From: Octopus bimaculoides | Lineage: Eukaryota | Length of the DNA stretch: 64,000 bases | NCBI RefSeq assembly: GCF_001194135.2 | Contig: NC_068988.1 | Location: 56,685,034-56,749,033 of the forward strand | Reading direction: 5' to 3' | Part shown: one piece after another, positions 1 to 64,000 of the stretch | How the letters are laid out: the number at the start of each line of letters is the position of its first letter | Numbering within the stretch: position 1 is the first letter of the stretch | Program-made: the position numbers and the translations under genes | The notes under the pieces: model-generated | The model's database searches: none | The model's input: only the letters and a program-made list of their open reading frames with translations | Told to the model about the DNA's origin: nothing

Positions 1-814
1 TCAGAAAGATGAATGGAAAAGTCGATATTAGTGGGATTTGAATTCAGGACAGACAGACGCCAGTAAAATAACTGAAAGATATAGTCCAATGACAGCTCCA
101 ACACCCTTTATTATTATTATTATTATTAAAATGATAGTAATAATAGTTTCAAATTTTGGCACAAGACCAGCAAGTTCAGGGGAGGGGGCTTAGTCAATTA
201 AATTGACTCCAGTGTTCAACTGGCACTTTGTTTATTGACCCTAAAAAGATGAAAAGCAAAGCTGAACTTGGCAAAATTTGAACTCAGAATGTAAAGATGG
301 ACAAAATGTTGCTAAGCATTTTTCCCAGCGTACTAACAATTCTGCTATAGGTACAAGGCCTGAAATTTTCTGGGAACGGGCTAGTCGATTACATTGACTC
401 CAGTACTTGACTGGTACTTATTTCATTGACCCTGAAAGAATGGAAAGCAAAGTTGACTTCAGTGAAATTTGAACTCAGAGCATAGAGATAGATGAAATAC
501 CATTAAACATTTTGAATTTGAAATTTTACACTCTGAATTCAAATCCTGCTGACATTGATGTCATTTTATGTTGTTTTGGGGTTGATAAAAAAAAAAAAGA
601 TACCAGTTGTATTGGAGTCAATCTAATTGGTCATGCCCATTACCTGACATTTTGAAATTTTGTATCCGTGTTAGAAATTAGAGCTGTGGATAAGCAGAAT
701 CAAGAGAGGATCAGATAAAATGTCCTGTGAGCTTTAATTACGGTTGTTTGTTCTAAATTCCAATCCCACCAAGGTTGACTTTTTTCAACATTGGTGGTGG
801 GGTGGAGTACTTAC

Positions 815-1058
815 CAGGGCTGTGGAGTCAGTCGTGGAGCCGGTGTCAGAGTTGGTAAAACCATACCGAATCTGACTCACGATCTTTATTCTTTAATATA
901 AACCCACTTATAGAGGCCTACTCAAAGTACAAGTGTATGCATATGCTTTATGAGATATGTAAACCACAATCACTTAATTACATAAAGAGGAGTCAGTTGG
1001 AAGTGCTAATAGTAGAGGAGTTGGAGTCAAAGTTTTTTGTTTCGACTCCACTGCTCTG
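815..1058. mobile_element. hAT-type non-autonomous DNA element inserted in a SINE
   Basis: TIRs CAGGGCTGTGGAGTC and GACTCCACTGCTCTG (13/15). Imperfect 8-bp TSD gtacttac/gtactaaa. Confidence 0.65.
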
Positions 1059-1329
1059 GTACTAAAGTATCGGTGAAAGTACTGGGGTTGATTGTTGATT
1101 TGACTATGAGGCCTTGTGTTGGTGTTTGAAATAAATCTTCACCCACTACTGTACCTGCTACCTGAGGTGCCACCTGGACATCTCATCACTATCTATCTCT
1201 TTGGAGATACCTCTACTTCATTCTTACTCTCTCTCTCCCTCCCTCCCCTACGTGTGAGTAGCCATGTAGCTTCTCCACAATAAGAACCTGCTCTACTCCA
1301 AACTTTTCCCTCATACCTTAACATAGAGG

Positions 1330-1570
1330 GGCAATATCTTTCCTCTCTGGGTTTGTTGACTTGAGCTACATGGTGACCTCAGGAGTGCTGGTGGTACAGA
1401 GAAAAGTACCCAGTACACACTGGAAAGTGGTTGGTTTTAAGAAGGGCATCCAGCTGTAGAAACTGTGCCAAAGCAGACACTGGAGTACGATGCAGTCTTG
1501 ACTCATTGGATCCTTGTCAAACCATCCAATCCATGCCAGCATGGGACATGGACGTTAAATGATGATGAAG
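1330..1570 (+). mobile_element. SINE/LINE 3' module ending CATGCCAGCATGG...GGACGTTAAA(TGA)n
   Basis: AAGTGGTTGG..AGGAAGGGCATCCAGC motif recurs at about 4500-4710, 16200-16360, 24100-24345, 33430-33605, 38980-39160(-), 43490-43610(-), 51610-51800(-). Confidence 0.75.
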
Positions 1571-2071
1571 TTTAAAATACAGATTCAGCTGAGGATTAGC
1601 TCAACATGCTCTGTTTGTAAGTGATACCCCTACTATCAACACAAGACATTTTGATTAATCTCTGCAAGATATCAGTTCTGAACTTAAGTGATCCACTTGG
1701 TTAAACATTAGAACTAGTTTTTTTTTCTAGTTAATTAGCATAATTGAAGATAAAAATGGTTCAAAGTCCAGTAAATGTCAATATAATAAATAGAATAAAT
1801 AAACAAATAAAATATTTGTAATCTCATTGTAGTTGTTTCAAATTTTGATGTAAGGCCAGCAGATTTTTTTCTTGTTTTTCTTTTGAAGGGAACGGTTAAT
1901 TGGCAACATTGATCCCCAATACTTGACTAGTACTTTATTTTATTAACCCTGGAAGGATCAAAAGCAAAGTTGATCTTGGCTGGATTTGAACATAGAATGT
2001 AAAGTGCTGAAAGAATTGCTGCTAAACATTTTGCCCGATGTTGTCATAGTTTTGCCAGCTTGCTACCTTAT

Positions 2072-3105
2072 TGGGATCTGTTCAGTTTGGCTCACAGATT
2101 TTTAAAATTAATTTTTTTAACTAAACAGTTTGAAACTTTGTATACTTGTGGAATGACTCGCACAGAACACAGTTTACTTTGAACATTTTTGACAAAATTT
2201 AGTATTTTAGAAGTTATTTCGTGTTAAAGATGTTGTATTTGGTTAATTTCAACCAATCAATGACCTGTATTCGGTTGAAGAAAGCTACTGCTGTTTGCGA
2301 TAGTAACTGAAGAGGAACAACTTTTGGGTCATCTCGACTAAATGTCTCCACTCTTCTATTTTATTTATTGTTTATTGCCTGTGTTGCATATTACACGCTT
2401 ATATTTTAAATTTTTTTTGGTTCTCTTGTCAGATTAATCTGTAAACATTGATGAATCAACACCAAGAAGGAAGAAATATTATTTACATATATTTATTCGT
2501 TTGCCTGACATTGGTGTTTTAAAATAGCTCTATAGCTATGAGTCCGCAGCTAGCTTTTTTGTTGTTGATGTATATGTAGTTTCAAAAAACACATTTTGTC
2601 AATATAAAAGTCTTTATTAGATTAAAAATAACATTATCAAAACATGAAGGTAAAACAAATAGCGTCTTATACCTCAGAAAATACAGTAATTATAGTGGCT
2701 GTGACAAGTTCGCTCGCTGGTTGCTAGTTGATAGTGTAGAAGGGAGGGAAAAAGTAAGGAATGCACAGTGCTGACTAGAAAGGATAAAGGTGGCATCATC
2801 TTCGTTTGACATACGAATAGAACAGAGTTGTGGCATTTAGTAGAGATGACCCAGAAGTTGTTCCTCTTTGATTACTATTGCAAACTGCAGTAGCTTTCTT
2901 CAACCGAATACATGTTGTCGATTGGTGAAAATTACCCAGATACGGCAACTTTAACACGAAATAACTTCTAAAATACCAAATTTTGTCAAAAATGTTCAAA
3001 GCAACCAGTGTTCTGTGTGAGACATTCCACCAGTATACGAAGTTTCAAACTGTTTAGTTAAAAAAAATTTAATTAAAAAATCTGAGCCAAACTGAACAGA
3101 TCCCC
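2072..3105. mobile_element. Fold-back/MITE with about 290-bp TIRs
   Basis: 2072-2360 is the reverse complement of about 2815-3105. Termini GGGATCTGTTCAGTTTGGCTCA...TGAGCCAAACTGAACAGATCCCC; TA or TTA flanks, so superfamily is ambiguous. Confidence 0.85.
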
Positions 3106-3190
3106 TTATTGCAATTAATTGTTGGTGGTGTTATTGTTCCTATTTAATTATGAATATTTTTTCTTAAAGATTCTTTTTTTTTCTCTTTTT

Positions 3191-3796
3191 NNNNNNNNNN
3201 NNNNNNNNNNNNNNNNNNNNNNNNNNNNNNNNNNNNNNNNNNNNNNNNNNNNNNNNNNNNNNNNNNNNNNNNNNNNNNNNNNNNNNNNNNNNNNNNNNNN
3301 NNNNNNNNNNNNNNNNNNNNNNNNNNNNNNNNNNNNNNNNNNNNNNNNNNNNNNNNNNNNNNNNNNNNNNNNNNNNNNNNNNNNNNNNNNNNNNNNNNNN
3401 NNNNNNNNNNNNNNNNNNNNNNNNNNNNNNNNNNNNNNNNNNNNNNNNNNNNNNNNNNNNNNNNNNNNNNNNNNNNNNNNNNNNNNNNNNNNNNNNNNNN
3501 NNNNNNNNNNNNNNNNNNNNNNNNNNNNNNNNNNNNNNNNNNNNNNNNNNNNNNNNNNNNNNNNNNNNNNNNNNNNNNNNNNNNNNNNNNNNNNNNNNNN
3601 NNNNNNNNNNNNNNNNNNNNNNNNNNNNNNNNNNNNNNNNNNNNNNNNNNNNNNNNNNNNNNNNNNNNNNNNNNNNNNNNNNNNNNNNNNNNNNNNNNNN
3701 NNNNNNNNNNNNNNNNNNNNNNNNNNNNNNNNNNNNNNNNNNNNNNNNNNNNNNNNNNNNNNNNNNNNNNNNNNNNNNNNNNNNNNNNNNNNNNNN
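3191..3796. other. Assembly gap hiding the 5' part of a TCERG1 exon
   Basis: N run. Other large gaps: 7114-7939, 47544-48136, 52822-53233, 57813-57927. Confidence 1.
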
Positions 3797-3972
3797 TGCC
3801 CCCACCCAACATCCCCCCACCCAACTTTTCTGTTCCCCCTCCTGGATTTTCTCTACCCCCTCCGGTATCTAATGCCCCACCAAACTCAATAACAGCCTTG
3901 CCGTCTCAGAGCAACTCTCTTGATGTTGGAAATCAAGAGTTATGGGTCGAGACCAAAACAGCTGAAGGAAAG
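3797..3972 (+). CDS. TCERG1: TCERG1 exon, Pro-rich region and first half of WW1; 5' boundary in gap
   Basis: [25 protein letters not shown]...[13 protein letters not shown]; donor AAG|gtaagc at 3973, phase 0. Confidence 0.92.
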
Positions 3973-5284
3973 GTAAGCAAAAAAATTTTAAAAAAAATTT
4001 TCAAATTATATATTAGCTTTCAATTAATTATGTAGTTATTAATTAGATATTTCATCATTATCGTTATTGTTTAATGTCCAGTTTTCCATGCTTACATAGG
4101 TCAGATGGAATTCATTGAGGCAGATTTTTCAACAGCTGGATGCCCTTCCAGTTCCTAACCCTTAGCTGTTTCCAAGTAAGGTAATATTTCCCCATGACCA
4201 GATGTCTCAGATGATTGGAAACGGACACTGCTTGCATGATGGTAACATTTACAACTATCATGTGATGTCAAGGCATGCATACACAAACACACACAAATGA
4301 TTGGCATTTTGTAGTTTCTGCCTACCAAATCCACTCAAGGCTTTGATGTGCCTGGGCTTAATTTAAAAAACACATGCCCAAAGTGCTGTACAGTGGGACT
4401 GAACCTTAAACCATGTGGTTTGGAAGCAAACTTTTTATCATATAGCCACATATCAACTAGCATAGAGCTACCTCCTTCAACATCCCTCTCCCTAGTTGAG
4501 GGGTTTTTGTCTTGCAAGTTATTTGGTGACCCCTGCCTGTACTGGTATCCTGAAAAAAGCACCTACTACACACTAAAGTGGTTGACATTAAGAAGATCAA
4601 CCAAGCATAGAAACCTTGGCGTAGCCCTCTGGCTTGCCAGCTCTTGTCAAACTGTTCAACCCAGGCCATGCCAGCATAGAGAACAGACATTAAACGATGA
4701 TGATGAGTAATAATAATAGTAAAAAAAATAATAATGATGATGATAATTTTTATTTTAAACTTTTTATAGAGTTACTATTACAATGCACGAACACGAGAAT
4801 CTGCATGGACAAAGCCAGAGAATGTGAAAATCATCACTCAATCAGAGGTAGAAGCAATGGCTGCTCAAATGACTAGTCAAACCCCACCTACTGTTACCAC
4901 TAATACTGTATCCTCTCCAGGGGGTACTACAACTACTGCTGCTGCTCAACCAGCTGTGGCACAAGGTAATTTTGTATTTGACAGTCAAGTTTTTTTTGTT
5001 CCTTTTTTTTTTGCATGCATTTTATTATAATTCTGTCTGTGGAGTTAATTGCTTGATTGATAAATTATAGTTTAGGTGTGGGTTAGTATTGTTTTTAATA
5101 TAATTTCTTAAATGTTACTTGTATCTTGCATAAAACTATAACCTCTTTATACATTGAGATGGAGTATTAAATTTATAGGAGAGGGAACGTGATGTACTGT
5201 CTTTTTCTGGAAGCATTATGAATATTTCAAAGAGTACTTATTGGGCAATGAATTTGGGTTGTTAAGAAGTTGTCTTTGGGAACA

Positions 5285-5352
<68 letters not shown>

Positions 5353-5493
5353 NNNNNNNNNNAGCATGGCTGTGTGTGATTCAGGTTCAGTCCCACTGCA
5401 CTGCTGCCTTGGGCAGATGACTTTTACCATAACCCTGGACTGATGACCAAAGCCTTGTAAGTGGATTGAGTAGACAGAAACTGAAAGAAGATA

Positions 5494-5542
<49 letters not shown>

Positions 5543-6120
5543 ATGTGGATTGGTGTCTGTGTGTGTATGTGGATTGGTATCTGTTATGTGTTTACGTTTG
5601 TGGTCACTTGTACTTTTAACAAATCACATGGTTACTTCAAGCCTTTGAAGCCACGGGGAATAAGAAATCACTTACTTGAAAAACAAGTAACAGTTGGAGT
5701 TAGGAAGGCCTATAAAACAATGCCTGAAATAACATATTCATCCAACTCCTGCAAACATGGTGAAACGGATCTATTCTACTTATAAAACAACAGTTGGTTC
5801 ACATTAACAAATTATATTACAAGGTTTTGGAAATGAGTAATTTATGTGATGTGTTAATGGGGGCAAATGCAACTTTTGTTTTTTTCTTCTTTCTTATTTT
5901 TGTTGATAAATTACTATTGTGTATTCAGATATTTTTTTGTTTTATTTTATATATAGATACACTGACAAACTAAATGAATATATTTGATCATATAAAGAGA
6001 TATTTCTGAGCACATTCAGTATAGGTTTCACGATTTTGTAGATATATATTTCTTGATCAAAATTGTTTTTTTTTTTTTTATAGATGATTCAAGTGTTAAT
6101 TTTCGTGTGTGTATATATAT

Positions 6121-6158
<38 letters not shown>

Positions 6159-8746
6159 TCTTAATTTGTTAATTATGAATAAGATAACAAAGAAATAGTA
6201 TTATTATTATTCTAAGACATTAATCCTTAGTAGCAGAACAAACTTTCTTTAAAAGAAAAAAAGAAAAGTTAGATTTATTCTAAGTTCAAAATTAACAACT
6301 CCAGTCTCAAAATTGTTATCTTTTTGAGAGTTGGAAATATTTTGAGCTGAATTCCCTCTTCTTGTGTTTGCAGCTCAAGCAGCGACACAGCTGTTACAGC
6401 CTCCAACACAACAACCTCAACCACAACTGGGTTCTCCACAACTACAAGTTGTGTCGTCCACCTCTGTGACATCATCTTCGCCCCCACCAACCGTTTCACC
6501 TAGTAGTAGTGAGGCATCAAGCACCACTTGCATTGTAAATACATTGTCATCACCAGCATCTCAGTCACAGATTCCAGTGGCATTGACTACTGATGTGATA
6601 TCTATTACTACTACTACTACTTCTACTACTACTACTACTACTACTCCGGCAACCCAGCCATCTGCACAGATCAGTTCTTTCCTACCCGGGATTTCTTCTT
6701 TCCCCAGTATGGAAATCGGTTCCACCCTCTTCGTTGAATGCTTTCCTGCTGCCACTATCTTTGCATGCTCTGCTTTTGATTATTATTTATCTTTTTTTTT
6801 TTTTTGGTTTCCTTTCTACCATCATTGTCTTGTGCTAACAGTTGATTTGCTAATTCACACTGTCAAGTACGTTCTAGATCTTCTAAATAATTATAGTAGG
6901 CAGCAGAAGTTATTTAACACATACATATATATTTCATAATCATTTATGAATGGTGCTAAGTAATAATTTCATTATTAGAATAATAATAATAAGTATAATA
7001 ATAATAATAATAATAACAACAATAATAATAATAATGATAACAATTTTTCTTTCTTAATTCTACTCCAATGCAAAAAAAAAAAGAAAAAAGAAAAAATATA
7101 ATTTGTCTTCTCTNNNNNNNNNNNNNNNNNNNNNNNNNNNNNNNNNNNNNNNNNNNNNNNNNNNNNNNNNNNNNNNNNNNNNNNNNNNNNNNNNNNNNNN
7201 NNNNNNNNNNNNNNNNNNNNNNNNNNNNNNNNNNNNNNNNNNNNNNNNNNNNNNNNNNNNNNNNNNNNNNNNNNNNNNNNNNNNNNNNNNNNNNNNNNNN
7301 NNNNNNNNNNNNNNNNNNNNNNNNNNNNNNNNNNNNNNNNNNNNNNNNNNNNNNNNNNNNNNNNNNNNNNNNNNNNNNNNNNNNNNNNNNNNNNNNNNNN
7401 NNNNNNNNNNNNNNNNNNNNNNNNNNNNNNNNNNNNNNNNNNNNNNNNNNNNNNNNNNNNNNNNNNNNNNNNNNNNNNNNNNNNNNNNNNNNNNNNNNNN
7501 NNNNNNNNNNNNNNNNNNNNNNNNNNNNNNNNNNNNNNNNNNNNNNNNNNNNNNNNNNNNNNNNNNNNNNNNNNNNNNNNNNNNNNNNNNNNNNNNNNNN
7601 NNNNNNNNNNNNNNNNNNNNNNNNNNNNNNNNNNNNNNNNNNNNNNNNNNNNNNNNNNNNNNNNNNNNNNNNNNNNNNNNNNNNNNNNNNNNNNNNNNNN
7701 NNNNNNNNNNNNNNNNNNNNNNNNNNNNNNNNNNNNNNNNNNNNNNNNNNNNNNNNNNNNNNNNNNNNNNNNNNNNNNNNNNNNNNNNNNNNNNNNNNNN
7801 NNNNNNNNNNNNNNNNNNNNNNNNNNNNNNNNNNNNNNNNNNNNNNNNNNNNNNNNNNNNNNNNNNNNNNNNNNNNNNNNNNNNNNNNNNNNNNNNNNNN
7901 NNNNNNNNNNNNNNNNNNNNNNNNNNNNNNNNNNNNNNNATATATATATATATATATATATATATAGATGTGCATGCATATATATACACACACACACACA
8001 CGTACATGCATATGCATACACACACGTCTGTGCATACACATAGTTACGATGGCTGCAACTCAGTTTTGTCATCCTGTGATTGTTCTCTTAAAGTCATATT
8101 GTACAGATGCAGTGGATGTTGTAATATTGTTTTGATGGACTGTCATAAAACATTTCAGTCTGTGTCTCAATGTACATCCTTTTCCGCACTCCCTGCAAAT
8201 AGAGATTCCATATAATGCATAGTTGACAACTTCCCTGTGTGTGGCCTCACTGATAAATTCTAAAGCCCTGCCTTACAGACACGCCCACATTAGTTACATG
8301 TTAAATTGGGCTGTTCACCAGTGAGCTGTTCCTGCTTGATAGAATTTTGTTTGAATTCCATTTGCCCATCATGCACAGTTTTCCTTTACAATGAATGATC
8401 CAGAGCAAATTTTCCTATACATTTTCCAAGAGTTATACATGCACACACACTCACTATGTTCACTTTTCCATGCACGCATGGATCAGATGGAATTTGTTAA
8501 GGCAGATTTTCTATAGTTGAATGCCCTTCCTGTCACCAACCCTCACCTGTTTTCTAGCAAGATATTTTCCCATTACCATAAACCACATTGCTTTTATGTT
8601 GATGCTTGTTTGCAACCACCACGTGATGTCAAGCTTTGTTTAGTTTTCTATCTACCAAATCCACTTACAAACATATGCATATATATACATACACACATGC
8701 TGATAAACATACATACCCACATTTATATGTATATATACACATACAG

Positions 8747-8781
<35 letters not shown>

Positions 8782-9031
8782 CACGCACACACATACATAT
8801 ATTATTTTCACTGGGACTTCAAGTTTTGCCTTTAATTAGCTGCTAAGTTAATTAGTCTCACCATCTGTAAATATCCTGTTTCCTACACATTCTACAACAA
8901 TACCGAATGTTACACACACACACACACACACACATACATGAATTGAATGTTAACGGTTCCATTATTTGGTATTTGCATGAGCAAAAAACACACTCTGGGA
9001 TTGTTTTATAAAGTATGAATGTCTTTATATT

Positions 9032-9068
<37 letters not shown>

Positions 9069-12000
9069 AGATACATAATTTCATTAATAAAATTTTATTA
9101 ACATTTTATTTCATTGAAATGTGGCAAATATATTACACATGACCATCCTGCATAATTCAATAACACTTTTAGCTTTGAAGCTGTATTGTAAAAACAAAAA
9201 AAAAAGCTAATAAAATGCTATGTTTCTAACCAGTTTAGGGTTTATTGGCTGCTCTGTTCATCAGCTCTTTAACACCACAACTTATTTAATTAAGCTTTTG
9301 ATAGATCTTTTTTTTTTTTTTTTTAATAACTCCAAGCTTTGTGTGTAAAAGTTCAGCAAAACTTGTTCTGAGCATTTTAAAGAATAGAAATTAAAAACAA
9401 AACTTAGTTTCCTAGTTTTGGGAAAATCTTTCATTCATGAAGAAAATAATGCTATTAAATTTTGATATCTAAAATTTGAATAAGCTTTTAACAATAATTA
9501 ATTGGAATTATGCTTTTATNNNNNNNNNNNNNNNNNNNNNNNNNNNNNNNNNNNNNNNNNNNNNNNNNNNNNNNNNNATATATATATAATTATATCATAA
9601 AGCTTTTAACAAATTCTCCTAACACAAAATTTCTTTCTTTGGATGCTGGGCATTTCTGATTTTGCTTTTGCTTTTATTTAAACTTGTTCTTGTAGACTTA
9701 CCTCCTGGATTTAATCCAAATTTGGTACCTCCTGGTTTTAATACTAATGTAATGCCACAGTTGAGTACGCCAGTAACAGCAGTGTCCACAGCCGCAACTG
9801 TAACACCTCCACTTGTTATTGCAGCACCTCAATCAGAGACGGTTCACACAACTGACCAGTCTGCTGTTGTAGCAGAAAAACCACCCCAAGGCCAGGTTTG
9901 TAATTTGTTTTTTTAATTATCAGGTTGGTGCAAAAATAATTGCAGTTTTTAACCATCAACTTCATAGCAATGTATCTCAGCTCAGAATAAATTTTATCAA
10001 TCAAAATAGTCATTAGAATTTATAGATGTTTGTCAACAAGGAACAAATCTGTTTTGATTATACAGAATTCTGGCATTTTGGAACTAGTGAATTCTGTTTT
10101 AGACAATTTTGAGTTGTTTGGTTGTTGAAGACCTTCTTTTCCAAGTAGTTATTGAGATATTTGAAAAAGTGGTAGTCAGTTGGAGAATTATCTGGAGAGT
10201 AAGCTGGGTGAGGTGGCATTTCATAGCCCAGTCCTTTGAATTTCTGCAAAGTTATTTATGTGACTTGGTTGAGCATTGTCATGGAGAAGAATTGGTCCTC
10301 TTTGATTGACCGATGCCATATGTAATTGTTGCAGTTTTTTAGTATCATTGGGATGAACTGAATCTAAACCCATGCAACTGGGAAGCAAACTTAATGACAC
10401 AGTCATGCTTAAAATTCTTTCACTCTTTTACTTGTTTCAGTCATTTGACTGCGGCCATGCTGGAGCACCGCCTTTAGTCGAGAAATTCGACCCCAGGACT
10501 TATTCTTTGTAAGCCTAGTACTTATTCTATCGGTCTCTTTTTTCGGAACTGCTAAGTTACAGGACATAAACACACCAGCATCGGTTGTCAAGCGATGTTG
10601 GGGGGACAAACACAGACACACAAACACACATACATATTTATATACATATATATGACGGGCTTCTTTCAGTTTCCGTCTACCAAATCCACTCACAAGGCTT
10701 TGGTCAGCCCAAGGCTATAGTAGAAGACACTTGCCCAAGGTGCCATGCAGTGGGACTGAACCCGGAACCATGTGGTTGGTAAGTAAGCTACTTACCACAC
10801 AGCCACTCCTGCGCCTATTACTCAAATTTCCCTTTTTCTGTCTTTAATTAAACTACTTAACCAAGAATACACAGTAGGAATGAAACCAGTCACATTAGCC
10901 AATAGATTGAAACCTACATTCCCAATGCTATATAACATGAACATAGTTAAAAGTTTATTCCAAAAAAGAATTACAGGTTAAAATTCCAAAAATTGCACTT
11001 AGTTTTGCACTAGCCTAATGCTTGCTTGTTGCCCCTGGTTCTATGATAAAAACTTCCTGTTTTAAAGCGACCTAAATTATAACTTTCTTACATCAAAATC
11101 TCATATTAATTATGTCTCAAAACACTGGCTCAATAACAAGTTATTTTATTAAATTCTTCATTATCTTCAAAATTGATTGAAATAAAATCACTGTATTTCT
11201 ATAGAAATATAGTTAAAAAAAAAAAAATCAAGTCAACTTCATAGTTATTAAACATTTCTTTAATGTTACGATTCTTAGAAATTTTCCATTCTGATGCAGT
11301 GCATCTTTCAGTTCCTCACATGTGCACATCTTTTAACCCTTTCATGACCATATTTCTGTCTTTGTTATAATTAATTTTGAAAATAATGAAAAATAATTTT
11401 TATATATTTGACGTGGTGTTTGAGACATAACTTAAAATATTCCATCATTATGAAATGTTTTACAGTAAATATGAATACTTAAACCTTATCTGGCTTAAAT
11501 ATTTTACCTATGTTTTTTTTATGTTCAAACTGATCAAATCCATCCTCTCACACCTACTTTACAATTTTAAAATTATCACATCATTGAAATCTTGAAGCTA
11601 TGTGATAATACATGATTGATTCAAAACAATGTGAATAGTTAAGCATTATGTTTGACATGGTAATCTGAATGCTAAAAAGTTAAGGTGAGAAAAAGTTTGT
11701 GTATGTGGGTTGGTATTGAAAAGTATTAGAGAGACCTCAGAATTGACTCTATCAAGACATTTTTTTTTGTACAGAAATTTAACTGAAAAAAAAACAAAAA
11801 AACATTTACTAAATATGTTATATCACAACGTTTTATGAATTTAACTAAAGAATATTTGGGAGCCATTATTAATCTATACTATATATAAAACAGAGATGTG
11901 TGTGTAATCGCTTCTCACGTGAAAACGGCTTCACTATTTACTTCTATACTTGTCATACATGAATAATTTGACCTCGGATAAATCTTAGGCTCTTCATTTG

Positions 12001-15000
12001 ATTTTTTTTTATCTCTAATTAAAAATAAATAATATTGCTTTATATTTAAGATTCACTTCTTTAAAAAGGTTTCTCAATGTCAACTTCCGGTACGNNNNNN
12101 NNNNTAATATTGCTTTATATTTAAGATTCACTTCTTTAAAAAGGTTTCTCAATGTCAACTTCCGGTACGGACGTGAAAAAACGGCGACGTCTCTCACTCT
12201 CTACTTTTAATGTTCGCTTTCTGTAAACAACTATGATCAATTACTGAAACACACATTTACGAAGTTCATAAATTTAAATATTCTGTACAAGATAGTTTTT
12301 AACTTGCTTTTATTTATACGATTTTTGACACCCCTTCACTGGCTCTGTCTGTCTCTCTGTCTGTCTCTGTCTGTCTGTCTCTCTCTCTCACGCACACGCG
12401 CGCATACACACATGTGTCTTTGTAAATATGTTTGTATATATTTATGTATGTGTGTGTTTGTAAGAGACAGAGTGTGAGTGAGTCAAGGGGTGTGTTGTCA
12501 TATGCATCCATCATTTTTGGATGTGTGTGTATGTGTGTGAGACAGAGTAAGAGAGCGGTGTGTATGTAGTACTAGCAGAGGCACCCGGCGTTGCTCGGGA
12601 ATGAAATTGTTGCTTATATACTTGAAGAAAAAAAGGCAAAATATGCTGTATAGAAATTTGAGAGGACATTCTGTAGATGGACTCTCAGATGAATGATGGC
12701 TGGGTGCCTCTCATGAATGGGGAAAATTGAAGATGTGCCAAAAAGCCTCATTGGTACTTGGAAACTTTTACGAAAATTAAAATGGGGATTAAATGAAAAA
12801 AATGATTTACGTGAATATCCTCACAAGAGTAATTGAAATAAATGGTGATTGTGGAACCCCCCCACGCACGCACGTGTGCATACACACGTGTGTCTTTGTA
12901 AATATGTTTGTATACATTTATGTATGTGTGTGTTTGTAAGAGACAGTGTGAATGAGAGGGAGAGGTTTGTTGTCATGTATACGTACATGCATAAATATAC
13001 ATACATCTTTGGATGTATGCATATGACAACACAGCCCTTGACTCACTCACACTCTGTCTCTTACAAACACGCACGCGCGCGCATACACACGTGTGTCTTT
13101 GTAAATATGTTTGTATACATTTATGTATGTGTGTTTGTAAGAGACAGTGTGAGTGAGTCAAGGAGTGTGTGTGTATGTGTGTGAGACAGAGTGAGAGAGC
13201 GGTGTGTATGTAGTATTTACACTCTCTCTCTCTTTCTCATACACACTCACACACACACAAAATAGAGACTGAAGCTTTTTGCCGTTGTTACGTCAATACC
13301 GGAAGTTGACATTGAGGAACCTTTTTAAAGAAGTGAATCTTAAATATAAAGCAATATTATTTGTTTTTAATTAAAAAAATCAAATGAAGAACCTAACATT
13401 TATCCGAGGTCAAATTATTCACACATCACAAGTATGGAAGCATTTGGTGAAGTCGATTTCACGTGAAAAGCGATTACACACACATCTCTGTTTTATATAT
13501 AGTATAAATTTACTCTCTCTCTCTCATACACACGCACACACACAAAGATGTATGCATATTTATGCATGTACGTATACATGACAACAAACCTCTCTCTCTC
13601 TCTGTCACACACACACTTCCATTTCATCTGATGTGTGATGCTCTGTGTGTGTGCTTTCGTGTGTGTGTGAGGGGTTCCACAATCGCAATTTATTTCAATT
13701 ACTCTTGTGAGGATATTCACGTAAATCATTATTTAATCCACATTTTAATTTTCGTAAGAGTTTCCAAGTACCAATGAGGCTTTTTGGTGCATCTTCAATT
13801 TTCCCCATTCATGAGAGGTGCCCAGTCATCATTCATCTGAGAGTCCATCTACAGAATGTCCTCAGATTTCTATACAGCATATTTTGCTTTTTTCCTTCCA
13901 GTATATAAGCAACAATTTCATTCCCGGGCAACGCCAGGTTGCTCTGCTAGTGTTTTAATAAGAACTACTGTCATTGCTTTTAAATTTTAATTTCTAGAAG
14001 TATTACATTACATTTCCATATCCTTAGTAGGGTCATCTCTGCATCAGACATAATTTCTGGTTAATTCATTTACATAATATATCAGAGATATTGTAATATA
14101 TGAATATTGGACACCAAAATCACCAGGATTATTATGTCTACTTCCCTTGCTGGCATCCTGGTCCAAGCCAGTTCTCACGGTCAGACAACCATGTCTCACT
14201 TGTGTTTTATTTTTGGCATAGTTTTTTTAATATATAACTGATTGTCCTTCTCATCACCAACCACTTTACAAAATGTACTATGTGCATTTTTATCATGGTA
14301 CTGGCACTAGAGAGGTTCTCATGTTTTATACAGCTAAAGAGTTCTTTCGATTCTACATTGTCTCCACTGTATTGTTAACCACTTTACAGGGTATACTGGT
14401 TGCTTTTCTGCCCTTGACTAAGTGGGTTCTTTCTACTTTGTCATGTCTGTTTGCCCAATGCAACATGACTTTTAATGTGATGTTAATTTGGACTAAGGTA
14501 ATGGTATTATTTTGTGCTGACTTACATCTTCTTAGTTCCATAGTATATAGATATTGGTGATTATATATTTTTGTTTGTACACTATTCTATTACATGTAGG
14601 GTTGTTTTTTAAAAATTTACAATTATTGCTTTCAATAACATTTTACTATTTTGTACCTTCAAACTCCTCAAATCTTATATAAAAACAGATTTACACCTGA
14701 GCAGCTATAATGAGTACATTACTTGCAAAATTTCAACATTTCTTCATTGAACCAGTTAATTGAATATATAATAAATATAAAAATTCAGTTAATATTTCAA
14801 TTAGTAAGATTGGTGGTTGTCTAATAGTTGATAATAATTGTCTTCGGCAGCAGAATCGTTAGCATGCTGGGCAAAATTCCACCGAGGTTGACTTTGCCTT
14901 TCATCCTTTCGGGGTTGATTAAATAAGTACCAGTTACGCACTGGGGTCAATGTAATCGACTTAATCCCTTTGTCTGTCCTTGTTTGTCCCCTCTATGTTT

Positions 15001-15902
15001 AACCCCTTGTGGGCAATAAAGAAATTAATAATTGTCTTGTTAAAATGACAGTATATTTCATATAAGTATTAAAACATTAATTAACACTAATAGAAATTTA
15101 ATAGTAGTTGTTCTATTTAACTATTCACTATTACATCTCTTTAGTTGACCTTTTTGTTGTTGGTTGTTGGCATTGCAGAGACACTAACTTAACCATCTCT
15201 GCTCTGCCTGGGCTGTTTCCAGAAACAAGTGTCTAGCCCCAACTACTTATCACCTACTTATCTAGCCCCAATTACTTATCACCCAATTCCTTATCACCTA
15301 CTTATCACTCGTGATTACACCATGAAGGAAAGAAAAGTCAGTAGGTTTGCAACATACATGAAGTTGCATAAGATGCCAGATATTAGTTGAATATAACTAC
15401 TTACCTGCCTTAGGGTCCCTTCATCTGGATTTTCTGTAGGGTTTAACTTCCTTAGCTTTTTTTGTTGCAATTGTCCCTGTCTCTAGATATTGTTAGAAAT
15501 ATTAATGTTGAAACCTTATTGGCCCTTTCTTCAGTGAAATGTGACTCTTCCCTCCTTTTTTTAAACTCTTAGAAAGGAAGGGCAATGGCTACAATCCTTT
15601 ACAGGGTTTTGGCAATGGTATTCAGTTTCTTTGTAGTAAGACACAATTAAAGTTTCTATGAATGTATAAGATTTTTTATAATTCTTAGGGAACCATTTAG
15701 ATGGCATGTAGGTTAGCTACTGTTTGCTGATACACATGTCCACTTTCATCAACTGATATCGATTTCAGGCTACATAATTTTCGTTCAAAATTTAATTGTC
15801 CTTTTGTGGCTAGGGCAGGATGAAAAATATTGTTTCATAAAAGCTTGGTTTCATTGAATGATTTTATAGAATTTTGACATATCGTGAGAAATGGTTGCCC
15901 CC

Positions 15903-15999
<97 letters not shown>

Positions 16000-18900
16000 A
16001 AAATCAAATTTGATCTGTCTTTCATCAATATCTTTATCTCTTCATTTTTTAACTCTATTGCCAGGGTTGCAAACAAATATTTTAGTTTGTTGGTCCAATA
16101 TATAAGTAGGTACTTCAAACTCATCTGAGGTCTTGAAACACCGTTGTGCTTTAATAAAATTATAAAAAGAAAATTGTTGCTTTCAATCAATATAAGACAT
16201 TTTCGATTAGAAAATGTAAGATGGTTGGTGTTAGAAAGGTCATATAGCCATAAAACCCCTGCCAAAACAGGTGAAACCTGGTGCAGTCTTCTGTCTAGCC
16301 ATCTCCTGTCAAACTGTCCAACCCATGCCAGCATGGAAAATGGACGTTAAACGATGATGATGCTCAGTTGAAAAAGATTTACCAAAAATAGTTTTCTGGG
16401 GTTTTAAGTTTGTCAGCCTAGGTATGGGAGAAAAAAAAAACTGGATAGAAGAGTCAATTAAGGGGAATAACTATGAATCAACTAAGTTACTGTGCAGTGA
16501 TAGACAATGGTGTTTGCCAGCTATATGACAGGTTTACAAAACATGCAAGTCTCATTGAAGTTGTCATGATTACTTTGAAATTTCAGTATTTCTGCTAAAC
16601 TTCCATACCTCCCCTATTTCTTTTGCATACCCCTTGGGGTTTCTTGGTTTGAGAATTTTTGCTTTACACTATTTACTTATCAATATTCCAGCTTCCTGCG
16701 AAACCCCCAGAGGTTGCTGAATGGTCAGAACACAAGAATGCTGATGGCCGAGTCTATTACTATAATGCCAAAACAATGGAATCCACTTGGGATAAACCAC
16801 AGGTTCTTATAGAATGGGATGGTAAGAATGAAGACGGAGTCTTTTATTCTATTTCCTTAATTTTTTGTTTTGTTTTTCAGCACCAGTCTCAGCAGATATC
16901 TATATGTATGGTCATGGTTGCATGGTAACTTAAGCAATCTTTGCTCTCGGGGTGTAAAATGGTTTGTAATTTAGATGTATATTTTTCTCTTCGAGTTTAT
17001 TAACAACTTCTCGTCAATTTATTTACTTTATCTTGAGCATGAAATTTTTCACCCATTTAACCATGTGATCATGTTTTTTTTTTTTTTATAGTAACACTTG
17101 TTATAGGCATTCTCATTTCATAATTAACATAAATTTGGTTTCCATCATTACTACATCTTAAGTATAATCTCTTTTCTTTTAAGTTCTTGTTTACTAAGTA
17201 TAACATGAATAATGTTCTGTTAATGTAATTCTTTGAAGATTTTCTCATTAAAATGGACAAAAATAAAATGATCAGGTGGTTATTTTCTTTACAATTTATA
17301 GTGTTTTCCACTTCCTTTATTTTATACAAGTCCTTTCTAGATATTTATTCTAAACAGTATTTTATTTTTTTATTTTTGCTGGCAGCTGTTACACTATTTG
17401 GAACTGATGGATAATGTTCAGATAAATTGCTCAGTAAGCTCAGTTGTTTACAATCTCCCTTAGATCCTTCTGAGGGAAACTCAAATAGATTACAATACAA
17501 AAAAGAAGAAAAAAAGAAAAGCTCTAGTATTTAAATTTGGTATATGTGAAAGAAATTATCATAGTAGTGTAAAATCCTTTTACTGAAGTCTAATTTTATT
17601 AGATTGAACAAGGTAAACTTGAAAACAACTTGACTCTACAGCATTAAATATAAACTATAAAGAAAAGCTAATTTTGGCTAATTTTAATGTAATTATTTGA
17701 CATTCAAGTTTTCTGGTACTTATTAGGTGTATGTTAACTACATAATTTGCTTTTTCAGTTTTTGGTTTGAAATGTATTATTTTGTGACATGAAGAAGGCA
17801 GTAGATCTACAAACTTGATACTGCTACTGAATAATGGCATTTTTTCGGTAGGATAAGATTTTAGATTATCAGGTTTCAAACATTTTATTAGAGAACTATT
17901 TATTTTCTATAAATAATTCTATAGTGAAACCCGTGTCTCAAATACTTTCTCTTAAAACTTTTCAGATGTAAAGTTTTAAATCCATTTAAGATAATATATT
18001 AAAAGGTTTCTGAACATCAGTACGTCAGAGAAATGTTAATTTCTGTTTATGCTTTTTGAATGTTAAATAATTAGTGAAGCTCTTGAATTGTTGCATAAAC
18101 AGTTGCTACATATTTAGTTTGAATAATGTTATTGTGGGCAGAATTAGGGAGAGGTTGTTAGATTGACATGTATGATAAAGTGATGAACACATACCACACT
18201 ATATTTTATTTATTGTCATCATTTTACATCCTTTTGAGAAAACGGAAGTAGAATGAGGATTTAATATAGTCACAATTTCAATGCAAAATGTATTGGCAGT
18301 ATGTATTGATTCATATATACAGGGGTGGTCAAAAGTAGGTGTTATACAGTGGAATGTTCTTTCATGTCTCTATTTCTTTATTTGGATAAGAACTGGAAGG
18401 AACATTCCACTCTTATTAAGCAGCTGTATACCTAATTTTGCCCACCCCTGTACATTTGATTAGTTGGTTGAATACAAAATAAATATACAAAATAGCAGTC
18501 TGATTCATCACAGAGCATAATACTTGAAGATGTATGAAATGTGAACGCTCCTGTATCTGCTAAAGTTGGATTTGAATTCCTTTCATCTGGAATTTTGTCA
18601 GCAGTGAGGGTACAGGATTTATTTATGCTGTATATGCACAAACACACTTAAATTGTATACACAGATTTTGTTATTAGCTAATATTGTTAAGGATAATTTC
18701 ACAAAGCTGGTGGTTGAAATTAATTTATTTGTTGATGATAAAAAAAAAGAAATGTTGATTTATTTTTGCTTGCTATCATGAAGTTAACATGACTGCTTAT
18801 CACTGGTATATAGCCAAACTAGCACAGCTCCAGAAGCCTGACCCAGCTGCCACAGCCACTGAGTGTAGCACTCAGATTAACACGATGTTACAAGTAAATG

Positions 18901-20067
18901 GAACAGAAGAATCGGAGGAAATTCCCATGGAAACATTACCTTCAAAAGAAGAAGAAGAGAAAAGCGATGAGGTAAGAGAACAACAGTGGTGATTATCAGA
19001 CTTGAATTGAAAGTATTTGGTTTCTATTTTCTGTGTTTAGTTCTTAAGCATTTTTGATATGGATCCATGATATCGGCATTGTCAACAATACATCTTATCA
19101 TTGATGCAAAATAATTATGTAATTTGTTTTAGAGTAATTTTTGTTGTTTTACCGTTCCCCCCCCCNNNNNNNNNNNNNCAGTTCAAAATGTCCCCACCAA
19201 TAAATTTATCATCAGTTTTTGAATCCAATGTTCATGTTAATATCTGTACAATAGGTACTTTATTTTAGTGGGGTTTTTACAGTTGGTGATACCAATCTCT
19301 GGGAAAGTTTCTACCTTAGATCACTACTTTTTTACTTGTTTCAGTCATGCTTTTTGTTGAGATAAAGTAAAATAAACTTTCAATTCAAAATCAGACATTT
19401 CATTCTTAATGACCTGATACAAGATATAAGAAAAAAAAAGGCAATCTGTTTTTGTCAATCTGTAGATCGTGGGCAAATTGGACTTGGTAAGGGTCTGATA
19501 CTAGCGACCTTTGTTCACTTGGTGTTGTGCATTCCTGCATAGTTGGACTTGAAATGGTGAGAGAGGTAAATCTCAGTTTTAGATTTTGTACCGAAATACT
19601 TTAGCATTATTTTTTTTGTTTTTGTTTTGTCCCTACTGTTATGATGTGTCTTGTATTACCATTGTGTTTATTGATATTATAGAAGAGAAAATAAATGCCT
19701 TTTTTTCTTTTAGGATGAAAAGCAGAAAGAAAGTGAGGAAAAAACCGAAGAACAAAAGGCTGCTGATAAAGCTCGACCTGTTTCTAGTACCCCTGTTCCT
19801 GGAACCCCTTGGTAGGTTTTATATTCTATTAACTCTTACATACTCACCTGAATAAATAAAGTCTTGTTCCCATGTTTGAGTTATTAAGCAAATTTTATGT
19901 AGATTTTGGCCAAGTTTGTATACAGGCATGGCTGTGTGCTTTGCAACCATGGTTTCAGGTTCAGTCCCACTGTGCAACACCATGGGCAAGTGTCTTCTAA
20001 CTCAAGACTGATCAATGCCTTGTAAATGAATTTGGTAGACAGAAACTGTGTTGTAGCCTATTGTGTG

Positions 20068-20131
<64 letters not shown>

Positions 20132-23100
20132 AGTTAAGATTGTTTAAACATTCAAGCGATAGGCTAGAAGTATTTAAGCAACTAAGGGTTAATTAAATCC
20201 GAAGGCGCTCCTGGAGATTACCTGTGTGGTAATATATATATATATATACAAATATATATATATGTGTGTGTGTGTTTGTGTCTGTTCCCCCTACCATTAC
20301 TTTACGACCAATGTTGGTTTGTTCACATCTCTGTAACCTAGCAGTTCAGCAAAAGTGACTGATATAAGTACTAGGGTTGATTTGTTTGAGTTAACCCTTC
20401 AAGGTGATGTCCCAGCATGGCTATAGTCAAATGACTGAAACATCATCAATCATCATCGTTAAATATCTAATGGCTAGTGTCTGTGAATAAATGTTATGTG
20501 TGTGTATACACATGCACATCTAAAGAAGTGGAGATGCATTGCTAATATTTTTGTTGTTTTTCTCTCAGTTGTATTAAAATTAGTTGTCTATTGTAAACAT
20601 TTCTCTCTTTCATATTCCAATGTTTTTATTTTACAGGTGTGTTGTTTGGACTGGAGATGGCCGAGTTTTCTTCTATAATCCTAGTCAGCATCTTTCTGTT
20701 TGGGAAAAACCTGAAGGACTTGTTGGTCGTGCAGATGTTGAACGAATGCTACAAGGTCCACCAGGTGGCTCTCCAGCTGATAAAAGTAAATATATGCTTA
20801 TTGGAAAATTTAAACCAAGTTTATGTCCTCTAAGAATTTAGTGAAGTGAATTTGTGTGTCACTGCCATTGGCTTAAATGGTTTTTGTAGCATATCTAGGA
20901 TTTTGACATACCTCCTTATGTTGAGTCATATCTCTTTTACATTTTGCTCAACATTGTGCTCAAATTTGCTTATTCTCTTAAAGTGTCATCTGAAATATTT
21001 CATTTCCCATCTTGTCTCAAGAGGGTTGTTGGGGTAATGTCCTGAAGCACACCTTCCATCAGGTCCTGCCAGAAGCAGCTGTCTTCGCTTGATCTGGCTG
21101 CATCCCCAAGCATGACCAATCGAACTCGTGGATGTTATCCAATCATCTTGCTTGTGATCTACCCCTGGGTCTCCTGTTAGTTAGTTTTGTCTATAAAACC
21201 TGTCCACTGATTTTCTCCTGAGGCAATCTTCCCACATGTTCATAATATCGAAGCTGTGATCTCTCAATTTGAAGAAGTAATAGCTTTACCTGGAGCACCT
21301 CTCTGATCTTCAAATTCTGAAATATGATGACTGTATTTGCCGATTTGTGGCATACTTATTTTTAAATGTGTCAAAAAATTGCCCTGCATCTAATGCGGCT
21401 TTATTACACTAGAAACTGCAAATAATTTTACTATTGATAATCCTTTAATAATAATGTCTTTCTAAAAACATTGGTAGTTTGAAATTTATTTTCGTGCATA
21501 ATGTATGAAGTATGTGGCCTAGTTGTTAAGGTGCTGTAGTCATGATTGCAAGATCATGGGTTCGATTTTCAGACTGGTTGTATATTGTTTTTGGGCAAAG
21601 CACTTAATTTCATGTTTGCTCTGATCCACTCCATTGTAATTGGGTAACCTTGTGACAGATTGGCCTACAGGGATGAGACTGTCACTCAGGAAAATTGCCC
21701 AAATGGTGGTCTTGTGAGCCATGTTTTATATTCAGTGATCAAAAGGATGAATAGAATAATTTGTTCTGTGATTCCTGACTGGTTGCGAATGGTTGTTGGT
21801 TGTTCAACCCTGTCAAAGCATGACTTGAACATTTAAGATAGATAAATCTTTTGAATAATTAGCTGACTTTCATCAGTGATTAGTTGTAATCTGATGACTC
21901 TGTATGGTTGGGTAGAGATGTTGACACTTTCTTTCAAGAAATGAAAAAGATTTGGAAACCTGTGTCCTTACGCAATTATAGCCATGTAGTTGTTCCTCAC
22001 TTCATTTTCACTTTCTGTCTATCAAATTAGTATTATTACTTTTGATCTGTTGGATTAAGTTCAATATAGTCTCCTTCCCCAGCTGTTGAAAATGTTAGCC
22101 TAAACTGCTCAACTTGTATGCCCCATTTTGTCTATTTTCTCCACTCTGATCACTGCATTTTGAACTATAGTAATTAACCACAGTACTTGGTTCTGTTTTC
22201 CCAGAAAAGAAAGAGGAAGAAGATGAAGACGAACCTGCTACCAAAAAAAAGAAGTAAGTTTTAGTTTTCATTTAACTTTCCATTACCATCTACCATTTAT
22301 CTTTCTCTGTTGCTTGTCATCAGTCCCAATTATCCCAGATCATCTGTCAGTGACATCAATTAATCACTCTTACAATTGTCTACGTTTGTTACTATTCACC
22401 AATCTTTCTCTGTTTTACTGTCATACTTTTGCTTGTATACCTCTTTCCTCTTATAAACAATAGTATTTAAAACTATTTAAATCTTAGATTTAGATTTATT
22501 TTGTACATAGTATTAATGAGTGTTAAGATTAAATTACTCTGATTGTTTATTCCTGCTTCAGTTCAGGTCAAGCTACAATCAAAATTGTTCCATCTGTGAT
22601 CATCTTATCTTTCCTGTATGCTCATGTGTATCTAGAACTCATCATCCAATGTGCAACCCCCCACCTTACTTTTTTTAAACAGCAATGTGTAATTTGAGCA
22701 AACTGAGTGATTGCATAGAGTGTCCCTCAGTGGTACAAAGATTGTTTTGTACTGTGAGAAATCTGATAAAAATTTTATTAGAAATTGAAATTTAGTGGAT
22801 CTGATTTTATGTTTTCAGAATTGATAAAGATGAAAGCAAGTTAGATGATAAGAGAGAAACTATAAAACAGATTGATGCTGGTAAGGAAGCTGCTATAGAG
22901 GCTGAAGTTCAAGCAGCAAGGCAGAGAGCTATAGTACCTTTGGAGATTCGGATGAAACAGTTCAGAGATATGTTGGCAGAGAAAGAGGTAGGTTTGTTCC
23001 TTTGTTTAACGTTAATTTTCTTAATGCTAGCCTAGATTTATTTTGAGATAGGATTTTGTGGCTTGATGCTCTTTATGTTGTCAGCCCTTATCTGTTTTTC

Positions 23101-26100
23101 AAGTAAGGAATCTCATTCCTCGTGTGTTTAAAAATGCAAAACCGGCCAAACATTTGACTGGGGGAAATCCAGTAACTTTGTCACTTGCAGGTAGCTCAGT
23201 TATTCTCAGACAACCACAATTGTAAATCACATACACCCACTCACATACGACAGGCTTCTTTCAGTTTCTCTCTACTGAATTCACTCATAAAGGTTTGGTT
23301 GCCCAAGGATGTAGCAGAAGACCCTTGCCAAAGGTCCTGTGCAATGAGGCTGAATCCAAAACCATGTGGCGGAGAAGTGAACTTCTTCACCACGCAGTCA
23401 TGCCTGTATCTATGTTAATAAACAAATGATGTACTTTTGAAATTTCTATTGTAATGAATTGATTGGGGAAAAAGAAAATGTCATTGAATGCAGTTCTTTG
23501 AAGCAAATAACAATGTTGTTGATGATAATTATATATCATATCACTTCTAGAATAAGAACGGGCTGGGTAAAGTTCAGACAGTTACTTTTGTTGATAACTA
23601 AGGGCTTCTCCCTCAGAGTGAAAGGCAGATTGTATGATGCTTGTGCATGTACAGCTATGCTACATGGCAGGGAAACATGGGATATGACTACAGAGGACTT
23701 GTAAAGCCTTACCCATCCAGCATGCTCTGCTGGTTGGGTAATGTCAGTCTGCATGTATGACAGAGTGTAAATGATTTAAGAGGAAAACAGTATAAGGGGC
23801 ATCGAATGTGTGCAAGAGCGAAGACTGCACTGGCATGGTCATGTGATGCATATGAGTGAGGACAGCTGCTTACAGAAGTGCTGATCTCTAACTGAAGGGA
23901 ACTTGTGGAAGAGGTAAACCCAGGAAGATGCGGGATGAAGTGGTGAGAAAGGATCTTCATATGCTGGGCCTCACTGAGACGACAAGGGACTGGGACTCAT
24001 GGCAATTTGCTGTAGTTATGAAGACAGTAAAATTGTGGCCATCCCTACATATTGGCATGTCCTTTATAGCCATTCCCCACTCCCTCTCGAGACGTCTTTG
24101 TCTTGCAGGTGCCAGTGCCATGCAAAATGCACTTGTGCTGGTGTCATGTAAAATGTACTCCTGCCATTGGCACGTAAAAAGCACCCAGCACACTGTGTGA
24201 AGTGGTTGGCATTAGGAAGGGCATCCAGCCGTAAAAACTATGCCAAAACAGACAATTGGAGTCTGGACAGCTCTGCAGCTGGTCAGCTCCTGTCAAACCG
24301 CCCAACTTGTGCCAGCATGGAAAATGGACATGAATGGCGATGACTTCTCTGCCCAAGTGACAGAATTCATTTGAGCTGATTTGAGACTGGTGATTCTTTT
24401 CTTTTTTGTTTAGGTGTCTGCATTTTCCACTTGGGAGAAAGAATTACACAAGATTGTGTTCGATACAAGATATTTATTATTGACATCAAAAGAGCGTAAA
24501 CAGGTGTTTGAGCAATATGTTAAGGAACGAGCTGAAGAAGAAAGACGGGAGAAACATCGCAAACTGAAGGAGAAAAGGGAATCATTCAGGATGCTGATGG
24601 AAGAGGCAAAGTTGCACGGCAAGTAAGTGCAGTACATTTGTAGCTTTATATTCCAAGGTATCTTATATCCTACCTTTGTTTATTTAGAGTTTTTCTCTCC
24701 TTTTGATGAAATTTCTATATCTGTGATAGAAATTGCATACACTGTTTTTTAGTTTAACTAATTTTCTTTCCATTGGTTCTTAAGGCATATTGAGGTAAAG
24801 TTTCTGTATTGCTGACCATAAGGTCATTAGTTCAAATCTCACCTTTGTCCATAGAATAGTGCATTTCTTCATCATTTCTGGATTGCATCCTCTTAGTAGG
24901 TAAATGATTTATGCCACAATCCCCTTCATACCAGCAACATTCTGCAGAACAGACATCCGTTTATTTGTCATAGTGCTAACATTATTAATTCCAGTTTTTC
25001 TTCATTGGCAAAGAAAAATATCCTTTTATTTGTTTCGGTCATTTGACTGCAGCCATGCTGGGGCACTGCCTTGAAGGATTTTAGTTGAACAAAACGACCC
25101 CTACCTTATTTTTAAAACCTCGTACTTATTCTATTGGTCTCATTTGCCAAACAGCTAAGTTACAGGGATGTAAACACTCCAAAACCAGTTCTCAAACAGT
25201 GATTGAGGAGGGGAACAAACAAACACACACACACAATGGGCTTCTTTCAGTTTCCATCTGTCAAATCCACTTGCAAGGCTATAGTAGAAAACACTTGCTC
25301 GAGGTGTCACACAGTGGGACTGAACTTGGAACCATGTAGTTGGGAAGCAAGCTTTTTACCACACAGCCATGCCTGCATCTGTATATATTTTAGCAATTTC
25401 TCTTACATTTTCCGTTAGTTATGGCAGAAAAACATCTTTTTCTGTCAGTTGTAGGTGTGATTTGTTGGTGAAACAAAATTTTGGATATTATTTCTAACTT
25501 TGTGCTTTTCTTTTGTTTGTTTGTTTTTTTCAGGTCATCTTTCAGTGATTTTGCAGCTAAATATGGTAAAGACGAGCGTTTCAAGGGGATTGAAAAGATG
25601 AGAGAGCGTGAATCTATGTTCAGTGATTATGTATCTGAACTTCGCAAAAAGGAGAAAGAAGAGAAGTCTACCCAGAAAGAGAGGGTATGTGTTTAAAGTT
25701 GGTGTGTTAGCAGCTGACCTGGTTATACATACACATATATATATATATATATATAAATATTATATATATATTTTTTACTTGTTCTTCATTTATATTATTT
25801 TATTCTTGTAATTCTTTAATTCCTCAAATTCCAAAGAGAAACATAATTGCTTGAACAGATAAATTTAATGAATGTTTTAGCCCATCTTTGACTAGGAAAC
25901 GAGTATACAGAGTATATATATATCAAAATAATTGTAAAAAAAAAAAAAGAAAGTATGTCTATTATATGAAACAACCTTTGAATTGGCCGATTCCTTGTTT
26001 CCTTTCAGCTTCTGCTTGCAGTCTGGGTTGAAAAAAAAGCCTTTTCTTTTTGTTTTTATTATATATAATCTAATGCTATCTATTGTTTTCAGGAATCTTC

Positions 26101-29100
26101 TCCAAATAACATTTTTCATGCCTTCTTGTATTTTCTAAAATGTTATACTCTGTTAGTTCTTATGTTTGACTCCCAGACTCATTTTACCTATAATAATGAT
26201 GATAATAATAACGATCATTAATCATAATGAGCTGAAAGTTGAAGGCTATGTGAACATATATATATATATATTTCTTTTTTTTTTTTTTTTTTTGCTATCT
26301 CACCCATGTTTAATGCATTGGATTTCATTGTTCTACATGTTAAGTGCTTTCACATTAATGATATATATATATATCTTGTATTTCCAATGCAACATACACT
26401 TGTGTCTTTTTATAAAATATTTTTTCTTATTTTTGTATTAAATATTTTGATCACAGATAAGGCAACTGATTCAACCTCTATTAACTGACATTACTTGGTT
26501 ATATAATAATAATAATAATAAATAATAATAATAAATATTGTTGCATGATATGAAATTTTTTAGTTAGACAAGCAATTAGTAAGTCAGTAAAGGTCATTAG
26601 TATTTTCAGTAATTGTCACATTTTTTTCCCCCCCGTGAAATATTAACGGTTTGGAATTCTGTAATATTACTTACTAAATGTGCACTTTATCTTGAGAGTA
26701 ATAGTAATATAACTATATAATTCATCTTTTGTAAATCCCTCATTATGCTATGTACCTGGCAATTTCTCAGTAAAGAACCAATCTACTTCTTAATAAGTGT
26801 AACTCATTCCAATAAGCTTTTCACTGAAGTAATTTTGTAATTGTTCTCACATTTGTTAAAATTGTAAGTGTTCATAAGAATGTTTGGGTAGATTGCAGTT
26901 TGCCAGTCACTAGAGATAAGTTTTTATTTTTTTAACTTTTCTTTTTGCTTTTTTTTTTACATATAAATATTTTATACATCACATACTTTTAATTAATATT
27001 TAAAATTAATTTTTACTAGGTTTTTAGTTATTTCTGTTTAACTGTTAAATGAGATAAAATATAGCATCTATGATTAATTCATTTCCTTAATTTTTTTTTA
27101 ATAAGTTTATTAAATTCTAAGTAAATGTTTATATTAAGCATAATTTTATAATTAGCTTTATTGAGGAACTGTAAATAAATTAACAATTTTAAAAATATCA
27201 TTGTAATGAACTTTAAATAAGAAAGTAATAATTATTATCAGTTTCCTTCTAAATAATTTAAGTGTATTTTATTAGTTAGTAATCTTCATAGTTGTAACTC
27301 TCATATGTATATATATATATGTATCAACAATAGGTTTAAAACTTGTTAGAGCAGCTGTTCTATCTGTGATGTTGTATTTAACACAAGAGGCTGGTGAACT
27401 GCAAGTCAACCCAATTTTTATGATGTTCTAACTATTTAAAAAGTGTTTGAGTTTCAATATTTTTCTGATGAATAATTTTATGTCCCTTTCAAAAGAAAGC
27501 CTTGCAGTTACAGTCAAGTAAGGCCCGAGGTTGAATTTGTCGATGTGCAGTCTCAGTTGCATTGAGTTATGGATATTTCGTCAGCCATTCCAGACGAATT
27601 GCTCTGGCGCATACATAGCCAATAGGCTATATCAGTGACTGGTATTTGTTTCTTCTGTATCTTTTGTTTGAATGAACTTTGTTAGGGTTTTTACATGATA
27701 ATCTAATTGGGGTCATTCCATTCCATGTCATAATAACAACAACAATAACTGTTAGAAAATTTTGTAATTTTCACTTTTTAATCTTTTTTTTTAAAAAAAA
27801 GGTTCCACATAAATATATAGATATTTAGTTAAGTTTTTATTAAAAGTTAATATTAAATGTTAAATTTAATGCCTTATATTTCTATAATTTCTTAATAGTT
27901 GTTAGTTTAAAATATTTGCATATGATAATAATGTATTAGTCGTGTCAACTTTTAGAATCTTTTATGAATGATATTCCATTTGCATGTAAGTAATTTTGCC
28001 ATGTTTAATTTTTAGAACTACTTTTAGCTGTAGTTTACATATTTCACTTGTAATTTCACTTTTAATAGAAACTTCTGCAACTTATTTATAATCAAATTTA
28101 AGTAAGAAAATCAAAACTAAATCAAAGCTCACGAGCCCATTTTCTTTTACAATTGAATTTCTATTATGTGCAATTTTAATATTTTGCATAATTATTCCTT
28201 GTGGCTCATATTAAAACTGACAAAACCAAACTAATATCAGTTGATGTTACAAAGATATTTAACTTAAAATATTCAGTTGGCACTAAACGGCAATTTCTAT
28301 TGTTCTCAGTTAACATCTTTTATTAACATTGACAATTATTTTAAATTAATACAATCTTGCTAAAATAACATTATGTTTTAGTATGTTTTATAGCCTTCAG
28401 TTCTGTAATCTCTTTGAATATCTAAAACTTTGTAGTTAACTAAATAATCATTAAACATATTGATAGTGACTTTTTTTTGTTACTTTTCTTTTTGTGTATG
28501 GAATGACCCTGTCATATTAAGTTGAAGTTTACATATTAAAATTAGTAAACTTGGCTCATTGTGTGCGATTACTGATAATCTTAGTATGTTGGTGTGTGAA
28601 TGTTTCCACTCTTTATGCCACCAGCAGTCTAGAGTCACTTGCAGATAAAAACGAGTGATTCTTGTGAAACCAATATTGGCCTTGTATTTCTCAAGAGATT
28701 CATGTGCTGGTTGTTTACTTCTAAAATGTTCTATACATTCATATCTTATCTCCATGGACTTGATTTTTGTTCAAACCGTAATACTTTTAATTGGGATATC
28801 AATATGTCAGCATTGTTAGTGTTTTTATGAACCACTTAAACGGAAAGGTTTGTCAGACTTGTGAGTTTGATGAGCAGAAAGACCACTATCCTGTGCTGCA
28901 TGTATGTGTGTTTGTCTATCTATGCATTGGCATTCACCTACACAGATATGCTCTTGCCCACTAGAAAACAAAACGACACTTTCAGATTTCAGGCTCTGGC
29001 TAAAATCTTGAATTCATTTTTTAATTTCTTCATAATGGAATTAAAAAAATTTGTTATAAAAAAAAAAAGGTTCTTTCATTTTCGTTTGGTCTCCAGTCAT

Positions 29101-32100
29101 AAATCAGATAGGATGTTTTTAAAATTAACTAACAAAGAAGGATTAAACATTAAGATTTTAAGTCTAAAAGAAAAATTGGTTTACCCATAATGTAAACAAT
29201 TTTATAAATACATATTTGTTTTACAAACTGCTCAGTTACAAATGGACTTGGACTTTTCACTTATTTGTACTTCATTTTAAGTTGTAAAATTTGCAAGAGA
29301 CAAATTGATAATTTTGTTATGGGAAGAAAATTGATTCATAGCAGCCTGTTAGACATATCTATCTATCTATCTATCTAGATGTATTTCATTTCGATATATT
29401 ATATCTCAACATTGCTTTCATTTGCTTAAAACAAGTTCATGGAGAACAGATATGTTATTTCAATTGATTTTATCCATTTCTCCATCCCATGTGTATTTTT
29501 TGAAATCTGTTAAATATCATCCTACAAACTTATGTGTATATGTTTTAAGATAGACATTTATATCTATCCAGTTTGTGCAGTATTTTTATGGTGTTTGTGT
29601 GGGCATCCACCATTTAACTTTTGTACTTTGCAAGTGACAAATTCCACATGTATTATTTTAGCTACTGTATCATATGTTTCAGTATGTTTGTTTATATGTT
29701 TCACTTAATTATTTGTAGCTAGTAGTAATGATTGAAATATTTTGACCATTTAAATCTTTAATTCCTAATTATTCAACGTATGGTGAGCTTGTAATTTGAT
29801 TATTAATTTTATGAATAATAGCTGTTTCGCAGTAATGCCAATATACTTTACATTCAGACAGTGAAAAATACAATTACTATAATACACATATATACATGCA
29901 TGCAAATATACATACATGTATGTATGTGTGTATGTTTACATGCATGCATATGTATAATGTATGTATGTACATATGCATATATGTACATATATGTATATAC
30001 ATATGTATATGTATGTATTTACATATGTAGGTATGTGTGTATATATATCTGTGTCTGTATATATGTGTATATGCGTACGTATGCATATGTATGTTTGAAA
30101 ATATGCATGTGTATGTGTGTGCGTATTTGCTTATGTATGTGCATATATTTATGTACATGTGTGTATGTGTGTAGATGTTATGCATGTAGTTATGTATGTA
30201 GAAGTCTGCATTTATGAATTTTTATGTATATATATGTTTGTATGTCTATATTTGTGTGTATATATGTGTGTGTATGTATATGCATATGTATACAAGTTTG
30301 TGTGTGTGTTTATGTATATATTTGTATATATATATGTGTATATTTTTACACATGTATGTATGCTTATATATATGTGTGTGTGTACAGATGTGTGTGTGTA
30401 TGTATATATATATATGTATATACATACACGTGTACATGTGTACATATATATGCATTTGGGCTAGGATAATCGCAAACTTTTTTTTTTATATAAGAAAAGA
30501 AATTCAATTAAATTGCATTTTATTTATTTCTACATATAACTCATTGAAGAGTGATTTTATATAATGAAAATGATCAAAAATTATTTTGTACTTGTTATTA
30601 GCATACATTTGCAACAAGAACAACCGTAAAATTGCATTCCAATCTTTACGGTTTGTAATCACAATCAAATTAAGTACAAATGAGCAAGTTGTAAAATTTC
30701 AAATTGATAAAGAGAGTAAAAACAAAATCTACTACTTTTGATAATGTTGAATTTGATCATATTCCTATGATAATATGCAAAGTATTACCTTGTTTTATTT
30801 AAAACTTTCATATATTGAATAGCCAAAAAAAAGTACATCTAAACTTAACATATGTTGGCATCAAGACTGTTTCACACAATATATATATATACATACAAAA
30901 ACTAAACTCATAGCTGTTGAGAAAACACTAGTAATTTCAAAATTACCCACAATAGAAAATGCTTCTTTTTGTCTATAACTGTAGAAATCTTTGAATCTCA
31001 TTGAATATTATTATTATTATTATTTCTTCTACAATTAAAACTTCAACCAAAGCACAGGCCAGAGACAGCTGAGTAAAGCTGAGAGCTGCCAATACTGTAA
31101 TCATTTTTGTTTTTCAGAAATATTTTGGCCTTCACTTGGAGTTTAATCAAAAGAAAAAGAAAAGAAAAAAAAAATGAAAACTCTCCTTTTCTTTTGATAT
31201 TGACATCTTCATATTTTTGGTGTAATTTGTATATTGCCAAATTAAAAAATTTTTTTTTGTTTTTTGTTATTTTCTCCCTACATAGATATTGTTAGAAATA
31301 GGTAACTTTAAAGTTGATACACGTGTAACTACAATCTCCTGCTCCTTTTTAAATAGTGAAAGAATGAATGAATATCGAAATATCAAAGTCAATTCATTTT
31401 TCTACAAATTTTATCAGATATTATTTAGGTTCTTTAAAGTACTTCCTGGGTAGCCTTAGACATTCTGTAAAATTGTGTTATCAGTTTCTTTGTGTTTTCT
31501 CTGTTAGTGTCATGTTAGTTAAACTTACCTTAGTTTCTTAGGCTTTCTTTGTCAGTATGAAACACGTACACTTCACGGCTTGCAGGTAGATCTGAATATT
31601 TTTCAAATGAATATTTAAATGAAAACAATAGGGACTCTGTCAGAAACCCTGACACATACACACACAATATCAATGTGTCCTTAAAAATAAAAACAACAGC
31701 ATTGAATGAAAGAAAACTGTAGATAAGTAGTTCTATTTATTAAGCAGCATGACTAATTCTGAAGCTTTATGGAACCCACCTTTCCACAAAAAAGAAAGCT
31801 ATCTTTGTAGAAATTGAAGTTAAAGATTAGAGGTGTGTATATACATACACACACATACAATATACTAGTGTGGCCATGGTTCAAGAGTGAGCCACCTCTT
31901 ATAACACTTTTATAACACTTCTCATGCCTTCATGCAATTGTCAAGGCCCGAAGATTGCATGAAGGCACCATGTGTTAAAAAATGCTGAGTTGCTTTCATC
32001 ACATGAAACTATTAGTAGCTTAAAAATATATGTTTATTAAATAATACTTAACTCACCAGATGGAATACTTTTTTTGTTGGTCTTACCATCACAGAACAGT

Positions 32101-32523
32101 ACACACATACACACACACACATCATTCAGATGCCCTTCCTGTTGTAAACCCTTACCTGTTGTTCAGGCAAAGGAGTTTTCACTCTACCCATCTTTGAAAG
32201 TGAAGATCAGTATATATTTACACAGGAAGGATGTCAACAAGCATCATTGTTCCTAGGGTAGTGTAAACATTAACGTTGACATCCATCAATATACACACTC
32301 TCATGGAAAATTCTTGAATTGAACCATCAAGGATATCAGAAATTCAAAAATAGACTTTATACAAGTTAAGGATAACTGTAAAGGAAATTAATCATTGCAT
32401 GTTACAGATTTAATGCTTTTAGTGTAGAAACTCTGCTTTCTCTAATTCAGTAGCTCTTCAGATGAGCAACTGAATTAGTGAAAGCAAGTTTCTTTGCATG
32501 AGCATTGAATCTATACAATAAAA

Positions 32524-32559
<36 letters not shown>

Positions 32560-32824
32560 GAGCCTGGTGTAGCCATCTGGTTTCACCAGTCCTCAGTCAA
32601 ATCGTCCAACCCATGCTAGTATGGAAAGCGGGCGTTAAACGACGACGATGATGATGATGATATATATATATGCCAGGCTTTGTACATTTTCTGAACTACC
32701 ATTCTAGTTCACATTGTATTGGTCAGTCTGGGTCTATACTGGAAGGCATTTGTCCAAGGTGTCCAACCAATGAAACTGAACCCAACACCTTGTGTTCTAG
32801 AAGTGAACATCTTAGCCACACAGC

Positions 32825-32866
<42 letters not shown>

Positions 32867-33367
32867 CATGCACATGATTATAGACATGCATACAGAAGGG
32901 AGAGAGAGAGAGATAAAATTTGTTTTGTGTTTATTTTTCATGTTTGCAAGAATTAGATGAATATATTAGTGAGGCATTGTTCTATGTACAGTTGGTTGCC
33001 CTTGCTGTTACTAACCCTTATCTGCTACTCAAGCTATCTCATGTCACATGAGCCATAAAGCAGGTGGACAATTTGTTGACGAGAAATAACCACCCTTCTT
33101 ATCCCTGCTGTTGTCAGAAGACAAATATTGTTCAGCTACAGTGGTGGTATTGCTAAATGTAGCTGATATATTTTTGTGGTTTTTAACAATCTACATCTAT
33201 AAGAGGTACTATCCCTGGATGAATATACTACAGTTAATTAAGCTTTTTTTTATGTATCTGCTTTAAGTATGATGCACAAATTGCTACTTGTGTGTGTGAG
33301 CAAATATTGGGTCATCCCATAAACAATGTGTTTTTTTTTATACTTGCATGTGATCCATGCATGCATG

Positions 33368-33407
<40 letters not shown>

Positions 33408-33617
33408 GCACTGGTGATGATTTCACCTAAAAAGTACTGGTGTCACATAAAAAGCACACCGTAAAGTGGTTAGCATTAGGAAGGGCATCCAGCTGTAGTA
33501 ACCTTGCCAAAACAAAAAATGGAACATGGTGTAGGTCCTGGCCTTGCCAGCTTCTGTCAAATCATTCAACCCATGCCACCATGGAAAACAGATGTTAAAT
33601 GTTGATGTGATATATAC

Positions 33618-33673
<56 letters not shown>

Positions 33674-34633
33674 ACTCATACACATACATTGAAACATACG
33701 CACCAATTTAATGCTATTTCAGTCTTTGGCAATTCTATTCATTATTAATTATGAACATGAATGGCTTGGAACTGCATAGTGAATTAATTCTATAAAATGG
33801 ATAAAAAAATAACAGCACTCTACTTTTTGAATTATATTCAGTACTTTTGTGGTGTGAAAACTGTGTTCTTAAAAAGACATGCTCAAAAATAGATATGTTT
33901 ATGAATTGTTTCAAACGACTACCTAATTGTAATGAATTCTCCTGTAAAATGATTTTCCTGTCTGTTGTTAGCATTACCATCACTACTACTACTACTATCA
34001 GTTACTCGGTGTTCTTGATTTCATTTTGTAATTTTTTTTTTACCTTTTGCTTATAGTCTGAGAAGTTTAACAATCATTGACTTAAAAACAGATATTTCTT
34101 TGAAGAAAAATGGTTTAAAAAAAATCTCTTCTAATGAAGCAGGTAGGAAATGAATAAATAAGTCTATTTTGTGTAGACTGTTTATAAAATGTTATAAAAA
34201 AAAAAGATTTATTATGTTTTTTATGGGGATAGAATTTCAGTTTGTTATTTGGTCAATATAGAGTTTTATTGGACAGTTTTTGTCTTCAGTTGCAGACTTA
34301 TTAGGAAACCGGTTAAGATGTTAGAAAACTTTTGGTTTTTCTCCTCCACTCTGAACAGCAACGTTTATTGCTATGTTAGTCTGTTCAGTGTTTGATATTT
34401 GATAATTAGCAATTTGTATTGTATGTCTTTCGATTTCTACTCTATATTAAAGATTTAAAACTGTTGGCCACTACTTGAGAAAGCTGTAAAACAGTACTTC
34501 TCATGAGTATGACTTTGCTATTGGTGGTATTTGGCAGTTGCTTAGGAGCAGTTTGTAAAATAAATTGAATTTCTTTTGATGGGTGGAAATTATAGGAAAT
34601 TTTATCTGGGTTTTGCTATGTACACATACATGA

Positions 34634-34691
<58 letters not shown>

Positions 34692-35008
34692 ATATGCATG
34701 AGGGGGTGCTGAAAAGTTCCTGGCTTTGGGTACAAAAAAAAAAATACAGGAGGATCAGTTAATTAATGATTTTATTCAGCATGTTTTTCCCCTCTCAGAC
34801 TTACACACTTGGTGCAGCAGTCTTTCAGTTTTTCTAAGCCTTGTAAAAGAACTCTGAAGGTTGAACTTCCAACCAGGCCTTCTGCAATACCCTTAAAGCC
34901 AGGAACTTTTCAGCACCCCCTCATGTATGTATATATGTACACGTGTGTGTGTGTGTATATATATATATATATGGATGTGTGTGTATATGTATGTATGNNN
35001 NNNNNNNA

Positions 35009-35051
<43 letters not shown>

Positions 35052-35090
35052 GTGTGTGTATACATATATGTACGTACATACATATGCATG

Positions 35091-35137
<47 letters not shown>

Positions 35138-38100
35138 ACTAGAGTTTCTATATATTTTACTATATCTTTCATTACTTCAGTTGCTCATTTAAATTGGCAG
35201 GTAGTGTCTGTCTGTCTGTGTGTCTCTGTTTATAGCTTTGCAGTGTCAGCTGTAAACATTGAGACTAAATTTGAATATCAGACATTGATTTGAACTGAGA
35301 ATTATTTTTTTTATTAATTTATTATTTTTTTTCTCTAGTGAATAATTATTAACTAAATGTAGATTTTGGGTCAGATGTGTTTCACTTGTAATTAATGGTA
35401 ATTGGAGTTATGTGATTATTATACATTCCAACTTCAATTATAGTTTGGATTTGTCTACCTCACTCAAAACATGAATGAGTTCCATTACTTTTTCTGCCCG
35501 TTCTACAATGCATGGTATATAGCAATTATACCACAAAGAAACAATAATTACAACAGTAATTATTCTTTTATTCCTTTATTCTTTTACTTGTTTCAGTCAT
35601 CTGACTGCGGCCATGCTGGAACACTACCTTGGAGGGTTTTAGTCAAACAAACCGCCCCCAGGACTTATTTCTTAAGCCTAGTACTTATTGTTTGGTCTCT
35701 TGTCAAACTGCTAAGTTACAGGGACGTAAACAAACCAACAGTAGTTGTCAAGCACTGATGGGAGGACACGGACACACATAGATACACATGCATACACACA
35801 CACACACATCCACAAACACACACACACACGCACACGATGGGCTTATTTCAGGTTCTGTCTACCAAACCCACTCACAAGGCTTTGGCCAACCGAAGGCTAT
35901 AGTAGAAGACACTTGTCTAAGGTGCCACACTGTGGGACTGAACCTGGAACCATGTGGTTGGGAAGTAAGCTTCTTACCACACAGCCACCCTTGTGTGTAT
36001 ATGTTTATCCTAGTAATTTATGCACAAAGCCAGCGAATTTGATTATACTGACACCAGAGTATGACTAGTACTTTCATGCCCCTGGAGGAACGAAAGGCAA
36101 AGTTGTCCTCAGTGGGATTTGAACTCAGAATGTAAATAGATCAAATATTGCTAAAGGGATTTGACTCTCTTATGATTCTACCAATCCACTGTTTTAAATT
36201 GTTTGTTACTTATAAGGTCTGAAATTTTGGTGATAGGAATGCCAGCTGGGGTGAAGGGAGAATAGTGAAATTAATTTACCTCAGAACTTGACTGGTACTT
36301 TATTTTATTNNNNNNNNNNNNNNNNNNNNNNNNNNNNNNNNNNNNNNNNNNNNNNNNNNNNNNNNNNNNNNNNGATAGACATACGGATAGACATATAGAT
36401 AGATAGATATATAGACATACAGATAGACACACACACACACTTAGGGATGAGAAGCAAGTTTGGACTCAGAATCCAAAGAATCTGAACAAACAGTGCCTGG
36501 CATTTTATCCAGTTGTCTAACATTTTTGCCTTCCTTCCTCATTCTTTAATAAGTCAGTTGAGACAAAGTTCGTTTGAGTATCATTTCCATTCAGTTTCGA
36601 GAAGTTAGGGTTACAAGGCATTTATATTTCACTGTTATTATTTCCCCTTCATGTTTCACAAGCATTTCATTTATACGGTTTCGTTGATTTAAATTATAAT
36701 TTCTCTCAGTATCATTGGATAATCTTATCACATTTTCCTTCAATAAACCAATAAGAGAAGCTTATGTTTTGACCTCTGGCTGTTTCAGTGAAGGCTTGTA
36801 TGAAATTACGGAATATAGCAATGCTAACTTCAGTAACATGCAGTCTGTGTTTCTCAGGATTCAAAATTAAAATTTGTAGCTCATGGTATTTCTTATAGCT
36901 CGGAATTATCTCATGTTCATTTTGTTAATAGGCAGTTCAACTGTGAAACTAGTATTGGAGATAATTTCCTTCAATTTTGTTGATTTCAGTTTTATCTTTC
37001 TATAAGTTGTTTTGCCAGGTATTGATATGTTCGTTGATGATGACGATTGTTCTTATGGATTTGAACATAGAAATCTCTTTTTAAATATTGGGAGAAATGG
37101 GTGACAAATAAGTTCATTTAGATCTCAGTTTGTAAAAAAAGATCATTTTGTTTTTTCATGTAAAATATAATTTACAAGCTACCTTTACTATATTGTTTAT
37201 TTTCTTGTAACAAATATTAGGGATTATTTTTTATTTTTGTATGTGTGTGTGATTTTGTTTTTAATTTTCTTTACTTTTCAGCTTTTTAGAATTAGTCTGA
37301 CAGAATCATTACTGTTTGTAATCATTTGGATTTAAAATTTCTGTAGTTAGTTCTAAGTGAAACGATGAGTTATATTTTTTTCTTCGTTTTTGCTATTCCA
37401 CTGTTGTCATACAGCCTCGATATTCACTGATCCATTGGTCAGAGGAGATTCTCTCCCTCCTAACATTTGTCAAGACATTGTTTATACATATAATACCGTG
37501 GTCAGGTATTTTACTTGACTTTTGCTTCTTAAACATTGTTTAATTTGTTCTGATTGCTGTTTTGTGTATAGTTGTATACATTGTGCTATGCACTGTTGCT
37601 CTGGTGCCTCTTTTCTTAATTGTGGCACAAGCAACACGACCATTGTGACAATATTTGAGAATTATCCAAATATATCTTCACATTAAATGAGAATGAAGAA
37701 AGAAAAATGCTTTTAATTTGAATTTCAACTTGTTTCTGTACAGAAATATGTGTGCACACTCACTCACTCACTCACTCATACATATACATATACATATGCA
37801 CTCACACATACCAATACATGCACTAATCACAAAATTCAACTTTGCTGTTTTATCTATAATATATTTCTCCACAGCTAAACATGTCAGTTGTGTCCCTTAT
37901 GTCAGTGAATAAATAATATGCGTGGTGCAGCTCTCTTTCAGTTTTTTCTCTGCATTCCATTCAGTTGATATGCCTTGCTTGATCTTAGTGTTTTTCCGTT
38001 ACAGTTGAAAGCCGAGTTTATGCAGCTTCTGAAAGAGACTTCAATTATTGAACGTAATTCTCGCTGGAGTGAAATCAAGAAAAAGATCGATTCCGATCCT

Positions 38101-41100
38101 AGATATAAAGCTGTGGAGAGTAGTTCTCGTCGAGAGGACTGGTTTCGAGATTATGTGAAAAACATGGAGGAGGTAATTCAATCTTTTTTTTTCTCATTAA
38201 ATTAATTGTACATGAATGTCGTTATCATTTGACACCCAAAGGCAGAGAGCTGGCAGAATTGTTAGCATGCCGGGCAAAATGCTTCGTGGCATTTCATCCA
38301 TCTTTGTGTTCTGAGTTCAAATTCCACCAAGGTCGACTTTGCCTTTCATCCTTTCAGGGTCGATAAATTAAGTACCAGTGCAACACTGGGGTCGATGTAA
38401 TTGACTAGTCTTCTGTCCCAAAATTTCAGGCCTTGTGTCTATAGTAGAAAGGATTATCATTTGAGATCCTTAGTCTATATTGGTAATGATTGGATGGTTT
38501 GACAGGATTCAATGTGTCCAAGGATGCATCCTGTTCCTGTGTCTGCTCTGGCATGAGTTTTACAGTTGGATGCCCTTCTAAATGCCAACCACTTCACAGT
38601 GTGTATTTAGGTCTCACCGGTGCAGACACGGACAAATGGACTTCCAAATGATGATGATGATTTAGATATGACACACAATACCCCTGCTTGATAATTTAGT
38701 TGTTATTTAGCCTTGTGTTGACTTGGTTAATGCATTTCTATGTATGATCAGAGACATTCAAACATGACAAATATGTGTTTTTAGGAGTATATAGGATTAC
38801 ATTATCTAATGTGTTCTTATTTAGGATAGTAGAATGTGGTTTGGGAAAAATTTGATAGATATTTTTAACTAGTGATTACATACAGGCCTTTTCTTTGTTT
38901 CATTACAGTTTAGTCGTGCTAAATATAGGTCTGTACAAATATGTGAAATTTCAGACCCATCATGATTTTTACGGGAATTATCATCATCATCATTTAATGT
39001 CCACTCTCTGTGCTTGCATGGGTTGGATGGTTTGATATGGGGCTGGCTAACAGGGAACTATTTAGATTCTAGCTGTCTGTTGTGGTATGGTTTCTACCGC
39101 TGGATGTCCTTCCTAACACCAACCACTTAGCAGAGTGTGCCAGGTACCTTTTATGTGCCACCGGAATATGAATTCAAAACAAGAACTTTATTCTGATGTC
39201 AGTGTCAATATTGTGAGTGCGATTAACTTATCAAGCTTTCTTATTGTTATTTTTTCTGTGAAGGAATCAGATGACGAAGATCGTAAGCAAAGGGAAAAAC
39301 AAGAACGTGTTGAAGCCAGTCTAAGAGAACGAGAGAAAGAAGTCCAACGGACACTATCTAATTCTCTCCGAGAGCGAGACAAAGAACGAGAACAACACAA
39401 GAAAGATGAAGCCATACAGCATTTCAAAGCTTTGTTGGCTGATCTTGTAAGTATTATGAGTTTCTCTGTTGCCATTTAATCCTATAATGCCTAGATTATC
39501 AATATTTTGGTCTTTTTGGCTTATTTAAGAGTAAGGAGCATGTGTGATGTAAAAATTAACATAGGACACATTTCCCTGACATCCATTTTTCATATATGAT
39601 ACAGATTCCAATTAGTGTTAATCCTGCAATCACCGTTAATTGGAATTGCTGTTGTATTGTCTATATCCAATATATTCTACCTTGTTCTGAAAATGGAAAG
39701 CATGACTAAGACTTGGTCTGCTGATCCATCTTGGCAGATAATAATTCTGAAATAAGAACTGATTCTGATGTGTGCTGACCTGTCTCTAACACATAGCAGG
39801 ATTGACAGAAAAGAAAAAAAAAAAACCACAGTCCATAGAATAATGAGGGATTCTCTGTGTTGTTTTATTGTTGAGGTATTGACTAAGTAAACAGCTTCAT
39901 CATCTTTTGACATCTTGATAATTATTAAGACTTTCTTTATTCAAGACGGAGATTGAGCATCAGATTTATTCAAGAAATTTGAAGAAATCTTTTGTCTGTC
40001 TCAGTGTGTGTGTGTCTCTTACTCTCTCTTTGTGCCTTACCTTCTCATCTATCCGTTTCATCTCTCTGCCTGCCTATGTCTGTTTAAATCAATCAATCAG
40101 ACAAAACAAGATGTGAATACTGAATAATAGTAAACCACCATAGCTATTTCTGAATCTGTGAATTCTTTTCTAAAAAAAAAAAGAATTAATGTGAAATGGA
40201 TGTTATTATAAAATGGCATGGTACCTGTTGAAAGTTTGTTTACTGGTATCTTTGATGTGGTGGGGTACCATCAGTTTGTTGATCATGCTCCACTGTCTAC
40301 ATCGATATCCAAAAATGAGTTTTGACATTATCTAAAAACAATGATTGATACTAAATTACATTTTTCTCTTCAATTTTCTCACATCTATTGTGTATTCACA
40401 TTCATATTGTTTACAGCTGACCTGAACTGCCTGGGTACTTTCTCTTAAATATATACCATTTGTTGTTTGTTTTACTGAAGGTGCGTAACTCTGAATCTTC
40501 TTGGCGAGAAACAAGAAAACAATTGCGTAAAGACCATCGTTGGGAACTGGCGGATTTGCTTGACCGTGATGAGAAGGAAAAATTGTTTGAGGAACATATT
40601 GATATTTTAAATAAGAAAAATAAAGAGATGTTTCACAAACTCCTTGATGAAACTCTTCAGGTAAACTTTTGTAATTATGTTATGTAAAGCGTTCTCACCT
40701 GTAATTTATATTTTACGTACTGGTTTTACTTGGAGTAAGAATCTGTGCCTATGGCTCTTGGTAAACTTTTTGAGATGGCTGCAGGTAAAAGATGGACAGA
40801 ATGGGATTCCAGAGGACAAATGTTCTGGGCTGGAATGGTTGGGAGAAATGGAAAGTGGACATAGCTATGGCTGATGAGATGGGGGCGGGGGTGAGTCCAT
40901 TGGCTGTGCTTGAGTGGTTGGTTGTATGAGATCAGTCAGCTTCAGATAACAGAGGCTATTGTAGTAATGGCATAAAAAGCAGGGAAAAGAGACATAGGTG
41001 TGCGTTAGAAGCTGGAGTGTGTTGATGAGTGAGTTTATGGGTTAGAGACTCCAGTTGGGTTTGGTGGTTAGAGGCTTCATATTAGTTTGGAAAGTGAGGG

Positions 41101-44100
41101 AAACACTCGACGGTGCCAACGGGTCAAATGTTTCTCCCTCTCCTTTTGGAATGAGGTTCAAGATATCTGAGTATATAGTGGTAAGATTATCCTGGATATG
41201 GGAGCAGTCCTCCATTGTGCATCTCACCTAAGCTTTGTAGCAGTTGTACAAAGTAACTGATGGAACTTGGCCATCATTGTTTTAATATCCACTTTTCCAT
41301 GCTTGCATGAGTTGGGGGGAATTTTCTACGGCAGGATGCCCTCTCTGTCACCAACCTTCACCGGTTTCCAAGTAAGATAGATATTTCCTCATGGCCAGAC
41401 ATACCCTCACAGAATACTGGAAATGAAGGACATTGCCTGCATTATGGTGATACATATTTACAACTACCATGTGATGTCAAGGCAAGGAGACAATAACACA
41501 CAAATATACATTTTTACATATACAACAGACTTCTGCCAAATCCATTCACAAGGTTTTTGTCGTCCTGGGGCTATAGTGGAACACAAGGTACCCTACTGTA
41601 AGACTGAACCTAGAACCATGTGGTTGGGAAGCAAACTTCTAACCGCACAAGCACATCTATTCCCTGTGCCTACAATTAAAATTCACTATATTTCATTTAT
41701 AACAAACATAATGTGGTCTCTTGGTTGTTTTGTTTTTAAACTGGTTTGATTTCTGTTGATTTCCATTTTTTTTAAACCTTAGATTACATTGACCTCTTCT
41801 TGGAAAGATGTGAAGAAAATGATCAAAGATGATCCTAGATATTCCAAGTTTTCATCTAGTGACAGGGTGAGTAATGGCAAACATTTTACATAATTTTTAT
41901 GATTTTGAGAATTGGCTGTTAGTTACTATTTGATGTGTGATGAATTAATATCAGCTAATATTCTGTAATTAGTAAAATAATCCATGATACATTTAAAAAA
42001 GACAATAATGCAAATTGGAAAAGTGTTGACTGTCAAAGGAAAATGTTCATGAATCTTCACTTGAGTGAATTTGAAAATAGATGCTCTGGTGAGAATTAAT
42101 GAATTACATTTACCAATATGAAGAGTTGAGTTTTGCTATATTCACTTATGGTTTTACTATACTCACTTATAGACTTCTTAAGTGTTTGTAGTATCCCTTT
42201 CCTAGCAATTAAAAAGAAGCTTAAATACATTTCAATTAAAAGAGAGTAGTGAATGTTTCCATTCACTGTAGAATTAATTTCTTTGTAGACACAATTGTCA
42301 GCAAATGGACCCTTTGTATTTATCTGGGTTAATGTTTTTATATCTTTTCTTAATTCTCTTGATAATGCTACGTCTATGTCCTGCAACTTTGATCAATAAA
42401 ATAAGTAACAAGCTTGAAGAATAAGTAGATGTAATATTATTGACTAAATAATTTCAAGGTGGTACCCGAGCATGACTGCACAGTCTAACACAGTTTGAAA
42501 ACTTAATTCTGTAGATAGGGATTGTTGTATTTTGCGTTTTGTAATACGAGTAAAAATAATTTACTCGTTCTTTTTTACGCTTTATTACATTTTTGTGAAT
42601 GCAAAGAAAAAACTTTGTTGACATATGAAATTCAAACGAATCTTGTAATATTGAGCATTATAATTTATATTTAAAAAGTTTTTAATATCCATTTACAATT
42701 TCTTCAAAGTAATATGACTTGTTTTAATAACACAAAGGGTGGGGGGTGACTGGACACAGCCCTGCACTTCTTCAATCATTATGTTATAGATACTACAAAA
42801 TAGTTTTTGTTGTTTTAAAATTGTTTTACTTTTCTATTTTCGCATACATTATTTTTTTTTTCCAGAAAAGAGAAAAAGAATTTGAAGATTATCGCTATGA
42901 ACAAATTGCTCAAGCTAAAGCAGATTTCCGGGAATTGTTAAAAGAGACTAAACTGGTGACATACAGGTATGTAAATACACAACTCATTTTAGACTATTGG
43001 ATGTTCTGAAATTTTAAGAACTGTTGGAAGTACATAAAGTAACGTTGAGGTTGTAAATGCTGAAGATGAAAAGCAGGCAGCATTCATTCAGCCAGTTGAT
43101 GTTGGCATGAAACTAGACCTGTTTGTCGTGTTGGATGGTTTTTCTGAATTCTCTAGGGCTGTTTTGTTCTGTCTTTTTGGTCTTCTAAAAGACCAGATGA
43201 AGTATTTTTGCTGTGAGAAATCTGATCCAAGTCTTACTTTTGTAGAGCCATCCAACATAGATAAAATAGATATAATGTGAAGTGGAGATGGAAGCTGGGG
43301 AGTCTTCTAGTGAAATCTTCCGTTTATGTCCATTTTTCTGTGCTGGCATCAGTTGGATGGAGACTCATTTGAGGCTGAATTTTGTAGTACAGAGTTCTTA
43401 TTGGTTGCTGCTCTAGTTTTTTTAAATCTCAATATTACACAATGAAATGCGTAATTTTCCCAAGTAATGTTCATGTGTTTAACATGGTTTTTGACACTAT
43501 GACAATGACTTGAGTCCAATGACTGCTTTGGCATGGTTTCTATAGCTGAATGCCCTTCCTTAATGCCAACCACTTCAGAGAATACTGGGTGCTTTTTATG
43601 TGGTACTAAGTAACTCACAAGACAAGACGCTTCAACTGAGAACAAGGGGTACAGTATTGAGGGAGGTGAAATTGTGCCAGGTGATGAGAGGTTAAAGTAT
43701 GACATGGGGGCCAGAAACGTGTGTGACAGTTGAAGAGATAATACATGGCTACCTCATGAAACTTTAATTCTACAAATAAGCAATGTTTAAAAAGAAAACT
43801 TTTAACCTTCTTTTCTCCAGATCAAAAAAGATGATAGAAGAAAATGAAATACATTTAAAAGATATAGAAACAATTTTACAGGTAAGAGAGATTGTTTTTC
43901 TGCAGAATTATTTGAAGACAAATAAGTTTGAATTAAAAATAAAAACAACTTTTAAATTCTGGTAGATATATTTATTTTGCTTTTCTGTGAATTGTTACAG
44001 AATGATCGTCGATATTTGGTGTTAGATTGCATCGCAGAGGACCGCAAAAAGATTCTTTTATCCTACATTGATGATTTGGACCGCAAAGGAGTTCCTCCAC

Positions 44101-44141
44101 CTCCAACAGCATCCGAACCATCCAGAAGAACCACCAAATAA
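3797..44141 (+). CDS. TCERG1: TCERG1/CA150 ortholog, spliced CDS of 19 visible exons, 5' end missing
   Basis: GT-AG exons joined by hand with matching phases give about 978 codons. WW1 [28 protein letters not shown]2 [28 protein letters not shown]3 [26 protein letters not shown], six FF repeats and a C-terminus [46 protein letters not shown] all closely resemble human TCERG1 as I recall it. Confidence 0.97.
4770..4965 (+). CDS. TCERG1: TCERG1 exon, second half of WW1
   Basis: tttttatag|AGT; [33 protein letters not shown]...AVAQ; donor G|gtaatt, phase 1. Confidence 0.95.
6374..6706 (+). CDS. TCERG1: TCERG1 exon, Q/S/T/P low-complexity linker with poly-Thr; 3' boundary tentative
   Basis: gtttgcag|CT continues phase 1: [16 protein letters not shown]...[33 protein letters not shown]. 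The best phase-1 donor is CCA|gtatgg at 6707. An extra exon could hide in gap 7114-7939. Confidence 0.72.
8045..8420 (-). mobile_element. Decayed RTE-like LINE 3' end with degenerate C2H2-like motifs
   Basis: Minus-strand fragments C(N*)CGRVCKAGL and [22 protein letters not shown], interrupted by stops. Confidence 0.4.
9696..9895 (+). CDS. TCERG1: TCERG1 exon, P/T/V-rich linker
   Basis: cttgtag|AC (phase 1); [17 protein letters not shown]...EKPPQGQ; donor CAG|gtttgt, phase 0. Confidence 0.85.
9920..11019 (-). mobile_element. Internally deleted Hsmar1-like (cecropia-type) mariner with nested SINEs
   Basis: Left TIR TCAGGTTGGTGCAAAAATAATTGCAGTTTT preceded by TA; right TIR at 10988-11019. Transposase relics [39 protein letters not shown] and a terminal ..YFD*. 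Confidence 0.9.
10421..10816 (-). mobile_element. Near full-length tRNA-headed CORE-like SINE (family B, OR2-like)
   Basis: Minus strand: head with GGTTCAGTCC B-box-like motif, ACCTTGGGCAAGTGTCTT core, and tail GACTGAAACAAGTAAAAGAG. Related copies at about 19925-20440(+), 25035-25375(-), 35580-35985(-), 50660-51030(+), 51400-51590(-), 58270-58445(-). Confidence 0.88.
11337..11679. mobile_element. piggyBac-type MITE (TTAA flanks)
   Basis: TTAA|CCCTTTC...AAAAAG|TTAA. Homologous in reverse orientation to 56534-56738; related fragments at about 11030-11215 and 44920-45110. Confidence 0.6.
11873..13950 (+). mobile_element. Non-autonomous Helitron, outer copy
   Basis: A|TCTATACTATATATAAAA 5' end. 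3' hairpin CCCGGGCAACGCCAGG followed by CTAG|T at 13947-13951. Confidence 0.82.
12572..13508 (-). mobile_element. Non-autonomous Helitron of the same family, nested in inverted orientation
   Basis: Minus-strand 5' end A|TTTATACTATATATAAAA at 13508; 3' end CCCGAGCAACGCCGGG..CTAG|T at 12572. Inserted between A and T. Confidence 0.82.
15905..15996. repeat. (CT)n microsatellite
   Basis: About 45 CT units. Many other (CA)n, (TA)n and (AAT)n arrays occur, e.g. 5287-5352, 5496-5540, 20070-20128, 33617-33670. Confidence 0.95.
16692..16821 (+). CDS. TCERG1: TCERG1 exon, WW2
   Basis: attccag|CTT; [43 protein letters not shown]; donor G|gtaaga. Confidence 0.96.
18320..18450. mobile_element. 131-bp Tc1/mariner hairpin MITE
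   Basis: TA|CAGGGGTGGTCAAAAGTAGGT...ACCTAATTTTGCCCACCCCTG|TA, with inner arms GTGGAATGTTCTTTC/GAAGGAACATTCCAC. Confidence 0.82.
18814..18971 (+). CDS. TCERG1: TCERG1 exon, acidic linker
   Basis: tatatag|CC (phase 1); [11 protein letters not shown]...KEEEEKSDE; donor GAG|gtaaga, phase 0. Confidence 0.88.
19714..19811 (+). CDS. TCERG1: TCERG1 exon, start of WW3
   Basis: ttctttag|GAT; [33 protein letters not shown]; donor TG|gtaggt, phase 2. Confidence 0.95.
20637..20785 (+). CDS. TCERG1: TCERG1 exon, WW3
   Basis: tttacag|G; [49 protein letters not shown]; donor A|gtaaat, phase 1. Confidence 0.95.
21040..21350 (-). mobile_element. Rex3/Expander-type (RTE clade) LINE 3' relic
   Basis: Translates [67 protein letters not shown]. 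Confidence 0.8.
22205..22253 (+). CDS. TCERG1: TCERG1 49-nt exon with basic NLS-like motif
   Basis: ttttcccag|AA; [17 protein letters not shown]; donor AA|gtaagt. Bridges phase 1 to phase 2 exactly as the flanking exons require. Confidence 0.9.
22819..22987 (+). CDS. TCERG1: TCERG1 exon, start of FF1
   Basis: ttttcag|A; IDKDESK...[34 protein letters not shown]; donor GAG|gtaggt. Confidence 0.95.
23540..24030 (+). mobile_element. RTE LINE, decayed 3' part of the ORF
   Basis: [47 protein letters not shown]... and [28 protein letters not shown], with frameshifts. Same family as 63590-63994. Confidence 0.88.
24414..24622 (+). CDS. TCERG1: TCERG1 exon, FF1 to FF2
   Basis: [47 protein letters not shown]...LHGK; donor AA|gtaagt. 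Confidence 0.97.
25534..25684 (+). CDS. TCERG1: TCERG1 exon, FF2
   Basis: [50 protein letters not shown]; donor AGG|gtatgt, phase 0. Confidence 0.96.
29880..30460. repeat. Complex (TATG/TGTA)n cryptic microsatellite
   Basis: About 580 bp of interspersed TA, TG and TATG units. Confidence 0.9.
34699..34923. mobile_element. Mariner-derived MITE, about 225 bp
   Basis: TIRs GAGGGGGTGCTGAAAAGTTCCTGGCTTT and AAAGCCAGGAACTTTTCAGCACCCCCTC. Further copies at 49871-50089 and 50121-50311. Confidence 0.85.
38005..38172 (+). CDS. TCERG1: TCERG1 exon, FF3
   Basis: gttacag|TTG; [56 protein letters not shown]; donor gtaatt. Confidence 0.96.
38239..38457 (+). mobile_element. tRNA-headed SINE family A (Meta/MESC-like central domain, tentative)
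   Basis: GAGCTGGCAGAA...GAGTTCAAATTCC...GACTTTGCCTTTCATCCTTTC..GGTCGATAAATTAAGTACCAG. Other copies at about 140-520(-), 690-1120(+), 1830-2065(-), 14845-15020(+), 36040-36310(-), 55605-55765(-), 57248-57460(+), 57484-57700(+), 61075-61541(-, two). Confidence 0.85.
39264..39446 (+). CDS. TCERG1: TCERG1 exon, FF3-FF4 linker
   Basis: ctgtgaag|GAA; [29 protein letters not shown]...[13 protein letters not shown]; donor gtaagt. Confidence 0.95.
40481..40660 (+). CDS. TCERG1: TCERG1 exon, FF4
   Basis: actgaag|GTG; [40 protein letters not shown]...LLDETLQ; donor gtaaac. Confidence 0.96.
40740..41240 (-). mobile_element. CR1/Jockey-like LINE 3' relic
   Basis: Minus frames [34 protein letters not shown] and [11 protein letters not shown] resemble CR1-type post-RT motifs (YRYY.G.CS.EL; F.PRT..LWN.LP). 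Confidence 0.65.
41783..41866 (+). CDS. TCERG1: TCERG1 exon, FF5
   Basis: [28 protein letters not shown]; donor gtgagt. Confidence 0.96.
42866..42966 (+). CDS. TCERG1: TCERG1 exon, FF5 to FF6
   Basis: [34 protein letters not shown]; donor AG|gtatgt, phase 2. Confidence 0.95.
43821..43881 (+). CDS. TCERG1: TCERG1 exon, FF6
   Basis: [20 protein letters not shown]; donor gtaaga, followed by a 119-nt intron. Confidence 0.95.
44001..44141 (+). CDS. TCERG1: TCERG1 terminal coding exon
   Basis: gttacag|AAT; [10 protein letters not shown]...SRRTTK; stop TAA at 44139-44141. Confidence 0.97.
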   Translation, partial: NDRRYLVLDCIAEDRKKILLSYIDDLDRKGVPPPPTASEPSRRTTK

Positions 44142-45230
44142 TGATAGATTCCTGATTAAGGCAGAGGAAAAATGACAACGTTGTTGCATTTCTAGCTTCT
44201 CATTTTTCTTGTTTTATCTTTCACACATTTTATACCATACATTTACAAACTTACAGCCCCTTTCCCAACCACAAACTAATGAACTGTTTTAGATTTCCAT
44301 CCTTCATATTACTACTGTACTGTAGCTAAAATACCAAAGCCTTCAAGCTCTAACTTATAACTGCTGCCTCACCCATTCGTTCCAGCTGTTCTTGGCTCTG
44401 TAACATTGGACTCAGCATTTTACAGTACTAACAGTCATTTTTTTAGCAGTAACAGTTGGCCTGTTTTTTTTTTTTTTTTTTGGTTTCTATTTCATGACTT
44501 TTATTTTATACATTTTTCCATGTAAATTATAATTAAAACAAATGAATGGGACGGTTCTTTTTGTTATTTTGTTTCCCCTCATATTTTAAATGCAACAGAA
44601 AAAAAAACCATTTTATCTTTACCTGTTAGTATTGTTTCAATACACCTAAGTATAAAATGTAAGGTTTCCTTTATATGGAGACATCTGTTCTCATTTTCAG
44701 TTAGTTTGATGTTGCAGATCAATGAAGTAAAGCATTTTATCCACTAGGCAATGTGCCTTTGGTCCCTCTGTCCTTATCCTAACACATTGGTTCTAGTTGA
44801 TGATAATTGAAAAAAAAGTTGCTACTATTTAATGATTTTAGAAGTTGAAGAGGAGCAATAAATCTGCCCAGATAGACTTCAGGTGATGTGAGCCTACTAA
44901 TTAGATTACACAATTTACCTTAACCATTTTGATACCAAATCAACTGTGACAACCTTTAGTTCTATGATACAAACTTCCTGCTTTGAAGTGATTTCAATTA
45001 AAGCCTTCCATCAATTTGTTCCAAACACTAAATTCATTATTTTCAAAATTAATTGAAACAAAAGCCGTGTATTTCAATGGGGTAAACACAACATATCAAT
45101 GTTGATTCAATTTGATACGTGTTGGAGCTATAAAAAAGTAATTCTTAATAATTGTCCCCTGACCCAGGTTGTGTCTGTTTATGTGAATGTCTCCATTGTC
45201 GTTTAATAAAGTTCTCTATATTTTGAAATG
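44142..45230 (+). other. Probable TCERG1 3' UTR; 3' end uncertain
   Basis: U-rich sequence after the stop; AATAAA at 44857 and 45205, with further hexamers near 45735-45770. Confidence 0.5.
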
Positions 45231-48200
45231 AATCTTGAGAAATATTTCTTAGATCTGCTGTTAAATCTAATCTCATCAGGAATTCCTTTGAACCACTGGT
45301 CCAAACATTCTTCTTGGAGATGGAAATACATTTGTCATCTTCATTTGAAATAAAAGCTGTCATGCCATAGAATTCCAAACTGCATTGGGTGATAAAACAA
45401 TTATTTTGATATGAGAGTACATGGGTAGGAGAGAAAGAAACAAAACAACTTTATTGTGAGATATGATTTATTTCTTATGCTTTTGGTCTTGTTTGAAACA
45501 ATTTATATTTTCCCTGCGTGGTAGAAAATACCAGCAAACGTGAAGGGGAAGGCAACAGTTGCCCTCTTCAATCTAGTGTCTTCCCATACTTGGCATGTGA
45601 TGAGGCTGGAAAATTATTCAGTTGGATTTGCAGGTCTTATTTCGGCAACATCTCTAAATCATAAATATGTCTACTGAAGCCCATTCTGATTTCTAGAGAA
45701 TTATTTGACAAATGTCTTTTGATAAAAAGTAAAAATAAAATAAAGCACCAGTTTTCAGGAAAATAAATTTGTCAATGTTTTATATTTTAAAGATGAAGCA
45801 CAGCTCCATTTTATTAAATAGAAGGGGGGGAAAAAAAAAGACAAAGGAATTATGGATGGATGACTTTTTAAATTCTTGCAGAGTTTAAATTCCTTTTATG
45901 AATGTAGGAAAAAAAACAAACAGAACAAACCATCATTGCGTGCCAATTATGAAAAAAAAAAAAAGGAAAATGAAATAAAAATATATCACATGGTGTGAAA
46001 CCCGAAAAGGTGCTTTTGTTATTTTCATGTCTAAAGTATGATACAAAAAAAAAAAAGTTAATGTTCTTAGTTTAAAACATGATTTAAACACATGACAAAA
46101 ATATATGTATAGATGAATGAAGAAAAATGATCTTCAAAAGATTTCTCTCTCAATTTGTCTGTCCAGCAAATTTAAACAAATGGACAGATACATAAATTAA
46201 ATCAGTTGAAGGAAATTTTTTTTTTTTTCTTTTTGGAGCATGTTTATTATAGAAACTAACTAACGCAACAGTGAAAGGTTGGACCAAGTGCAGAGGAAAG
46301 TACTGTGTGATCTTCCTTTCCTCTCTCTGTAAAATGGTTATTCAAATCTATTTGTACAGTTTCCAACATTTGAGCCATTTTTTTTTTTTAGAGGTAAGTC
46401 AAAGGAATGAGAAACATCATACAAAGTATGTTGGCTAGGTTAAAAAAAAAAAAAAAAATTTTTTTTTTTTCATTACTGTTAAACTCATGATGACAAATGT
46501 TAGAAATGGAATAACTGATGTAAAGAATTGTTGCTACTATTGTTTTCTTCTGACGTCTATGACTGGTAAGTTGTAGGAATAATAAATCCTAGAGATGAGA
46601 ATACAAGATTGTGAGGCCAAATCGAAAGAAGTATCTATATATAGAGAGCCAGTGAATTGAAATGATCATGGCCAAAACTGATTGGTGGAGGTATAATATT
46701 TGAAGTTACATGTTACTATAATAAAATGGAATTAATAGTACCTTATATATATATATAAAAAGGGAGCATAATTATAATTAACATTATGACATACAATTAC
46801 TAAATCCTTCGTTCAAGAATTTTTACTCTATATCTACTTTAGATTTCTGTTATAAAATTATAACGCAATCTCATCTACTTTAGATTTTTTTTATATATAT
46901 ATATATAAAATTATAAGCAATCTCAATATGCTACATATCAGCAGAAAAGTTTTTTTGTTTTTCATATTTATTACTTCCCTTTCCCATCTCCAGCAGCAGT
47001 CAAAGGACACGCTAGCAAAGAACTTGGAGACAAACAGTTTTATAGTGTGTTGAAGAACATGTGTGAAAGTATATATGACAAATGGCTGACAGCAAAACCA
47101 TTTAATTTGACTTGAGATACTGTGATAAACTCATTTAAAAAAATGCAAATATTGAAAGCAGCAGAAACACATTTAGAGAGCAATAGAAACAATGAAAGCA
47201 TGGTATTTTTTTCAAAAAAAAGAACCATGCATTTTACCAAATCCAACATGAGAACTAAAAAAAATATAAATAAATAAAAACAGATTTAATCTAGCAACAA
47301 CTGATATTAAAGAAAACGGAAAAAAAAAAGAGGTTTGTAGACAGCAAGTAAAAACCACTTTTTAAGTTCATTCTGTGTGTAGTTGTGAAAAATATTGCTT
47401 AAAGTTTTGAGGTAAAATATCTATTTGTTAATAAAAATATTGTTTCATATATATATATTATATATGATAATTAAAAATGGGGGAAGGGGAAAAAAAGCAA
47501 TCACCTAAATGTAGAAATTGGGTAGTTTTCAAATACCTTTGTANNNNNNNNNNNNNNNNNNNNNNNNNNNNNNNNNNNNNNNNNNNNNNNNNNNNNNNNN
47601 NNNNNNNNNNNNNNNNNNNNNNNNNNNNNNNNNNNNNNNNNNNNNNNNNNNNNNNNNNNNNNNNNNNNNNNNNNNNNNNNNNNNNNNNNNNNNNNNNNNN
47701 NNNNNNNNNNNNNNNNNNNNNNNNNNNNNNNNNNNNNNNNNNNNNNNNNNNNNNNNNNNNNNNNNNNNNNNNNNNNNNNNNNNNNNNNNNNNNNNNNNNN
47801 NNNNNNNNNNNNNNNNNNNNNNNNNNNNNNNNNNNNNNNNNNNNNNNNNNNNNNNNNNNNNNNNNNNNNNNNNNNNNNNNNNNNNNNNNNNNNNNNNNNN
47901 NNNNNNNNNNNNNNNNNNNNNNNNNNNNNNNNNNNNNNNNNNNNNNNNNNNNNNNNNNNNNNNNNNNNNNNNNNNNNNNNNNNNNNNNNNNNNNNNNNNN
48001 NNNNNNNNNNNNNNNNNNNNNNNNNNNNNNNNNNNNNNNNNNNNNNNNNNNNNNNNNNNNNNNNNNNNNNNNNNNNNNNNNNNNNNNNNNNNNNNNNNNN
48101 NNNNNNNNNNNNNNNNNNNNNNNNNNNNNNNNNNNNGGGAAAGGAAATGGTAATTGAAATATAAGAGATAACGAGGAGGAAACATAACAGAGAACCATGA

Positions 48201-49699
48201 AGTGAGTGATGATGGTATTGGTGAAGAACTAGTTTTTAGTACAAAGTTCAGGAGGTCTTTTAGGATTATCAAAGATGTAAAGAAAGCTAGGTAGCTTCTC
48301 TCTCTCTCTCTCTCTCTTTTGACTTCTGAGGTGTAGAAGTTTTAAATAAAGATGTGTACATTATTATTATTATTAATAATAATAATAAATCCTAACTACT
48401 TGTTGATGATGGAATTAAACAACAGCAGTTTTCAAAAAAAGGTGGTTTTTGTAGCACCAATTATGCAATGGTATTTATTAAGCTAACAGCAACCTGGACA
48501 GGCTTTTTAAAAAGATTTTTTTTTTTTTAAACCCATCCTGACTGCTGATCCACCAATAAAGTTGTTAATAGACTTCCTTTAGATAAATCATTTTTTTTTT
48601 TGTTGTTGTTGTTGTGGTAATGATTTTGATCTATATGATAATAAGACAGGCTATCAGTTGGTATCACGAGGCTGAAACAGATAAAGAAGAATGGAAAGTG
48701 AGAGATTTAAAACAAAAGAAAAATTATAACAAGCATCTATTAGCAGCAACACAAACCTATTTGCTCTTCAGATAGATAGATTGATAGATAGATACATACA
48801 CACATTATATATATACACACATACATATGTATTATTTTGTGTTATACTAAGAAGGGGTGCATGGTAACAAAATTTTCGACTCTTAGTCAAATATAACGAA
48901 GAACTCCAAATCATTGTTAGAATATCTGCATAAGTGGATTCTGGATCAGCTAGTTTGTACTGGCACTGAGTTGTACTAGTTGTAATAATGAAGTCAAACC
49001 AATTTTGATATTCTGAAATGTTTTAACTGAGGAAGATATGTAATGGATGCATTTACTGTTATACATTATGGAAACTTGAAACATACAGATTAAATGATTT
49101 CAAAATATCACTATCTGGCTTGAACTCATTACAACTCACATGACTTGATGCCAAGACAAACTAACTGGTCTAGAATCCACTTATATATATATATATATAC
49201 ATACGATGTATTTACTAGTGTGTTTTGCAACTAATTCAGTGTTAAATCTTGATACAAAATTTTTTTTCCCTTCATAGTTTTAGCCTTGCTCTGTGTACTT
49301 GTCACACTCCAGTTTTTTCAGTTGAAATTATGTATAAAATAGTGCAATACATACACAAATAAATGCAACATTTGTATGTGTGTGTATATCTATATCTCCT
49401 CTCTCTCTCTATATATATATATATGTGTGTGTGTATGTATGTATAATGTCTTTCCAAAGCACATTTCTACATCAAGCAATAAATAGACATCTATAAGAGA
49501 GCAAAATAAATAAAGAGAGAAATATGATCATGATGGTATACAGAGCAGGGATGGTAAAGGAAAAAAAAGTTAAAAGAAAGAAAAAAAATACAGTTTGCAA
49601 ACGAACATGCAGAAGATCTCCTCGTTTGTGGCAGGCAAAAGATATTAAAAGTAGAGATTAGATACAAAATACAATGAAATGATTAGCAAGGTTGGTTGA

Positions 49700-49750
49700 T
49701 TAACGAGTCCTCATCTTGGTAGAAAATAAACTCCCAGCGAAGTTTTGTTT
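49700..49750 (-). CDS. Candidate distal terminal exon of the GRK gene, KQNFAGSLFSTKMRTR*
   Basis: aatttcag| acceptor in phase 0 at the edge of a SINE-free, minus-strand-U-rich block (45430-49750). No homology support; weak pyrimidine tract. Confidence 0.3.
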   Translation of the reverse strand, partial: KQNFAGSLFSTKMRTR

Positions 49751-49870
49751 CTGAAATTTTTGCAAGTTATGCAATTTTATTTTTTACTTGTTTCAGTCAA
49801 TGGACCCTGCAGCCTTTCCGAGGCCCTGCCTTGACGGGTTTAGTTAAACAAATTGATCCCAGTACTCTGG

Positions 49871-50311
49871 TAGGATGGGTGCTGAAAAGTCCCTGGCTTT
49901 GGGTAAAAGAAAATACAGGAGGATCAGTTAATTACGATTTTATTCAACATATTCACCTCTCAGATTCACGCACTTATTGCAGTGGTCCTTCAGTTTTTCT
50001 AAGCCCTGTAAAAGAACTTGGAATGTTGGGCCTCTAACCAGACCTTTTGCGATACCCTTAAAGCCAGGAACTTTTCAGTAACCCCTCATGTGCGAATATA
50101 TATACACACACACATATATATAAGGGGGTGCTGAAAAGTTCCTGGCTTTTGGTAAAAGTATATACAAGAGGATCAGTTAATTATAATGTTATTGAACATA
50201 TTCCCCTCTCAGATTCACACACTTATTGCACTGTAAAAGAACTCAGAAGGCTGGGCCTCCAACCAGGCCTTTTGCTATATCCTTAAAGCCAGGAACTTTT
50301 TAGCACCCCCC
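49871..50311. mobile_element. Two tandem copies of the mariner-derived MITE inside an old SINE
   Basis: Same TIRs as 34699-34923. Minus strand keeps a transposase C-terminus, [27 protein letters not shown] sequence flanks at 49780-49870 and 50340-50400. Confidence 0.85.
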
Positions 50312-50997
50312 TTTCACTTATTTTATCATTCCTTTTATCAAACTGCTAAGTTACAGGAATGTAAACAAGCACCGGTTGTTTAGTAGTGGTGGGGACAAAC
50401 ATGAAGGGACATGACCAGGTGGTTGGGGTGTAGATGTTCATGATTGTGATTTCAATTCTCAGGTGAGGCAGTGTATTGTGTCCTTGAGTAAAATAATTCA
50501 TTTCATGCTTTTCTGCGATCACTGTGACATGTGACACATTGTGCTTCTGTACAGACGCTGTTGATTTGATGTAGTGAACAAACTAATGTGTGGCATGAAC
50601 ATCGTCTGTGCTGGTTGTTCAGCAAGAAATTGCGGAACCCTCATTTCTCATTTACGACAGGAGAGCCTTGGCTGTGTGGTAAGTTTGCTTCCCAACAACA
50701 TGGTTCTGGGTTCAGTCCCACTGTGTGGTACCTTGGGCAAGTGTCTTCTGCTATAGCTACAGGCTTGTGAGTTGATTTGGTAGATGGAAACTGAAAGAAG
50801 CCTGATGTGTGTGTGTATCTGTGCTTGTCCCCTACCACTGCTTGGCAACCAGTGTTGATGTGTTCATGTCCCTTGTAACTTAGTGGTTTGGCAAAAGATA
50901 TTGACAGAATAGGTACCAGGCTTAAAAAAATAAAAGTGCTGGAGTTGATTCATTTGACTAAAAATCCTTCAAGGTGGTGCCCCAGCATGGCCTCAGT

Positions 50998-51362
50998 CTA
51001 ATGACTGAAACAAGTAAAAGATAAAAGATATATAGTGTTGCTATCTCTAAGTGAAATAACATGTCTGTAGCCCCACATTGCCTGACAACCACTGTTGGTT
51101 TGTTGACATCCCTGCAAAAAAAAGACTGATATAATAAGTACCAGCCTTGGAAAAAAGAGAGTGCTAGAGTTGATTATTTTGACTAAAACCATCAAGATAG
51201 TGTTCCAGCATGGCCACAGTCCAATGGTCAAAAGAAGTAAAAGATAAAAAATACAGCATCATCAGTCTTGATGATCAGAGTTCAGTTATTTGATCAACTG
51301 AATTACTTGCTCCTTGAGTTAATCTCTAAGTGGCTGAGTACTCCACAGATACACAATCAATG
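50998..51362 (+). repeat. Local direct duplication, copy 1 (365 bp)
   Basis: Near-identical to 54162-54525, including junctions between unrelated SINE pieces. Confidence 0.9.
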
Positions 51363-52344
51363 TGTGTGTGCAATGGGTGTACCTTTAAATCACGGACAAT
51401 CCATTTGAGAGGTTTCTGCACAATTTCCCATCTGACCAACTTCACTCACAATGCTTGGTTGGATTGACTTGAAGCAATGATTAAAACTGAAGACACTTGT
51501 CTAAGGTGCCATGCAGTGGGGATGAACCTGGGACCTCAGGATTGCAAAGTGAACATCTTCAACATTCAGTTATGCTGTGTGCATCTTTCATGCGTAAACT
51601 GCTAATGATCAGTATCATTTAACGTCCATTTTCCATGCCGATATGAGTTAGATTGGTTTGACTGGAACTGGCAGGCCACAGTGTTGCACCAGGCTCCAGT
51701 TGTTTGTTTTGGCTTGGTTTCTATGGCTGGATGCCCTTCCTAACGCCAACTACCTTACAGTGTACTGGGTGCCTTTTACATGTCACTGTCATGGGTGCTT
51801 TTTATGTCACCAATGTTTAGTAAATTTTCAATATAATCAACATTTTAGAGGCATTTAGTAAAATGCCAGTAAATTTGGCAATTTATATGTGTGTGTGTGT
51901 ATATCTACTGATAAAATTGGTAGTGTCTGTCTATGTCTGTCATCTCTCTCTCTGATTCTCTGTCACTCTGACATCAGCAGCAATTAGCTGATATGTATGT
52001 ATAACATAAAAAACCCTAATGATCCGTTTAGTTAGCGGACCACAGAGTAGAGTTGGAGATATGTAACTTTAACTGCCAACATGTAAATTGTACATGTGTG
52101 AGAGAGAGAGAGAGAGAGAATGTGTGTATTGGTACCTGTTTATCTATCTATCTATCTATATACATCTGTATGTATGTATATCGTATTATTCTTTAAATAA
52201 TAAAGAGGAAGATTTATTTTACTCATTTAAACCCTTTCAATAAAGTTTACCACAAGCAGATGACTATAAAACTAAATATTTATTGAAATGTGGATTATCC
52301 AATAAATACCAACTAGCATGTGTGTATGTGTGTATGTGAATATA

Positions 52345-52749
52345 TATGTTGTATCTTGGGTGGGTCATTATGCCAATAATAAACACATTAACTGGTTCTA
52401 TTTCACTTCTGTCAATTGGTAAAAAATTTAGCCAATAAACTAATTGTTTGATTAATCATCTGACAAATCAATCATTTATGTTCGCTGAAGTCCTTTTGTT
52501 GCCATTCACAACCTATCTGAGATAGACCTGAAGTAGAGAGAGGGAGAGAGAGAGAGAGAGAGAGAGAGCATGCTATTGAAGAGGTCACAAATGGTGACAA
52601 AAGAACTGTAACAAACATAACTCATTGAGTAATTGAGTAACTGAACGATTAATTGTTAATTGTTTAGATAGTTAACAATTGATGAATAATAAAGAAGTGA
52701 ATTAGAACCAGTGTGTAAGTTTATTATTGGAATGATGATCCATCCAAGA
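52345..52749. mobile_element. Old fold-back element around a (GA)n core
   Basis: TCTTGGGTGGGTCATTATGCCAATAATAAAC..ACTGGTTCTATTTCACTTCT pairs with 52690-52749. A second arm pair lies at 52476-52515 and 52580-52620. Confidence 0.6.
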
Positions 52750-53247
52750 AAGCCCCCCCCCCCCCAAATGTTTCAACACACAAGTTCACCTCAAAAATCT
52801 TGCAAACCAAATATCGCATATNNNNNNNNNNNNNNNNNNNNNNNNNNNNNNNNNNNNNNNNNNNNNNNNNNNNNNNNNNNNNNNNNNNNNNNNNNNNNNN
52901 NNNNNNNNNNNNNNNNNNNNNNNNNNNNNNNNNNNNNNNNNNNNNNNNNNNNNNNNNNNNNNNNNNNNNNNNNNNNNNNNNNNNNNNNNNNNNNNNNNNN
53001 NNNNNNNNNNNNNNNNNNNNNNNNNNNNNNNNNNNNNNNNNNNNNNNNNNNNNNNNNNNNNNNNNNNNNNNNNNNNNNNNNNNNNNNNNNNNNNNNNNNN
53101 NNNNNNNNNNNNNNNNNNNNNNNNNNNNNNNNNNNNNNNNNNNNNNNNNNNNNNNNNNNNNNNNNNNNNNNNNNNNNNNNNNNNNNNNNNNNNNNNNNNN
53201 NNNNNNNNNNNNNNNNNNNNNNNNNNNNNNNNNTATGTATCTATATA

Positions 53248-53410
53248 TATATTGAGAAAAAAGAGGCAGTCAGAATTTTGGATAATCCTCTATTAGCGCT
53301 TTTGTTTGTTTATGAAATCATCAATACAAAATTAAGAGGAGTTCATAAACAAACGTTAGCGCTAATGAAAGATTATCCAAAATTCTGACTGCCTCTTTTT
53401 TCTCAATATA
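53248..53410. mobile_element. 163-bp hairpin MITE with perfect 40-bp terminal inverted repeats
   Basis: TATATTGAGAAAAAAGAGGCAGTCAGAATTTTGGATAATC is exactly reverse-complemented at 53371-53410. Inner arms ATTAGCGCT..TTTGTTTATGAA also pair. Confidence 0.85.
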
Positions 53411-53445
53411 CAATATCTCTACACCACTTCAAACACACACACACA

Positions 53446-53484
<39 letters not shown>

Positions 53485-53665
53485 GATAAGGAAAAATTCA
53501 ATTGTCACTAATTGTGACTGATGTTGAAGGGTAGCACATACATTGCTAGAAATAAGAGTTAAAAACCCTTAGAGCCAAAGAAGTATATGTCTATGCACTG
53601 ACAGGGGAGATAACTGCTCCACACCGACAGATCACCATACTAGTCATATCGTTTATATATTTCAC

Positions 53666-53717
<52 letters not shown>

Positions 53718-53870
53718 GTATATATAATGCTGATGTTGTCCAAATTTGGTATTATCAGCTGTAAACTTATATTATTTCCATGAGATTTTCTAGACAAGTA
53801 GTTGTTATTTATTTTGAGACAAATAAAAATTTTCTATAAATCTTTAACATTAAAAGATAGCAGATTTTAT

Positions 53871-54130
53871 ATGGCTGGGCACTCTGTCAGTTATGATGAC
53901 AAGGGTTCCAGCTGATCCGATCAATGGAACAGCCTGTTCATGAAGTTAACATGCAAGTGACTGAGCGCTCCACAGACACATGTACCCTTAAAGTAGGTCT
54001 CAGGGTGATTCAGCATGACGGGGCTGGCTCACTGAACTACAAACTAAAAACTAAATTTTGCCAGATGAGTGAACTGGAGCAATGTGAACTAAAATGCTTT
54101 GCTTTATTCCATCGGGAATTGAACTCCTGA
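53871..54130 (+). mobile_element. SINE fragment with GGGTTCCAGCTGATCCGATCAATGGAACAGCC domain
   Basis: Degenerate relatives at about 51270-51360 and 54430-54520. Resembles a cephalopod SINE central domain as I recall it; unverified. Confidence 0.55.
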
Positions 54131-54161
54131 CCTTATGATTATGAGCTAAATACACAAACTA

Positions 54162-54525
54162 CTAATGACTGAAACAAGTAAAAGATAAAAGATATATAGT
54201 GTTGCTATCTCTAAGTGAAATAACATGTGTGTGACTCCACATTGCCTGACAACCAATGTTGGTTTGTTGACATCCCTGCAAAAAAAGACTGATAGAATAA
54301 GTACCAGCCTTGGAAAAAAGAGAGTGCTAGAGTTGATTATTTTGACTAAAACCATCAAGACAGTGTTCCAGCATGGCCACAGTCCAATGGTCAAAAGAAG
54401 TAAAAGATAAAAAATAGACCATCATCAGTCTTGATGATCAAGGTTCAGTTATTTGATCAACTGAATTACTTGCCTCTTGAGTTAACCTCTAAGTGGCTGA
54501 GTACTCCACAGATACACAATCAATG
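54162..54525 (+). repeat. Local direct duplication, copy 2 (364 bp)
   Basis: Near-identical to 50998-51362. Confidence 0.9.
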
Positions 54526-55999
54526 CCTCCAGTTATGTAATACAACATAAACAGTGAAATAAATAAATATCTTGTTTTGTTCACTACCATCCTGCACTAA
54601 TCACTGGCCAGTTTATCCCTCCTAGTGCTTCATTCCTCTGGAATGCTTATGTCCATCTTTTCCCCTGCGACATTGACTTATTGAGGTTCAAAAGGGGACA
54701 CTAATAGCAACAGTCTTATTGGTCTAGAAGGGCCTATGAAGGCAAAGAAGCAATGCCCCATTCTCCGGAGACACACCAAAAGAAAAATGGAAAAAAGCCC
54801 CCCCCCCCACCGCAAAAATAAAGACCGACTGAATTTGTGAAAAGTGTTGGAGGCAGGGGGAGGGAGCTAGGGGGTGAAGATCCACTGTAATAAAGGAAGG
54901 GGGAACCCCCCCCCCCCCAAAAAAAAAAACTATTGTCCGTCTTGTGTCCATCTGAGAAAGAAATTCAAGCCAAAATTTAAATATTTATATTTTATTCTCA
55001 AAAACTTCAAAAATCAATAATGAAATCGCAAAAAAAACAAAAAAACAAAACAAAAAAAACAATAATAATAAAAAAAGAAAAGAAAAAAGTATAATTAAAG
55101 AAATGAGACATAAAGTAAAAAAAATATATCCTGTGATTAAAAAAACAACAAAAACAACCCGTGTTCAGATCTTCCAGGTTTTTACATGAAATTGTGTGTG
55201 TGTGTGTGTATGTATGTGTGTCTGTATATGTATATATATATGTATATATAAATATATACACACACTATATATATACATACATATATATGTATGTGCGTAT
55301 GTATATATATATATATATATATATGCACGCACACACAAAAACAACATATAAGAAAATATTTAAAAACAAACAAAAATGTTTGATAATTTGGACACTGCAT
55401 AAAACTCATACTTAATGCAACATTTTTTTTTTTTGTTTTAGTAAATGGGGGATAAAGAAACATTTAAAAATTGAATAGTTCTAGTCAGAAATGGTTGCAA
55501 TCTTGGAAGATTATACAAATGGCCAACTGCTAATCTAAGGACATTGTCCAACTAGAATGGTAAATTTCTTACTAAAAAGTCCAAAATCTAATAATGTTGA
55601 AGCCAGGGTGGGCAACTTGATTACACTGACCCCTAGTACTTGTCTGGGATTCCAAAAGGATGAAAGGCGAAGTTGACCTTGATGGAATTTGAACTCAGAA
55701 TGTTAGGAGTCAGAAGAAATACCACTAACAATTTTGTCCAATGCTCTAATGATTCTGCCAGCTAGAGTGATTCTACCTTAGTTAGAGTGATAAATTAAAG
55801 GCTTCAATCACACTCAAGGTTATTGCCTGTGTGGCCCCTATAGTTACTGTTTAGTCTGTAGTTCATCGTTGGTGGAATAGACACTACAATTAAGACTGTT
55901 CCTGATGTGACCATCCCATTATATTTTGTTATCATCTAGTTAACCTAGTGCAATGATTCTCAACCATGGTCCATATGGCCCTTGGGGGTCCTTAAAAAC

Positions 56000-56318
56000 C
56001 AGGGGTTCTCAACCAATTTTTATCAATGGACCTCTTTGATTACTATTTTCTCTGGTGGACCCCCATCACCATTTCATATTTAAAAGCTAGTTTTATAGAT
56101 ACTTCGAAATTCCTGTTTTTTCTCACATTAACTTGTGTAGGTTGAACTTTGTAAAATGTTGGAGAAAGAAACTGAGCTGTTTCTTGAAATAAATACAAAT
56201 AGAATTTAAAGCAAAATTCTTTCTGGGACCCTGAAAATACTATCATGGATCCCCAATTTACTATTTTGTTGCATGGACCCCCAAAAAATCTTATATGGAC
56301 CCCAGCTGAGAACCACTG
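56000..56318. mobile_element. hAT/Charlie-like MITE, probably nested in a related element (about 55950-56515)
   Basis: CAGGGGTTCTCAACC...CTGAGAACCACTG termini with internal GGACCCC repeats; TSD not clear. Confidence 0.55.
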
Positions 56319-56533
56319 TCATTAAATTTTGTTAAAATTTATATGCTATAAATTGGTTAAACTTCTATAATACACCAAATATTTTTTTTATCCAATTCCT
56401 GATGTTATCTCATAATGAAAATATAATAGAATGTTTTAAACCTTGAACAGTTACAGGGGCCCATCCATATAAAACAGGAATCAAAGAGGTCCAAAGGCAA
56501 AAAATACACTGATGTAGTGTATTTATTATTTAA

Positions 56534-56738
56534 CCCTTTGGCATCCAGATTACCCTGCCAAATGTAATGTTTGTTTATTCACATTCTTTTGAAATGACCA
56601 TGTATTAGCCTGCAGCCTTGAGATTTTGATTATGTTTACTTTTAGAATGATATTGTAAGGTAGGTGTGAGAGGCCATATCCGGCTGGTTTGAACATAAGA
56701 CAATTAAAATATCTGGGCTGGATAAAATACTTAAAGAG
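56534..56738. mobile_element. piggyBac-type MITE (TTAA flanks)
   Basis: TTAA|CCCTTTGGCATCCAGATTACC...AAAGAG|TTAA. Confidence 0.65.
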
Positions 56739-58135
56739 TTAAGACAGTAGGGTTAATTGTGAGAGATTTGGCTGCTATTTCTACCAAATTAAGCAACCTT
56801 GTAGAGGCACATGGCTGTGTTTAGTATGTATGTATGTATGTACGTACGTCTTTATATGCATGTGGGTATGCATGAGATGCTAAATTTTGAAAATATATAG
56901 CTACATGTAAGTCTGCATTCATTTACAGCCTGTGATTTGTGGTCATCCTGGGGCAGAATCACAAAAATGAAGCTGCTTACAGCAGCCAGATTTCACAATG
57001 GCCCACCTGAGTATCAGAAGAGGCTCAACATTGCATAACTTTGGATATTAATTCTACCTATATGCCAAACATCCATTGGTTCCTCAGCACCTGATGGAGT
57101 TGCAGAGGCACCATGACAAACAGCATGTCATCGGTAATTTTAAACCTGACCGAGGTCAACCCTCTCCCAGGGTGGTGACAGCCAATTTGTTCCGGAGAGA
57201 GAAAGAGAGGTAGAAAAGAATCAACTGGCAATACATTTTTCAACCTTAAGGTGGTGAGCTGGCAGAATCCTTAGCATGCTGGGCAAAATGCTTAGTGACA
57301 TTTTGTCCTTTAAGTTCTGAGTTCAAATTCCACCAATGCCAATTTTACTTTTCATCCTTTCTGAGTCAAAAAATAAGTTCCAGTTAAGCACTGAAGTCTA
57401 ACACCCTACTCTCAAAACTCCTGGCCTTGTGCCAAAATTTGAAATCATTATTATTAACGTTGTTATTATTAGAAAGGTAGTGTAAGGTGGCGAGCTGGCA
57501 GAATCATTAACACACTGGGTAAATTGCTTAGCAGCATTTCGTCTGTCTTTACGTTCTGAGTTCAAATTCTGCCACAGTCAACTTTGCCTTTTGTTTTTTT
57601 AAGGGTCGATAAAATAAGTACCAGTTGAATGCTGGGGTTGATGTAATTGACTTACCCGGACTCCTGAAATTGCTGGCCTTGTGCCAAAATTTGAAACCAA
57701 TATATTTATCAAACTTGAAAGGATGAAAGGCAAAGTTGGCTGAGACAGGATTTGCACTCTGAGAGTAAGAGAGCTGGAATGATTACTGCAATTCACTTGA
57801 TGCCATAATGACNNNNNNNNNNNNNNNNNNNNNNNNNNNNNNNNNNNNNNNNNNNNNNNNNNNNNNNNNNNNNNNNNNNNNNNNNNNNNNNNNNNNNNNN
57901 NNNNNNNNNNNNNNNNNNNNNNNNNNNCATGCTACTATGCATTGTTGGACAGGAGCTGTTTGAGACAGTGTTTTAGCATTAGATGCCACCCACTCTTATC
58001 ACCAACCTTCACCTGTTTTCCAAATAAGGATTTTTGTTTTTCTACAGGTCTTTGAAACGGACTGGCTGTAATTAATAACATTCTAACATATACATGCAAG
58101 CATGCACACACACACACACACACACACACACTCAT

Positions 58136-58172
<37 letters not shown>

Positions 58173-58529
58173 TATAGTATAGAATAGTGGCTGCTTTCTT
58201 ATATACGAGAAAAGCCATCGCTAGAAAGAATGACAGAAACGAGTTATTGATAAAGCAATGTGAAGCCCTTATATGAATATAAGATAGCTTCCACACAGTT
58301 TTTGCCTACCAATACCACTTACAACACATTGACTGGTCTTGGACCTAAGTAGAAAATATTCGCCCATGGTGCTGTACACTGAGACTGAACACCAAACCAT
58401 GTGATTACGAAGTAAACTTCTTAACCACACATCCATATCTGCACCTATTATATACATTCATCTTTTTCTGCTCACCTTTCTTTGAAAAGGTCACAGGGAT
58501 AGAGTTCTCAGGCACCTCTCTATTTAGTT

Positions 58530-58835
58530 CTACAAGAAGCAGCTGTCATAACACTTTTCAGCTGGATGCTTAGCATGACCAACTGCTACGATGGATATTA
58601 TCCAACCATCTCATTCTTGACCTACCACTAAGTCTCCTGCTGGTTGGTTCAATTTGAAGAACCTGTCTTGTGATTGTTTTCTGTGACATAGTACCAGAGC
58701 TGTGACTGCTCAATGTTGAGAAGTAGTGGGTTGACCGCAGAGACTTCTTGATCTCTGAATGTTGCACCCTGTCGAGTAACGTTACTCCAGAGGTCCTTTG
58801 GAGGAATCCTATTTCAATTGCTTGTATTTGCAAAC
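58530..58835 (-). mobile_element. Rex3/Expander-type LINE 3' relic
   Basis: EIGFLQRTSGVTLLDRVQHSEIKKSL...RQVLQIEPTSRRLSGRSRMRWLDNIHRSSWSC; homologous to 21040-21350. Confidence 0.8.
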
Positions 58836-58852
58836 AAACTTTTCGTTCTATA

Positions 58853-59190
58853 TGGCTTAGTGGTTAAGGTGTTCCACTCATGATTGCGAGATCATGGGTT
58901 TGATTCCCGGACCAGGCATTGTGTTCTTGAGCAAAGCACTTCATTTCATGTTGTTCTGCAATCATTTCGACATCTGACATGTGGCACCTGTTGCACCTGT
59001 ACAGGTAATATCAATCTGATGGAGAGCGTCAGCTTATGTCTACACAAACATTTGATCACTATAAACAAATCATCTGTGTGGTTGTTCGGTAAGAAATTGT
59101 CGAACCCTCATACGTCGTCAAACAACAGGAGAGTCCATTATATGTGTGTGTGTGTGTGTATGATGACGGACTCTCCCATTGAAGATGGTG
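58853..59190 (+). mobile_element. tRNA-derived SINE family E
   Basis: Head TGGCTTAGTGGTTAAGG (A box) and GGGTTTGATTCCCGG (B box). Related copies at about 21515-21730 and 60560-60850. Confidence 0.75.
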
Positions 59191-59774
59191 TATAAGCGTT
59201 CAGCTTTTTTGACATCATTCAGTAAGAAGGCAAGAAAATATGTGGGGGAAAAAAAAATCTGGGACCTTGGAAGTTCATGCAAAGACCTGTAGATTAATAA
59301 ATCCCTAATTTGGAAAATAAACTAGTAAGGGTCAGTGCTAGGAATGGCATTTGGCCATAAGACACTGCCTCAACAAGCCTCATTTGACCCATGCCAGCAT
59401 GGAAAAAGCATATGGGATGATGATAATGATGATGATTATACACACGCACACATATACATATGTATAAAGATAACAAAATTTTGGAAAAAACACAAAATAA
59501 AAGACAAACAAAACAATGAAAAAAAATACAACACAAACTGTGCAGTAATAACAGTAGTGGTAGTAGTAGTGGTAGTGGTAGTAATGGCAGAAATATAAAT
59601 GCAAAATATTTCAAGAACAAGATTTCATAGGAATGGAAGTTAGCAAAGAAATTAAATAAAAAAACCAACAACAAAAGACAACAAAGAAAAACAATTTATT
59701 CCATTCTTAGGAAAATGGAAATGGTGAGCTGCCCCACCCCCAGTCATCTGACAAGTGTCTTTACAAGCGTATGA

Positions 59775-59824
<50 letters not shown>

Positions 59825-59920
59825 AAAAGGGAAATAAACAAAGCTTCCAACAATGCAGGAAGTTTTTCCAGGTGTAAAGGCCCATCCTCAGAAGGAAGGG
59901 GTCCAAGAAATATTTAGTTA

Positions 59921-60213
59921 CATTGATTTTGTTACTTTATTTTAAACTGCTTGGCATTTGGGATAGCAGCAACTCTCCAAAGGTTGGTCGTTGTGACGTA
60001 TTTTCGTGCAGTGGTGGTGGAAGATGGTGCTGGTGGGATATGTTATAACAGGTTGGTCACAGTTGTCATGACATATGCCATCAACACCACCACCACCACC
60101 ACCACCACCACCACCATGTGAAAATATAACAAAACGACCAACAGTTGGAGAGTCGCTGCTGCTGTTGCTATCCCAAATACCAAGCAGTTTAAAATAAAAT
60201 AACGAAATTGATG
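59921..60213. repeat. Long inverted repeat / fold-back
   Basis: 59931-59992 pairs with 60133-60203, and GGT-rich 60000-60042 pairs with ACC-rich 60071-60125. Confidence 0.85.
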
Positions 60214-61712
60214 GAAATAGACATTTTTGGGGGGACTGCTTCCTTCTGAAGATAGAACTTTGCACTTGAAATATACAAGCTTTTGTAAAAACTTTCTGTA
60301 CTGTAGGAAGCTTTCTTATTTCCTTTGTCTTTCATTTTCCGCTTCAGTACTTCAAGAGACACACATGTGTATACGTACATACATATATGAGAGTAAATGT
60401 TAAACTACAATGAGCATATAATGTATATGCATGTGAATGTGAGTGTAGGAGAAAGAGAGAGAGATTTAAAGAGTCTCAATGAAAATTCTTGCAGACTTAT
60501 AATCAATGACATGTCAGTCATAAGTATCCATTCATATTTTCAGACATATTGTGTCTAATGTGCATTGGGCTGACAATCATGAGATAGTGAGTTCAATTCC
60601 TGGACTGAGCTCTGTGTTGTGTTCTTGAGCAAGACACTTTATTTCATGCTATTCTAGTTCATTAGGCTGCAGAAATGAGTTGTGACATCACTGGTGCCAA
60701 ACTGTATTGGTCTTTTTTGGCCATTCCCTTGGATAACATTGGTGGCATGGAGATGGGAAGCTTGTATGCATGGGCAACAACTTTGCCTGGACTTGTGTCT
60801 TAAAGGGTAACTTTCTAGCTGCAATCCCATGGTCATCCATGACTGAAGGGGGTCTCTCTCTCTCTCTTTCCCCATATAAATATATTATTAATATGTTCAC
60901 TATTTACAACAGTAGTTTAAGGGACATTTGGTTATTCTGTCTAGCAGTTTGAGCAATCATACAGAGGTTTTCTCCACACAGACTGGAATAACAGGCCAGC
61001 AAATATGCGACATGGAGCAGTTGAATATATTGACTCCAAATAATAATAATAATAATAATAATAACAATAATAATAATGGTTTCAAATTTTGGCACAAGAT
61101 CAGCAATTTCAGGAGAGGGGGCAGGGGGGGGAAGTCATTTACATCAACCCCAGAATTCAATTGGTATTTATTTTATCGCNNNNNNNNNNNNNNNNNNNNN
61201 NCGAAAGGATGAAAGGCAAAGCCGTCTTCAGCAGTATTGAAATGCAGAATGTGAAGACAGATGAACTGCTGCAAAGCATTTCGCTTGGCGTGCTGAAGAT
61301 TGTCCCAGCTTGCCATTTTAATAATAATCCTTTGTACTATAGGCACAAAGCCCGAAATTTGGGTGGGGAAGGGATTAAGTCAATTACATCGATCCCAATA
61401 ACTAGTACTTATTTAATCGACCCAGAAAGGATGAAAGGCAAAGTGGACCTTGGTGGAATTTGAACTCTGAACATAAGGACGGACAAAATGCCACTAAGCA
61501 TTTTGCCTGGTGTGCTAACGATTCTGCCAGCTCACCGCCTTAGTAAATAATGATGATGATGATGATGATGATGATGATATTTCTAATTTAGGCACAAGGC
61601 CAGCAATATTGTGCACTTGACTGGTACTTTATCGACTCTGACAGGATGAAAGACAGAGGTGAGGTTGATGAGATTTAAACGCAGAATGTAAAGAGCTGGA
61701 AATAAATGTCCT

Positions 61713-62146
61713 AGGCATAGACATGGCTGTGTGACTGAGAAGTTTGCCTCCCAACCACATGGTTCCGGGTTCAGTTCCACTGAGTGATACCTTGGGCAAG
61801 TGTCTTCTACTATAGTCCCAAAGCCTTGTGAGTGGATTTGGTAGAAAGAAACTGAAAGAAGCCCACCATGTGTGTGTGTGAGTAAGTATGAGTGTGTTTG
61901 TTTGTGCCTCCTTGTCTTGATAGCTGTAAATGAGTGTCACTGGCATACAAGCAGTGTCATTGATTTTCAATATTCTGGGAAAATATGTCTGGTCATGGGG
62001 GAAGTATTGCCTTGCTTGGTAACTGGTGAGGGTTGGTGACATGAAGGGCATCTGGCCGTAGAAAAAAAATCTGCCTCGATATAAACTTCCGTTTGACCCA
62101 TGCAACTATGGAAAAAGTGGACCTTAGAACAATGATGATGATGATG
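61713..62146 (+). mobile_element. Full-length SINE with family-B head and core but a different 3' tail
   Basis: Head and core as in 10421-10816, then GGTGAGGGTTGGTGACATGAAGGGCATC...CCCATGCAACTATGGAAAAAGTGGAC and (GAT)n. Reverse copies at 4055-4452, 8460-8680 and 41273-41660. Confidence 0.82.
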
Positions 62147-62236
62147 AAGATGGCAATGATAATGACGATTTTTCTCTAATGCACTAATGATTCAGCCCAT
62201 CCAACACCCGTAACGATAAGGGTTTATGGGGGTAAG

Positions 62237-62277
<41 letters not shown>

Positions 62278-62699
62278 CAGCGAGATGAAGACAGATGCAT
62301 TTTTGTGCAGTGACTGCAACAGGCATTCTATGCATGCACTATGGTCTTACCTGCTCCTACCGGTATGTCATGCCTTTTTAAGAGTGGTCAAAATGGTGGT
62401 GGTGGAGAGCAGGTTGAACCCTGGACACCGTGTATTGTAATTACAACTAATTAACTAGTCTACATAGATAATTGTTGCTGTTGTATAGATTCCTCCTCCC
62501 CCCCATTCACCTCCCTCCCTCTCTTTGGTCAGGTCGGGTTGAGTTTGACCCTGCAGAACCTGCAGTGTGTTTGTGGGCTGACGCGTGTTATGTGTGGATG
62601 GTTGGTTCCATTAAATAAATGCTTGGGTTGTAATGTTGGATTGCTTTGATTAACATATAGGAGACAAAAAAAAAAAAAAAAAAAAAAAACTAAACAAAA

Positions 62700-62803
62700 A
62701 ATAAAGTTAAAGTATAAGAGAGGGAGTGATGTGTGTGAGAGAGGGAGGGAGTGTGTGTCTTTGAGGGAGAGTATGTATGAGTAAGAGGAGTGCATGAAAA
62801 GGA

Positions 62804-62841
<38 letters not shown>

Positions 62842-63180
62842 GTGTATGTGCAAGAGAGAGAGGAAGAAATGAAAGAGAAGTGATTTGTGTAAAAGAGAGA
62901 GGTTGGAGAAAAAGAGTGTATGTAAAAGTGAGAGAGAGAGAGTGTGTGAGTAAGAGTGGTTGCATGTGAGAGAGAAAATGAAAGAGAAAGAGAGAGCATG
63001 TGTGTGTGTGTGTATGTAAAAGAGAGGCAGAAGGAGAGATAGTTTGTGTGTGTGTGAGAGAGAGAGAGAGAGTGACAGAATGATAGACAGACAGAAGAGA
63101 GTATAAGTGTGAGAGAGAAAGAAAGTGTACATGTGTGAGAGAGAAAAGAAAGTGTGTGTGTGTGTGTGAGAAAGAATAGA
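62700..63180. repeat. GA/GT-rich low-complexity tract
   Basis: Purine-rich on plus, CT/CA-rich on the GRK sense strand. Confidence 0.8.
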
Positions 63181-63271
63181 GCACCGAGGATATAAGCAAC
63201 GTTGTGACCATCGTTCTTCAGAGCGTCTGTATAAGTGGCATCCGATTATCGAACGTGCGGTGGTGCAGCGG

Positions 63272-63343
63272 TCAGACATCGGTGGAGGTTTCACCGCTAT
63301 GACTGGAACAGATCTTGAAGAAGTCAGTACAACTGCTACTTAC
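63272..63343 (-). CDS. GRK read-through C-terminal tail [23 protein letters not shown]
   Basis: Frame stays open through the GTAAGT donor to TGA at 63274-63272. The sequence is CpG-rich, unlike the intronic DNA elsewhere. Confidence 0.5.
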
Positions 63344-63478
63344 CCGCCTACGACGCAAGATTCGATCTAGTAAGCCAGGTCTGGGAGGCGGAGGTGGCTG
63401 GTCCTCCAGTAGGTCCGGTGAGGGGGTAAAGTTTTCACCGAACACATTCAATTCTTTAAAACATTCTGTCTCAATCAT
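63344..63478 (-). CDS. Late exon of a GRK4/5/6-subfamily G protein-coupled receptor kinase (Gprk2-like)
   Basis: (T)n-gcag|ATG; [45 protein letters not shown]|gtaagt, 135 nt. Resembles the recalled GRK5 segment [44 protein letters not shown]. The rest of the gene lies beyond 64000. Confidence 0.93.
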
Positions 63479-63589
63479 CTGCAAAAAAAAAAAAAAAAAA
63501 AAATTACACCAATTTATGTATTTTTATATAAAATCTTATTGATCCCTCTTTCATATATATACGTATTAATCAAAGTGTACAATATCATA

Positions 63590-63994
63590 TATGGCTGTTC
63601 GTACACATGCGTCATACAGTCTGCCTTTTACTCTGAGTGAGAGGCCCCTTGTTATCAGCAGAGGTAAGAGCTCTCTGAACTTTGCCCAGGCTATTCCTAT
63701 TCTAGCAGCTACACTTTCAGCGCACCCTCCCCCACTACTAACTTGGTCACCTAGATAGCGGAAGCTATCAACTACGTCTAGTTTTTCTCCCTGGAATGTG
63801 GCAGAAGTTGTTTTCTGCACATTCACAGTGTTTATAGCTCCTGAACAGGTTACATACAAAAACTAACTTCTTAGTTAACCTTCCTTTGATATTGCTGCAC
63901 CTCTTATGTGTCCAAAGCTTGCACTTGGTGCATCTTATAGAGTTTCTGCCTACGCCTTTTCTACAGATCAAGCAGGGCCATCTACCTGAAGGGA
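63590..63994 (-). mobile_element. RTE LINE fragment (Cys/His finger and post-RT region) in a GRK intron
   Basis: PSGRWPCLICRKGVGRNSIRCTKCKLWTHKRCSNIKGRL, a frameshift, then [54 protein letters not shown]. Confidence 0.9.
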
Positions 63995-64000
63995 TATATA

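Follow-up and report, generated by a model that had tools for sequence, protein, structure and literature searches.

At one end of the window, by which we mean the whole stretch of 64,000 nucleotides of octopus DNA analysed, a kinase exon closes with a consensus donor directly behind an amphipathic helix, and its reading frame stays open on the intron side of that donor. Two questions are raised by this arrangement: (i) is the donor used in every transcript, or do some mRNAs read on into the intron and (ii) what would the second C-terminus mean for the kinase, if it is made. The answers depend on what the exon is, on where its boundaries lie and on which RNAs leave it, and these points are taken in turn.

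The locus covers the 3′ end of a minus-strand cephalopod kinase gene of the GRK4/5/6 type (GRKa). A preliminary description of this DNA had proposed a kinase exon of this type, and the proposal is borne out by homology: in a phmmer search against the PDB, the exon peptide matches residues 514–560 of human GRK5 (E 1.2e-13) and also GRK6 (E 8e-11), with the 11-residue amphipathic-helix stretch of the octopus exon aligned with GLLQRLFKRQH. The exon is the penultimate coding exon of the gene and spans positions 63344..63478 (minus strand; 135 nt, 45 codons, phase 0). It starts with MIETECF and holds the basic amphipathic membrane-binding helix. Pfam returned no family match for the exon plus the tail that may follow it, the peptide being too short. 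The two C-termini described below end 5 or 23 residues past the helix, so there is no C-terminal PH domain of the GRK2/3 kind, and neither of their endings (-RDTN and -STDV) is a CaaX prenylation box as in GRK1/7.

Both boundaries of the exon are set by RNA contigs and reads. The upstream intron closes with a 3′ splice site at 63479..63500 (minus strand), in which an 18-nt T-run plus GC is followed by the AG at 63480-63479 (tttttttgcAG/ATGATT). All 31 X24 reads and every Logan contig that reaches 63478 continue from there into ...GGCAGTGTTTCAATACCCTGGCAAAATGAA. This sequence encodes GSVSIPWQNE, the 10 residues with which the preceding exon ends, as read from RNA loose ends; it matches GRK5, and its source exon lies outside the 64-kb window. 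The RNA shows zero branching at 63478 and the upstream intron is missing from it: of the words of 63150-63560, the RNA runs contain ~0.78, a share that leaves out the upstream-intron part alone. The frame given in the preliminary description needs correction at this point: the Q that it placed before MIETECF is intron sequence, and the residues that really precede the exon are ...GSVSIPWQNE. RNA editing or other sequence differences of at least 3% were found in neither the exon nor the tail in the 12 organism-A RNA runs.

Two further stretches of the window deserve mention as observations in their own right. The intron upstream of the GRK exon carries, at 63566-63971 on the minus strand, pieces of ORF from a highly repeated element, for which RNA contig depths lie at 10^3-10^4. 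One of these pieces gives a weak PHD-finger match (PF00628) at E 4.4e-5, slightly below the cutoff. The other (..RYLGDQVSSGGGCAESVAARIGIAWAKFRELLPLL..), for which there was no Pfam match, looks to us like the C-terminal portion of an ORF from a non-LTR retrotransposon. At 6364-6939 on the plus strand, there is an open frame of 191 aa with a high content of Ser, Thr, Pro and Gln, perhaps an exon from the coding sequence of an adjacent gene; its sole Pfam match is insignificant.

The downstream boundary of the exon is the 5′ splice site GTAAGT (63338..63343, minus strand; GT at 63343-63342) in the context CGG/GTAAGTAGC. The minus-strand reading thus confirms the consensus donor that had been reported directly after the amphipathic motif. 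It is used in one form of the mRNA and bypassed in another, and the contig branch point falls exactly at 63344 in X1, X2, X3, X5, X7 and X8. RNA contigs and reads that stop at 63344 continue with CCTCGTGATACCAACTGATAGCCTGTCTTA, and the loose-end consensus matches the window once, at 48671 on the minus strand with 0 mismatches; the acceptor ctgtttcAG/ stands directly before this position. The last intron of the spliced form extends over 48672..63343 (minus strand; 14,672 nt, GT...AG), and the coding part of the terminal exon occupies 48654..48671 (minus strand), reading CCT CGT GAT ACC AAC TGA, or PRDTN and a stop. A terminal exon of 5 codons is easily missed by ab initio gene models, and this one is identified here.

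The 3′ UTR of the canonical form, 48140..48653 (minus strand), is covered by X3 RNA contigs at depths of 34-41 and by X24 reads at ~12-23. It continues into an assembly gap (47544-48136), which hides the UTR end; the window has twelve such gaps (N runs), this one being inside the canonical GRK 3′ UTR. Words of the canonical terminal exon are 90-100% present in eleven RNA runs. In X11, 0/49 sampled words of that exon were present and the depth is 0 in its non-repetitive stretches. X11 contigs are nevertheless found at 48770-49287 (depth 4.5-10), in intronic sequence just upstream of the canonical terminal exon despite the zero coverage there; these contigs may be a separate transcript or a repeat.

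When the donor is bypassed, the frame continues for 23 codons (63275..63343, minus strand) to a TGA stop at 63272..63274. The extension has Cys at +5 and +12 after RRRR, both sitting within ~15 residues downstream of the amphipathic helix, and its C-terminal -S-T-D-V-COOH fits, as a motif, the class I PDZ-ligand pattern x-[S/T]-x-hydrophobic. Translation therefore agrees with the earlier statements that the frame is open for 23 codons past the donor and that the tail ends in the PDZ-type motif -STDV.

Evidence for such read-through in RNA comes from public runs, which include 12 organism-A RNA libraries; the depths given here are mean k-mer depths of Logan contigs, complemented by raw reads for X24. 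Contigs run unbroken from the exon across the donor to ~63045 in all 12 organism-A RNA runs examined, and microsatellites halt assembly there. These read-through contigs (832-2004 nt) cover 63045 through 63478 and go on into the upstream exon. In the unbranched cases, one and the same contig crosses the donor and extends 5′ into spliced upstream exons. Because the read-through contigs are spliced upstream, they represent processed RNA rather than DNA. A single low-depth read-through contig of identical sequence was also found in organism B.

The balance between the two forms differs widely among libraries. Depths of the exon, the spliced form and the read-through form were 45.3, 28.6 and 5.2 in X2; 107, 93.9 and 16.2 in X7; 71, 38.7 and 16 in X8; 23.3, 12.5 and 5.6 in X1; 64.6, 34.3 and 23.8 in X3; and 16.2, 4.6 and 8.8 in X5, respectively. 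In X14, with an exon depth of 38, the contig runs through the splice and the read-through depth is 3. X4, X6 and X11 yielded no spliced contig, and the read-through depth equals that of the exon (46.1, 17.4 and 13.8, respectively). The read-through share thus ranges from ~8% (X14) to ~100%, and read-through is the sole assembled form in X4, X6 and X11 among the 12 libraries, where the only form is to be read as the dominant form since Logan contigs lose rare branches. Two real mRNA forms exist, and their ratio varies strongly by sample. The preliminary description had suggested examining RNA over 63344 for a switch between donor use and read-through; both spliced and continuous RNA are found there in library-dependent proportions, so that the switch stands as regards the RNA forms and their varying balance, and its consequence for the protein is hypothetical.

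Where the read-through transcript ends can be approached from coverage. X4 has a depth of 46.1 over 63045-63478 and of 0 over the unique stretch 62370-62593, and in X5, X6, X7, X8 and X3 coverage goes down by at least half across the same span. X7 and X3 retain a depth of 3-4 close to the intron 3′ end, and X24 ~0. Retention of the whole intron does not fit the fall in X4 from 46 to 0 by 62593 and the low depth at the intron 3′ end. Together, these data point to a main read-through RNA that ends ~0.3-0.75 kb past the stop codon, most likely no further than the T-run at 62705-62666. The coverage drop falls on a CT/CA microsatellite with a long T-run behind it; the remainder of the read-through 3′ UTR (62600..63171, minus strand) is CT/CA microsatellite-rich and, judged by the drop, contains the 3′ end. 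AATAAA and ATTAAA are absent from the minus strand between 63343 and 61417, the first one lying 1.9 kb downstream of the donor, and no poly(A)-tailed reads were seen at the read-through 3′ end. Some coverage persists deeper into the intron in X6, X5, X8 and X11, so a share of the read-through signal may come from intron that is retained or nascent.

An X8 RNA contig over 60130-60638 shows five T>C differences from the genome at 60190-60316, within 130 nt, which read as A>G in the sense of the gene (minus strand). A-to-I hyper-editing of the intronic transcript could account for this cluster, as could a paralogous repeat copy.

The start of the read-through 3′ UTR has a composition of its own. 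The sequence had been described as CpG-rich beyond the stop, and 63172..63271 (minus strand) has indeed a GC content of 0.50 and 9 CpG, with an o/e of 1.50, compared with 0.82 in the exon, 0.53 in the coding part of the tail (2 CpG) and a window mean of 0.30. RNA contigs that carry the exon carry this block too, and 63172-63343 is single-copy in the window. Constraint, hypomethylation or young sequence are possible explanations for the kept CpGs. A structured RNA in the block was considered and rejected: there is no Rfam match for 63172-63271, and the fold z-score of -1.41 (15/200 shuffles fold equally well) is not significant. We also note that in the minimum-free-energy fold of 63182-63343 (minus strand) the 5′ splice site region GUAAGUAGCAGUUGU pairs with ACAACGUUGCUUAU (63195-63182), ~140 nt downstream. 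Such a pairing, if it forms as modelled, could mask the donor.

The read-through RNA could be real and still be a functionless by-product, left by inefficient removal of a long intron or by premature termination in a repeat-rich one; the tail would then be a chance reading, and any regulation would come about through the smaller amount of canonical mRNA. We consider this account rather unlikely, and it has to be weighed with care because several features of the tail agree with it. Of the mock GTRAG donors in the window, 30% are followed by 23 or more open codons, as is the case in 40% of local shuffles; with a chance expectation of 30-40%, the length of the open frame is by itself unremarkable. 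The first residues of the tail, VSS, are merely a reading of the donor consensus GTAAGTAGC. The ending of the tail is harder to obtain by chance, a C-terminal [ST]-x-[VIL] of the class I PDZ type arising in just 2.6% of mock tails.

Comparison with other genomes also agrees with a chance reading. The comparator is one distant cephalopod-like locus (L001/L002, ENA assembly), where 41/45 exon residues are identical to those of octopus and 22 codons carry synonymous changes; so many synonymous changes in the shared exon imply deep divergence. The donor is identical (CGG/GTAAGTAGC), but similarity stops at the donor consensus and the read-through frame gives VSSSLFT followed by a stop. The comparator has its own micro-exon, ttttccAG/CAT CGA GAA ACC AAC TGA (HRETN and a stop), 4.26 kb downstream of the orthologous exon. 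Since the micro-exon has been kept across this deep divergence (HRETN in the comparator versus PRDTN in octopus), the canonical micro-exon is old and constrained, whereas the tail is not conserved. The conservation of the tail frame and of -STDV, put forward in the preliminary description as a check, therefore does not extend to this one distant cephalopod, which has neither tail nor motif. On these alignments, the 23-residue tail would be lineage-specific at best.

Nor does the tail have homologues in the protein libraries searched. A phmmer search with the 33-aa helix plus tail against 1.84 billion representatives gave no match. What a word-indexed search brought up was limited to short ORF fragments of other invertebrates, in which the frame crosses this ancient donor and the tails are all different. 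As for closer octopods, matches among DNA runs in the run index occur in organism A only; in organism C, only 43 nt of the exon are found, and looking for exact copies of the 68- and 70-aa ORFs gave no result. The failure to find a canonical poly(A) signal, noted above, and the low coverage deeper in the intron in several runs would likewise fit a by-product.

Set against this, read-through is the dominant or sole assembled form in 3/12 libraries, at depths of 14-46 and with the upstream introns fully spliced, which is hard to dismiss as noise. The stop codon of the read-through form lies in the last intron and has no exon junction downstream, so that classical nonsense-mediated decay would be unexpected, and the stretch that follows the stop is unusually CpG-rich and unique. 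The other explanation, that the signal past the donor is an artefact of genomic DNA contamination, nascent pre-mRNA or mis-assembly through repeats, is largely refuted and very improbable: most run types are guessed (‘RNA?’), Logan contigs lack strand and read-level information and the flanks are repeat-rich, but the donor-crossing contigs are spliced at the upstream acceptor, the DNA-like run X15 passes that acceptor unspliced and so shows what DNA or contamination looks like here, the true RNA-seq reads of X24 give a depth of ~5-7 past the donor against ~30-36 in the exon with 31/31 upstream-acceptor reads spliced, the segment 63172-63343 is present once in the window, and read-through ratios of 15-100% far exceed what transcription time relative to mRNA lifetime would lead one to expect of nascent RNA from a 14.7-kb intron.

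We favor a different reading, in which the penultimate exon would act as a composite terminal exon; leaving tail acylation and PDZ binding aside, we regard its RNA parts as probable. When the donor at 63343 is used, the exon is joined to the micro-coding last exon 14.7 kb downstream, giving a kinase that stops just past the basic amphipathic helix (...LRRRR-PRDTN). When the donor is bypassed, the transcript would end within the intron a few hundred bases on, and the kinase would bear the 23-residue tail. The choice between the two forms is sample-dependent. We infer that splicing competes with intronic 3′-end formation and that the read-through mRNA is translated.

The textbook case of a composite terminal exon with intronic polyadenylation is the pair of secreted and membrane mRNAs of immunoglobulin mu. 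In that type of switch, a 5′ splice site is opposed by nearby intronic 3′-end formation in a cell-type-dependent manner, and the outcome swaps both the C-terminus and the membrane targeting of the protein; the octopus locus is likened to it with a 3′ end seen from coverage only.

Closer parallels exist within the kinase family. Alternative C-termini are known in the GRK4 subfamily. For a cephalopod GRK4/5/6-type kinase, C-terminal isoforms are described by none of the papers in the library searched, the work found there being on the GRK2-like ‘rhodopsin kinase’. The vertebrate parallel drawn in the preliminary description holds. GRK6A, GRK6B and GRK6C (576, 589 and 560 aa) part ways at this position of the protein, palmitoylation being confined to GRK6A (PMC9784940), and NHERF1 is bound by the -TRL ending of GRK6A, a class I PDZ ligand (PMC8042174). 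These variants belong to the same subfamily as the octopus kinase and diverge at approximately the same point, just past the amphipathic helix. GRK6C, at 560 aa, ends almost immediately, like the octopus form with PRDTN. In GRK6A, residues 553-576 read QRLFSRQ/D... (tail QRLFSRQ-DCCGNCS..PTRL), placing the palmitoylated cysteines (C561, C562 and C565) behind the helix and after Q559, to be compared with the Cys at +5 and +12 in octopus. The layout of the two tails is alike, but their sequences have no similarity, and they arise differently, the octopus tail by reading on into the intron and those of GRK6 by choice among downstream exon segments. Because the distant cephalopod lacks the octopus tail, the octopus and GRK6 tails are at most convergent and not homologous.

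The endings of the two tails can be compared in the same manner. Both -TRL of GRK6A and -TDV of octopus are isoform-specific C-termini of the GRK4 subfamily that conform to [S/T]-x-hydrophobic; PDZ binding has been shown by experiment for GRK6A, whereas the octopus tail is known from its motif. Endings of the form -[ES]TDV are typical of PSD-95/Dlg ligands, such as Kv1.4, and the likely partner of the octopus tail would therefore differ from that of GRK6A. A third point of comparison is human GRK4, whose exon 15 (46 codons) is alternatively skipped in GRK4 gamma and delta (PMC5015388). The 45-codon octopus exon matches this exon in position and size, but GRK4 skips its exon, whereas the octopus exon is always included and what follows it varies. 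The likeness of the two exons suggests that regulated processing at this end of the gene recurs in the subfamily.

For the function of the tail we can offer speculation by analogy. The two Cys beside the membrane helix might be palmitoylated, like the tails of GRK4 and GRK6A, and -TDV might bind a class I PDZ scaffold, as the ending of vertebrate GRK6A does. A bolder extension would be that an octopod lineage has made the first 69 nt of the last intron coding, so that a GRK6A-like, palmitoylatable and PDZ-binding tail evolved independently of vertebrates, is switched on near-completely in certain tissues or stages and directs the kinase to PDZ scaffolds such as synaptic complexes of the Dlg/PSD-95 type. 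Taken as a whole, this extension is doubtful in our view. If it were true, kinase isoforms would have evolved convergently in a nervous system whose origin is separate from that of vertebrates.

The extreme C-termini of GRK4-subfamily kinases place these enzymes at membranes and scaffolds, and vertebrates diversify this end by alternative splicing. For annotation, the GRK gene gains a second valid stop codon and a second 3′ UTR. The cephalopod gene may have turned intron sequence into a Cys-containing tail with a GRK6A-like PDZ-ligand ending, and a switch of its C-terminus, near-complete in some samples, would provide a testable handle on tissue-specific GPCR desensitisation in octopus.
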